From a bacterium (GTDB lineage Bacteria; UBA8248), in the NCBI GenBank assembly GCA_965219955.1, contig OZ244799.1:2400001-2464000 (forward strand): a stretch of 64,000 nt of DNA. The letters are read 5' to 3'. This document shows positions 1-64,000 of the stretch, piece after piece. Position 1 is the first letter of the stretch. Each line of letters opens with the position of its first letter. Position numbers and translations under genes: made by a program. The notes beneath the pieces were generated by a model. It worked only from the letters and a program-made list of their open reading frames with translations. It made no database searches and was not told the DNA's origin.

Positions 1-120
1 GAAGCATGAAAGCGCCCATGCCAAGCTTGCCGGCAGCCGTCAAGCCCACGGAGAAGCGCCTTCCGGCCCCTTGTTCCATGAGGGCGCCCGCCGCCTTTCT
101 CGCCGAGAGGAGAATCTGAG

Positions 121-1200
121 ATGGGGGAAGTTTTACTCGAAGACCTCACCAAGGATTTCGGCGAGGTGATAGCAGTTAAGGAGGTGAACCTCACGATCCA
201 CGACGGGGAGTTCGTAGTGCTCCTAGGGCCATCGGGGTGCGGCAAGACCACTACGCTCCGGATGATCGCGGGTCTCGAGGAGATCACGAGCGGGCGCATC
301 CTCCTGGATGAGCGCGTGCTGAACGACGTGCACCCGCGCGACCGCGACATCGCCATGGTGTTCCAGAACTACGCGCTCTACCCCCACATGAGCGTCTACA
401 AGAACATGGCCTTCGGCCTCAAGATGCGCAAGGTCGCCAAGGACGAGATCGACCGCAAGGTGAAGAGCGCCGCCGGCATCCTGGGCATCGAAACCCTGCT
501 CGGGCGCTACCCGGGCAAACTCTCCGGGGGCCAGCGCCAGCGGGTCGCCCTCGGGCGCGCCATCGTCCGGGACCCGCGCGTCTTCCTCTTCGACGAGCCG
601 CTCTCGAACCTTGACGCCAAGCTGCGGGTCCAGACCCGGGTGGAACTCCTCAAGCTCCATCAACACCTCGCCGCCACCTCGATCTACGTCACCCACGATC
701 AGGTCGAGGCCATGACCATGGGGGACAGGATCGTGGTCATGCACGAGGGGGTCATCCAGCAGGTCGGCCCCCCGATGGAGGTCTACCAGAACCCGGCGAA
801 CCAGTTCGTGGCGGGCTTCATCGGGAGCCCTTCGATGAACTTCCTGCCCGCCACGGTGCGCTTTGAGGCGGGGCGGACGTTCCTCGAAGGCGCCGGCTTC
901 CGGATTCCCCTGCCGACGGAGCGCGCGGGCGGACTCCAAGGGCGCGAGGGCGGGGAGGTCATATTCGGCATTCGGCCCGAAGACATGCGCCTTGGTACAG
1001 AGGGCGAGCTAGAGGGGGCGGTCGAGATCATCGAGCCGGTGGGATCGGACATCTTCCTCGACCTGAACGTGGGGGGCGCCTCCCTCACCGCGCGGGTGGA
1101 ATCCAGCGTCCGGATGAGCCAGGGCGAGCGCGTCCGCCTCCGCGCCGACCCGGCGCGCGTCCACGCCTTCGACCCAGAATCCGGCGTCACGCTCGTCTGA
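121..1200 (+). CDS. Sugar/polyol ABC transporter ATP-binding protein (MalK/UgpC family)
   Basis: Walker A GPSGCGKTT, signature LSGGQRQR, FLFDEPLSNLD, C-terminal TOBE-like region; RBS GAGGAG upstream. Confidence 0.95.
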   Translation: MGEVLLEDLTKDFGEVIAVKEVNLTIHDGEFVVLLGPSGCGKTTTLRMIAGLEEITSGRILLDERVLNDVHPRDRDIAMVFQNYALYPHMSVYKNMAFGLKMRKVAKDEIDRKVKSAAGILGIETLLGRYPGKLSGGQRQRVALGRAIVRDPRVFLFDEPLSNLDAKLRVQTRVELLKLHQHLAATSIYVTHDQVEAMTMGDRIVVMHEGVIQQVGPPMEVYQNPANQFVAGFIGSPSMNFLPATVRFEAGRTFLEGAGFRIPLPTERAGGLQGREGGEVIFGIRPEDMRLGTEGELEGAVEIIEPVGSDIFLDLNVGGASLTARVESSVRMSQGERVRLRADPARVHAFDPESGVTLV

Positions 1201-1295
1201 GGTCAGCGCACCGACATACCGTAATCGTTCATACCGCCAGGAAGCCCTGGCGGTAATCACCAAATCGTCATTTCTGGTTAAGGTGCAACAGGCAT

Positions 1296-1340
1296 AAAAG
1301 AGACATAGAGAAATCCGCCTGACGGCGAAATCCCCTATGT
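1296..1340 (-). terminator. Intrinsic terminator after tRNA-Ala
   Basis: Minus-strand hairpin ACATAGGGGATTTCGCC-GTCA-GGCGGATTTCTCTATGT followed by CTCTTTT. Confidence 0.6.
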
Positions 1341-1352
1341 TTTTGATTTAGT

Positions 1353-1428
1353 TGGTGGAGCTGAGGGGGATCGAACCCCTGACCTCATGACTGCCAGTCA
1401 TGCGCTCTCCCAGCTGAGCTACAGCCCC
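1353..1428 (-). tRNA. tRNA-Ala (anticodon GGC)
   Basis: Reverse complement GGGGCTGTAGCTCAGCTGGGAGAGCG-CATGA-CTGGCAG-TCATG-AGGTCAGGGGTTCGATCCCCCTCAGCTCCACCA; 76 nt, G3:U70 pair, TTCGA T-loop, encoded CCA. Confidence 0.98.
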
Positions 1429-1524
1429 ATACAGGTGGAATTTCCTGACCCCCGAGGGGTGCGAAGGAATGTAGCGGAAACCGCGCTTCCGCGTCAACGC
1501 GGGAAGGAGCGGGACAAAACTTCC

Positions 1525-2610
1525 TTAACTTCCCGGATCCGGCTCCCCTGAGAACGCGCGCACCTGATCGGAAAGCTCCGTGAAATCGGCGCCGCCCGTC
1601 GTGTCCTCGGTCAGGATTTCGACTTCTCCGGGTCCGCTCGCGCCGAGGCCGAGTTCGACCGCGCGCCTGATCTGGCGGTGCGACCAGACGGGATAATCCT
1701 GCAGGAGTTCGGAGCCCATGGCGCGCACCACCGAGGCCCCTACAACGTCCACGGCAATACGATCGTCGCCCGCGATGATCACGTTCGGCTCTCGCTCCTC
1801 CCCGGTGTAGGGGCCGCCCGAAATCCAGCACTTCGTCCCGTCGAGCACGATCAGGGAAGGTGAGTAGAGCAGGTTCGTCTCCATGATCATCTCCGCCATC
1901 TGGGAGACGAAATGCGCGCGGACGCGGTCCCTCGGGTGCACGAACCCGTATACGTTCTTGAGCGAGAGGCTGAAGCGCGGCCCCCCGCCGTGGCTCTTCA
2001 TGGTGGGCAGGTTGACGACGTGCTGGCCGGGCGTCATCAGGCGCTCGATGCAGTGCACCCACCCGCCCCAGCGAATCGCTTTTGGGATTCGGGCCTTCAC
2101 CCAGGGTTCCTCGTCGAAGCGCAGGAGGCCCACGCCCGTTCGCTCCTGGAAATCGTTCATCCCCCAGCGCTCGAAATTCCCGCGCGCAGGCAGGGAGAGG
2201 AGCCCGCCCATCTCGCCCACGGCCAGGTCGCCGCAACCCGCCTCCTTCAGGAGGGCGACGACGGTATCGAGCGTGTCGGGATGCGTCGAGGCCGGGAACG
2301 GGTCGGCGGAGTTGAAGTTGGGTTTTAAGAGCGCGGGCTTAGGCGAATCGATGATTTGCCGGATGCCGCCCAGTTTCTCGACTGCGAGGCGTATGGCCTC
2401 ATCGCGCGTCTCCCCGCGCACCATGGCCACGAGGCTTTTGCCCTCCTTCTTGAGCTTTGGACTGCGAAGGGGCGGTGGTTCCGCTTCGGGGTATTCCTGC
2501 TTGGTTTCTTGAAGCGCGCGGTAGGCCGCCGATTCATCGAAATCGAGGACTTTCCTGAAATTCTCGGCCCGCGTCGCAACCGGCGTATCGAGTGGAACGA
2601 TCATTCTCAC
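1525..2610 (-). CDS. DUF362 domain protein
   Basis: [26 protein letters not shown]...SLSLKN, DRIAVD motifs typical of DUF362. Confidence 0.8.
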
Positions 2611-2697
2611 ATCCTCCCGAAGAAGGTGATTCTTCTTATCCCGTAAAAACCCATTCTACCGCGAAGGCCGGTTTTGCGAAACTACCAGGGTCTCTCT

Positions 2698-3067
2698 CAC
2701 TCCCCCCTTGAGGGGATTGTTGAAAAAGCCTGATTTCGTGATTCGAAGTATGGAGCCGAGCAGGGAGGGGGCCGTAGGGACAGGCCCCTATGCCTGTCCT
2801 CATGAAGCGCAACCACGCGGATGGACATCCGATGCGGGCGGCCACGGGGGGCCGCCCCTACAGCGGTCCTCTTTCATACCGCGCAGGCGGCCACAAAACC
2901 TCATCCTGAGTAGGCGCGTGAGCGCCGTATCGAAGGATGGGGGGCGCATTTCTGCGGTGAGCACGAATTTCGGCCCTTCGATACGCCGCCTTCGGCGGCT
3001 ACTCAGGGTGAGGAAAGAGGCGTTGGCGGTTTGCGGGGATCGCAGACGAGGTTTTTTCAACAACCCC
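2698..3067. repeat. Composite MITE/REP-like intergenic repeat
   Basis: GGGATTGTTGAAAAA...TTTTTCAACAACCCC ends enclosing a GTAG-type palindrome pair and a CTCATCCTGAGTAG...CTACTCAGGGTGAG pair. Confidence 0.85.
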
Positions 3068-3306
3068 TGAAGGGGTTTATGGCGAAACCATTCTCTATGA
3101 TTGTGATTTCACTCCCCCGGCGAAGCCGGAACAAATACAGAGAGACAGGAGATATTCGCCGCATGAAATTGTCTTTCGCCCGTATCCTGTAATAGACTCT
3201 GGCCCCATCAGCGCAAGGCAGGACAAGCGAGTCCCAAAGACGCATCGCCTCCCGAAGCCTCCCGAAGCGCCTCGACGACGATCTTGCACCTGAAGAAAGG
3301 TTTTTC

Positions 3307-4143
3307 ATGCTGTTTTTCATTCAGTTCCTGGCGATGGGCTTAGGGGTCGGCGTGCTCGGCACGCTGGTCGGCGCGGGCGGCGGCTTCATCCTCACGCCCC
3401 TGCTCCTGCTGATCTTCACCGACCAGCCCTCGGAAGTCATCGCTGCCACCTCGCTCAGCGTGGTCTGCCTGAACGCCCTTTCGGGCTCGGTCGCCTATTA
3501 CCGCCAAAGGCGGATCGACATCAAGACGAGCGTCTCTTTCGCGCTGGCCGGTTCGGTCGGAGCGGTAATCGGCGTCTTCGCCACGAGCGAGGTCGCGCGG
3601 GGGCCATTCGACTTCCTGCTGGGCCTGGCCCTGCTGATCCTGTGCATCTCCATCATCAACCCGCCGCCTCCCTTCGAGGCGACGCGCGAGAGCCCCGGCG
3701 GCATCGGTGCGCTCGCGCACCGGCGCATCGTGGACAGCCAAGGCAAAGTCTATGAATACGCCTTCCGCTTCCGGCTCGGCGCAGCCTTAAGCTCCATCGT
3801 GGGTTTTCTGGCGACATTTCTGGGCATCGGGGGCGGCCCCATGCACGTGCCGCTGATGATACGGATCCTGCGCATCCCGCCCCACATCGCCACCGCCACC
3901 TCGCAGTGCGAACTTCTCTTCACCACCGCCCTCGCCGTGGCGTTTCATTTCATCCTCGGCAACCTCCACGCGATGAAGAGCGTGATTCTTCCCCTCGCGA
4001 TGGGGATCATCGTGGGCGCGCAGGCGGGCGCCGCGATCTCGCACAGGGTGAAATCCCTCACGCTCACGCGCATCCTGGCGGTGCTGATGACGCTGGTTTC
4101 GCTGCAGCTTCTCTACAAAGGGGCGAGCGAATGGCTTCGGTAG
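3307..4143 (+). CDS. TauE/SafE family sulfite exporter
   Basis: Two GxxxGxGGG repeats (GTLVGAGGG, FLGIGGG), about 8 TM helices. Confidence 0.9.
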   Translation: MLFFIQFLAMGLGVGVLGTLVGAGGGFILTPLLLLIFTDQPSEVIAATSLSVVCLNALSGSVAYYRQRRIDIKTSVSFALAGSVGAVIGVFATSEVARGPFDFLLGLALLILCISIINPPPPFEATRESPGGIGALAHRRIVDSQGKVYEYAFRFRLGAALSSIVGFLATFLGIGGGPMHVPLMIRILRIPPHIATATSQCELLFTTALAVAFHFILGNLHAMKSVILPLAMGIIVGAQAGAAISHRVKSLTLTRILAVLMTLVSLQLLYKGASEWLR

Positions 4144-4270
4144 ATGGCGCGGCGGTCTGGCAAAACGACGCGGCATGTGTGAAAATGCGAACTCTGGTTA
4201 TCAACCATCGGGACAATTCCATTCAACAAGGCGTCCGCACGTAGCGGCGGACGAGAAGGAGAGTCTGAAC

Positions 4271-5053
4271 ATGTCGGATAGAGTAACCGTCGTAGAGGTG
4301 AAAGACAGAACCCTTTGGGTGGGGCTTAACCGCCCCAAAACGCTGAACGCGATGAATTTCCAGATGATCAACGAAGTCATCGAGGCCTTCACCCGGCTCG
4401 ATGAGGACCCCGACATCGGCGTGGGCGTCCTCTACGGCTTGGACGGGAACTTCTCCTCGGGCGGCGACATGGACATGATGCTGGGGCTCAACTACCAGAC
4501 CGGCCACATCTGGAACAACAAGATGCGGCGGCTGTGCATGACCCTCAGAAACTCGGGCAAGCCCACCATCGCCATGGTGCGCGGCTGGTGCATCGGCGGC
4601 GGCAACGAGTGGCAGCTTTACTGCGACCTTTGCATCGCGAGCGAGAACGCGACGTTCGGGCAATCGGGCGCGCGCGTAGGCGCGCTGCCCGTGGTGGGCG
4701 CCACGCAGTACCTCCCGCTTCTGATGGGCGACCGCAGGGCGCGCGAGATGCTGTTCCTGGCGAAGCGCTACCCCGCGCAGGAGGCGAAGGAAGTCGGCCT
4801 CATCAACGAAGTCGTGCCGGATGATGAACTGGAGAAGACGACCGAGGAGTGGTGCGCCACCATCAACTCCCACGCCCCGGCCACGCTGCGCTACATGAAG
4901 ACGAACCTGAACTTCCTGGGCGACCTCCACTACCCCTCCTGGATGCACGGTAGCGAACTATTGAACGCCGTGTGGAACAACGAGCAATCCGTCGAGGGCA
5001 TGAACGCGTTCAAGGAGAAAAGGCCGCCCGACTTCAGCCGCTTCCCGCGTTAG
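4271..5053 (+). CDS. Crotonase-family enzyme (MenB/BadI-like enoyl-CoA hydratase or ring hydrolase)
   Basis: NRPKTLNA, FSSGGD, GWCIGGGNE, FGQSGARVG; ATG 4271 after AAGGAG. Confidence 0.85.
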   Translation: MSDRVTVVEVKDRTLWVGLNRPKTLNAMNFQMINEVIEAFTRLDEDPDIGVGVLYGLDGNFSSGGDMDMMLGLNYQTGHIWNNKMRRLCMTLRNSGKPTIAMVRGWCIGGGNEWQLYCDLCIASENATFGQSGARVGALPVVGATQYLPLLMGDRRAREMLFLAKRYPAQEAKEVGLINEVVPDDELEKTTEEWCATINSHAPATLRYMKTNLNFLGDLHYPSWMHGSELLNAVWNNEQSVEGMNAFKEKRPPDFSRFPR

Positions 5054-5090
5054 GGGAAACGATTCACCATCCCGGCCGCCGCACCCGTAG

Positions 5091-5356
5091 GGGGTTGTTG
5101 AATAGCCCACATTTCAGGGGTAGAGGAGAAGCCCCTCTCGGATAGAAAAGCAACCCCCCCTACCCCCCCCCTTGTCAGGGGGGCAAGAAAAAACAAAAGC
5201 CCCTCAGCAGGCGGCGGGCGTCGCCTTTTTTACCCCCCTGACAAGGGGGGGGGTAGGGGGGGTTGCTTTTATGGGGTCTCCCTTTCTAGGGGTTACCACT
5301 CCCCTCTCAGAGACTTTTCAACACTCCCCGTAGGGGCGGTTCGCGAACCGCCCCTA
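5091..5356. repeat. MITE-like element (5091-5328) inserted in a GTAG-type REP, with 5-bp TSD CGTAG
   Basis: CGTAG at 5086-5090 and 5329-5333 flanks GGGGTTGTTG...CAACACTCCC; perfect palindrome GTAGGGGCGGTTCGCGAACCGCCCCTAC follows. Confidence 0.8.
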
Positions 5357-5538
5357 CAAAACCGCCATCTCGCCCGCCGTTGGCAGACACGCTGGTCCGC
5401 CCCCACGGAAACGACATTCTCTCCCCCGGCAGTCGGAACGTCCCTCTCCGACCGGGCTTGACCCTCATAGAGGGAGAGTACCGGCGTAATGAAAAAGAAA
5501 AGGCGGTTGTGCGGAAAGAACAGAGACGCGAATCGCCC

Positions 5539-6186
5539 CTAGCGCGCGTAGCCCCTGCGTTTGTAGACGCCGGGAGAGCCGGGCTCCTGTTGGTAATAGC
5601 TCCTCACGCGCGCCGTCCATTCGGAAGCGTTCATGTGCTTCCACTCGGGCGTCTCGCGCACGGATTCGCCTTCCATCTCGTAGAGGACGATCATGAGCCT
5701 CGGCCCCTCCACGGTGTTGTAGCGGCGCATGCGCCTCACGCCCGGGACTTTTTCGCAAAGGGGTCCGCGATCACAGGAATACCAGCCGTTGAAATCGCCG
5801 AGATTCTCTTCGGGCACGTTGATTCTACCGAACTGAATAACGGGGCCGAGACCCGCCGCGTCCACCGAGGGAAAATCGGGCTGCCGGGCCGGCAAGCCGG
5901 GATAAACCTGCGCGCATACGAGACGAATGTGGGTTGTCGGTGCGACGGGGAAGCGCATGTCGTCGGAGTCCATGAGCGAGGCGAATTCCTCGCCATAGAA
6001 CACGTGAACGTTCTCCGCCTCCAGGAGGTTCAGGTAGCGCGGCGCGCCGTCGATGACCTCATAGCTCGCGCCTCCGTTCACGCCCGAGGCTTCGAGCATT
6101 CGCGTCAGGCGAACCTCATCGAGCCATGCACGCGCCTCAACTTCCTCGCCCTCTGCGAAGTCGAACATCTCGACGAGCAAACCCAT
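5539..6186 (-). CDS. Hypothetical protein, two EthD/DUF4286-like dimeric alpha+beta barrel halves
   Basis: FNGWY...H/R-P-...VPGVRRMRRY...LYE pattern; start uncertain. Confidence 0.55.
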   Translation of the reverse strand: MGLLVEMFDFAEGEEVEARAWLDEVRLTRMLEASGVNGGASYEVIDGAPRYLNLLEAENVHVFYGEEFASLMDSDDMRFPVAPTTHIRLVCAQVYPGLPARQPDFPSVDAAGLGPVIQFGRINVPEENLGDFNGWYSCDRGPLCEKVPGVRRMRRYNTVEGPRLMIVLYEMEGESVRETPEWKHMNASEWTARVRSYYQQEPGSPGVYKRRGYAR

Positions 6187-6253
6187 GCCATGTGTACGTA
6201 CCAAAACAGTCTTGCCTCTTTGGCGACGGGAAATAGAATAGGGAGAGTCTACA

Positions 6254-6562
6254 CTATTTCTTCTGGAGAGCCACTCGTATCGTCCCCCCGTACTGCGCGG
6301 CCACCAGATGATGGGGGCGATACCCTTCCTTGATGATTTCAACCGTGAACGTATCCGCGTAATGATCCTTGATCTTCTTCCAGGGGATGATGACCGGCGA
6401 TTTGCCTATCTTCTCCTTGCCGAGCTTCACCGTGGCGCCCGGAGGATCGGTGATCACCTCAACGCCGCGCGGCACCATGTCGCCGCATCCGCTCAAAACG
6501 AGAAAGGCGGCGATGAGCGCCAATCCCATGCCGAGGGTCTTGCGCATTCTTTGTTTCTCCTT
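6254..6562 (-). CDS. PEGA-domain lipoprotein
   Basis: Lipobox LSGC after hydrophobic signal; VITDPPGATV...IGKSP...KEGY; start may be further downstream. Confidence 0.7.
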   Translation of the reverse strand, partial: KEKQRMRKTLGMGLALIAAFLVLSGCGDMVPRGVEVITDPPGATVKLGKEKIGKSPVIIPWKKIKDHYADTFTVEIIKEGYRPHHLVAAQYGGTIRVALQKK

Positions 6563-6691
6563 CATTGCTGTGTCCATCAAATATCGTATATGCGAAGCGG
6601 GCGAACTGGAAGGCCCCCACCCTGACTCTCAGGAGATTATGAACCCATCTCTTGACAAAATCCACCACCAAACACACTCTCGGCGAGAAAT

Positions 6692-7186
6692 TTGAAAGAG
6701 GAGGAGTTCCGCTTGCGCCGGCACCGATACTATTTCGACCTCATACTCGAGGGTATGGACAAATACAACCTCGCCGACTGCATCGTGGACGAATACCTGC
6801 CCCTCACCGCGCAAATGCCCATCTGGGATATCGCGGAAAAAATCCGCGAGGGACATTTCCATTTCGAGCACGAAAGCCCGGAGCCTCTCGAGGAATTCCC
6901 GAAAAACCTGGAGGCCTTCAGCGCCTATCTCCACCAGGTGGTCAAGGGTTTTCACGCTATAGAGGAGGCGGAAGACGCCCGGGTCCGCCTCGTCGAGGCC
7001 CGGAAAATCCTCGCGCTCAGAGGCGAGATCGTCACGCTTCCGCTACGGCTTCCGCCCACGCTTCTGCTCAACGACCTGGACCCCGACGCGGAGGACCTCG
7101 ACCACATCGAGGCGCACTGGAGGGGCTACCCGCGCTGGTTCCAGGACGGCATGCGGAGAAAGCATCCCTACCTGAGACGCCTTTAG
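6692..7186 (+). CDS. Hypothetical protein
   Basis: 164-aa ORF with genome-like codon usage filling an intergenic gap; TTG start. Confidence 0.65.
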   Translation: MKEEEFRLRRHRYYFDLILEGMDKYNLADCIVDEYLPLTAQMPIWDIAEKIREGHFHFEHESPEPLEEFPKNLEAFSAYLHQVVKGFHAIEEAEDARVRLVEARKILALRGEIVTLPLRLPPTLLLNDLDPDAEDLDHIEAHWRGYPRWFQDGMRRKHPYLRRL

Positions 7187-7205
7187 AGGGCGCAGGCAGA
7201 ACGAA

Positions 7206-8756
7206 TCAGGGACTGATTTTCAGGAAGTTCGGATCGCTCTCATCCCCATAGGCTTCGAGCGGCTCGCTCACCTCGTCCGCTTCGTCCTCAGCGCGCGAGA
7301 TACCCTCTATTGCAGGCGTGTGCTCGCTTTCTTCACGCTCGCTCACCTCACCCGCTTCGAGTTCCTCCGGGGGGTTCTCTGCGGAGGAGAGTTGCGCACC
7401 GTCTTCTTCCTCGCCCGCCTCACGCGCCTGAAGCGCGCGCGGGGTTCTCTCCAGGGGCGATATCTGTTCGAGCTCGCCTTCGCTTTCCGATGCTCCCGAG
7501 ACGGCGCCCAGGTCCTTGAACTTTCTCGCCGACACCAGCACGCGCGTCTCATACGAGCCCACCGCCTTGTTGTACGCCTCGACCGCCCTGTCCAGCCCCC
7601 GGCCCATGGCGTCGAAATGCTTCGCCAGCGTCTTGAGGCGCCCGTAGAGCGTCTGGCCGAGTCCACTCACGGCCTGGGCGCTCTCGGCCACCTTCTCCTG
7701 CCGCCAGCCGTAGGCCACCGCGCGCAAAAGGGCGATGAGCGTCGTGGGCGTCGCCAGTATCACCTGTCGGCTCACGCCCTCTTCTATCAGGCCGGGCTCC
7801 TGTTCGAGCGCCGCGCTGAAGAAACTCTCTCCGGGCAGGAACATCGCCACGAACTCGGGCGTGGACTCGCACTGATCCCAATACGTCTTCGAACTCAGGC
7901 GGTTCATGTGATCGCGAATCTGGCGCGCGTGTTCTCCCAAAAAGGCGCGGCGCGCTTCCTCATCCTCCGCTTCGAGCGAGTTGAGGTAGGCGTCGAGCGG
8001 TGCCTTGGCGTCGACCACCACGTTCTTCCCGCCGGGCAGCTTCACGATGAGGTCGGGGCGCAGGCGCGCCTCCTCACCCTCGATCGTCTGCTGCTCCATG
8101 AAGTCGCAGTGCGCCACCATGCCGGCCATCTCCACCACGCGCCTGAGCTGCATCTCCCCCCAGCGGCCGCGCACGTTCGGCGCGCGCAAGGCCTTCACGA
8201 GATTCCCCGTCTCCGATTGAAGCTCTTTCTGGCTGCTCGCGAGGGACTTGACTTGCTCGGTGAGCGAGCCGTAGGCCTCCCGTCTGGCCCGTTCGAGGTC
8301 TTCCACCTGCGTGCCCACCTTCTCGAGCGACTCCCGGATGGGGGCGACGAGGGTCTCCACCGCCTTCCGGCGCGCTTCGAGGTCGCCCTTGGCCTCGCTC
8401 TGGAATTTCTCGAGCGTCGACTTGGCCAGATCGAGAAAGGAAGCGTTGTTGCTCTTTAAGGCGTCTGCACTCAGCGCGCCGAAGCTCTCGCGCATCTCCT
8501 CCGTCGCGCGGCGAAGCAGGTCGATTTTCTCCTGCGCCGATTTTCGCTCGTGCGCCAGATCGGACTCGAGGCGCGCCACGTCCGACCTCAAGCCCATGTT
8601 CTTTTCCAGCTCCGCGGCGTGCGCCGCCTGCGCGTCCGCCTTTTCCATCTCGGCGTTGCGCAGCATCGTGGACAAGGCGGAAATCCGCGTCCTCACGACG
8701 AACCAGAAGCACAAGGCGAGAACGGCGGCTCCCAAGGCGGCGTGCCAGATTTCCAT
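7206..8756 (-). CDS. rmuC: DNA recombination protein RmuC
   Basis: N-terminal TM plus coiled coil; [35 protein letters not shown]. Confidence 0.93.
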
Positions 8757-8993
8757 GCGGGGATTCTCCCGGGGCGATAATTTCTTGTGGCGGGCGATGT
8801 TCGGCAAGTTCGGTGGTTATTGTATCAGGGTTCGCGCAAAAATGCGCGACGGGCGGAAGCGCGGCGCATCCAGGCTGCAAGGGGGTGGTGAAAAAGCCCC
8901 CTCCTCAGGGGATGAAGACAATCCCTCGGCGAAGCGCGCGGCTTTTCCGGACTACATGGAGCCAGGGTTCCATTGCTCCCCGCCTCCGGGAAA

Positions 8994-9257
8994 TCATTCT
9001 TTCTCGAGGCGCACGGCGGCGTCGATCAGGATGCGGTAGATCTGCTTGAGGACATCGGGCGGGCACGGACCCTCGTTGCCGTCCAGCACCCGGGCGATCA
9101 CCTCGCTCTCGCGCGCTTCGTCCTTGACGGCGATGCCGCGCGCGCTCTTGTATTCACCGACTTCGAGGCAGATTTTGAGCCGATCGTTGATGAAGCGGAC
9201 GATCTCCGCATCGCACGCATCAATCCGCTCCCTGAAACCGGACAAACCATCCGCCAT
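8994..9257 (-). CDS. Chorismate mutase (AroQ/CM_2)
   Basis: RERIDACDAEIVRFINDR...YK...DEARE. Confidence 0.85.
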   Translation of the reverse strand: MADGLSGFRERIDACDAEIVRFINDRLKICLEVGEYKSARGIAVKDEARESEVIARVLDGNEGPCPPDVLKQIYRILIDAAVRLEKE

Positions 9258-9508
9258 GCCGCGCTCCATTTGTAAGGACGTAATCGAAGAGGAAACGGCA
9301 TTATACCACGATTCGCGGCAGTTTCATTCCCGCGGACCCGAATCCCGAGAAACGCCCCCAAAGAGCGTTTCCCGATGCGTAAAACCCTTGTGAGCGGCGC
9401 GTTTTTCATTGCCGTTTGCGCCGTGAATTTGGTATCTTGCCCCCATGCGACACGCGAATCTTTTCGCTGCATCGACGTAAACTCTCTCCCGGAAAAGGAG
9501 TCCTTCAC

Positions 9509-11353
9509 ATGCTTCGTCATTTTCGTCTGCTCGTCGTCATCATTTTCGTTCTCACTCTGGGATTCGCCGGGAGCGCCTCGGCGCAGAGTTTCTCCGACGT
9601 CGTCGTGTTCGGCGACAGTCTGAGCGATTCGGGCAACGCGGCCCAGGCGAACGGGCTGCCCGCGGGCAACAGCTTCACCACGAACCCCGACCCCGTCTGG
9701 GCCGAGATCGTCGCGGAGGCCTTCGGCGCATCGGGGAGCAACTCGCTCGCGGGCGGGCCGAACTACGCCTTCGCAGGCGCCTGCGTGAACCCGGCCACGC
9801 CCTGTACGCAAGACATCGTGCCGACGGTGACGGAGCAGATCGACTCGCACCTCTCCGCACGAGGCGGAAGCGCCGACCCGAACACGCTCTACGCCATCTG
9901 GGGCGGCGCGAACGACGTCGCCGACTCCGCGGTGAACGACACCCCCAATGCGCTGGGCCACGTTCTGGCGGCCGCGGACGCCACCGTCGCGCAGGTCAGA
10001 CGCCTGCGCGAAGCCGGCGCCCGTCATGTCGTCGTGGCAAACGTGCCCGACGTCTCTCTGACGCCCTATGCCGTCAACCTGGGTCCCCTCGTCCAGGGAG
10101 CTCTGGGCGCGCTGGCCGACGAATACAACAAGAAACTCCACGCCGGCATTCGTGAGGGAGAAGACGGCGTCGTCCCCGTCAACCTTCACGCCCTCGTTCG
10201 TGAAATCGCCGCAAACCCCGGGACGTACGGCTTCACCAGCGTCACCGGAACGGCCTGTGGAGCGCCGAACGCGGACAGCGCGGTCTCCATCCTGTGCGGG
10301 CCCGAAGGTTCCCCCTCTCCCGTGACCTATCCGGCCGGCGCCAATCAAACGCACCTGTTCGCGGACCGCAGCCACCCGAGCGGCGCGGGGCACGCGATGA
10401 TGGCGGCCCTGGTCACCTCCGCGCTCGCGGCCCCGCTCCAGGTTTCGCTCGCGGGCGAAGCGGGCGCAGAGGCGGCGGAGGCTCACCACGGCGTCATCTC
10501 GGCGGAGCGGGCTTCGGATTTCGCGCTGCCCGTCGGGAGCTGGCGCGGCTATGCGCGGGGCGGGTTCGGCGCGGGCGAGCCGGGCGCCTTCGCGCGTCTC
10601 GGGGAAATCGATTCCGGCATGACCGTCATTACCCTGGGCGCGGGCCACCGCGCAGGGCCGGACCTCTCATGGGGCGCTGCGCTGAGCGTCGCCAGCCACG
10701 AGAACGAACTCACGGGCGCGAACCTGGACAGCGACGTGGCGCTCGGCTCGCTGCACGGCGCATGGCGCAGCGGCGGGCTCCAGGTGAGCATCGCCCTGAG
10801 CCTCGGCCAGACGTCGGTGGACGTAGAGCGTACGGTCACCCTCGGAGCGTTGACGCGCGTCGAGCGCGGCTCCACCGAAGCCGCCCAGTTCGGGGGCGAA
10901 TTCGAGCTGGCGTGTACACTGGGAGCTTCCGAGACTCTCCGGCATGGGCCGTTTTTCGGTCTCTCGCTGCTCAATCAGGAGGTCAAGGGCTACCGGGAGA
11001 GCGGGAATTCCTCGACCGCGATGAATTTTTCGGACTTCTCGCGCAACTCGCTCATCGCGCGCGGCGGCTACCGCTTCGGCTGGAGCGTCGGCGGATTTCT
11101 CCCCTATGCCCGCATCGCCTATGAACGCGAACTCGAGGATGAGCCCATCCGCGTCTCGGCGGGTTCGAACACCATGCCCGGGCGCTTCACGCTTCCGGGC
11201 TTCGAGCCTGCGGCCAGCGCCGTGAGCGCAGACTTAGGGCTGAGCACGAAACTCGGCGAGCGCATGAGCGGCCACCTGGGCTACTCCGGACGCTTCGGCG
11301 AAGACTCGCGCCGCAGCCACCGTCTCTCGCTGGCTTTGCGCATGGTGTTTTGA
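9509..11353 (+). CDS. GDSL esterase autotransporter (EstA-like)
   Basis: Signal peptide, FGDSLSDSGN, NYAFAGA, GGAND, DRSHP, C-terminal beta-barrel ending in F; RBS AAGGAG. Confidence 0.9.
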   Translation: MLRHFRLLVVIIFVLTLGFAGSASAQSFSDVVVFGDSLSDSGNAAQANGLPAGNSFTTNPDPVWAEIVAEAFGASGSNSLAGGPNYAFAGACVNPATPCTQDIVPTVTEQIDSHLSARGGSADPNTLYAIWGGANDVADSAVNDTPNALGHVLAAADATVAQVRRLREAGARHVVVANVPDVSLTPYAVNLGPLVQGALGALADEYNKKLHAGIREGEDGVVPVNLHALVREIAANPGTYGFTSVTGTACGAPNADSAVSILCGPEGSPSPVTYPAGANQTHLFADRSHPSGAGHAMMAALVTSALAAPLQVSLAGEAGAEAAEAHHGVISAERASDFALPVGSWRGYARGGFGAGEPGAFARLGEIDSGMTVITLGAGHRAGPDLSWGAALSVASHENELTGANLDSDVALGSLHGAWRSGGLQVSIALSLGQTSVDVERTVTLGALTRVERGSTEAAQFGGEFELACTLGASETLRHGPFFGLSLLNQEVKGYRESGNSSTAMNFSDFSRNSLIARGGYRFGWSVGGFLPYARIAYERELEDEPIRVSAGSNTMPGRFTLPGFEPAASAVSADLGLSTKLGERMSGHLGYSGRFGEDSRRSHRLSLALRMVF

Positions 11354-11365
11354 GGCCGGGGAAAA

Positions 11366-31583: not shown

Positions 31584-32057
31584 TCACATGTTTTGGATAT
31601 GCCTGAAGTTCACCGCCGTATCCAGGTCTTTCGTCAAAGCAGCAAGGTAAAGATCGAGGTCCACGGTAAGCAAAGGCGTCTCTACGGTTGCGACTTCCAG
31701 AAGCGCGGCATCGGTAAGCCCGAGTCGCCTGAACTCCCTGTTTTGCGAGGCGACCTCGCTGACGACTTGTATTTCCCTGCTTTCTTCAATGGTGAACCGT
31801 AGTTGATCGAAGAAGCGGGAACGCTCGGGCTCTCCGTGTTGAGCAAGCAGGTTGGACGTTTCGGTAAGCGTATTCGGGGTGACGAACACTTGCTCGACTT
31901 GGTCCAGCAGGTTGCGCAGAATCCGGTAATCCTCGACTACGAATTGTTGCAGGCGACTATGCCTGGCGATGAACTCCTCCCCCACACGCCCCACAATAAG
32001 CAGAATGAGAAGATTCGCGTCGATGAAGTACCCAACAGGGGGCATCGATTTATTCAA
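31584..32057 (-). CDS. PIN domain protein
   Basis: FIDANLL, TPNTLTE, LGLTDAA, LTVD; lower GC. Confidence 0.85.
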   Translation of the reverse strand: MNKSMPPVGYFIDANLLILLIVGRVGEEFIARHSRLQQFVVEDYRILRNLLDQVEQVFVTPNTLTETSNLLAQHGEPERSRFFDQLRFTIEESREIQVVSEVASQNREFRRLGLTDAALLEVATVETPLLTVDLDLYLAALTKDLDTAVNFRHIQNM

Positions 32058-32334
32058 AAACAGCAGGCAGGACGCGGTCCGTTACTGATGTCACGTGACC
32101 GCTTTGCTTGTTGATGCTTACGACTTTATAGGAGCGCGCTTCGTGCTCTTTGCCGAACACGGTGGTCAATGTGCCCCGCTGAGACAGCGGGCGATAAAAA
32201 CCGATGGTTATCTTCCATTCGCTTGACCCCAAGTCGAGATCAACTTCTTCAAGGCCGACACCCGTGATCGCCTCATCACCGAAGAGATCGATAATGTATT
32301 CTTTCGCCGTTTGCACAGCTTCCTTCACTTCCAT
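32050..32334 (-). CDS. Small hypothetical protein coupled to PIN gene (candidate antitoxin)
   Basis: Stop overlaps PIN start by 8 nt; MEVKEAVQTAKEY...LEEV...WKITIG. Confidence 0.7.
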   Translation of the reverse strand: MEVKEAVQTAKEYIIDLFGDEAITGVGLEEVDLDLGSSEWKITIGFYRPLSQRGTLTTVFGKEHEARSYKVVSINKQSGHVTSVTDRVLPAVFE

Positions 32335-32430
32335 TGGAGTCTCCTTTTCGTTATCGGGTCCTCCAAGGATAGACATAACACGGCTAGAAGGCATGGACAA
32401 GGAAACCGCCCTGTGCGACAGGCTCGCCCC

Positions 32431-34197
32431 CTACCACCCCACCGCGTAGGACTCGCGCCTCGGGTCGGCTCCTGCGAGCAGGAAGCCCGTCTCGGGGTCC
32501 TTCACGATCGCGCAGACGCTGCCGGGCGGCCAGCTGAAATCGGGCCACGAACCCATCTTGTAGCCCATCCCGGTGAGCGCGCCGCCTGCGTCGCTCAAAA
32601 GACGCGCCTCCGCCCGCGCGCTCGCGGGTTCGTAAGCATGGGGCCAGAAGGAGTTGGGGAAATTGGCGGTGGCCGCCCTCGGCGCTTCGATCGCCATCTG
32701 CGGCAGCATTTCGAACAGGACGTGGTTCAGGAACACCTGCAGCATGGCCTGGGGCTGGACGTCGCCGCCCGGTGTGCCCAGCGTCATGTAGAACGCGCCG
32801 TCTTTTAGCGTCAGGGCGGGGTTCGGCGTGAGCCGGGGCCGCTTCCAGGGCGCCAGGCAGCTCGGATGGGCCGGGTCGAGCCAGCTTTGGGAGCCGCGCC
32901 CCGAGACGGTCGCTCCCACGCCCGGAACGAAGGGCATGGAGTTCGCGGGGTCCGAAGGCGTGCAGGAGAAGGCGTTTCCCTCCGAATCCACCGCCGTGCA
33001 GTAGGAGGTGTCGTGCTGGTATTCGGGCGCAGCCTCTTCGGGAACACGGTGCGCGCCGTCATACCTCCACGGATGGGCGCCCCCCTGTTGCGCCCAGGGG
33101 TCTCCGGGTTCGGGCATGTCGGCGAAAGCCTTATCCATATCTACGCGCTCCGCCTGCTTTGCGGCGTATTCTTTGGAGAGAAGGCCGTCTATGGGCACGT
33201 CCACGAACTCGGGATCCCCGATGAAGGCCTCCCTGTCCGCAAACGCGAGGTTGAGCGCACTCATGAGGGCGTGGAGGTAGCCCGGAGAATTATGGCCGAG
33301 AGCCAACAGGTCGAAGTTGGAGAGGATGTTCATCGCCTCCAGCAGCGTCGGGCCCTGGCACCACGGGCCGCAGGCGTAGACCTCGTGCCCTAGGTATTCC
33401 GTAACCACAGGCTCTTCTTCGAGCACGTGGAAATCGGCGAGATCGTTCAGGGTCATCAGGCCACCCTCTCGCTGGATGAAATCGACCATCAACCGCGCCG
33501 TCTCCCCGGTGTAGACCTCATCGCGCGCCGCGCGCACGCCCCCGGCGCGACCGCCGCCCGCTCTTTGCTCCGCGCGCACCATGCGCCGCATCGTCCCGGC
33601 CAGATCGGGAATCCGCACCCGCCCGCCCACGGGGATGAGGTCGCCGGCGGGAAAATAGACGGGCCGCGTCGATTCCCAGCGGTAGTAGTCTTGTTCGGCC
33701 GATTTGATGTGCTCGTACATGAAATGGTGCATGGGAAAACCATCTTCGGCCAGGGAGATGGCGTCTCCGGCGACTTCGGCGAAAGTCATCGTGCCGTAGC
33801 GCGCAAGCGCCGTGAGCCATGCGTCTATCGCAGCGGGGGTGACGGCGCGGCGCACGCCTGCGGGAATCTCGCCGCCGCAGTTTTTCTCGAACCACTCGAT
33901 AGAGGCCGCCTTGGGCCAGCGGCCGAGCCCGCTGATGGTGAGGACGCGGCGCTCTTTCGCCAGATAGATAATCGTGGGCGCGACGCCCAGGAACGACACC
34001 ATGTCGGAGTGGAGGACGCTCAGGCAGATACCGGCGGCGACGCCGGCGTCTATCGCGTTGCCTCCCTTCTCCAGGATCCTCAGGCCCGCCTGGCTCGCGT
34101 AGTGATGGCCGGAGGCGACCATCGCCTCGCGCGCGCTCACCTGCGGCCTGTGGGAGATGTATTCACGTCCTTCGGGGGTGGTGTGGCGAAACGCCAT
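32431..34197 (-). CDS. ggt: Gamma-glutamyltransferase family protein
   Basis: GGNAIDAGVA, DTSYCTAVD nucleophile Thr, GTPGGDVQPQ, GADPRR. Confidence 0.92.
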   Translation of the reverse strand: MAFRHTTPEGREYISHRPQVSAREAMVASGHHYASQAGLRILEKGGNAIDAGVAAGICLSVLHSDMVSFLGVAPTIIYLAKERRVLTISGLGRWPKAASIEWFEKNCGGEIPAGVRRAVTPAAIDAWLTALARYGTMTFAEVAGDAISLAEDGFPMHHFMYEHIKSAEQDYYRWESTRPVYFPAGDLIPVGGRVRIPDLAGTMRRMVRAEQRAGGGRAGGVRAARDEVYTGETARLMVDFIQREGGLMTLNDLADFHVLEEEPVVTEYLGHEVYACGPWCQGPTLLEAMNILSNFDLLALGHNSPGYLHALMSALNLAFADREAFIGDPEFVDVPIDGLLSKEYAAKQAERVDMDKAFADMPEPGDPWAQQGGAHPWRYDGAHRVPEEAAPEYQHDTSYCTAVDSEGNAFSCTPSDPANSMPFVPGVGATVSGRGSQSWLDPAHPSCLAPWKRPRLTPNPALTLKDGAFYMTLGTPGGDVQPQAMLQVFLNHVLFEMLPQMAIEAPRAATANFPNSFWPHAYEPASARAEARLLSDAGGALTGMGYKMGSWPDFSWPPGSVCAIVKDPETGFLLAGADPRRESYAVGW

Positions 34198-34479
34198 GGG
34201 GGTCCTCCTCATCCAAGGAGTTCAGAGTAGCCGCCATCTTGCCAGATGTGTTCCGGGGAGCGCAAAGAGCCGGTTCCGATTGAGGAAGGAGGGACTGCAG
34301 ACTGAGGAGGGAATCAATTCTCAGCGAAGAGGGGTTGTTGAAATAGCTTCGACAAACGAGGGTTTGACTCGGCCGGGGAGGGGGTTGTAGGGGCCGCATA
34401 TATGCGGCCCTTGCAGTGGGTGCGAAAAACCCAGGGTCGCATATATGTCGGACATATATGTCCGTATATGGACGCCCAC

Positions 34480-34730
34480 GAGAATGCAAGCGGTTTTTGG
34501 GGAGGGTTCGGCGCAAAGCGGTTCGGCTCAGTCGTATATCCGGCCTCTTCGTTGCGGCGCTTTACTCTGGCCGCGGGCCCGTATGGAGATAGGTGGACCG
34601 GGTCCAAATCGACCTGGTGAGCTCGGTGGCTCTGGACATATATCTGGTTTTCCCGGTCCCGTCTCGATGACCGTTTGCCCTTACCCTTCCTCCGGCCTGC
34701 TCACATTCCTCCCGGCTCTATCCGTGCGCC
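34480..34730 (-). ncRNA. Putative bridge/seek RNA of the IS110 element (ends approximate)
   Basis: Four segments matching target and donor junctions in LTG-RTG-LDG-RDG order (see findings). Confidence 0.7.
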
Positions 34731-34736
34731 CGCCGC

Positions 34737-35762
34737 TCAGGCGAGGGGCGCCGGCTCCCTGTAGACATCCTTGTTCCGCATCAGCGCCCACGCGATGCGC
34801 GCCATCCGGTTCGCCAGCGCCACCGCCACCACCTTCCTCGGCTTGCGCGCCAGCATCCGCGCCAGCCACGGACACGGCGGCTTCCGGCGACGCCCCGCCC
34901 AGCGTATCTCCGACATCGCGCCCGATATCAACAGACGCCTCACGTCGCGCTGGCCCATCTTCGACATGCCCCCCAGACGGGGCTTGCCCCCCGTGGAGTG
35001 CTGCCGGGGAACCAGACCCAGCCAGGCCGAGAAGTCACGGCCCCGACGGAAGTTCTCCACCGGCGGCGCGAACGCCCGGATCGCCGACGCCGTAATCGGA
35101 CCAACACCCGGGATGCTCATCAGACGCCGCGCCTCCTCGTCCGCGTATGCGCTCGCCCGGAGCCGTCCGGTCAACTCCCGGACCTTCGCATCGAGGCCGC
35201 CAATCTGGGCGAGCAGAATCCCGCCCAACTCGCGGACCTCCTCGGGCAGGCCCGATTCCGCTCCCCGAACCGCCGCCGCCAGCCGTGTGAGGCCCACGGG
35301 CCCTTGCCGCTCGACGACCCCGAACTCCGCCAGGTGGCTGCGCAGCGCGTTGCGCGCCTGCGTGCGCTGACCCACCAGCAAATCCCGCGTGCGGTACTCC
35401 ATCCCACACCCCTGCTGCGCTTCGCTCTTCACCGCCACGAAGCGCATCGTCGCCCGGGTGGCCGCCTCGCAAATGGCCTCCGCATCCGCCGCGTCGTTCT
35501 TGTGGCGCTTCACGTAGGGCTTCACGTAGACCGGCGGCATGAGCCGAACCTCATGGCCGAGCTTGCCGACCTCGCGCCCCCAGTAGTGCGCGCTCGCGCA
35601 CGCCTCCATCGCCACCACGCATCGAGGCTGCGACGACAGAAACTCCAGCACCTTCGCCCGCGTCAGCTTCTTGCGGAACGCGACCCGCCCGTCCGCCCAC
35701 GCGCCGTGGAGTTGAAAACTGTGTTTCGCCAAGTCGACCCCGATGATGTAGACTCCTCCCAT
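34737..35762 (-). CDS. IS110 family transposase/recombinase
   Basis: DEDD RuvC motifs IGVDLAK, MEAC, KNDAADAEAI; SIPGVG; GLVPRQHSTGG Ser; ATG after AAGGAG. Confidence 0.97.
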   Translation of the reverse strand: MGGVYIIGVDLAKHSFQLHGAWADGRVAFRKKLTRAKVLEFLSSQPRCVVAMEACASAHYWGREVGKLGHEVRLMPPVYVKPYVKRHKNDAADAEAICEAATRATMRFVAVKSEAQQGCGMEYRTRDLLVGQRTQARNALRSHLAEFGVVERQGPVGLTRLAAAVRGAESGLPEEVRELGGILLAQIGGLDAKVRELTGRLRASAYADEEARRLMSIPGVGPITASAIRAFAPPVENFRRGRDFSAWLGLVPRQHSTGGKPRLGGMSKMGQRDVRRLLISGAMSEIRWAGRRRKPPCPWLARMLARKPRKVVAVALANRMARIAWALMRNKDVYREPAPLA

Positions 35763-36141
35763 GGTCGTCTCCTTCCGGGCGGTGTGTGACGTCGTCTCGC
35801 CACATTCTAATCCGCCGGAAGGAGGCGTCCACCCCATCGACCTACACACGAACAAATTTTCCCTCTCTGATTTTTTCAACAGCCCCTTGTCAGGGGGGGT
35901 AGGGGGGGGTGGTTTTCAAGGCGAGGGAGGCGTCCCCTCTACCCCTGAAAAAGTCAATCTCGGTCGGCTCCGACACCGGAATGACGAGCAAAGCCGCAAG
36001 GGCTGTAGGGACAGGCCTCCGTGCCTGTCCGAAACCCTGAAAAGGACAACCACGGAGGGTTGTCCCTACAACCGCAACACCGACCAACGGGGGGTTTTTC
36101 AACAACCCCGACAAGGGGGGGTTGCCTCTCAAAGCGAGAGC

Positions 36142-37044
36142 TTACGCCGTGGCTTGCTCCACGAACCGCATATCCACGGCCTGCTCGTAGGAAACGCCCG
36201 TCTCTATCAGCCCGCCGCTCAGGCACGCGTCCCGCAGCCATTCGAAACTCTCCTGCGCGAGATATGGGTTCCGGTTCCAGAGGCCCAGGCTCTTGTAGCG
36301 CGCGATGGCCTGAGTCAGAAGGTCTGGGTCCATCTCCTCGAACCAGGACTTCACGAGGGAGGCGACGGCTTCCGCGTCGTTCTCCGCGATCCAGCGCTCG
36401 GCCCTCGCCATGGCGCGTGTCATGCCGAGGGCGGATTCGGGCTGCTCCCGCAGGAACGATCCCGGCGCATAGAACGCCGTATAGGTCGTAAGCCCCCGCT
36501 CCGCCGCCTGATACCAGATATGGCCCGCGCCTTCACGGATCAACTCCTCGGCGAATGGCTGAAACACCTGGATGACGTCGGCATCGCCCGCGCGCAGGGC
36601 GTCCGCGTTCTCGCCCATCGTCCGGTCCGGGATTCTGTTCAGGGCATCCGGGTCCAGCCCCGCCAGGCGCAGGTCGTGCTGCAAACACATCCAGGGGGTG
36701 GGCACCTCGCTCACCGTGGCGACCTTGGGACCCGCCAGATCGCTCATCCGAAATCCTGCGTTCGGCTCGCGACCGATCAGGAAAAACGGGTCGCGGCAGA
36801 CGACCTCGCAGAACACCTTGAGGTCGCAGTCCGGGTCCTTGTCGTACGCCACCAGGACGCGCATGGGGCCGCCCCAGCTCACCTGCGCCTCGCCGGACAT
36901 GAGCAGTTCCGCGTTCCGGGCGGGGTCGGGCGACGTCTCGATGCGAACGTCGGCGCCCGCCTCCTCATAGGCTCCCAGGGAGAAGGCGGCGTAGAACGGC
37001 GTGTAGAAAACGGCCCTGAAATTCTCGAGCAGCGTGATACTCAC
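36142..37044 (-). CDS. ABC substrate-binding protein, NMT1/THI5-like
   Basis: ENFRAVFYTPFY, SWGGPMR, RDPFFLIGR, FQPFAE. Confidence 0.8.
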   Translation of the reverse strand: MSITLLENFRAVFYTPFYAAFSLGAYEEAGADVRIETSPDPARNAELLMSGEAQVSWGGPMRVLVAYDKDPDCDLKVFCEVVCRDPFFLIGREPNAGFRMSDLAGPKVATVSEVPTPWMCLQHDLRLAGLDPDALNRIPDRTMGENADALRAGDADVIQVFQPFAEELIREGAGHIWYQAAERGLTTYTAFYAPGSFLREQPESALGMTRAMARAERWIAENDAEAVASLVKSWFEEMDPDLLTQAIARYKSLGLWNRNPYLAQESFEWLRDACLSGGLIETGVSYEQAVDMRFVEQATA

Positions 37045-37054
37045 TTGAACCTCC

Positions 37055-38278
37055 TCAAAGAATCGGCGCGAGAGTTTTTGACATCAGTTCGCGCTCGTCG
37101 ATTTCGAACACCTCCGCCAGCCAGTCGGCGGGTATCTCCTGGCCGATGGTGGGGTTGTCGTGCTGGCAGTGGTCGGCGCCCGTCTCCTCCTCGTCGACGA
37201 GCCTGAGCGTTACGTTTACTCCGGCGTCTTTCGCAGCGTCATACACCCTGCGCGCCTGGGCCACGCCGAGCACGTCGTAGCCCCCGTGAACGATGAGGTA
37301 GGGGCACTTCATGCGCTCGATGTGTCCCTCCAGCGTGAAGGGCGCGAGCTTCTCGACGGCTTCTTTCATGCTCGCTGCGCCGAACACCCACTTGATGGAA
37401 TCGGCGAGGCGGTGATCCTCGTCCGCATCGCGCCAAGTGTCATAAAGGCTCCACCCGGCGGTGTGGGAGACGGCGGCGGCGAGCCTGTGCTCGTAACAGG
37501 CCGCCCGCGCGGCGAAATGGCCCCCGATACCCCCGCCCAGAACGGCGACCCGCGAGGCGTCCACGTCCCCTCTGGCTTCCAGATAGTCGATGCAGCGGCC
37601 CACGGGAACCTCGTAGTCGTGGCGGCTGGTGATGCCCCCTCTTCTCAGCGTGCCGCCCTGGCCGGGGCCGTCCACCATGAGGGTCGATATGCCGCGCTGC
37701 AGGAACCCCCGCCCCGCCATGAACCACATCTCGTCCTTGTAGGCGTCCAGGCCGCCGAAGCAGATGAGAGCGGGCTGTCTTTCCACGCGAAAGGGCGCGG
37801 GCACAAAATAGGCGTCCAGATGCGCGCCGTCCTCGTAGGGAACCCGCACGACCTCGCCGGGAGGGGTCAAGTGGCTCAAAAACGCCTTCGAGCACGCCTC
37901 CACCTTCTCGAAAGTCTCCAGCCTGCGCGGATCATCCGACGCGAGCCAGAACTCCGCGCTCCGGTAGTAATCGGCCGCGCGCAGCCAGCAGTTTCGCGCC
38001 GTCTGGATGCGCCCCGCCGATGCGGCCTCATCGCCGCGCGCGCGGTTGCGATCCCCCACGCGGGTCCATTCGACGTGCCAGCTCTCGTTGTCGCCGGGCG
38101 TCATGCGGCTCGCGGCCTGAAAGCACTCGCTGATGGAGCCGCCGCCCTCCTGGGTCTCGCCGAGGGCGCGCCGGAACTGGTAGGACATCCACGGATGCTC
38201 GGGCCAGTGGTGCCAGCCGTAGGGTTCGTAGTGCGGCCCCCGGGATTCGTCGATCCGGTCGATCGCTTTTTCTTCCAT
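37055..38278 (-). CDS. Alpha/beta hydrolase (FrsA/DHPON-hydrolase-like) lacking the nucleophile Ser
   Basis: FGGLDAYKDE, VDGPGQG, GADHCQHD; elbow reads GGGIGG. Confidence 0.8.
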   Translation of the reverse strand: MEEKAIDRIDESRGPHYEPYGWHHWPEHPWMSYQFRRALGETQEGGGSISECFQAASRMTPGDNESWHVEWTRVGDRNRARGDEAASAGRIQTARNCWLRAADYYRSAEFWLASDDPRRLETFEKVEACSKAFLSHLTPPGEVVRVPYEDGAHLDAYFVPAPFRVERQPALICFGGLDAYKDEMWFMAGRGFLQRGISTLMVDGPGQGGTLRRGGITSRHDYEVPVGRCIDYLEARGDVDASRVAVLGGGIGGHFAARAACYEHRLAAAVSHTAGWSLYDTWRDADEDHRLADSIKWVFGAASMKEAVEKLAPFTLEGHIERMKCPYLIVHGGYDVLGVAQARRVYDAAKDAGVNVTLRLVDEEETGADHCQHDNPTIGQEIPADWLAEVFEIDERELMSKTLAPIL

Positions 38279-38436
38279 CAGAAAACCCTCCCCTGCGGTA
38301 TGCCTGGAATGGTGGAGCGTCCGCCCGGTCGGCGGATGAGAGACGACCCCCGCGCGAGCGGAAGTGAAATCAGCTGGTGAGCAATACTCCAAACGACCTT
38401 GCATGAATCAAGCAGCCCCTGAAGCTGCCCAATCCC

Positions 38437-40410
38437 CTATGCGGAAGCGGCGCCTCCGGCCACGGGGGCGGGCGTGGGCTCTCCCTCCTCGGCGAGGCGT
38501 CTTCTCTGCAGGATGAAAACCGCGCCCAGCATGATCGCGCCCGCCAGGTGGTTCAGGTAGCCCGGCCAGAACAAAAGCCCCGCCGCCAGGAACAAAAACC
38601 CGCGCATCGGGGCCGAGAAGGGGAAATACATGAACCCGACCATGGCGGCGGCGAGCGCCTGGAAGCCGAGAAGCCCCGCGGCGAAAGTCTCCAGCGAGAG
38701 CCAGGGCTGCCGGATCAGCAGGATCGGTGTGAAGGCGAACATCAGGGGCACGATATACATGCCCTTCGCCGTGCGGAAAGACGCCCAGGCGGCCTTCGCC
38801 GGGTTGGCGTCCGCTATGCCCGCCGCCGTATAGGCGGGCACGCATACAGGGGGCGTGAAACAACTGTCCAGGCTGTACCAGAACACGATGAGATGCGCGC
38901 CGAGGAGCGAGAGCTTGAACGGCTCGCCGAGTTCCAAGAGCGCGGGCACGGCCATGACGGACAGGACGATGTAGGCCGCGCTCGTCGGAAGCCCCATGCC
39001 GAGAACGAACGAGGCTACGCCCACCAGGAGGATGCCCAGGAACAGGCTGTCGTTCGCCATGTTCGTGACCAGGGAGGAGAACTTGAGGCCGAGACCCGTC
39101 TGGAAGAGCGCCCCCATGATGATGCCCACCGCCCCCACCGCCGCGCAGATGGGCAGCGACTGAATGGCGCCCTTCTCGAGCGCGAGGACGATGTTCCAAA
39201 GGCCGCGGCCTATTTCACCTGCGACTTCCGGGAGGCTCGTCCCCTCCCTTCTGGCCTTTTCCAGCAAGACGAGGGCGCCCTTGAGCCCCGCCAGGAGCAC
39301 GACGGAGAGGATGCCGGCGAGACCCGCCAGGGGGACGGTTCTGCCCGTCATGAGAATCCCGAGTATTACGAGCGGAGGCAGGAGGTAGAACCATCCGTCC
39401 TTCATGATGGGTCCCAGAGGGGGTATCAAATCCCTGGGCATGCCGACCAGGCCCCCTTTTCTCGCTTCCAGATGCACGGTTGCGTACACGGAGAAGAAAT
39501 ACAAAACAGCGGGGAGAACCGATACCTTCACGATCTCCCAATACGATATGCCGGTAAACTCCACGATCAGGAACGCCGACGCCCCCATGACGGGCGGCAT
39601 GATCTGCCCGCCCGTGGAGGCCGCCGTCTCGATGGCCGCCGCCGTCTCGGGCTTGAAGCCGGTACGCTTCATCATCGGGATGGTGAACGAACCCGTGGTG
39701 ACCACGTTCGCGTTCGCGCTGCCCATGATGGTGCCCGTCATGGCGCTGGCGAAAACCGCCGCCTTCGCCGGCCCGCCGCGCAGCCTGCCGGCGATCGACA
39801 CGGAGAGCTTCACGTAGAAATCGGCCGCCCCCATGCGGTCGAGGAACGCGCCGAAGAGGATGAACAAGAAGATGTAGACCGAAAAAACGCTTAAAGGAGC
39901 CGTCCACAGACCGTCGTAGGTAAAATACTGGTGATCGACGATGTGCATATAGGGGGCCCCTTTGTGCGCCAGATACCCGGGGAAATAGGGCCCGAAATAC
40001 GAGTAGACGATAAACATGAACGATATAAACGGCAACGCCAGGTTGATGGTCCTTCGCGCGGCCTCCCAGGTGAGCACCAGTACCGCCGTGCCCAGGAACA
40101 TATCCATGGGTTCGAGCGGATCGACGTAATACAGGCGATCCAGAAAATAATCGGTATAGAGTATCGGATAGGCGATGGAGGTGACCGCCAGGAGGCAGAT
40201 GGCGGCCGTCACGACGGCGCGCCACCAGCCTCCCGCGGGTTTTCGGTAGACGATGAATATCAGGGTCATCCCGAACAGAAACGAGAGCGCCCTCTGGTAC
40301 AGCGGCTCATACCCTCCCGTGTAGGCTATCTGAATATGATAGACGGACATCCCGACCGCTATCGCCAGGACGAGCCAATCCAGAGGAGTTCTTTGCTTGT
40401 TATCGTTCAC
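38437..40410 (-). CDS. TRAP transporter fused 4TM/12TM permease (TAXI type)
   Basis: GGPAKAAV, ASTGGQIMPPVMGA, LGMGLPT, TPPVC. Confidence 0.95.
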   Translation of the reverse strand: MNDNKQRTPLDWLVLAIAVGMSVYHIQIAYTGGYEPLYQRALSFLFGMTLIFIVYRKPAGGWWRAVVTAAICLLAVTSIAYPILYTDYFLDRLYYVDPLEPMDMFLGTAVLVLTWEAARRTINLALPFISFMFIVYSYFGPYFPGYLAHKGAPYMHIVDHQYFTYDGLWTAPLSVFSVYIFLFILFGAFLDRMGAADFYVKLSVSIAGRLRGGPAKAAVFASAMTGTIMGSANANVVTTGSFTIPMMKRTGFKPETAAAIETAASTGGQIMPPVMGASAFLIVEFTGISYWEIVKVSVLPAVLYFFSVYATVHLEARKGGLVGMPRDLIPPLGPIMKDGWFYLLPPLVILGILMTGRTVPLAGLAGILSVVLLAGLKGALVLLEKARREGTSLPEVAGEIGRGLWNIVLALEKGAIQSLPICAAVGAVGIIMGALFQTGLGLKFSSLVTNMANDSLFLGILLVGVASFVLGMGLPTSAAYIVLSVMAVPALLELGEPFKLSLLGAHLIVFWYSLDSCFTPPVCVPAYTAAGIADANPAKAAWASFRTAKGMYIVPLMFAFTPILLIRQPWLSLETFAAGLLGFQALAAAMVGFMYFPFSAPMRGFLFLAAGLLFWPGYLNHLAGAIMLGAVFILQRRRLAEEGEPTPAPVAGGAASA

Positions 40411-40434
40411 GCTCTCGCCTCTTTTCCGGGATAA

Positions 40435-41418
40435 TTACATCGAACCCCCGACTTCCTTGTAGAAACGCTTGGCGCCCTCATGCAGGGGTATCCCGACGTT
40501 CTTGCCCGCTTTTTTGGGGTCCCACCTCTTGTAGATCTTGTGGACGCCGCCGAGGAACTTCTGCTCGTCTTTCGCTATCTTGAGGATCGAATAGACCACG
40601 TCGGCGCTCATCTTGGTCGTGGTGAACAGGACGCCCGAAAGCCCCATCGAGTCCTTGGGATTGGGGTTGCCCTTATAGATGCCGCCGGGGATCTGGCAGG
40701 GCGTGAAGCCGTGGCCCGCCAGCAGCTTCTTCACGTCATCCGCCATGTCCAGGAACACGAGGTTCCGGCCCAGGGCCGCCTGGATGCCCGCGCCGTTGGG
40801 GTCGCCCGAATTGTGGAAGTAGAAATCGATCTGGCGCGCCCGGATCGCGCGCGACATGCCGCCCGCTCCCGGGAAGGTGAGTTTGTAGCCGCGCTTGGTG
40901 AGCTCCTTGTAGCTCGTCCCGTAATGCTTGACGATCATGCTCGCGATGTACTCCGTGCTGGTTCCCTTCTTGGCCGGGGCCAGCTTCATCGGCTTCTTCG
41001 ACTTGATGATGTCGCCCCAGGTCTTGATGCCGGCGTCATAGAGCTCCTTGGCGGCGTACTGGTGGTAGCACGAATCCCAGAAAGCGGCGATGCCACGGAG
41101 GTCCTTGTACGCTTTCTTGTAGGGCGTCTTTCCGGCCATCGCGGCGCCGGCGAAGTTCGAGAACGAGTAGCCGAAATCAGCGCCTCCACCTCCCACGCGC
41201 GCCGGGTTCGCGCGCCCGCCGCCGGGCGCCACGTTGAGGATGATCTTTTTCTGTTTCCTGTTGACGATTTCGCTGAGGCCCGCGCCCAGCCTGCCCATCG
41301 TGCCGCCCAGGCTGCCGACCGCGAGGTCGTATTTCGCGGGCGCGGCGTAGGCGTCGCCCACCGCCAGGAACGGCAGGGTGAGGGCGAGAATTCCGAACAT
41401 CATGACGATTCTCTTCAT
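40435..41418 (-). CDS. TAXI family TRAP solute-binding protein
   Basis: Signal peptide, GGGRANP, IPGGIYKG, PLHEGAKRFYKE; adjacent to permease. Confidence 0.92.
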   Translation of the reverse strand: MKRIVMMFGILALTLPFLAVGDAYAAPAKYDLAVGSLGGTMGRLGAGLSEIVNRKQKKIILNVAPGGGRANPARVGGGGADFGYSFSNFAGAAMAGKTPYKKAYKDLRGIAAFWDSCYHQYAAKELYDAGIKTWGDIIKSKKPMKLAPAKKGTSTEYIASMIVKHYGTSYKELTKRGYKLTFPGAGGMSRAIRARQIDFYFHNSGDPNGAGIQAALGRNLVFLDMADDVKKLLAGHGFTPCQIPGGIYKGNPNPKDSMGLSGVLFTTTKMSADVVYSILKIAKDEQKFLGGVHKIYKRWDPKKAGKNVGIPLHEGAKRFYKEVGGSM

Positions 41419-41672
41419 TTTTCCTCTCCTTGAAGAAGTGACGTAAAACTCCGATGAAGCGGTTCGAAGACTCCTGCTCATCAAGAAGCGCCCCGGCGAG
41501 AACGAACCCTCTCGCCGCGTTCTCAACGAGCGCTCTTTTCTGTATGCTTGGGCGTGAATCTTACAGACGGGAGCGTTTCGCTGTCAATGAAACTCGGGCG
41601 TCGAGCGAGCGTTTGAATCTGGCAATCCGGAGCGACCCGAAAAAACCGTTTTCTTCGACAAGGAGCAGAAAC

Positions 41673-42023
41673 ATGCCGTTTTACCGTTGGGACGAAATGA
41701 AGCGAAAAAACCTGGCGAGGCCGTCCGATTCAGAGGGCAGCATCATCATCGGCGAGCACGTCACGCTCAACCGCTCGGTGAGCCAGCCCGGCAAGCTGGC
41801 CCGCCCGCACACGCACGACTGCGAGCAACTCATCAACGTCGTCGAGGGAACCGCCTGGTTCCGCGTGGGGGACGAGGCAAAGACCGTCACGGCGGGCGAC
41901 ATCATCCACATCCCCGAGGGGACCGAGCACGAGTTCAAGAACGATGGCGACGGCGAATTCATCTACCTCTCGTTCAAGAACAAATCGGAAGGCTGGCCCC
42001 CGCCGACCGCGACGATGGACTAG
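41673..42023 (+). CDS. Cupin domain protein
   Basis: HTHDCEQ...GDIIHIPEGTEH; RBS AAGGAG. Confidence 0.9.
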   Translation: MPFYRWDEMKRKNLARPSDSEGSIIIGEHVTLNRSVSQPGKLARPHTHDCEQLINVVEGTAWFRVGDEAKTVTAGDIIHIPEGTEHEFKNDGDGEFIYLSFKNKSEGWPPPTATMD

Positions 42024-42101
42024 TTTTTCGCGTTCAACCCTGCGTGCAGTTCTCCAGGGTCAAACCCGACCGAGAAGCGATGAGACTTCACGCCCCCTTG
42101 A

Positions 42102-42436
42102 GGGGGTGGTTGAAAAAGCTATCCTCAAGGGGATACTGCCTGCGGCGCATTCGCCGCCCTTGCCCGTAATACCCTCCTCACCCCGAGTAGGCGCGCTTGC
42201 GCGCCGTATCGAGGGATCGCCCCTTCGATACGCGGCTCCGCCGCTACTCATGATGAGGGGTGTCGGGGAACGGCGGAGCCTGCCCCGCGCGAAGTCGAGG
42301 GGGCGGCTACTCAGGGTGAGGCAGATATGGGGGCATGCAAGACGAGGGTTTGACGCGACCGGTGAAGTCAGTTCCGGCTGAGAAAGGAGGAACTGCTTCA
42401 AACGCGCTCGCTCCCAGGGCCGACTTTTTCAACATC
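42102..42436. repeat. Composite MITE/REP-like repeat
   Basis: GGGGGTGGTTGAAAAAG...TTTTTCAACA with degenerate CTCA..GAGTAG..CTACTCA pairs. Confidence 0.8.
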
Positions 42437-42444
42437 GGGATGGA

Positions 42445-43578
42445 CTAGTTTTTCGCTTTAAGGCCCGCTTCGAGCTCTTCGGCGTCGATGGGGAGCTTCA
42501 CCACCTGCTTTCTCTTGGCGGATAAGTCGCACGCCATGCAGAGCATGAGGTTCCGGTGCCCCTCGGCCCCCGTGGCGTGGGGCATGTCCACGCCGGTGTA
42601 GAGGTGCGATAGCCAGGCGATGGACTCATCGCGCATCGGCCCCCAGAACTGCCCCTTTGACATATCTCCCGCCGGATAGCTCTCGAGCAGGTGGACGTGG
42701 CGCTCCTCCCCCCGGTGGGAGGCCAGCGGGTTCTCGGACGCCATGATGAAATCCGCATGGGTGTCGTCGATGGTGAGCGCGCCCTCGGTGCCCACCACGC
42801 TGATGGTGACGCCGTAGGTCGAGGCGGGCCAGATGGTGGGCATCCCCCAGTTGCACTCCATGCTCCAGATGGTCCCGTCGTCGAAGGTGAAGATGCTGAA
42901 GGTGGCGTCCTGCGTGCCGATGCCCGTCATCACCCGCGATATCGAGCGCGAGACGACCTCGACGGGCTTCTTCTCCGGCCCCATCACGAACAGCATGACG
43001 TCCAGCGCGTGGGTGCCGGATATCACCATCGGCGTCAGCATCGAGCGGTCCTCGTTCTTCGACAGCCGCGTGATGCCGACCTGGCGGTTCAGCAGCGCGC
43101 GCGTCGTGGCGGAGGTGACCTCGCCGAGTACGCCTGACTGCACGTGTTCGCGCGCCGTGAGCCAGCGCCTCCTGAAGCGCTGGGTGTAGCCCACGAGAAG
43201 CTCGGCGCCCGCCGCCTCGGCGGCCTCCACGATTCTGGCCGATTCCGCCACGCTCGTCGCCAGCGGCTTTTCCACGAGTATTTTGTGGCCCTGCGCTATC
43301 GACTCCCAGAGCGGCTTCGCGTGCCACTCCTCGTCCGTGGCGATGATGACGGCGTTGACCTCGGGGCGCTTGATGAGTTCGGCGAAATCGGTCGTGAAGA
43401 AATCGGCCCCGAACTCCCCGGCCATCGCCCTGCCCTTTTTCTCGTCGATGTCGCAGCAGCCGAGCCACTCCGTGCCCGGGTACTCCCTGGCGCAGCGCGC
43501 GCGTATGCGCCCCACACGGCCGCAGCCGACCACCGCCAGACCAATCGGATTCTTTCCGCCCCCCGAAACCGCCATCAT
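42445..43578 (-). CDS. Gfo/Idh/MocA oxidoreductase
   Basis: VVGCGRVG, EKPLA, GYTQRF; start uncertain. Confidence 0.9.
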   Translation of the reverse strand: MMAVSGGGKNPIGLAVVGCGRVGRIRARCAREYPGTEWLGCCDIDEKKGRAMAGEFGADFFTTDFAELIKRPEVNAVIIATDEEWHAKPLWESIAQGHKILVEKPLATSVAESARIVEAAEAAGAELLVGYTQRFRRRWLTAREHVQSGVLGEVTSATTRALLNRQVGITRLSKNEDRSMLTPMVISGTHALDVMLFVMGPEKKPVEVVSRSISRVMTGIGTQDATFSIFTFDDGTIWSMECNWGMPTIWPASTYGVTISVVGTEGALTIDDTHADFIMASENPLASHRGEERHVHLLESYPAGDMSKGQFWGPMRDESIAWLSHLYTGVDMPHATGAEGHRNLMLCMACDLSAKRKQVVKLPIDAEELEAGLKAKN

Positions 43579-43673
43579 CCTCTCCCGTGAAGTAATCAAG
43601 ACACATAAAAAAACGCCGGAGCCTCATCCGACGCCGTTTGCAGCAGGCGCAACGCCAAGTAGCGAAGATTCAC

Positions 43674-44783
43674 CTATCCAAAATCCTCAGGCGTTACCGG
43701 AAGCGGCACCGCCCGCCCGGTCCTGGCCGAATGATCCATCGCGAGGCACAGCATGAGGTTCTCGTGCGCCTCGCGCGCGGTGGTGTGCGGCGTGGGGACG
43801 CCGAGAAATATCCTGTCAAACCACGAGCGCGTCTCCTCGCGCATGGGGCCCCAGAGCTGATCGAACACCAGATCACCCGGCGGGTAGCTGGTGAGAAAAC
43901 TCACGTTGCGCTCCTGCTTCAGGCGCGCGGATTCGTGCGGCTCCGCCGTGGCGAAGACGATGTCGCGGTGCGTGTCGTCTATCGTGAGCACGCCTCCGGT
44001 GCCCACGATCCCCAGTTCCAGCGAATAGACCTCCGCCGGCCAGACGCGCGGCAGCGCCCAACTCACGTTCATGCTCCATATCGTCCCGTCCTCATAGGTG
44101 ACGATGGCGAAGGTGGAATCTTTCGTCAGATAGGGCGCCATCGCCTTGTCCACCGAGCGCGCGTACACCTCGACCGGGCGGTGACCCTCCAGGAGCCAGG
44201 AGCACAGATCGACGCTGTGCGTGCCGGAGATGACCATGGGGGTGAATTTCGTGGGGAATTCGGTTTTGGTGGAATTCGCCACCGGGTTCATGCGGTTCAG
44301 GAAAGCGCGGCCCGTTACGGAGGAGACGTCGCCCAGCTCGCCCGAGCGAATCTTCTCCTTCGCCACCAGAAAGCGGCGGCGGAACCGCTGCGTATAGCCC
44401 AGGACGGCGTCTATGCCCGCCTCGTCGACGGCGCGCACCAGCTTTTCGGATTCTTCAGCATCCACCGCCAGGGGCTTTTCGATCAGCATCCGGTGGCCGC
44501 GTTCGACGCCGATGAGGATGGGCTCGAGCCGCTCGTTGGCGTAGGTGGCCAGAACCGTGGCGTTCACCTCATCGCGCTTCAGGAGTTCGCGGTAATCGGT
44601 CGTGAAAAAATCGGCGGACACGTCTTCGGCCAGTTTCCGGCCCACGTTCTCGTCGATGTCGCACAGGCCGATCCACTCGACCGCCGCGTTCTGTCGGGCG
44701 AACTCCGCGCGGATGCGCCCGATCTTCCCGCATCCCACCACGGCCAGGCCGATGGGCTTTCTCGTCTCGTTCGTTGCGTTCAC
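43674..44783 (-). CDS. Gfo/Idh/MocA oxidoreductase (tandem paralogue)
   Basis: VVGCGKIG, EKPLA, GYTQRF, TPMVISGTH shared with neighbour; GTG start. Confidence 0.9.
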   Translation of the reverse strand: MNATNETRKPIGLAVVGCGKIGRIRAEFARQNAAVEWIGLCDIDENVGRKLAEDVSADFFTTDYRELLKRDEVNATVLATYANERLEPILIGVERGHRMLIEKPLAVDAEESEKLVRAVDEAGIDAVLGYTQRFRRRFLVAKEKIRSGELGDVSSVTGRAFLNRMNPVANSTKTEFPTKFTPMVISGTHSVDLCSWLLEGHRPVEVYARSVDKAMAPYLTKDSTFAIVTYEDGTIWSMNVSWALPRVWPAEVYSLELGIVGTGGVLTIDDTHRDIVFATAEPHESARLKQERNVSFLTSYPPGDLVFDQLWGPMREETRSWFDRIFLGVPTPHTTAREAHENLMLCLAMDHSARTGRAVPLPVTPEDFG

Positions 44784-44940
44784 GAAACTCACCTTTCTCG
44801 GGGTGTCCGATTCAAAACGGGCGCATCTTCCCACCCGAGCCCGGCCAGGTGCAAGCGGGGGCTCGCTTCAGGCCGGAACGCAGTGGATGCTCTTTTGCAG
44901 GTCTTCAGATAGGACGGCGAGCACCTCAGGGACGAGGGGT

Positions 44941-45526
44941 TGGGCTGTTGAAGAAGCCTGCAATGCCGGGATTGCCGTCATTCGGGCATTATTTCCGACC
45001 AAGGCGGGAGGAGACATCGCTCCCTTCCCTTATCGTGTGCTTTACAATCACTCCCCCCTTGAGGGGGAGTCGGTGAGGTAAGGGCGCAAGCCCGCAAGCG
45101 AACCGGTGGGGGGAGCTTTTGTTTTTAGAATCGTCCCCCCACCACATCGGCCTTCGCACAAACCGCTCGGCCTCTGTGACTCCCCCTCAAGGGGGGAGTG
45201 GTTGGTTGTTGCTCTGCAAGGGAGAAGTAAAGTTCCATCCCTCCATGGTCGGCTCCATATGTGGAATCACCATATCAGGACTTTTTCAACAACCCCTTGT
45301 CAGGGGGGGTAGTAGCGATGCCCCCCGACGGGGGTTTTTCAACAGCCCCGTATGCATCCCCTAGAAACCGCCAACGCCTCTTTCCTCACCCTGAGTAGCC
45401 GCCGAAGGCGGCGTATCGAAGGGCGGGGGGAGTCGAACGCCTCGCGCCAGACCGAGAGGGCCATCCTTCGATACGCGGCTCCGCCGCTACTCAGGATGAG
45501 GCGGAGAGAGGATTTTCACCAGCCCC
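44941..45526. repeat. Nested composite MITE/REP-like repeat
   Basis: One left end and three right ends; intact CACTCCCCCCTTGAGGGGGAGTC...GACTCCCCCTCAAGGGGGGAGTG pair at 45049-45200. Confidence 0.85.
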
Positions 45527-45640
45527 GGTCGCAACTCCTGCAACCGGTTCCTGCAGGCGATCATGATGATGACGGGAAGCGCCAGCCCGACGAGGTTCTG
45601 CTGGTATTCGATGCCCTGATCGACCGTGAGGAAAGCGCCG
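45527..45640 (-). pseudogene. Remnant of DUF5615/PIN-like toxin
   Basis: Minus strand reads AFLTVDQGIEYQQNLVGLALPVIIMIACRNRLQELRP with no N-terminus, cut at a repeat end. Confidence 0.6.
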
Positions 45641-45642
45641 GA

Positions 45643-45825
45643 TTAGCGTTCGAGCGCTTCGAGCGCCTGCTCGCGCGACACCGTCGGGAAGTCTTCCAGA
45701 AAATCGTCGAGCCTGTCGCCCGCTTCGAGGTGCTCCATCAGGGTGCGCACGGGAACCCTGGTGCCTGCGAAAACCGGAATCCCGCCCAAGATATCCGGGT
45801 TTCTCTCGATTAGCGTATCGGACAT
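45643..45825 (-). CDS. DUF433 domain antitoxin
   Basis: NPDILGGIPVFAGTRVPV...FLEDFPTVSREQ; RBS GAGGAG. Confidence 0.9.
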   Translation of the reverse strand: MSDTLIERNPDILGGIPVFAGTRVPVRTLMEHLEAGDRLDDFLEDFPTVSREQALEALER

Positions 45826-46036
45826 CGCACACTCCTCGGAGGTGGGGCGTCAGAAAGCATCAACAACCGCTTCAGAGTTTCTATTCTTCACCAAACTTCC
45901 TCCCTGCACAACTGGCGCCGAAGTACGGGATCGTGGCGCAAGCTGCGGCTTGAAGGCCCCCGCGGTTCCAAAAATCCGCGTTTCATCGGAGAATGGGCCA
46001 TTCTCAAGAAACCCGAATCCCGAAAGGAGCGAAACC

Positions 46037-46681
46037 GTGTCCCGCGTACCCATGCTCGAATCAGGCGCCGACGACCCCGTCGTGAACCACCTCTTCGACC
46101 ACGCGAGCGTCCTGCTGAACCGCATCCCCAACGCCTGGCGCGTGATGGCGAACCAGCCCTACATCACGAAGTTCATGCTGCCGCTCACCTCCTCGCTCCT
46201 GCGCCAGGGGCTGGGCTCGGCCCTCGACACGAGGACGAAGGAGATCGCCATCATCAACACCAGCCGGCTCAACAACTGCGCCTACTGACTGGCGCACAAT
46301 ACGCCGGTTGGTCAATCGGTGGGCATCACGGAGACGGATATCGCCGCCATCAGCGAGGGCGACTACAGCGCTTTCTCCGAAAAAGAGCGCGCCGTCCTGC
46401 TCTGGGCGGAGCACGTGACTCTCAACACGGCCAGAGAGCGGGACGACGTTTTCGAGGCAGTGAAAAAACATTTCACGGACTCTGAAATCGTGGAACTCAC
46501 CATGGTCATCACCTACTTCAACATGAGGAACAAGTTCAACGACGCGCTGGGGATTCCCATCGAGGCGCAAGATGAGATCGACAGGAACAAGATTCGCCAA
46601 AAAAATCCAGACGACCTGAAGGCGTATCTCGAAGCCCTGCTCGCCGACTGGCCGGATGAATTCCCCGAGGCGGGAAGCTGA
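46037..46681 (+). CDS. AhpD/carboxymuconolactone decarboxylase family protein, probable selenoprotein (UGA 46286-46288 = Sec)
   Basis: GTG after AAAGGAG; KEIAII..S..NNCAY-TGA-LAH continuing in frame into FSEKERAVL...EIVEL...NKFN; SECIS-like hairpin. Confidence 0.85.
46303..46320 (+). promoter_or_regulatory. Bacterial SECIS-like hairpin
   Basis: CCGGTT-GGTC-AATCGG; loop begins 21 nt after the UGA. Confidence 0.7.
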
Positions 46682-46762
46682 GGCCGATCTTCGCAAATGG
46701 TGATAGAGATCGTAATCTGTTACAACATGAAGAATTACATGGGGCGGTTATGAGGACAGGCC

Positions 46763-46978
46763 ATGAAACTTCATTATTATCCCGAAACCGATAGCCTCTA
46801 TATCGAGTTCAGAACCGAACCAGGTGCGGAAACGCGCGAAGTTTCCGACGGACTCAATGTGGACATCGCCGCCGATGGCGGCGTGGTCGGCTTCGACATT
46901 GACCACGCGTCGCGGCGGATCGACTTATCCACACTGGAAACTGAAGCACTGCCCCTTCACTCCATAAAAGCCATTTGA
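46763..46978 (+). CDS. DUF2283 domain protein
   Basis: MKLHYYPETDSLYIEF...VVGFDIDHAS. Confidence 0.88.
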   Translation: MKLHYYPETDSLYIEFRTEPGAETREVSDGLNVDIAADGGVVGFDIDHASRRIDLSTLETEALPLHSIKAI

Positions 46979-47069
46979 TATACGGCGCGGAAATCGAACA
47001 CCCTCAAAATTACTGGTCCATGAAAAAGCCCTGCGAATCCGATGAATTCCCCGAGGCGGGAAGCGGCGC

Positions 47070-48416
47070 ATGACGAAAACGCTCATCCGAAACGCTGCGA
47101 TTCTCTCGATGGACCCCGAGGTCGGGGAGATCGAAAGCGGCGACGTCCTGATCGAGAACGGGCTGATTTCCGCAGTGGGTGAAAACCTCCCGGAAGCGGA
47201 CGCGGAGACCATCGACGCCGGCGGCATGATCCTCCTGCCCGGCCTCATCAACGCCCACATGCACACCTGGCAGACCGCGCTTCGCGGCCTGGGCGGAGAC
47301 TGGGGCGGGCGCAGCTATTTCGAGATAGCGCACGAAACCCTCGCCCCGCGCTACCGCCCCGAGGACGTCTACATCGCGACGCTGGTGGGCGCGTGGGCGC
47401 AGATCGAATCGGGCGCCACGACGCTGTTCGACTGGTGCCACAACAACCCCACCCCCGAACACACCGACGCAGGCATCGACGCGTTGTTCGACGCCGGCAT
47501 CCGCGCCCTATTCGGGCACGGAACGCCCAAGCCGAAGCCCAAAGAGGGCGAGCCCCACTATTCGCTAATCCCGCATCCGGTAAGCGAGATCAAGCGGCTG
47601 CGGACGGGACGCCTGGCCAGTGACGATGGGCTCATCACGCTGGCGATGGCCATTCTGGGCGCCGACTACTCCCCACTGGAAGTGGCGCTCCACGACATGC
47701 GTCTGGCGCGCGAATACGGGCTTTTATCGAGCGCGCACATCTGGGGCGACGCGAGCAGGAAGGTGAAGGGCGGCTACCACACGCTGGCCGAAGAGGGGGT
47801 GCTCGGCCCCGATCACAACCTCGTGCACTGCAACTACGTGGACGATGCGGAGCTGAAAATCATCATCGACTCGGGCGCCTCCATCACGGCCACGCCTTCG
47901 GCCGAGATGCAGACGAACCGGGGCGAGGCCGTCTGCGGGCGCGTGAGCGCGCTGGGCGGCAGGCCGTCGCTCGGCGTGGATTTGGAGACCTACGTGAGCG
48001 GGAACATGCTCCACGCCATGCGCCACGCTTTACAAGTGCAGCGGATTTTCGACAACCGCCGCCTGGATGAGAACACCTACCGCGCGCCCGCGCTTTCTTT
48101 CTCGGCGCGCGACGCGCTCGCCTGGGCCACCATCAACAACGCGCACGCGATGGGCATGGCGGAGAGAATCGGCTCGGTCACGCCCGGCAAGCAGGCCGAC
48201 CTCGTCCTCATCCGAAAGGACGGCCTCGCCATGACGCCCGCAGGAGACGCAGCCCGCGCCGTCGTCTTCTATGCGGAGCGCTCGGACGTGGATACCGTCT
48301 TCATCGCCGGAAAGAAGGTGAAAGCGGGCGGTGAGCTGCTCGTCGACTCAGGAAAAATCGCAAAAGCGAAGGAGCGGCTCGCCGAATCCGCGCGGTGGAT
48401 TACGGGAGCTACTTGA
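47070..48416 (+). CDS. Amidohydrolase (SsnA/MtaD-like deaminase)
   Basis: PGLINAHMH, NLVH, SLGVD, GSVTPGKQAD. Confidence 0.92.
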   Translation: MTKTLIRNAAILSMDPEVGEIESGDVLIENGLISAVGENLPEADAETIDAGGMILLPGLINAHMHTWQTALRGLGGDWGGRSYFEIAHETLAPRYRPEDVYIATLVGAWAQIESGATTLFDWCHNNPTPEHTDAGIDALFDAGIRALFGHGTPKPKPKEGEPHYSLIPHPVSEIKRLRTGRLASDDGLITLAMAILGADYSPLEVALHDMRLAREYGLLSSAHIWGDASRKVKGGYHTLAEEGVLGPDHNLVHCNYVDDAELKIIIDSGASITATPSAEMQTNRGEAVCGRVSALGGRPSLGVDLETYVSGNMLHAMRHALQVQRIFDNRRLDENTYRAPALSFSARDALAWATINNAHAMGMAERIGSVTPGKQADLVLIRKDGLAMTPAGDAARAVVFYAERSDVDTVFIAGKKVKAGGELLVDSGKIAKAKERLAESARWITGAT

Positions 48417-48789
48417 ATGGAAGAATGCGAAATTTTGACGGACGAGAAATTCATCGTCAACTCTGCCGAAGAACGAAAAATGGCATGAGGGATCAACTTT
48501 GCTTCATTGAGACGCTCTTGAAAAAGTGAAATATTAGGCGGTGGGTGTTTCTTCTTGCGCTGGACGGCTGGAAGAGCGAAAAGAAAAACGGTATGGTCAG
48601 TCTTCATTGGAGTGGCGATTTTGTTGCTCAGATAGAAAGATACAATCACCATGAATTCCTTCACGATTCCAACGAATTGCAGCATACTCGTTAACCTAAT
48701 ACTGGGCCCAAGATGAATAATTCGGGCTAAACCTGTCGGGAAGTTACACTTAAAAACCCGACTCACAAGCAAAAGAAAGATTGGTGGCC

Positions 48790-49719
48790 ATGAAAATCGT
48801 ATCAGTAATAAATTATAAAGGCGGTGTCGGAAAGACTTCATTGACAGCTAATCTTGCTGCTGAGTTGGCATGGCGAGATCATAATGTTCTTATGATTGAT
48901 TTGGATGCTCAAGCGAGTTTGACATTCTCGTTCATAGCTCCAGATGATTGGCAGAATAATTATTCAGAAAGCAGAACTATCAAGAGTTGGTTCGACTCGT
49001 TCGAATCTGGGACGCCTTTGCCGCTTTCAGATATTATCTTTACGCCGAATCGAATCGCAGAAGCATTAAATCCACGAAATGGGCAGGTTGATTTGATCCC
49101 ATCTCACCTAGGTCTAATCAACGTCGATCTCGAATTGGCTACAAAACTAGGAGGAGCGAACCTTACGCAAGCAAAGCGCAACTTTCTCTCTGTGCACAGT
49201 ATGCTTTCTAGGGGATTGGACGAAGTCGATGCGGACAAGTACGACGTGGCACTCATTGATTGCCCGCCGAATTTCAATATTGTAACCAAGACTGCAATTA
49301 TTGCCAGCAACTACATTTTAGTTCCTGCGCGTCCTGATTATCTATCGACACTGGGGATAGATTATTTGATTCGGAGTACAAACACACTTATTGATGAGTA
49401 TAATGAGTACGCTGAGTTGGATGCGGGCGGAGAAACGGATTCAATCGATCCTAGAATTCTGTATGTGGTGTTCACTATGATCCAGGAATACGGAGGTCAA
49501 CCTATATCGACACAAAGGCCATTTATAGCTCAGGCCCGCCGTTTGTCCGGTGTTGACGTAATGGAACCTTATATCAAACGGAACGACACAATATTTGGGG
49601 ATTCTCCGCAATTTGGTATTCCTCCTGTTCTCAAGGGATACAATTCTGGTAGCCACCAGAGCGTCGTTGCGGGTCTTGAGGCCGTTACAGATACCTTTAT
49701 TAAGGGGATAGGCCTATGA
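48790..49719 (+). CDS. ParA/Soj family ATPase (low GC)
   Basis: NYKGGVGKT, IDLDAQAS, IDCPP, PDYLS. Confidence 0.92.
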   Translation: MKIVSVINYKGGVGKTSLTANLAAELAWRDHNVLMIDLDAQASLTFSFIAPDDWQNNYSESRTIKSWFDSFESGTPLPLSDIIFTPNRIAEALNPRNGQVDLIPSHLGLINVDLELATKLGGANLTQAKRNFLSVHSMLSRGLDEVDADKYDVALIDCPPNFNIVTKTAIIASNYILVPARPDYLSTLGIDYLIRSTNTLIDEYNEYAELDAGGETDSIDPRILYVVFTMIQEYGGQPISTQRPFIAQARRLSGVDVMEPYIKRNDTIFGDSPQFGIPPVLKGYNSGSHQSVVAGLEAVTDTFIKGIGL

Positions 49720-50150
49720 CAAGAAAAAGTAACAAGAGGTCGCCCGGCAACTCCGGAGACATTGGCATACTTCTGAGGAAATTAGCGGATTTAGTCGAAA
49801 GATCGTCGGCAGATGAGATCGATGCTCTATTGCGGGGCAATGGTAAGCTCCGGATTTACGAAGTGAGAACAGCATCAAGAGTGTTAGGTACAAAGTGTCG
49901 CCATTCGTATTCTGATACGGCGTTTTCGGAAGTCTCGGAAAAACTACATGCTTCCCAAACGCGGGAGGCGGGTAGGGAATTGTTGGGCAATGAATTTCCA
50001 ACCAAAGTAGCAATTGAAAAGTTTGCTCGTTTTCTAGATCTACCTGTTCACCGAACTGATACAATTGATACCCTTCGCGATAAAATTGTCGAATCTGAGA
50101 TTGGTTCCAAGTTGCGCTCTGATGCGGTGCAAGGAAGAAAAGTTAAATAA
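49716..50150 (+). CDS. Hypothetical protein coupled to ParA gene
   Basis: ATGA overlap with ParA stop; same low GC. Confidence 0.7.
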   Translation: MTRKSNKRSPGNSGDIGILLRKLADLVERSSADEIDALLRGNGKLRIYEVRTASRVLGTKCRHSYSDTAFSEVSEKLHASQTREAGRELLGNEFPTKVAIEKFARFLDLPVHRTDTIDTLRDKIVESEIGSKLRSDAVQGRKVK

Positions 50151-50203
50151 TTTGTCAATGCCAATTCAACTCGTCTACACCGCGTTGAGGGCGTAATCAA
50201 GAC

Positions 50204-50340
50204 CAACCGCCGCCTGGATGAGAGCACCTACCGCGCGCCTGCACTTTCTTTTTCGGCGGGCGGCGAGCTGCTCGTCGACTCGGGAAAAATCGCCCGGGAG
50301 AAGGAGCAACTCGCCGAATCCGCACGGTGGATTACGGGAG
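50204..50340 (+). repeat. Degenerate, internally deleted copy of the amidohydrolase 3' end
   Basis: Matches 48053-48107 joined to 48324-48408. Confidence 0.85.
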
Positions 50341-50657
50341 GGGGTTAAAGCGGAAATAGTCGTCGTTCCCGACCGCGGAAGAAGGATTGCGCAGGGACGG
50401 TCCTCCGCGTGGTCCTGAACACGAAGGTGCGGTCCGTGAACAGGCCGAACGTCGGGAGACAGACGCGGAGGCCGACCCTACGCAATGTGTTTCTGATGGT
50501 CATTCCTCTCGCTTGGCAAGGGCGAGGATGATTACTCATTGAAATACTTGATTGCGCCTGGCCCTCTTAACGGAATATGCAGACGACGGCGCAATGGAAA
50601 CAAACGGTACCGCTTGACCAGAGCACTCAACTTCGAAATCAAAGACGAATTGAATCC

Positions 50658-51194
50658 TCACTTTGTGACAGCACCTGTTTTACCAGCATCTCCGCCTTGG
50701 CCGTCTCCTTTTCCCTGTTCTGCTATTGGAGGAAACCCTTTTGATTTCAGGCACGTTTTAACGACTTCTTTTGTAGTGCGCAATTTCAGCGGATCTGCAA
50801 ATGTCGTTTGATTAAGAGTTGCTGTCGTCAGCTTTGATGCCAAATCCCCCCAAAGAAATTCTCCGGATAGAATCGAAATAATATCCGCCAGCATTACCGC
50901 GAACGATGTGTGCGCCTTTACCAAACATTCAGCATGGGCCTTCTCACTTCCCTGCTTAGCCTCCTTTTGAACTTCGCTATCAGGAATTGACTCACTTTTC
51001 GCTAGAGCGTGGAATTGTTTTGGGGTAATTCGCCCTTCAGATAATATCTTAGCTTGCTCAGCAACTACTATACCCCGTTTTTTGGAAGCCTGTTTAATTT
51101 CCGTTTTTTTCTGCTTCAGCGAGAACTGATCTACTTTCGGAACGCAACCTGACGCCATAAGGACGATACAAATCAAAAACAGCAATCTTTTCAT
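50658..51194 (-). CDS. Hypothetical lipoprotein (low GC)
   Basis: MKRLLFLICIVLMASGC lipobox; RBS AGGAG; AT-rich upstream region. Confidence 0.75.
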   Translation of the reverse strand: MKRLLFLICIVLMASGCVPKVDQFSLKQKKTEIKQASKKRGIVVAEQAKILSEGRITPKQFHALAKSESIPDSEVQKEAKQGSEKAHAECLVKAHTSFAVMLADIISILSGEFLWGDLASKLTTATLNQTTFADPLKLRTTKEVVKTCLKSKGFPPIAEQGKGDGQGGDAGKTGAVTK

Positions 51195-51711
51195 TATCTT
51201 CTCCTTTTTAGAGTCTTTTTTCCGGGTGACCCTTTATTTCTAATGAATTGTCAGATTTTCCGCCGGACGAAATCACAAATCTCCGATCACGTTTTTTTAC
51301 CTGTTTACGGTGAATCTTCACTCAGTTTCAGAGAAGCCCATCGCCAGCAACTGGCGATATTAATCATAAAATATTGAATATAATTCATATTACTTTACAT
51401 TGAATTATTATAATGTCAAACAGAAGCTAGTTTTGAAATTCCAAAATCCCCACATACTCATCACTTCACACTCCGCGCACCCTCCCTTCCACAAATATTG
51501 CGGCGCGGTGTTTCAACATTCAAACTGGAGGGAATAACACTGCAAGACAGGTTTTTCGGAGAAAGAAAAACAGCGATTCACGGGAACCGGCCCACCCGCA
51601 AACGGGCGCATCGCACCGCCGGCCATCGATATGCCAGAAAATTGTTCTAAGGGTTTTGGGGGAGGTTACGGATCAGAAGAGGTGAAACCCCTTATCGTCT
51701 ATGCTCAAGAT

Positions 51712-52005
51712 TCACCCCCCGTTGTTCCGCGCGCCGCGTCTGCGTCCATCGCTACTGCGTCCGCTGCGCCAGCGGGTGACGTGAATGACCAGAACGACGA
51801 GGGCGTCTTCCTGCACTTCATAAATCACACGGAATTCGCCGACGATGAGCCGCCTGAGTCCCCGCTCCTCTCCCTTGAGCGCGCGACCCAGTAGCGGTTG
51901 CTCCGCCAGTCGGTCGATGGCCTCGACAATTCGCGTGCGATCCGCCTGTTCGAGGCGTTCCAACTCCCTGGCAGCGCTTTGTTTAATTTGTATCGAGAAA
52001 TTCAC
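51712..52005 (-). CDS. RelE/ParE family toxin
   Basis: SAARELERL...ALKG...RRLIVGEFRVIYEV; C-terminus atypical. Confidence 0.85.
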   Translation of the reverse strand: MNFSIQIKQSAARELERLEQADRTRIVEAIDRLAEQPLLGRALKGEERGLRRLIVGEFRVIYEVQEDALVVLVIHVTRWRSGRSSDGRRRGARNNGG

Positions 52006-52204
52006 GCCTTACCTGATCCCAGTCGAGCACCGGATCGTTCGGATCGCGCAGCCGCTCCACGGCTACCGAAAGATCGTCGAATTCTTCCAGATAACGCTCG
52101 ATCGCCTGACGGATGATTTCTGCCCGGCTCCGTTTGAGCCGGTTCGCCGCCTCATCCAGCGCATCGACCACCTCATTGGGCAAACGTGCCGTAATTTGAG
52201 TCAT
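51983..52204 (-). CDS. RHH/CopG-family antitoxin
   Basis: QITARLP...LDEAA...SRAEIIRQAIERYL; overlaps toxin start. Confidence 0.88.
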   Translation of the reverse strand: MTQITARLPNEVVDALDEAANRLKRSRAEIIRQAIERYLEEFDDLSVAVERLRDPNDPVLDWDQVRREFLDTN

Positions 52205-52304
52205 AATACCTCCACCTCAATGTGATGTCAAAGACATTACATCCTGGCGGCTTTCGAGTCAACAATAAAATATGATCACGCTATCATCCTACCAGCCCAC
52301 CACT

Positions 52305-53771
52305 TCAATATCCATCATCCCCGTAATCGCCAGGCGTGGGGGTGGCGCCTGTCTGGGCGTTTTCGATGACGTGGTCGCGTCCGCCGAGGCGCTCGATGAG
52401 CGCCGCCTGATCGCGCTTGGCGCGCGCATCCACCTCTTCGGGGTCGAGAATATCGCGCAGGTCGCTTTCGAGTTCACGGATTGCCGCCTCACTCCCCGGC
52501 TTTCCGGCGAGGTCGTCCTGCTCCTCGGGATCCGCTTCCAGATCGTAGAGCTCGGGCGGATAGTCCACGTAGTGGATGTATTTCTTCCTGCCCTTGCGGA
52601 TGAGGTAGGCCGCCGTCTCCGCACCCGAGGCGTGGTATTCGCTGAAGACGACCCGTTCCGCGTCATAGGGCGCGCGGGCGATCCCGTAGAGCGAGCGGCC
52701 CTCGCGGCTCTTGTCCTCATCATCGGGCGCAACGCCCACCGATTCGAGGATGGTGGGATAGAAATCGAGCAGCGATACGGGCGTATCCACCACCGCGCCC
52801 GCCTCTATACCCGGCCCGGCCATCATGAGCGGCACGGCGGCCGATTCCTCGTACATCGTGCCCTTGCCCCAGGTGCCCCGCGCGCCCAGGTTCTCGCCGT
52901 GATCGCTCGCGAAGACGACGCGGGTGGAATCCGAGAGGCCCGCGCGCGCAAGGCTCTCCAGCACGCGCCCCACCAGATCGTCCAGGAACGTGCAGAGTCC
53001 GAAGTAAGAGGCGATGGCGACGCGCCTTCGCTCATCGTCGAAAAAGCTGTCGGACGGCACGTATCTGCGGTACGCCTCTATCCACGGATGCGGCGGGCGG
53101 CCGTCGAGCGCGTGGGCTTTGGGCATGGGCACGGCGTCTGTCGGGTACATGTCGAAATACTTCTTCGGCGCCATCAGGGGGAAATGGGGCGATACGAAGG
53201 AGACGAAGGTCATCCAGGGTTTTTCGGGGCCGCCATGTTTTTCCGCCTCGTTCTCGAGCCACGCGCAGGCGTTCTCGGCGATGTCCAGGTCGTAGTTCGT
53301 ATAGCTCGTCTCGCCCGGGCCTATCTCGCGCGCGAGCTTGTCCGCCTTCTGGACGATCAATTCATCGCGGATGGAGCCCAGCACGCTGCCCACGCCGCCG
53401 TCGCGCGCGTGCATGGGCACGAGCTGCTCATCGAATCCGGTGGGGTCCGTTGTGTTCCTGTAGTGGAGCTTGCCGATGGAGGTGACGCGGTGTCCCTCGG
53501 CCTGCAGACGATGCCCCCAGCCCGCCGGTTCGCCCGTATAGGGGCTCGCGTTGTCCCAACAGCCGATCTCGTGCACGTAGCGGCCCGTGGCGAAGCTCGC
53601 CCGCGCGGCGGTGCAGATGGGCGAATTCGTATAGGCGCCCGTAAAGCGGACACCCGAGGCCGCCAGGCGGTCGATGTTCGGCGTCTTCACCACCTGGTGG
53701 CCATAGCAGCCGAGCGTCTTGACGCTCAACTCATCCGCCATGATGACGAGCAGGTTCATCGGTTTCATCAT
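52305..53771 (-). CDS. Sulfatase (choline-sulfatase-like)
   Basis: IMADE, SPICTAARASFATG (CxAxR), IGKLH, SPHFP, SDHGE. Confidence 0.92.
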   Translation of the reverse strand: MMKPMNLLVIMADELSVKTLGCYGHQVVKTPNIDRLAASGVRFTGAYTNSPICTAARASFATGRYVHEIGCWDNASPYTGEPAGWGHRLQAEGHRVTSIGKLHYRNTTDPTGFDEQLVPMHARDGGVGSVLGSIRDELIVQKADKLAREIGPGETSYTNYDLDIAENACAWLENEAEKHGGPEKPWMTFVSFVSPHFPLMAPKKYFDMYPTDAVPMPKAHALDGRPPHPWIEAYRRYVPSDSFFDDERRRVAIASYFGLCTFLDDLVGRVLESLARAGLSDSTRVVFASDHGENLGARGTWGKGTMYEESAAVPLMMAGPGIEAGAVVDTPVSLLDFYPTILESVGVAPDDEDKSREGRSLYGIARAPYDAERVVFSEYHASGAETAAYLIRKGRKKYIHYVDYPPELYDLEADPEEQDDLAGKPGSEAAIRELESDLRDILDPEEVDARAKRDQAALIERLGGRDHVIENAQTGATPTPGDYGDDGY

Positions 53772-53822
53772 AAAATCTCTCTCATCCTCTGGTGAATCAG
53801 TCAGGTTTACGCGGCGTCCGCC

Positions 53823-54728
53823 TCACATGTGCGGCCACACCGGGTCCGTCCGGTTGCTCAAGGGCCCCGAGGGGTGTTCGTCGAGATAATCAAAAATGTT
53901 GCCGAGGCCGCCCTTTCTGAGCATGGTGAGGCGCTCGCCCAGGTGATCCATGCTGCTGAGTTCGGTCTCATACACCTCGAACACCTTGTCCTGCACCTCC
54001 TCGCGGCTGAGGCCATCGTTCTTGAGGACCCTCACCTTATCTATAAGCTCATGGAGCTTCTCGCGCTGGCGGGGAATCTCGTCCTTTTGACAAGGCCTGC
54101 CGTGCCCGGGCACGTACCAGTCCACGTCCAGGGCTTCGAGCACGCCCAGCGACTGGAACCAGCCCCACACGTCGGCGGAATGACACGCCACGTTGAAGGC
54201 GGGCGTGAGGTTGTCCGCCGTGAAGGCGACGCGGTCCTCCACGGCGTGGACGACCGTCTGCCCGCGCGTGTGGCCGGGGGATTCGATGAGGATGAACGTC
54301 TTGCCGCCCAGGCGAATCGTCATCCGCCCCTTGTAGGTGATCTCCGGCGGCCTGAGTTCGAAGCCCTCGAGCAGCGCCTCGTTCTCGGGGTCGTACTTGA
54401 GCATGCGCTCCTTGCCCTCCTCCGGGGTGGCGATGGAGGTGTAGAAATCCGCATACGTGATCTCGCTCGAAACGATCCGCTCGGGCTCGAGGAACCAGTT
54501 CGCCGCGATGTGATCCTGGTGGTGCTCGGTGTTGACGAGATAGCGAAGCGGGCCCCTTTCACGGATGAAATCGCGCCATGCGATGGCTTCGGAGGGCCGC
54601 ATGGGGCCGTCTATCGCGATGACGCCGTCATCCGTCACCACCATGCCCACCGTGGGATAGCAATCATAAAAAAAGACGTTCTCGCTTACCTGCTCCAATA
54701 GCTCATCCTCCAGAATCACATTCGACAA
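53823..54728 (-). CDS. Metallo-beta-lactamase fold hydrolase (cyclase-like)
   Basis: NTEHHQDH, PGHT, VPGHG; start TTG 54728 or GTG 54719. Confidence 0.85.
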   Translation of the reverse strand: MSNVILEDELLEQVSENVFFYDCYPTVGMVVTDDGVIAIDGPMRPSEAIAWRDFIRERGPLRYLVNTEHHQDHIAANWFLEPERIVSSEITYADFYTSIATPEEGKERMLKYDPENEALLEGFELRPPEITYKGRMTIRLGGKTFILIESPGHTRGQTVVHAVEDRVAFTADNLTPAFNVACHSADVWGWFQSLGVLEALDVDWYVPGHGRPCQKDEIPRQREKLHELIDKVRVLKNDGLSREEVQDKVFEVYETELSSMDHLGERLTMLRKGGLGNIFDYLDEHPSGPLSNRTDPVWPHM

Positions 54729-54739
54729 GATATTCCCGC

Positions 54740-55624
54740 TTAATCGCTCAAGCCCGCCTCGCGCTCGAACCACTCGCGAATGACGCCCTGATCCAGATCG
54801 CCAAGCCCCATCTCCATCGCTCCCTGATACGCCTTCCCGACCGCGTCGATCACCGGTGCGGGAGCGCCGTTCGTGCGGGCGAACTCGCGGATCAGCCCCA
54901 GATCCTTGTGCATGAGGGCGAGCGCGAACTTGACGGGTTCGTATTCCTTTTTCCTCAGGCCCCGGCCGCGCGTGTTCATCACGCGAAAGACGGTGCTCGA
55001 ATAGAGGTATTCCATCATCTGGTCCGGGTCCAGGCCCGACTTCAACCCAAGGGTGAAGCCCTCCGCCAGGGCGCACAGCTGGGCCGAGACAAGATGGTTC
55101 GTGATGAGCTTCATCCGCAAGCCCGACCCGTTGGGGCCGAAATAATCGAGCAACTCACACGCGCAATCGAGCACCGCGCGGTGCGCGTCCAGAACCTCCT
55201 TATCGCCCCCCACCATGAAGCCGATTTTCGCATCGCGCGCGATGACGGCGTTCCCGCTGATGGGGGCGTCCAGAAAATGGAACCCGCGGGCTGAGGCCTC
55301 TTCGGCGACGGCGATGCTCTCCTCGGGCAGGATGGTGGAGAAATCGAAACACACCGCGCCTTCCTTCGCGGTGAGCAGCGCGCCCTTCTCGCCCAGATAG
55401 GCGTCGCGCACGTGCTCTCCTTTCGGGACCGAACTGCACACGTAGTCCGCACCTCGCGCCGCCTCGGCGGGAGAATCGAAAACGGGGATGCCGGCCTCTC
55501 GCGCCGCACCCTGCGCCGCCGGGCTCGGGTCGTAGCCCACGACCTCGAAGCCCGCTCTTTTCATATTGGCGGCAACGGCCCCGCCCATGTTGCCCAGTCC
55601 CAGGAACGCTATTTTTTTCGCCAA
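54740..55624 (-). CDS. Beta-hydroxyacid dehydrogenase (3-hydroxyisobutyrate DH family)
   Basis: AFLGLGNMG, DFST, LDAPISG, HKDL. Confidence 0.92.
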   Translation of the reverse strand: MAKKIAFLGLGNMGGAVAANMKRAGFEVVGYDPSPAAQGAAREAGIPVFDSPAEAARGADYVCSSVPKGEHVRDAYLGEKGALLTAKEGAVCFDFSTILPEESIAVAEEASARGFHFLDAPISGNAVIARDAKIGFMVGGDKEVLDAHRAVLDCACELLDYFGPNGSGLRMKLITNHLVSAQLCALAEGFTLGLKSGLDPDQMMEYLYSSTVFRVMNTRGRGLRKKEYEPVKFALALMHKDLGLIREFARTNGAPAPVIDAVGKAYQGAMEMGLGDLDQGVIREWFEREAGLSD

Positions 55625-55640
55625 GCTACCTCCTCCTTCA

Positions 55641-55869
55641 GGGGCTGCCTAAAAAGTTCCGTATGCGTCCCCTGGAAACCGCCAACCCCTCTTTCCTCAC
55701 CCTGAGTAGCCGCCGAAGGCGGCGTATCGAAGGGCGAGGGGCTCGCGCCGGGACGAGAGGGCATCCTTCGATACGCGGCTCCGCCGCTACTCAGGATGAG
55801 GCGGTGCGGTTTTGCTCGTCATTCCAGCAGTGGTCAGTTCCGACCGAGGCTGGCTTTTTCAACAATCCC
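55641..55869. repeat. Composite MITE/REP-like repeat
   Basis: Internal block near-identical to 24311-24443; right end TTTTTCAACAATCCC. Confidence 0.85.
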
Positions 55870-56955
55870 CTAAGCGCCGTATTTTCGTATCGCCTCTTGC
55901 GTGAATTCCACCCCGTGCCCGGGGACGTCCGGAACCTCCATGCAGCCGCTCACAACGGCGAATTCCCGCGTGAGCGTCTCGGGAGGCAGCATCTCCACGT
56001 ATTCCACCATGTAGCCGCTCGGCGTCGCGGCGAGGAGGCTTAGCGATACCTCCTGGAGCAGATGCGCGCACAGCGAGAGATTGCAGGCTTCGGCCAGGTG
56101 GGCGATTTTACGAAACTCCGTCACGCCGCCGCAGCGGCCCACGTCGGGCTGGAGATACGCCGCCGCCCTCCTCTCGCAGATTTCGCGAAAGCCCCAGCGC
56201 ATATATGCGTTTTCGCCCGCGGCGACGGGCACGGGACTCCTCTCGGCCACGTCCGCCAGATCGTCCACCGAATCGGCGAGCACGGGCTCCTCGAACCAGC
56301 GCACGTCGTATTCGGCGAGCATCGCGGCCACCTCGAGCGCCTCGCGGGGGTTGTACTTCTGGTTGGCGTCCGCGAACAGGACGACCGAATCGCCCGCCTC
56401 ACTTCTCAAAAGACGGATTCGCTCCTCATCCCGGTTCGTGCCCAGCTTGAGCTTGTATGCGCCGATTCCCTTCTCCATGAAGCCCGTGCACTCATCCACC
56501 ATCTCCTCATCCGTGAACGTGAGCCAGCCCCCGCTGCCGTACACGGGAACATTATTCCTGAAGCCGCCCAGAATGCGGGAGAGAGGCATATCCGCCGCCC
56601 TGGCGAGGGCGTCCCAGCAGGCGGTGTCTATCGCCGAGAGCGCCTGCACGCCCAGCCCGCCGCGCATCCTCGGCTTGTTCGGCCCCCACAGACGCGCCCA
56701 GAGCGCCTCGGGCGCCAGGGCATCCTGCCCAACCGCCAGGGGCGCCAGTTCCTTTTCGATGTAGGGAACGAGCGTCGTCGAGGTCTCCCCGCCCAGGCCC
56801 ATCACGAAGCCGCAGCCTGTCGGGCCGCTCTCGGTGTGGAGGAAGACCACCAGATAATCGAGTTCCGACTTCGTGCTGTTCGCGCTCCCTATCGCCCGGG
56901 CCAGGGGCACCTTGAGCGATTTCGCCTCTACGCCTGATATCCTGAGTTCAGCCAC
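55870..56955 (-). CDS. Mandelate racemase/muconate lactonizing enzyme family protein
   Basis: YKLKLG, DANQ, WFEEP, AAGEN, QPD. Confidence 0.93.
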   Translation of the reverse strand: MAELRISGVEAKSLKVPLARAIGSANSTKSELDYLVVFLHTESGPTGCGFVMGLGGETSTTLVPYIEKELAPLAVGQDALAPEALWARLWGPNKPRMRGGLGVQALSAIDTACWDALARAADMPLSRILGGFRNNVPVYGSGGWLTFTDEEMVDECTGFMEKGIGAYKLKLGTNRDEERIRLLRSEAGDSVVLFADANQKYNPREALEVAAMLAEYDVRWFEEPVLADSVDDLADVAERSPVPVAAGENAYMRWGFREICERRAAAYLQPDVGRCGGVTEFRKIAHLAEACNLSLCAHLLQEVSLSLLAATPSGYMVEYVEMLPPETLTREFAVVSGCMEVPDVPGHGVEFTQEAIRKYGA

Positions 56956-56992
56956 CCGTCACACTCCGAAAAATCCCGCGCTTCGATACGGC

Positions 56993-57036
56993 AAAACAAA
57001 GGCTGCGGAGGCCCGATACACGCCCCCGCAGCCTTT
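56993..57036 (-). terminator. Intrinsic terminator
   Basis: GGCTGCGG...CCGCAGCC hairpin followed by TTTGTTTT on minus strand. Confidence 0.6.
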
Positions 57037-57056
57037 AGGCAACGAACCGGAAAAAC

Positions 57057-58067
57057 CTAGTTCATCTTCATGCTGGCCAGCGCCTTCTCGAGCGGGCCTC
57101 TCTCGATGCCCTCGCCACCGGCGAAATCGGGCAGGCGGCGAATCTTGCCCCGGCCCTTCTGCACCTTGGCGGTCGCGTTCAGCGCGTTGATGATGCGCGG
57201 CGTGATCTTATAGAGCGGCCGCACCACGTTGATGGAGCGCCTGGCGATGGAGTAGTCCACCTTGCGGCCCTTCGAGATCAGCCACTTGTGATAGACCTTG
57301 GCGAACTTGTCGGGGTCTTTCTTCCAGAGGTTCGCGGACTTGAGATAGGCGCGCAGGTACTTCACCACGCCGCCGGGGTTGCTCTTGAGCGTCCTGGGGT
57401 TCGCGAGTTCGATGAAGATCATCGCCGGCGGATTGTCGTACTTGCAGTAATCCACGATGGGCCGGCCCCACTTCTTGTCCTCGAGACGGAACGAGGTGGG
57501 CGCGCCGATGACCATCGCGGAAACCACCTTGGCCCGGAAAGCCGAGAGGCGCTCCGCCGTGGTCGTGTTCATGATCTTGACGTCTTTGGGCTTCATGCCG
57601 AAGGCCGGCAGAATGCCGTTGTCAAAGACGAAGTGGGTGGACGTACCCTTCTTCTCGGCGATGGTCTTGCCCTTCAGGTCGGCCACCGTCTTGATGGGAG
57701 AGTCGGGCGGCACCCAGATCGAGATGGACTTGCACCAGGAAGAACTGGCGGAGACCATCACCAGGCCCGCCTTTTTCGCCACGCCGTCCACATAGGGCCG
57801 CGTCGCGCCGTGGCCCACGTCGAGACTGCGCGAGAGCAGCGCCTCGATGACGAGCTTGCCCTGCGGGAAAACCTTCACGCTCCAATTGCCTTTTCCGAAC
57901 TCCTCATCGAAATAGCCCATCCCCATGGCGACCGCCGTGAAGGAGCCGAACGTCTGGCGGTGCATGCCGATGCGGAACTTGGCCGCCTCGGCGTCGGTCG
58001 CCTGGAAGCCGACGGGCACGAGGCTCAACGCGAGGATCAGACTGAAAAACCCGAACCACTTTCTCAT
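57057..58067 (-). CDS. ABC substrate-binding protein (SsuA/NrtA-like)
   Basis: Signal peptide, SPIKTVADLKGKTIA..KGTSTH; RBS GAGGAG. Confidence 0.85.
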   Translation of the reverse strand: MRKWFGFFSLILALSLVPVGFQATDAEAAKFRIGMHRQTFGSFTAVAMGMGYFDEEFGKGNWSVKVFPQGKLVIEALLSRSLDVGHGATRPYVDGVAKKAGLVMVSASSSWCKSISIWVPPDSPIKTVADLKGKTIAEKKGTSTHFVFDNGILPAFGMKPKDVKIMNTTTAERLSAFRAKVVSAMVIGAPTSFRLEDKKWGRPIVDYCKYDNPPAMIFIELANPRTLKSNPGGVVKYLRAYLKSANLWKKDPDKFAKVYHKWLISKGRKVDYSIARRSINVVRPLYKITPRIINALNATAKVQKGRGKIRRLPDFAGGEGIERGPLEKALASMKMN

Positions 58068-58196
58068 CTTGTTTCTCCTCTCGGAAAATGAAAATGGACT
58101 GTTTACCTCATGAAAGAGTAAACGCTTTTCTTGAACTGGATGCGCAGAGTATGCCACAAGCGCGATTTCGTTGCATCCGGCAAACGCGCCCTGCAC

Positions 58197-59290
58197 GGGG
58201 TTGTTGAAAGAGTCCGCACAGGCCCGGAATTGTCCACCGCCGGAATGACGAACCAGGGCGAGAACCGCAAGTTTCCGTAGGGGTCGTTCGCGAACGACCC
58301 CTACAATCGGATTGGCGAATACCGGAATCAGGCGGCCACAGGGGGTCAGGGCGGTCATTGGAGACCGCCCTGCTACGGCGGTCCTCCTTTCATACCGCGC
58401 AGGCGGCCACAAAACCTCATCCTGAGTAGGCGCGCAAGCGCCGTATCGAAGGATGGGGGCGCATCTCTGCAGCGGGCGCGAATTTCACCCTTCGACAGGC
58501 TCAGGACAGGCCCCTTCGATACGCCGCCTTCGGCGGCTACTCAGGATGAAGAAGGTGGGGGCGGAGCTTGTCCCGAGCGAAGTCGAGGGAGCCTGTCCTG
58601 AGCCTGTCGAAGGGCCGCTACTCAGGGTGAGGGTGATAGGGTGGCTCTATACAATACGAGAGTTTGACCCAACCGATGAAAGAGCAAGATTCACTCCCCC
58701 CTTGAGGGGTTGTTGAAAAACCCCGAGGAGAGAGGAATCACTCCCCCCTTGAGGGGCCTGTTGAAAAAGCCTGGTCTGCCCCTCCTCAAACCGCCAACAC
58801 CTCTTTCCTCACCCTGAGTAGCCGCCGAAGGCGGCGTATCGAAGGGCGCGGAGAGTCGAACGCCTCGCGCCGGGTGAGGGCAAACACTCATTCATCAATC
58901 GCATTTGACCTTCGATACGGCGCTTTCGCGCCTACTCAGGATGAGGAGTGTCGGGGAACGGCGGAGCCTGTCCCGAGTGAAGTCGAGGGGCCGCTACTCA
59001 GGATGAGGCGGAAGGGGGTTTTTCAACAGCCCCTTGAGGGGGAGTCGAAGAGGCCGAGCGTTTTTTGCGAAGGCCGATTCGGTGGGGGGGGAAATGCGTT
59101 TTATCGTCACCCGAATTATCCCCCCACCGATTCGCTTGCGGGCTTACGCCCTTAGCTCATCGTCTGGCTTTCCCCTCGGGAAGCCAGACCCTCAAGGGGA
59201 GTGATTCCATTTCTCTACCTAGTCGGCAAAATACCTTAAGAGGGGAGTGAAATTTAGCGCGCTCCTTCGGAGGGCTTTTTCAAAAACCCC
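58197..59290. repeat. Large nested composite MITE/REP-like repeat (about 1.1 kb)
   Basis: At least three left ends and two right ends; inner element 58754-59033 flanked by TSD TTGAG; five or more palindrome families. Confidence 0.88.
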
Positions 59291-59336
59291 TGCCCCCAGC
59301 GTTCGAACCGTCCACGCCCCGGAGAGAACCCCCGCC

Positions 59337-60152
59337 TCACAGCCGCATCAGATCCTCGCCTGCGACGATTTCGCCGTCGAAATGAGGGGCTATCGCCTCG
59401 CGCACCTTGTCGTTCGGCGCCAATGGGGGAACGACGTGCGAGAAAACGAGTTTGCCGACGCCGGCCTGCGCGGCCGTTCTTCCGACTTCCTCCGCCGTGG
59501 CGTGGTGGGCCGCCACAATCTTCGCCGTGGCCCGGAAACTCCCGTAATTCTCGTTGATGAGTTCCGGCAGGCATGGGTGCATGACCAGCACGTCCGCCCC
59601 CCGCGCGAGAGGAACCAGCTTCTCCGTCGGGCTTCCGTCGCTCGCGATGACGATCTTTCTCCCCTCCGCCTCGAACGCGTAGGAGATGATGTCGTCCACG
59701 TTGCCGTGATGCGTGCCCTTGTCCACGCGGACGGCGATGCCGTCCACCTTGAGCGCATCGCCGGGCTCGAGGACGGACACCTCGATATCGCTTCCCGCCC
59801 TGGGCTTTCCCTCCTCCGCCCTCAAATCGATGTCGTACTCGTAATAGCGAAGCATTCGCTCGACGATCTCCTCGACGGGTGAAGGCCCGTAGACCTTGAG
59901 CGGCGTCGATGCGCCCATGATCCACCGCGAGATGAAGAACTCGCCGAAACCCGTGTAGTGATCGGAGTGAAAATGCGTGAAGAACAGGTGGTCCACCTTG
60001 CTGACGTGAAAGCCCGACTTTATGATCTGGGTCGCAGCATGGCGGGCGGCGTCCACCAGATAGAGCTTACCGCCCTTGACGAGCGCGTTGCACGGGCCGC
60101 TTTTCTGAGGGGTCGGCGGCGGTGCGCCCACGCCCAGGAGTATGAGTTCCAA
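59337..60152 (-). CDS. MBL fold hydrolase, RNase Z/AtsA-like
   Basis: ILLGVGAP, THFHSDH, ASDG, HHAT, FSH; TTG start after GGAGG. Confidence 0.88.
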   Translation of the reverse strand: MELILLGVGAPPPTPQKSGPCNALVKGGKLYLVDAARHAATQIIKSGFHVSKVDHLFFTHFHSDHYTGFGEFFISRWIMGASTPLKVYGPSPVEEIVERMLRYYEYDIDLRAEEGKPRAGSDIEVSVLEPGDALKVDGIAVRVDKGTHHGNVDDIISYAFEAEGRKIVIASDGSPTEKLVPLARGADVLVMHPCLPELINENYGSFRATAKIVAAHHATAEEVGRTAAQAGVGKLVFSHVVPPLAPNDKVREAIAPHFDGEIVAGEDLMRL

Positions 60153-60263
60153 AACGGGTTTCCTCCCCTTCACCAGAGTGTATGAGCATCTTGCCCGAAC
60201 GGATTCCTGGGGGTATTCTTGCGCGAACATCCTCATTCACGTCAACCGGAAAGAGAGACAACC

Positions 60264-61124
60264 ATGAAGCGCCTGTCCGAACACCTGTACGCAGAGACCG
60301 ACTACGACTGGGCGAACGTGGGCGCCGCCGTTACCGATAACGGCGTCGTCCTCCTCGACTGCCCGGTGCGGCCGAGCGATTCGCGCAAATGGCAGGAAGA
60401 GGTCTCGGCTCTAAGCCCGCAGGGCGTGCGCTACCTGATCGCCACCGACTACCACGGCGACCACACCACGGGCTCCTCGTTCATCGAGGGAGACGTGGCG
60501 CTCATCGCCCCCCAATACGTGTATGACGAAATATCGAAGGGCGACAACGCATTTTCGAAGGAAATCTTCGTGAATACGTTGAGAGACCTGGGCTTCACCG
60601 AGGAGGCGGACGAGATCACGAACGCCGCCGTGCCGCTGCCCCAGTTCTGCTTCGAGGACAGCCTCACGCTGCACCTGCCGCCGCTCACGTTCGAGATTCA
60701 CCGCAAGGGCGGCCATTCGCCTGCGTGCACCTCCGTCCTCGTGCCCGAGGAGGGCGTGCTCTTCTCAGGCGACGTCGTCATCAACGGCCCCTCGGCCGGG
60801 ATGCGCGACGCCTTCGTGCAGGAATGGATAGACGCGCTCGCCTGGGTGGAGGGTCTGGACATCGAGACCATCGTCCCCGGCCACGGGGAGATATGCGGGA
60901 AGGAAGTGGCCACAAAACTCAAAAATACCCTGAGCGGGATGATGGAGATTATGGTCGAGGTCGTCGCCGCGGGCAAAGAGAAAGCGGAGGCCGCGGAGGA
61001 CCCGAAATTCCTCGCCTATTTCCACGCCGACGAAACGCGCGGCGAATACTGGCTCCAGCAGAGAAAAGACACCTTCCGCGACGGTCTCGAACGGCTTTAT
61101 GACGAGGTCGTCGCGGAGTCCTAG
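60264..61124 (+). CDS. MBL fold hydrolase (cyclase-like)
   Basis: TDYHGDH, GGHS, FSGD, VPGHG. Confidence 0.85.
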   Translation: MKRLSEHLYAETDYDWANVGAAVTDNGVVLLDCPVRPSDSRKWQEEVSALSPQGVRYLIATDYHGDHTTGSSFIEGDVALIAPQYVYDEISKGDNAFSKEIFVNTLRDLGFTEEADEITNAAVPLPQFCFEDSLTLHLPPLTFEIHRKGGHSPACTSVLVPEEGVLFSGDVVINGPSAGMRDAFVQEWIDALAWVEGLDIETIVPGHGEICGKEVATKLKNTLSGMMEIMVEVVAAGKEKAEAAEDPKFLAYFHADETRGEYWLQQRKDTFRDGLERLYDEVVAES

Positions 61125-61162
61125 AGCAGACAAGAGCTTTATCACCGGATAAGGAGATTTGG

Positions 61163-61591
61163 ATGAGAGTAGAAGAGAAGAGAATCGGCCGCATCTTCCG
61201 GGTCACGCTCGAGGCCGGAGACAATTTCTATACGAACCTGTGCGACCTCGTGAAGGAGAAGAACATCCGCGCGGGTTCTGTTTTCCTCATCGGCGCCCTC
61301 GCCGAGACGGACATGATATCGGGATTCAAGAGCATGGACGGCTACGACGTCGACCGCCTGCACTTCGAGGGCTGGCGCGAACTCGTGGCGCTCGGCAACA
61401 TCACCTGGCCGGACGAGCCGCCCCTCGCGCTCGGCGACGTGACCTGGGACGAGCCCCAGCCCTACGTCCACGTGCACATGGCCATCAGCGGCGGGCCGGG
61501 CGAGCCCGAGAAAGTCCTGGCGGGCCACCTGAGCGACGGCGTCATCAAGGGCGGGATGGTCGTCGAAATCTACGAACACCTCGACGCCTAG
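61163..61591 (+). CDS. PPC/DUF296 domain protein
   Basis: IGAL, ELVALGNI, YVHVHMAI...AGHL. Confidence 0.88.
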   Translation: MRVEEKRIGRIFRVTLEAGDNFYTNLCDLVKEKNIRAGSVFLIGALAETDMISGFKSMDGYDVDRLHFEGWRELVALGNITWPDEPPLALGDVTWDEPQPYVHVHMAISGGPGEPEKVLAGHLSDGVIKGGMVVEIYEHLDA

Positions 61592-61616
61592 ATGCGTCCC
61601 TGATCCGCCACAGCCC

Positions 61617-61801
61617 GGGGCTGTTGAAAAAGCCTCCCTGACAAGGGGGGGGTCGGCAGGGAGACGTGTTTTCCCGTAGGGGCGGGCCTCTGTGCCCGCC
61701 CGCTGTTGATATACAACCCGGAGACGCAGGACAGGCACGGAGGCCTGTCCCTACAAACCTTCTGCCGGCAGGATTCCCATACCGGGGTTTTCAACAGTCC
61801 C
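61617..61801. repeat. Composite MITE/REP-like repeat
   Basis: GGGGCTGTTGAAAAAG...TTTTTCAACAGTCCC with GTAG-type doublet. Confidence 0.88.
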
Positions 61802-61842
61802 GGTCCATCGGCGTTTGAGACAGTTTTGCAAGGAAAAAGACG

Positions 61843-62994
61843 ATGAACGAATCCTCCCTCGACAACCTCCCCTTCGCGCCCAGCGAAGACCCCTTCGTCG
61901 TGGAGCACGGCGGCTTCTACCGCCGGTGGTTCTCCATGATCGAGGACATCGAGGAGTTGAAAGGCGCCGTCGCCTCCCTAAAGGGCACGACAGACGATCT
62001 TTGGGTTCCCGTATGGCGCGGACTCGGCGCCCGCTATGAAGATCAGGCGGAGGAGTCCGCCGCAAGCGGCGATACGAGCGCCGCGCGGGAGAAGTTTCTC
62101 CTCGCCAAGACCTACTACAGCCTCGCGCGCTTCCCCCGGCCCCTCACACCGCTCAAGGAACAAGCCGACCGCGACTGCATACGCGCGTATTTAAGAGCGT
62201 GCGAGTATCTCGACCCGCCGCTCGAAGTCGTCGGCGTGGCGTGTGCGGGCGAGCGCATCACCTCCCATTTCCGCGCGCCGAAAGAAGCGGACGCCGAAAA
62301 CCCCGCCCCCGCCGTCCTCGTCATGTGCGGCGGGGACATGTTCAAGGAAGACCGCGGCTGGGCGGGCGAGATGGCCCTGGAACACGGCTTGGCCACCCTG
62401 GTGATGGACGGCCCCGGCACGGGGGAGAACCCCTTTCCCTACGAACCCGAATCCGTCACGGCGTGGAAGGCGGCTATCGACTACCTCGCATCCCGTCCCG
62501 AGGTGGACGCGGAGCGCATCGGCGCGTTCGGCATCAGCCGGGGCGGGCATTCGGTGATGCTGCTCGCGGGCTCCTATCCCGAAAAGGTGCGCGCCGCCGT
62601 GGCGAGCGCGGGCCACCACTTCGGCTACCGCATGACGGAGGCGGAGATGGCGAACTACGTCGCCAACAGCAAAAGGCGCGCGGCCTACATATTCGGCGCC
62701 CCCGGAGACGGCCCCTCGTTCCCCCCCACCACGGCCGAGAAAGAAGAGGCGCTCTTCAAGCGCTGGTCGCTGAGCGAACTCGGACTCGTGGAGAAAATCG
62801 TCTGCCCCGTCCTGATGATCAACGGAAAACACGACCACCTCGCCCCCGTCGGGAACATCTACTACATGCTCGAACACGGCCCCGTGACCGGCAAGGAGGC
62901 GCGCGTCTACCCCGACGACGGCCACTGCGCCTTCAAGCACTTCGCCGAGTGGGCGCCCGAGTCGTTCCGGTGGCTGAGGGAGAGGCTGGGGTGA
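61843..62994 (+). CDS. Alpha/beta hydrolase (FrsA/DHPON-hydrolase-like)
   Basis: GGDMFKED, DGPGTGE, GISRGG nucleophile, DGHCA. Confidence 0.9.
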   Translation: MNESSLDNLPFAPSEDPFVVEHGGFYRRWFSMIEDIEELKGAVASLKGTTDDLWVPVWRGLGARYEDQAEESAASGDTSAAREKFLLAKTYYSLARFPRPLTPLKEQADRDCIRAYLRACEYLDPPLEVVGVACAGERITSHFRAPKEADAENPAPAVLVMCGGDMFKEDRGWAGEMALEHGLATLVMDGPGTGENPFPYEPESVTAWKAAIDYLASRPEVDAERIGAFGISRGGHSVMLLAGSYPEKVRAAVASAGHHFGYRMTEAEMANYVANSKRRAAYIFGAPGDGPSFPPTTAEKEEALFKRWSLSELGLVEKIVCPVLMINGKHDHLAPVGNIYYMLEHGPVTGKEARVYPDDGHCAFKHFAEWAPESFRWLRERLG

Positions 62995-63166
62995 GGGGCG
63001 GCCGTAGAGATCTAGCGCTGCCTGAGCTTTGTTACGAGCGCAGATTCAATGTCTATCGAGCCTTGCAGAAATCACTCTCCTCTTACGAGCGTGATATACT
63101 CGTGATAGAATTGCAGTAGCAATTCCAAGCCGTCTTTTTCACCGCTGAGAGACAAGGAGTGGGTTC

Positions 63167-63826
63167 ATGTCCAAGGTGGCTGATTCCATTGAAGTTTTTC
63201 AGGACTTGTTCTTGACTTGTTCCACCGAGGGTCGTCCGCATCTTCGCGAAGCGCTCCTCCAGCATACGCAGGCGCCCTGGCGTCATGCTGAAGAACTTGA
63301 AAAGAAAATCCAGCATGACGGTCATGATGTTATGGCGTTCGAACGTGAGTCCGGGGACAGTCTTCCCCCTTCTCGTTTGGTGCTCTGGGAAGAAGCAGGT
63401 GGGTATAAAGTAACGAATATTGTGCCGCTGGAGAGCGGTGAACTCGGGGTAACTGGTTATAATGATGCCCTCAACGACTTCAAAGACCGAATCGTAACTC
63501 CCGCTTCAATGGATTCTGGGTTCAGTGTAATAATTACTCCTCGCGAACAATCCATTGCCGATTGGACATCAAAAGAAGCAACTGATGCCCTTCACCGCTT
63601 TTCCGGGGGGGCGAACAAATTCACCGGGTCGGGCCATCCATCGGACAGAAAACGGTGGCTTGAGTTCCTGATGTCCGCCTACAAGTCCAAAACCAAGCTC
63701 GACCCGGAATTGCTGGAACGATGGCTGGTGGAAGTGGAGGAATGGCCGCCAGACGTCGCCTCCAGACTCGTCATTCAATATGAATTCGGACTGGACCTAT
63801 TGAACGAATATGATTGTTCCTGCTGA
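63167..63826 (+). CDS. Hypothetical protein (lower GC)
   Basis: 219-aa ORF, RBS AAGGAG. Confidence 0.75.
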   Translation: MSKVADSIEVFQDLFLTCSTEGRPHLREALLQHTQAPWRHAEELEKKIQHDGHDVMAFERESGDSLPPSRLVLWEEAGGYKVTNIVPLESGELGVTGYNDALNDFKDRIVTPASMDSGFSVIITPREQSIADWTSKEATDALHRFSGGANKFTGSGHPSDRKRWLEFLMSAYKSKTKLDPELLERWLVEVEEWPPDVASRLVIQYEFGLDLLNEYDCSC

Positions 63827-63828
63827 CG

Positions 63829-64000
63829 ATGCCGGTTCCACCGCCAAAAGATACTCCTGTCCTTTGTCTGGACACATGCGCGATTTTGGACATCATGCGC
63901 GATCCTACACGGGAAACGATTCGCGTACATGAACACGAAGCATCCCTGGCTCTGCTCCGAGCGGCTGAATCGGATAAGAAGCTGGTCGTCCTTATCGCCG
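63829..64000 (+). CDS. Probable PIN-like protein, truncated by window end (absent from ORF track)
   Basis: MPVPPPKDTPVLCLDTCAILDIMRDP... open to the end of the window; starts 2 nt after the upstream stop. Confidence 0.6.
   Translation, partial: MPVPPPKDTPVLCLDTCAILDIMRDPTRETIRVHEHEASLALLRAAESDKKLVVLIA

Follow-up and report, generated by a model that had tools for sequence, protein, structure and literature searches.

Positions 34465–35839 of the analysed window (the whole stretch of 64,000 nucleotides) most probably constitute a functional insertion sequence (IS) of the IS1111 group, whose downstream non-coding end would encode a bridge/seek RNA guiding the copies to REPs of the host. We give this reading a probability of about 90%. 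It is built on comparisons of eight copies in the genome and of homologous elements elsewhere, in which predicted guide segments vary together with the insertion sites. The transposase is encoded on the minus strand, with about 75 nt of non-coding sequence upstream of the gene and 272 nt downstream (34465–34736). The features of the element and its target are listed in Table 1.

Table 1. Positions of the IS, its predicted RNA, and the interrupted target in the window.
Feature	Position	Strand	Details and basis
Complete IS	34465–35839	−	1375 bp; 8 copies with exactly these ends
Transposase gene	34737–35762	−	341 aa; DEDD/RuvC-like N-terminal and Transposase_20 C-terminal domain (Pfam, NCBIfam)
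Sigma-70-like promoter upstream of transposase gene	35804–35831	−	TGGACG, 16 nt, TAGAAT; 1 site vs 0.1 expected, consensus match
Subterminal inverted repeat, transposase-proximal	35824–35831		GGCGTCCA, then 6-nt extension CCCCAT + CG; reverse complement of 34469–34476
Subterminal inverted repeat, non-coding end	34469–34476		TGGACGCC, preceded by 4-nt extension TATA; conserved in homologues
Predicted bridge/seek RNA core	34519–34673	−	Outer helix P0 (34673–34668 with 34524–34519) encloses target arm and donor arm; RNAalifold, 62 homologues
Target arm (predicted)	34595–34659	−	P1 (34659–34652 with 34602–34595), P2 (34647–34644 with 34606–34604), hairpin P3 GAGC/GCUC (34632–34629 with 34622–34619); RNAalifold
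Donor arm (predicted)	34542–34579	−	P4 GGCC/GGCC (34579–34576 with 34545–34542), P5 GCGGC/GCCGC (34574–34570 with 34558–34554); RNAalifold
Target loop, 5′ strand	34633–34643	−	Guide ATATATGTCC (34643–34634), identical to window left flank; hypervariable in homologues, tracks flank
Target loop, 3′ strand	34607–34618	−	Guide AGGTCG (34615–34610), reverse complement of CG+ACCT of right flank; tracks flank in homologues
Junction strand 5′ of donor arm	34580–34594	−	CTCCAT (34588–34583), 5/6 match to CCCCAT at transposase-proximal IS end
Junction strand 3′ of donor arm	34525–34541	−	ATATACG (34539–34533), last 5 nt of non-coding IS end + CG
TTGCAT, candidate junction −35 element	34484–34489	−	Conserved; 17 nt from hexamer of would-be circle junction (TA + CG + AT)
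Left half of target	34434–34464		REP-like palindromes GGGTCGCATATATG / TCGGACATATATGTCCG
Right half of target	35840–35847		ACCTACAC
MITE-like dispersed repeat, ~180 bp	34331–34464 (left part), 35840–35886 (right part)		Terminal GGGGTTGTTGAAA...; blastn

The IS element and its interrupted target

The genome contains eight full copies of the IS (c1–c8) at 98–100% identity. The ends are fixed because all eight align over exactly positions 1–1375. In the window, the left flank closes with ...GGACATATATGTC-CG at 34463–34464 and the IS opens with TATATGGACGCC at 34465, while the IS closes with ...GGCGTCCACCCCAT-CG at 35839 and the right flank opens at 35840. The CG is common to both junctions, and we assigned the right-hand CG (35838–35839) to the IS and the left-hand CG to the flank. 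The inverted repeats are 8 bp long and extended asymmetrically, by 4 nt at one end and 6 nt at the other, in addition to the shared CG. This length is within the published range of 7–17 bp (Durrant et al., 2024; PMC11208160) and below the 11–13 bp given as usual elsewhere (Siddiquee et al., 2024; PMC11187229). In seven of the eight copies the insertion is site-specific, at the same position in two REP classes and without target duplication beyond the shared core.

An initial annotation of this DNA held that excision of the IS restores its target and that the IS is nested in a REP within a MITE. Both claims agree with the genome. An empty paralogous site, ...GTCGGACATATATGTCCGACCTACAAACC, is present in the same genome (G000 450402, minus strand), and the same join across the IS is seen in contigs from two public runs. 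The REP palindromes lie directly at the left junction, and uninterrupted MITE-like relatives span the join elsewhere (e.g., 1537299–1537466 and 150989–151137). In a blastn search against the genome, the left part of the MITE-like repeat has 77 matches and the right part 14. The class-1 target, an expanded form of one palindrome in this repeat, is rare, with a single empty perfect class-1 15-mer in the genome.

The transposase matches PF01548 (E 2e-13), PF02371 (E 8e-23), and the NCBIfam model NF033542 "IS110 family RNA-guided transposase" (302 bits, cut-off 140). Across 77 sequences, D10, E53, D90, and D93 and the motif G-L-x-P-x-Q-x-x-x-G-G are invariant. The window protein carries GLVPRQHSTG, of which G, L, P, Q, and GG are the invariant residues; the IS1111 loop motif is defined as GL-P----S(t)G (PMC11187229). 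Residues 1–334 of 341 align with the IS4321/IS5075 transposases at 38–39% identity (E about 5e-58), and those of IS621 (E 4e-9) and ISCro4 align only over residues 192–331. By its domains, DEDD residues, loop motif, full-length alignments, and ends, the element is a member of the IS1111 group of the IS110 family. About 80 relatives of this clade were sampled, from Alphaproteobacteria, Vicinamibacterales, Nitrospinota, and other uncultured lineages, with CG, TG, and AG as cores.

The transposase gene is intact in all eight copies, and the CG stands at both junctions, in line with the intact IS1111-type recombinase with a CG core that had been proposed. Copies c1, c2, and c3 are identical to one another, as are c4 and c5; relative to c1, c7 has 13 differing positions and c8 has 22. 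We consider the window IS an intact and apparently recently active member of its group. As an alternative, the copies could be inert relics that multiplied when larger segments were duplicated, with no transposition involved, but this is hardly credible. Nothing specific speaks for it, although the flanks of several copies belong to repeat families and could mimic a shared context. In all eight copies the identity ends precisely at the IS boundaries, and the flanks differ. One copy also splits a CobW-type GTPase gene, and neither the intact genes nor the two groups of identical copies fit inert relics.

The predicted RNA and its guide segments

The non-coding ends of homologous elements are predicted to share one RNA scaffold. 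We aligned 62 of 64 unique homologous ends; two (L022 and L071) were excluded because their donor region aligned poorly. The scaffold comprises 28 pairs, which are paired in 97.4% of cases and show compensatory changes in 14 pairs. None of 500 shuffles was as good, and slid controls reached 24–43% pairing. Pair 90/105 of P3 has 31 compensatory cells, P4 is invariant, and P5 has compensatory changes in three pairs. P0 is weak in the window copy, with only four contiguous pairs (CGGU/ACCG) and two non-pairs among its six positions. A single-sequence fold of the whole non-coding end is unexceptional (z = −1.51), with the target arm already visible. A candidate helix "P6", closing directly around the donor strands, was dropped; two registers were inspected by eye and neither is family-wide. 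An Rfam scan of 33500–36800 at a permissive threshold gave no match with an E-value below 5 and returned only chance-level miRNA and snoRNA hits.

Four guide-like segments had been noted in this end, and all four are found on the minus strand at the positions given in Table 1. As had been anticipated, they fall in unpaired strands of the covarying scaffold, in columns that are hypervariable among the homologues. The two target segments face each other as the strands of one internal loop, and the donor segments lie on either side of the second arm. The guide 10-mer of the 5′ loop strand occurs three times in the 64-kb window against 0.02 expected, twice within the palindromic target and once within the non-coding end. 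The initial annotation had read the segments as the LTG-RTG-LDG-RDG layout of IS110/IS1111 RNAs. The guides do lie where that layout expects them, but left and right had been named on the plus strand of the window. In transposase orientation, the order is right-target complement, left-target copy, left-IS-end complement, and right-IS-end copy, and ATATATGTCC is the complement of the right target's top strand. The order of the predicted guides is that of IS1111, the reverse of that in IS621; such a reversal relative to IS110/IS621 is described for IS1111 elements (PMC11187229).

We compared each segment with its own flank or IS end and with those of other loci, using 58 homologous loci. The longest run shared by the 5′ loop strand and the flank was 5.98 for cognate and 3.18 for non-cognate comparisons, and runs of at least 6 occurred in 35/58 cognate and 96/3244 non-cognate pairs; in 23 of the 58 loci the run was 5 nt or shorter. 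For the 3′ loop strand, the corresponding values were 5.93 and 2.97, with runs of at least 6 in 33/58 and 33/3244 pairs. Four loci (L023, L025, L028, and L029) are among the low cognate scores and were kept in the counts; their right target is unreliable because their alignment fails past the RNA, at the IS end. The 3′ donor strand matched its cognate IS end over an exact 7-mer in 50/58 loci, against 104/3068 non-cognate pairs. CTCCAT showed no discriminating covariation among the homologous loci (4.47 vs 4.35), being too conserved for such a comparison; at its variable position, 23 of 50 usable loci are identical, 20 wobble-compatible, and 7 mismatched. The expected covariation with targets is accordingly present for both target segments and ATATACG, in the 58 loci and within the genome itself, and not discernible for CTCCAT. 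These comparisons show changes in the flanks or the IS end mirrored in both predicted target strands and the predicted 3′ donor strand, among homologues and in the element's own genome.

Expression was approached through promoter motifs and public RNA libraries. Besides the sigma-70-like promoter of the transposase gene, TTGCAT in the non-coding end is a candidate −35 element of a promoter that would form at the circle junction, as we infer from the analogy with other IS110-family elements (PMC12288879). TTGC is present at this site in 59 of 66 homologous ends, and the 17-nt spacer in 44 of those 59. A terminator scan found no terminator. Contigs from four RNA libraries of two studies cover 34433–34803 at ~96–97% identity, which is a weak hint of expression; they are relatives' sequence, uninformative on transcription, strand, or ends. 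The same contigs cover little of the transposase gene, which does not imply that the uncovered parts are silent. The assembled contigs of the RNA runs showed no circle junction.

Guide variants and insertion sites of the eight copies

Three guide variants are present in the genome: A (ATATATGTCC), B (ATGCGTGTCC), and C (B with AGGGCG). A 3-nt patch turns the guide of A into that of B, and the two match the genome's two REP classes. Positions 34639–34641 read TAT in c1, c2, c3, and c8 and CGC in c4–c7. The sole differences between c1 and c4/c5 are these three adjacent guide bases, which change the class-1 into the class-2 REP loop sequence. In c6, AGGTCG has become AGGGCG (34612 A>C), and this copy is located before CG+CCC, as its right flank requires. 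A 78% relative (L009) carries different guides that fit its own different flanks (TGAA-CG and TTCAT-CG), and the ATATACG segment covaries in L009 and in L010 of the same genome. The description of the element as programmable draws on natural guide variants.

The insertion sites follow this division in part. Three copies (c1, c3, and c8) lie in ATATATGTC^C(G)^ACCTAC, the kind of site that had been expected for the other copies; c4 lies in ATATATGTC^C^ACTG. The second REP class, (C)TGCGTGTC^CG^(A/C)CC, is occupied by c5, c6, and c7 (about half of the copies), and c2 is inserted in a gene. The proposal that the element is aimed at the host's own repeat family holds for the seven copies in REP classes, with the qualification that the class-1 target is rare and a second class is also used. 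The left CG lacks its G in c4 and c8, which simple exchange at CG does not predict. The copy's own guide fits its site in six of eight copies; the other two (c2 and c4) are crossed, their sites better fitting the guide of another copy.

The guide matches might be DNA-level leftovers, captured or duplicated pieces of REPs or IS ends, with the protein alone picking the target. The guide-encoding DNA does act as, or resemble, a recombination or duplication site: c7 has a duplicated 75-nt tail bounded by ATATACG, and a locus of another genome (L049) has a perfect 131-nt tandem array of donor arm and tail. However, captured DNA would not share two unpaired strands of one covarying scaffold in 62 homologues with unrelated targets, and its changes would not coincide precisely with the bases separating two target classes. 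Related IS1111 members also need such an RNA, by experiment (PMC11187229). We therefore regard leftovers as very improbable, and RNA guidance as the better account of the matches.

For the crossed copies, two readings within RNA guidance have to be weighed. Either c2 and c4 inserted with their own guides and had the 3-nt patch replaced afterwards, through gene conversion or homologous recombination between copies, or the IS copies of this genome maintain a small repertoire of guide RNAs acting in trans, so that landing depends on the variant loaded. A later swap is quite plausible, if slightly short of an even chance. Outside the patch, the 1375 bp of copies with guides A and B are the same, so no further mark of a conversion tract would be expected. 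The differences of c7 (guide B) and c8 (guide A) from c1 are confined to the transposase gene apart from the guide patch of c7, and recombinants between lineages are therefore plausible. Against it, the site of c2 has no in-register left match to guide A longer than 1 nt and resembles the guide B target shifted by one base; the swap is therefore needed for both c2 and c4. We offer the trans-acting repertoire tentatively, as a possible but somewhat unlikely reading. If true, it would explain both crossed insertions, one of which destroys the CobW-type GTPase gene, and it would amount to bridge RNA retargeting in real time between two host REP classes. Its count is three guide variants, 3 to 6 bases apart, and two further RNA-only loci (L010 and L012, RNA-end copies without a transposase gene).

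Under RNA guidance, transcription of the non-coding end would probably accompany or follow that of the transposase mRNA, and the transposase would bind the product as its bridge/seek RNA. Pairing with the target would be divided between the loop strands, the 5′ one reading a single DNA strand at the REP loop and 3′ stem (ATATATGTC+C) and the 3′ one the opposite DNA strand at CG+ACCT. The joined IS ends of the excised circle would be held by the donor strands, strand exchange would occur at the shared CG, and the circle junction may also make a promoter (TTGCAT, 17 nt, TA-CG-AT). Variants A, B, and C would direct copies to the two REP classes of the host.

Bridge/seek RNA recombinases are under development as programmable genome-insertion tools, and this clade offers a clearly delimited predicted RNA scaffold, natural guide diversity, and a donor strand that varies together with the IS end. 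The genome is a natural experiment in which near-identical copies, differing in the guide patch alone, are found in the matching REP class. For genome biology, the IS would follow the diversification of host REP hairpins, with occasional off-target gene disruption.

Comparison with known systems

That the element is of a known kind, an IS1111-type bridge/seekRNA element targeting REPs like ISPa11, is well supported by the sequence features described above. ISPa11, ISEc11, ISKpn4, and ISPst6 are seekRNA-bearing members of the IS1111 family (Siddiquee et al., 2024; PMC11187229). As described there, elements of the ISPa11 type encode a DEDD transposase of 330–350 aa, have subterminal inverted repeats, and carry a long non-coding stretch after the gene; in the RNA from this stretch, the top-strand complement lies 5′ of the bottom-strand complement. 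The window IS shows the same features, in the case of the RNA by prediction. ISPa11 also targets REPs; the two are likened here by published description. The window IS differs in its shorter inverted repeat (8 bp against the usual 11–13 bp of that source) and has CG as its core, and it is known from sequence alone. Natural retargeting is known for ISEc11 and ISXne4, whose transposases are 72% identical (PMC11187229), whereas in the window IS it would have occurred between copies of one genome, 3 nt apart. The evidence for natural reprogramming is finer-grained here than in that published pair.

IS4321/IS5075, also of the IS1111 family, have the same family traits and align over the full length of the transposase at modest identity, a comparison made on the transposase only; unlike the window IS, they target the inverted repeats of Tn21-type transposons. 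IS621 of the IS110 group (PDB 8wt6) resembles the window IS in having a target loop and a donor region in its RNA, each of which reads the two strands of the DNA about a common core dinucleotide, in targeting REPs, and in its transposase domains (Durrant et al., 2024; PMC11208160). Its RNA lies upstream of the gene, whereas that of the window IS is predicted downstream, and the order of the target strands is reversed. In IS621 the donor strands line an internal loop. In the predicted RNA of the window IS they lie on either side of the second arm, and an outer helix surrounds the two arms. The core of IS621 is CT.

In Pseudomonas putida, the IS110-family elements ISPpu9 and ISPpu10 and the related MITEPpu9 (ssr9) occupy REPs, with a downstream RNA-gene module that is also found alone and in tandem, and with a junction promoter in ISPpu10 (PMC12288879). 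The RNA-end copies without a transposase gene and the duplicated tail modules of c7 and L049 are like ISPpu9 and MITEPpu9 in this respect. In ISPpu9, the downstream Ssr9 RNA is dispensable for transposition, and the bridge RNA would be upstream of tnp on the tnp transcript, as the discussion of that paper implies (PMC12288879). In the window IS, by contrast, the downstream end itself is the predicted guide-bearing RNA.

Boundaries, transposase and target repeat of the element

The element is a discrete 1375-bp insertion sequence (IS) whose plus strand starts with TATATGGACGCC and ends with GGCGTCCACCCCATCG. Its left flank terminates in ...GGACATATATGTCCG and its right flank opens with ACCTACAC, so that a CG is present at each junction. 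A search of its own 4.28-Mb genome (G000) returned 15 matches, comprising eight full-length copies (c1-c8; query 1-1375, 98-100% identity), a full-length relative at 78% identity (L009; L-numbers denote homologous loci in this or other genomes), and fragments. In all eight copies the identity ends precisely at the IS ends, and the flanks are unlike one another. The left junctions of c4 (G000 694059) and c8 (G000 4205791) read ...GTCC/TATATGG, without the G of the left CG; c1 and c3 retain this G in the same context, and two of the eight copies are without it.

The 341-aa transposase is uninterrupted in every copy, in agreement with the initial annotation of an intact element. It matches Pfam DEDD_Tnp_IS110 and Transposase_20 and scores 302 bits against NCBIfam NF033542, 'IS110 family RNA-guided transposase' (cut-off 140). 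We aligned it with 76 relatives translated from other genomes, the remaining four of 80 loci being short or containing stops or N. This alignment shows no variation at D10, E53, D90 and D93 or at the named residues of the G-L-x-P-x-Q...G-G loop. The inverted repeats and the long non-coding stretch downstream of the gene (272 nt, vs about 75 nt upstream) are traits of the IS1111 group as described in PMC11187229 and PMC11208160.

The two flanks together form one ~180 bp repeat with inverted termini GGGGTTGTTGAAA... and ...TTTTTCAACAGCCCC. This repeat is dispersed in the genome, and its uninterrupted relatives run across the join, so the proposed nesting of IS in REP in MITE is right. Most relatives have the plain palindrome GGGTCGCATATATGCGACCC at the target place, and the target lies in an expanded form (...CATATATGTCGGACATATATGTCCGACC...) found in the copy in the window and in a few others. 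Just one empty perfect 15-mer target is left in the genome. The suggested aim at the host's own repeat applies to a minority variant of it, plus a commoner second REP class reached via guides B and C (see the last section). Two RNA-library contigs, from relatives, join across the IS as empty sites. Just right of the MITE-like repeat lies another abundant REP-like family, many of whose genomic copies come after GTTGAAAAAG...TGTCCGACCTTCGAG.

Features of the element and its surroundings (window positions)
Feature	Position	Strand	Detail
IS element	34465-35839		1375 bp
Flanking repeat, left part	34331-34464		
Flanking repeat, right part	35840-35886		
Subterminal inverted repeats	34469-34476 and 35824-35831		8 bp
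Transposase ORF	35762..34737	minus	341 aa
Start of non-coding end	34674-34736	minus	GGAATGTGAGCAGG...GGTAAGGGCAAA
Segment 1 (5' loop strand)	34643-34634	minus	ATATATGTCC
Segment 2 (3' loop strand)	34615-34610	minus	AGGTCG
Segment 3 (5' donor strand)	34588-34583	minus	CTCCAT
Segment 4 (3' donor strand)	34539-34533	minus	ATATACG
Region covered by RNA-library contigs	34433-34803		
Another REP-like family	35990-36075		GTAGGGACAGGCCTCCGTGCCTGTCC...

Predicted RNA scaffold and guide segments

All four guide-like segments proposed initially were found at their stated coordinates in the non-coding end. In a single-sequence fold, segments 1 and 2 form the two strands of one internal loop, closed by GGACCGGG/CCCGGUCC and CCAG/UGG around a small hairpin (GAGC/GCUC), and the fold energy is unremarkable overall (z = -1.51). 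A protein query over genome contigs yielded 80 loci with 56-81% amino-acid identity from Alphaproteobacteria, Vicinamibacterales, Nitrospinota, Binatia and other lineages, metagenome-assembled for the most part. A profile of the RNA region matched downstream of the gene in 78 loci, the remaining two being truncated by a contig end. We structurally aligned 62 distinct ends (from 64 unique ones, two omitted for poor alignment), and RNAalifold predicted six helices with 28 pairs. Standard pairs fill 97.4% of 1735 cells (95.5% when two further outer pairs are included), and 14 of the 28 predicted pairs have compensatory changes. None of 500 column shuffles attained any of five measures, and sliding the partners by 1-3 columns lowered the pairing to 24-43%.

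In the predicted architecture, an outer helix P0 surrounds a target arm (P1, P2, the internal loop and hairpin P3) and a donor arm (P4, P5); P0 is weak in the window's own element, with four contiguous pairs. Segments 1 and 2 are the two strands of this internal loop, and segments 3 and 4 lie in single strands flanking the donor arm, one on each side. In the alignment, which is conserved elsewhere, the four stretches stand out as hypervariable or semi-variable. The first ~60 nt of the non-coding end are well conserved among homologues and unpaired in the consensus fold, a possible processing or protein-binding site.

Read in transposase orientation, the first segment complements the right target's top strand, the second repeats the left target plus core, the third is a complement-type match to the left IS end, and the fourth repeats the right IS end plus core. 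Siddiquee et al. describe such an order in IS1111 seekRNAs and the reverse in IS110-type elements (PMC11187229). The segments of the initial layout are retained; their left and right had been named on the plus strand of the window, and the order in transposase orientation is that of IS1111.

The window contains three occurrences of the 10-mer of segment 1 (0.02 expected by chance); two belong to the palindromic target and the third to the non-coding end. We took the four segments, flanks and IS ends from 66 unique ends; in 58 of these both flanks extend for at least 12 nt, and the other eight are cut by contig ends. The longest run shared by a segment and its cognate DNA was compared with non-cognate pairings from the same set. 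The mean was 5.98 vs 3.18 for the 5' loop strand (runs of at least 6 in 35/58 vs 96/3244), 5.93 vs 2.97 for the 3' loop strand (33/58 vs 33/3244), and 6.59 vs 3.55 for the 3' donor strand (exact 7-mer in 50/58 vs 104/3068). The 5' donor strand (CTCCAT in the window) showed no difference over the 58 loci (4.47 vs 4.35), because its CCAT core is constant; its one variable position is identical in 23, wobble-compatible in 20 and mismatched in seven of 50 usable loci (16 dropped). Covariation with the cognate DNA thus held for three of the four segments: from these comparisons, both loop strands and the 3' donor strand behave as guides. The 5' loop strand has runs of 5 or less in 23 of 58 loci; these low cognate scores are real, and some reflect unplaced IS ends (L023, L025, L028, L029). 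In L009 both the loop strands and the flanks are different, and they fit each other; the 3' donor strand of L009 tracks the IS end of that relative (ATACA vs ATATA), and the same is true of a remnant, L010 (ACATA).

Between 8 and 15% of sampled IS words are present in five RNA-library runs. Contigs mapped from four of these runs (two studies) cover the non-coding end, the last gene codons and ~30 nt of REP flank at about 96-97% identity, with little of the gene covered. Since these contigs come from relatives and cannot show transcription, strand or ends, they are a weak hint of expression of the non-coding end. The transposase gene is preceded by a sigma-70-like site. A conserved TTGCAT is spaced 17 nt from the hexamer expected to arise at a circle junction; TTGC is at this position in 59 of 66 ends, with the 17-nt spacer in 44 of those 59. 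By analogy with other family members (PMC12288879), we infer that the circle junction may form a promoter.

Guide variants and RNA-end modules

The eight copies differ at few positions (c1=c2=c3, c4=c5). The sole difference between c1/c2/c3 and c4/c5 is TAT vs CGC at 34639-34641, which converts guide ATATATGTCC (A) to ATGCGTGTCC (B). Copy c6 has in addition 34612 A>C and 34616 G>C, changing AGGTCG to AGGGCG (guide C, B plus AGGGCG), and 34656 G>A, with which a pair in P1 is preserved as G-U. Two REP classes built on the stem CGGAC...GTCCG are present in the genome: the loop is ATATAT in class 1, with ACC after the REP, and CTGCGT in class 2, with CCC after it, and ten empty class-2 sites read TGCGTGTCCGCCC.

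The other copies were expected to share the window's target. This is the case for c1, c3 and c8, which have guide A in class-1 sites (10/10 identity). With the B-type guide, c5 and c6 occupy class-2 sites (9/10), and c7 lies in a class-2 REP once its duplicated tail is set aside; the altered 3' strand of c6 fits its CG+CCC flank (5, vs 2 with the unaltered version). Two copies are crossed: c4 has guide B in a class-1 site, and c2 has guide A at a site resembling the left target of guide B shifted by one base, followed by CGACCT. Copy c2 (L002, G000 1959372-1960746) is an off-target, gene-disrupting insertion. It divides a CobW/COG0523-type GTPase gene into L002:2878-3795(-) and L002:1074-1499(-), with the cobW nucleotide-binding domain (E 1e-61) on one side and CobW_C (E 9e-27) on the other.

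Parts of the RNA end are also found in other arrangements. Copy c7 (G000 4138591-4139965) is flanked by a duplicate of the terminal 75 nt of the IS (4139961-4140035). The duplicated tail begins directly behind the guide-encoding ATATACG and extends to the IS end, with a class-2 REP beyond; it is bounded by the 7-nt direct repeat to which the donor guide gives rise. In another genome, a perfect tandem array of donor arm plus IS tail follows the IS (L049:2360-3393; 131-nt period, at least 7.9 copies, reaching the end of the fetched locus), which could be tail-module amplification or an assembly artefact. L010 (G000 1860714-1860903) and L012 (G000 3812420-3812582) are RNA-end copies without a transposase gene, bringing the RNA loci in the genome to 11. 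In L010 the terminal ~45 nt of the gene remain, and the 5' loop strand fits the flank at 8/9 positions; L012 begins directly behind a tRNA-Ser(CGA) gene, and its IS end is decayed. In L019, L024 and L047, from other genomes, the RNA end is matched in full a second time, ~100 nt before the start of the transposase gene. The flanks of L024 resemble a related IS end (...GGGGGCG / TCCATAGAC...), which suggests an IS with guides aimed at the end of another IS.

Comparison with known systems

Residues 1-334 of the transposase align with IS4321/IS5075-family transposases at 38-39% identity, whereas the solved IS621 and ISCro4 proteins can be aligned only with its C-terminal third. ISPa11 is an experimentally established case of an IS1111 element that targets REPs and has an RNA encoded in its downstream non-coding end (PMC11187229), and a bridge RNA prediction exists for 93% of IS1111 elements (PMC11208160). 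Natural retargeting is known from ISEc11 vs ISXne4 (PMC11187229). The window element is a further member of this REP-targeting, RNA-bearing kind, and it contributes a well-resolved scaffold from a clade that has received little study, together with retargeting among near-identical copies inside one genome.
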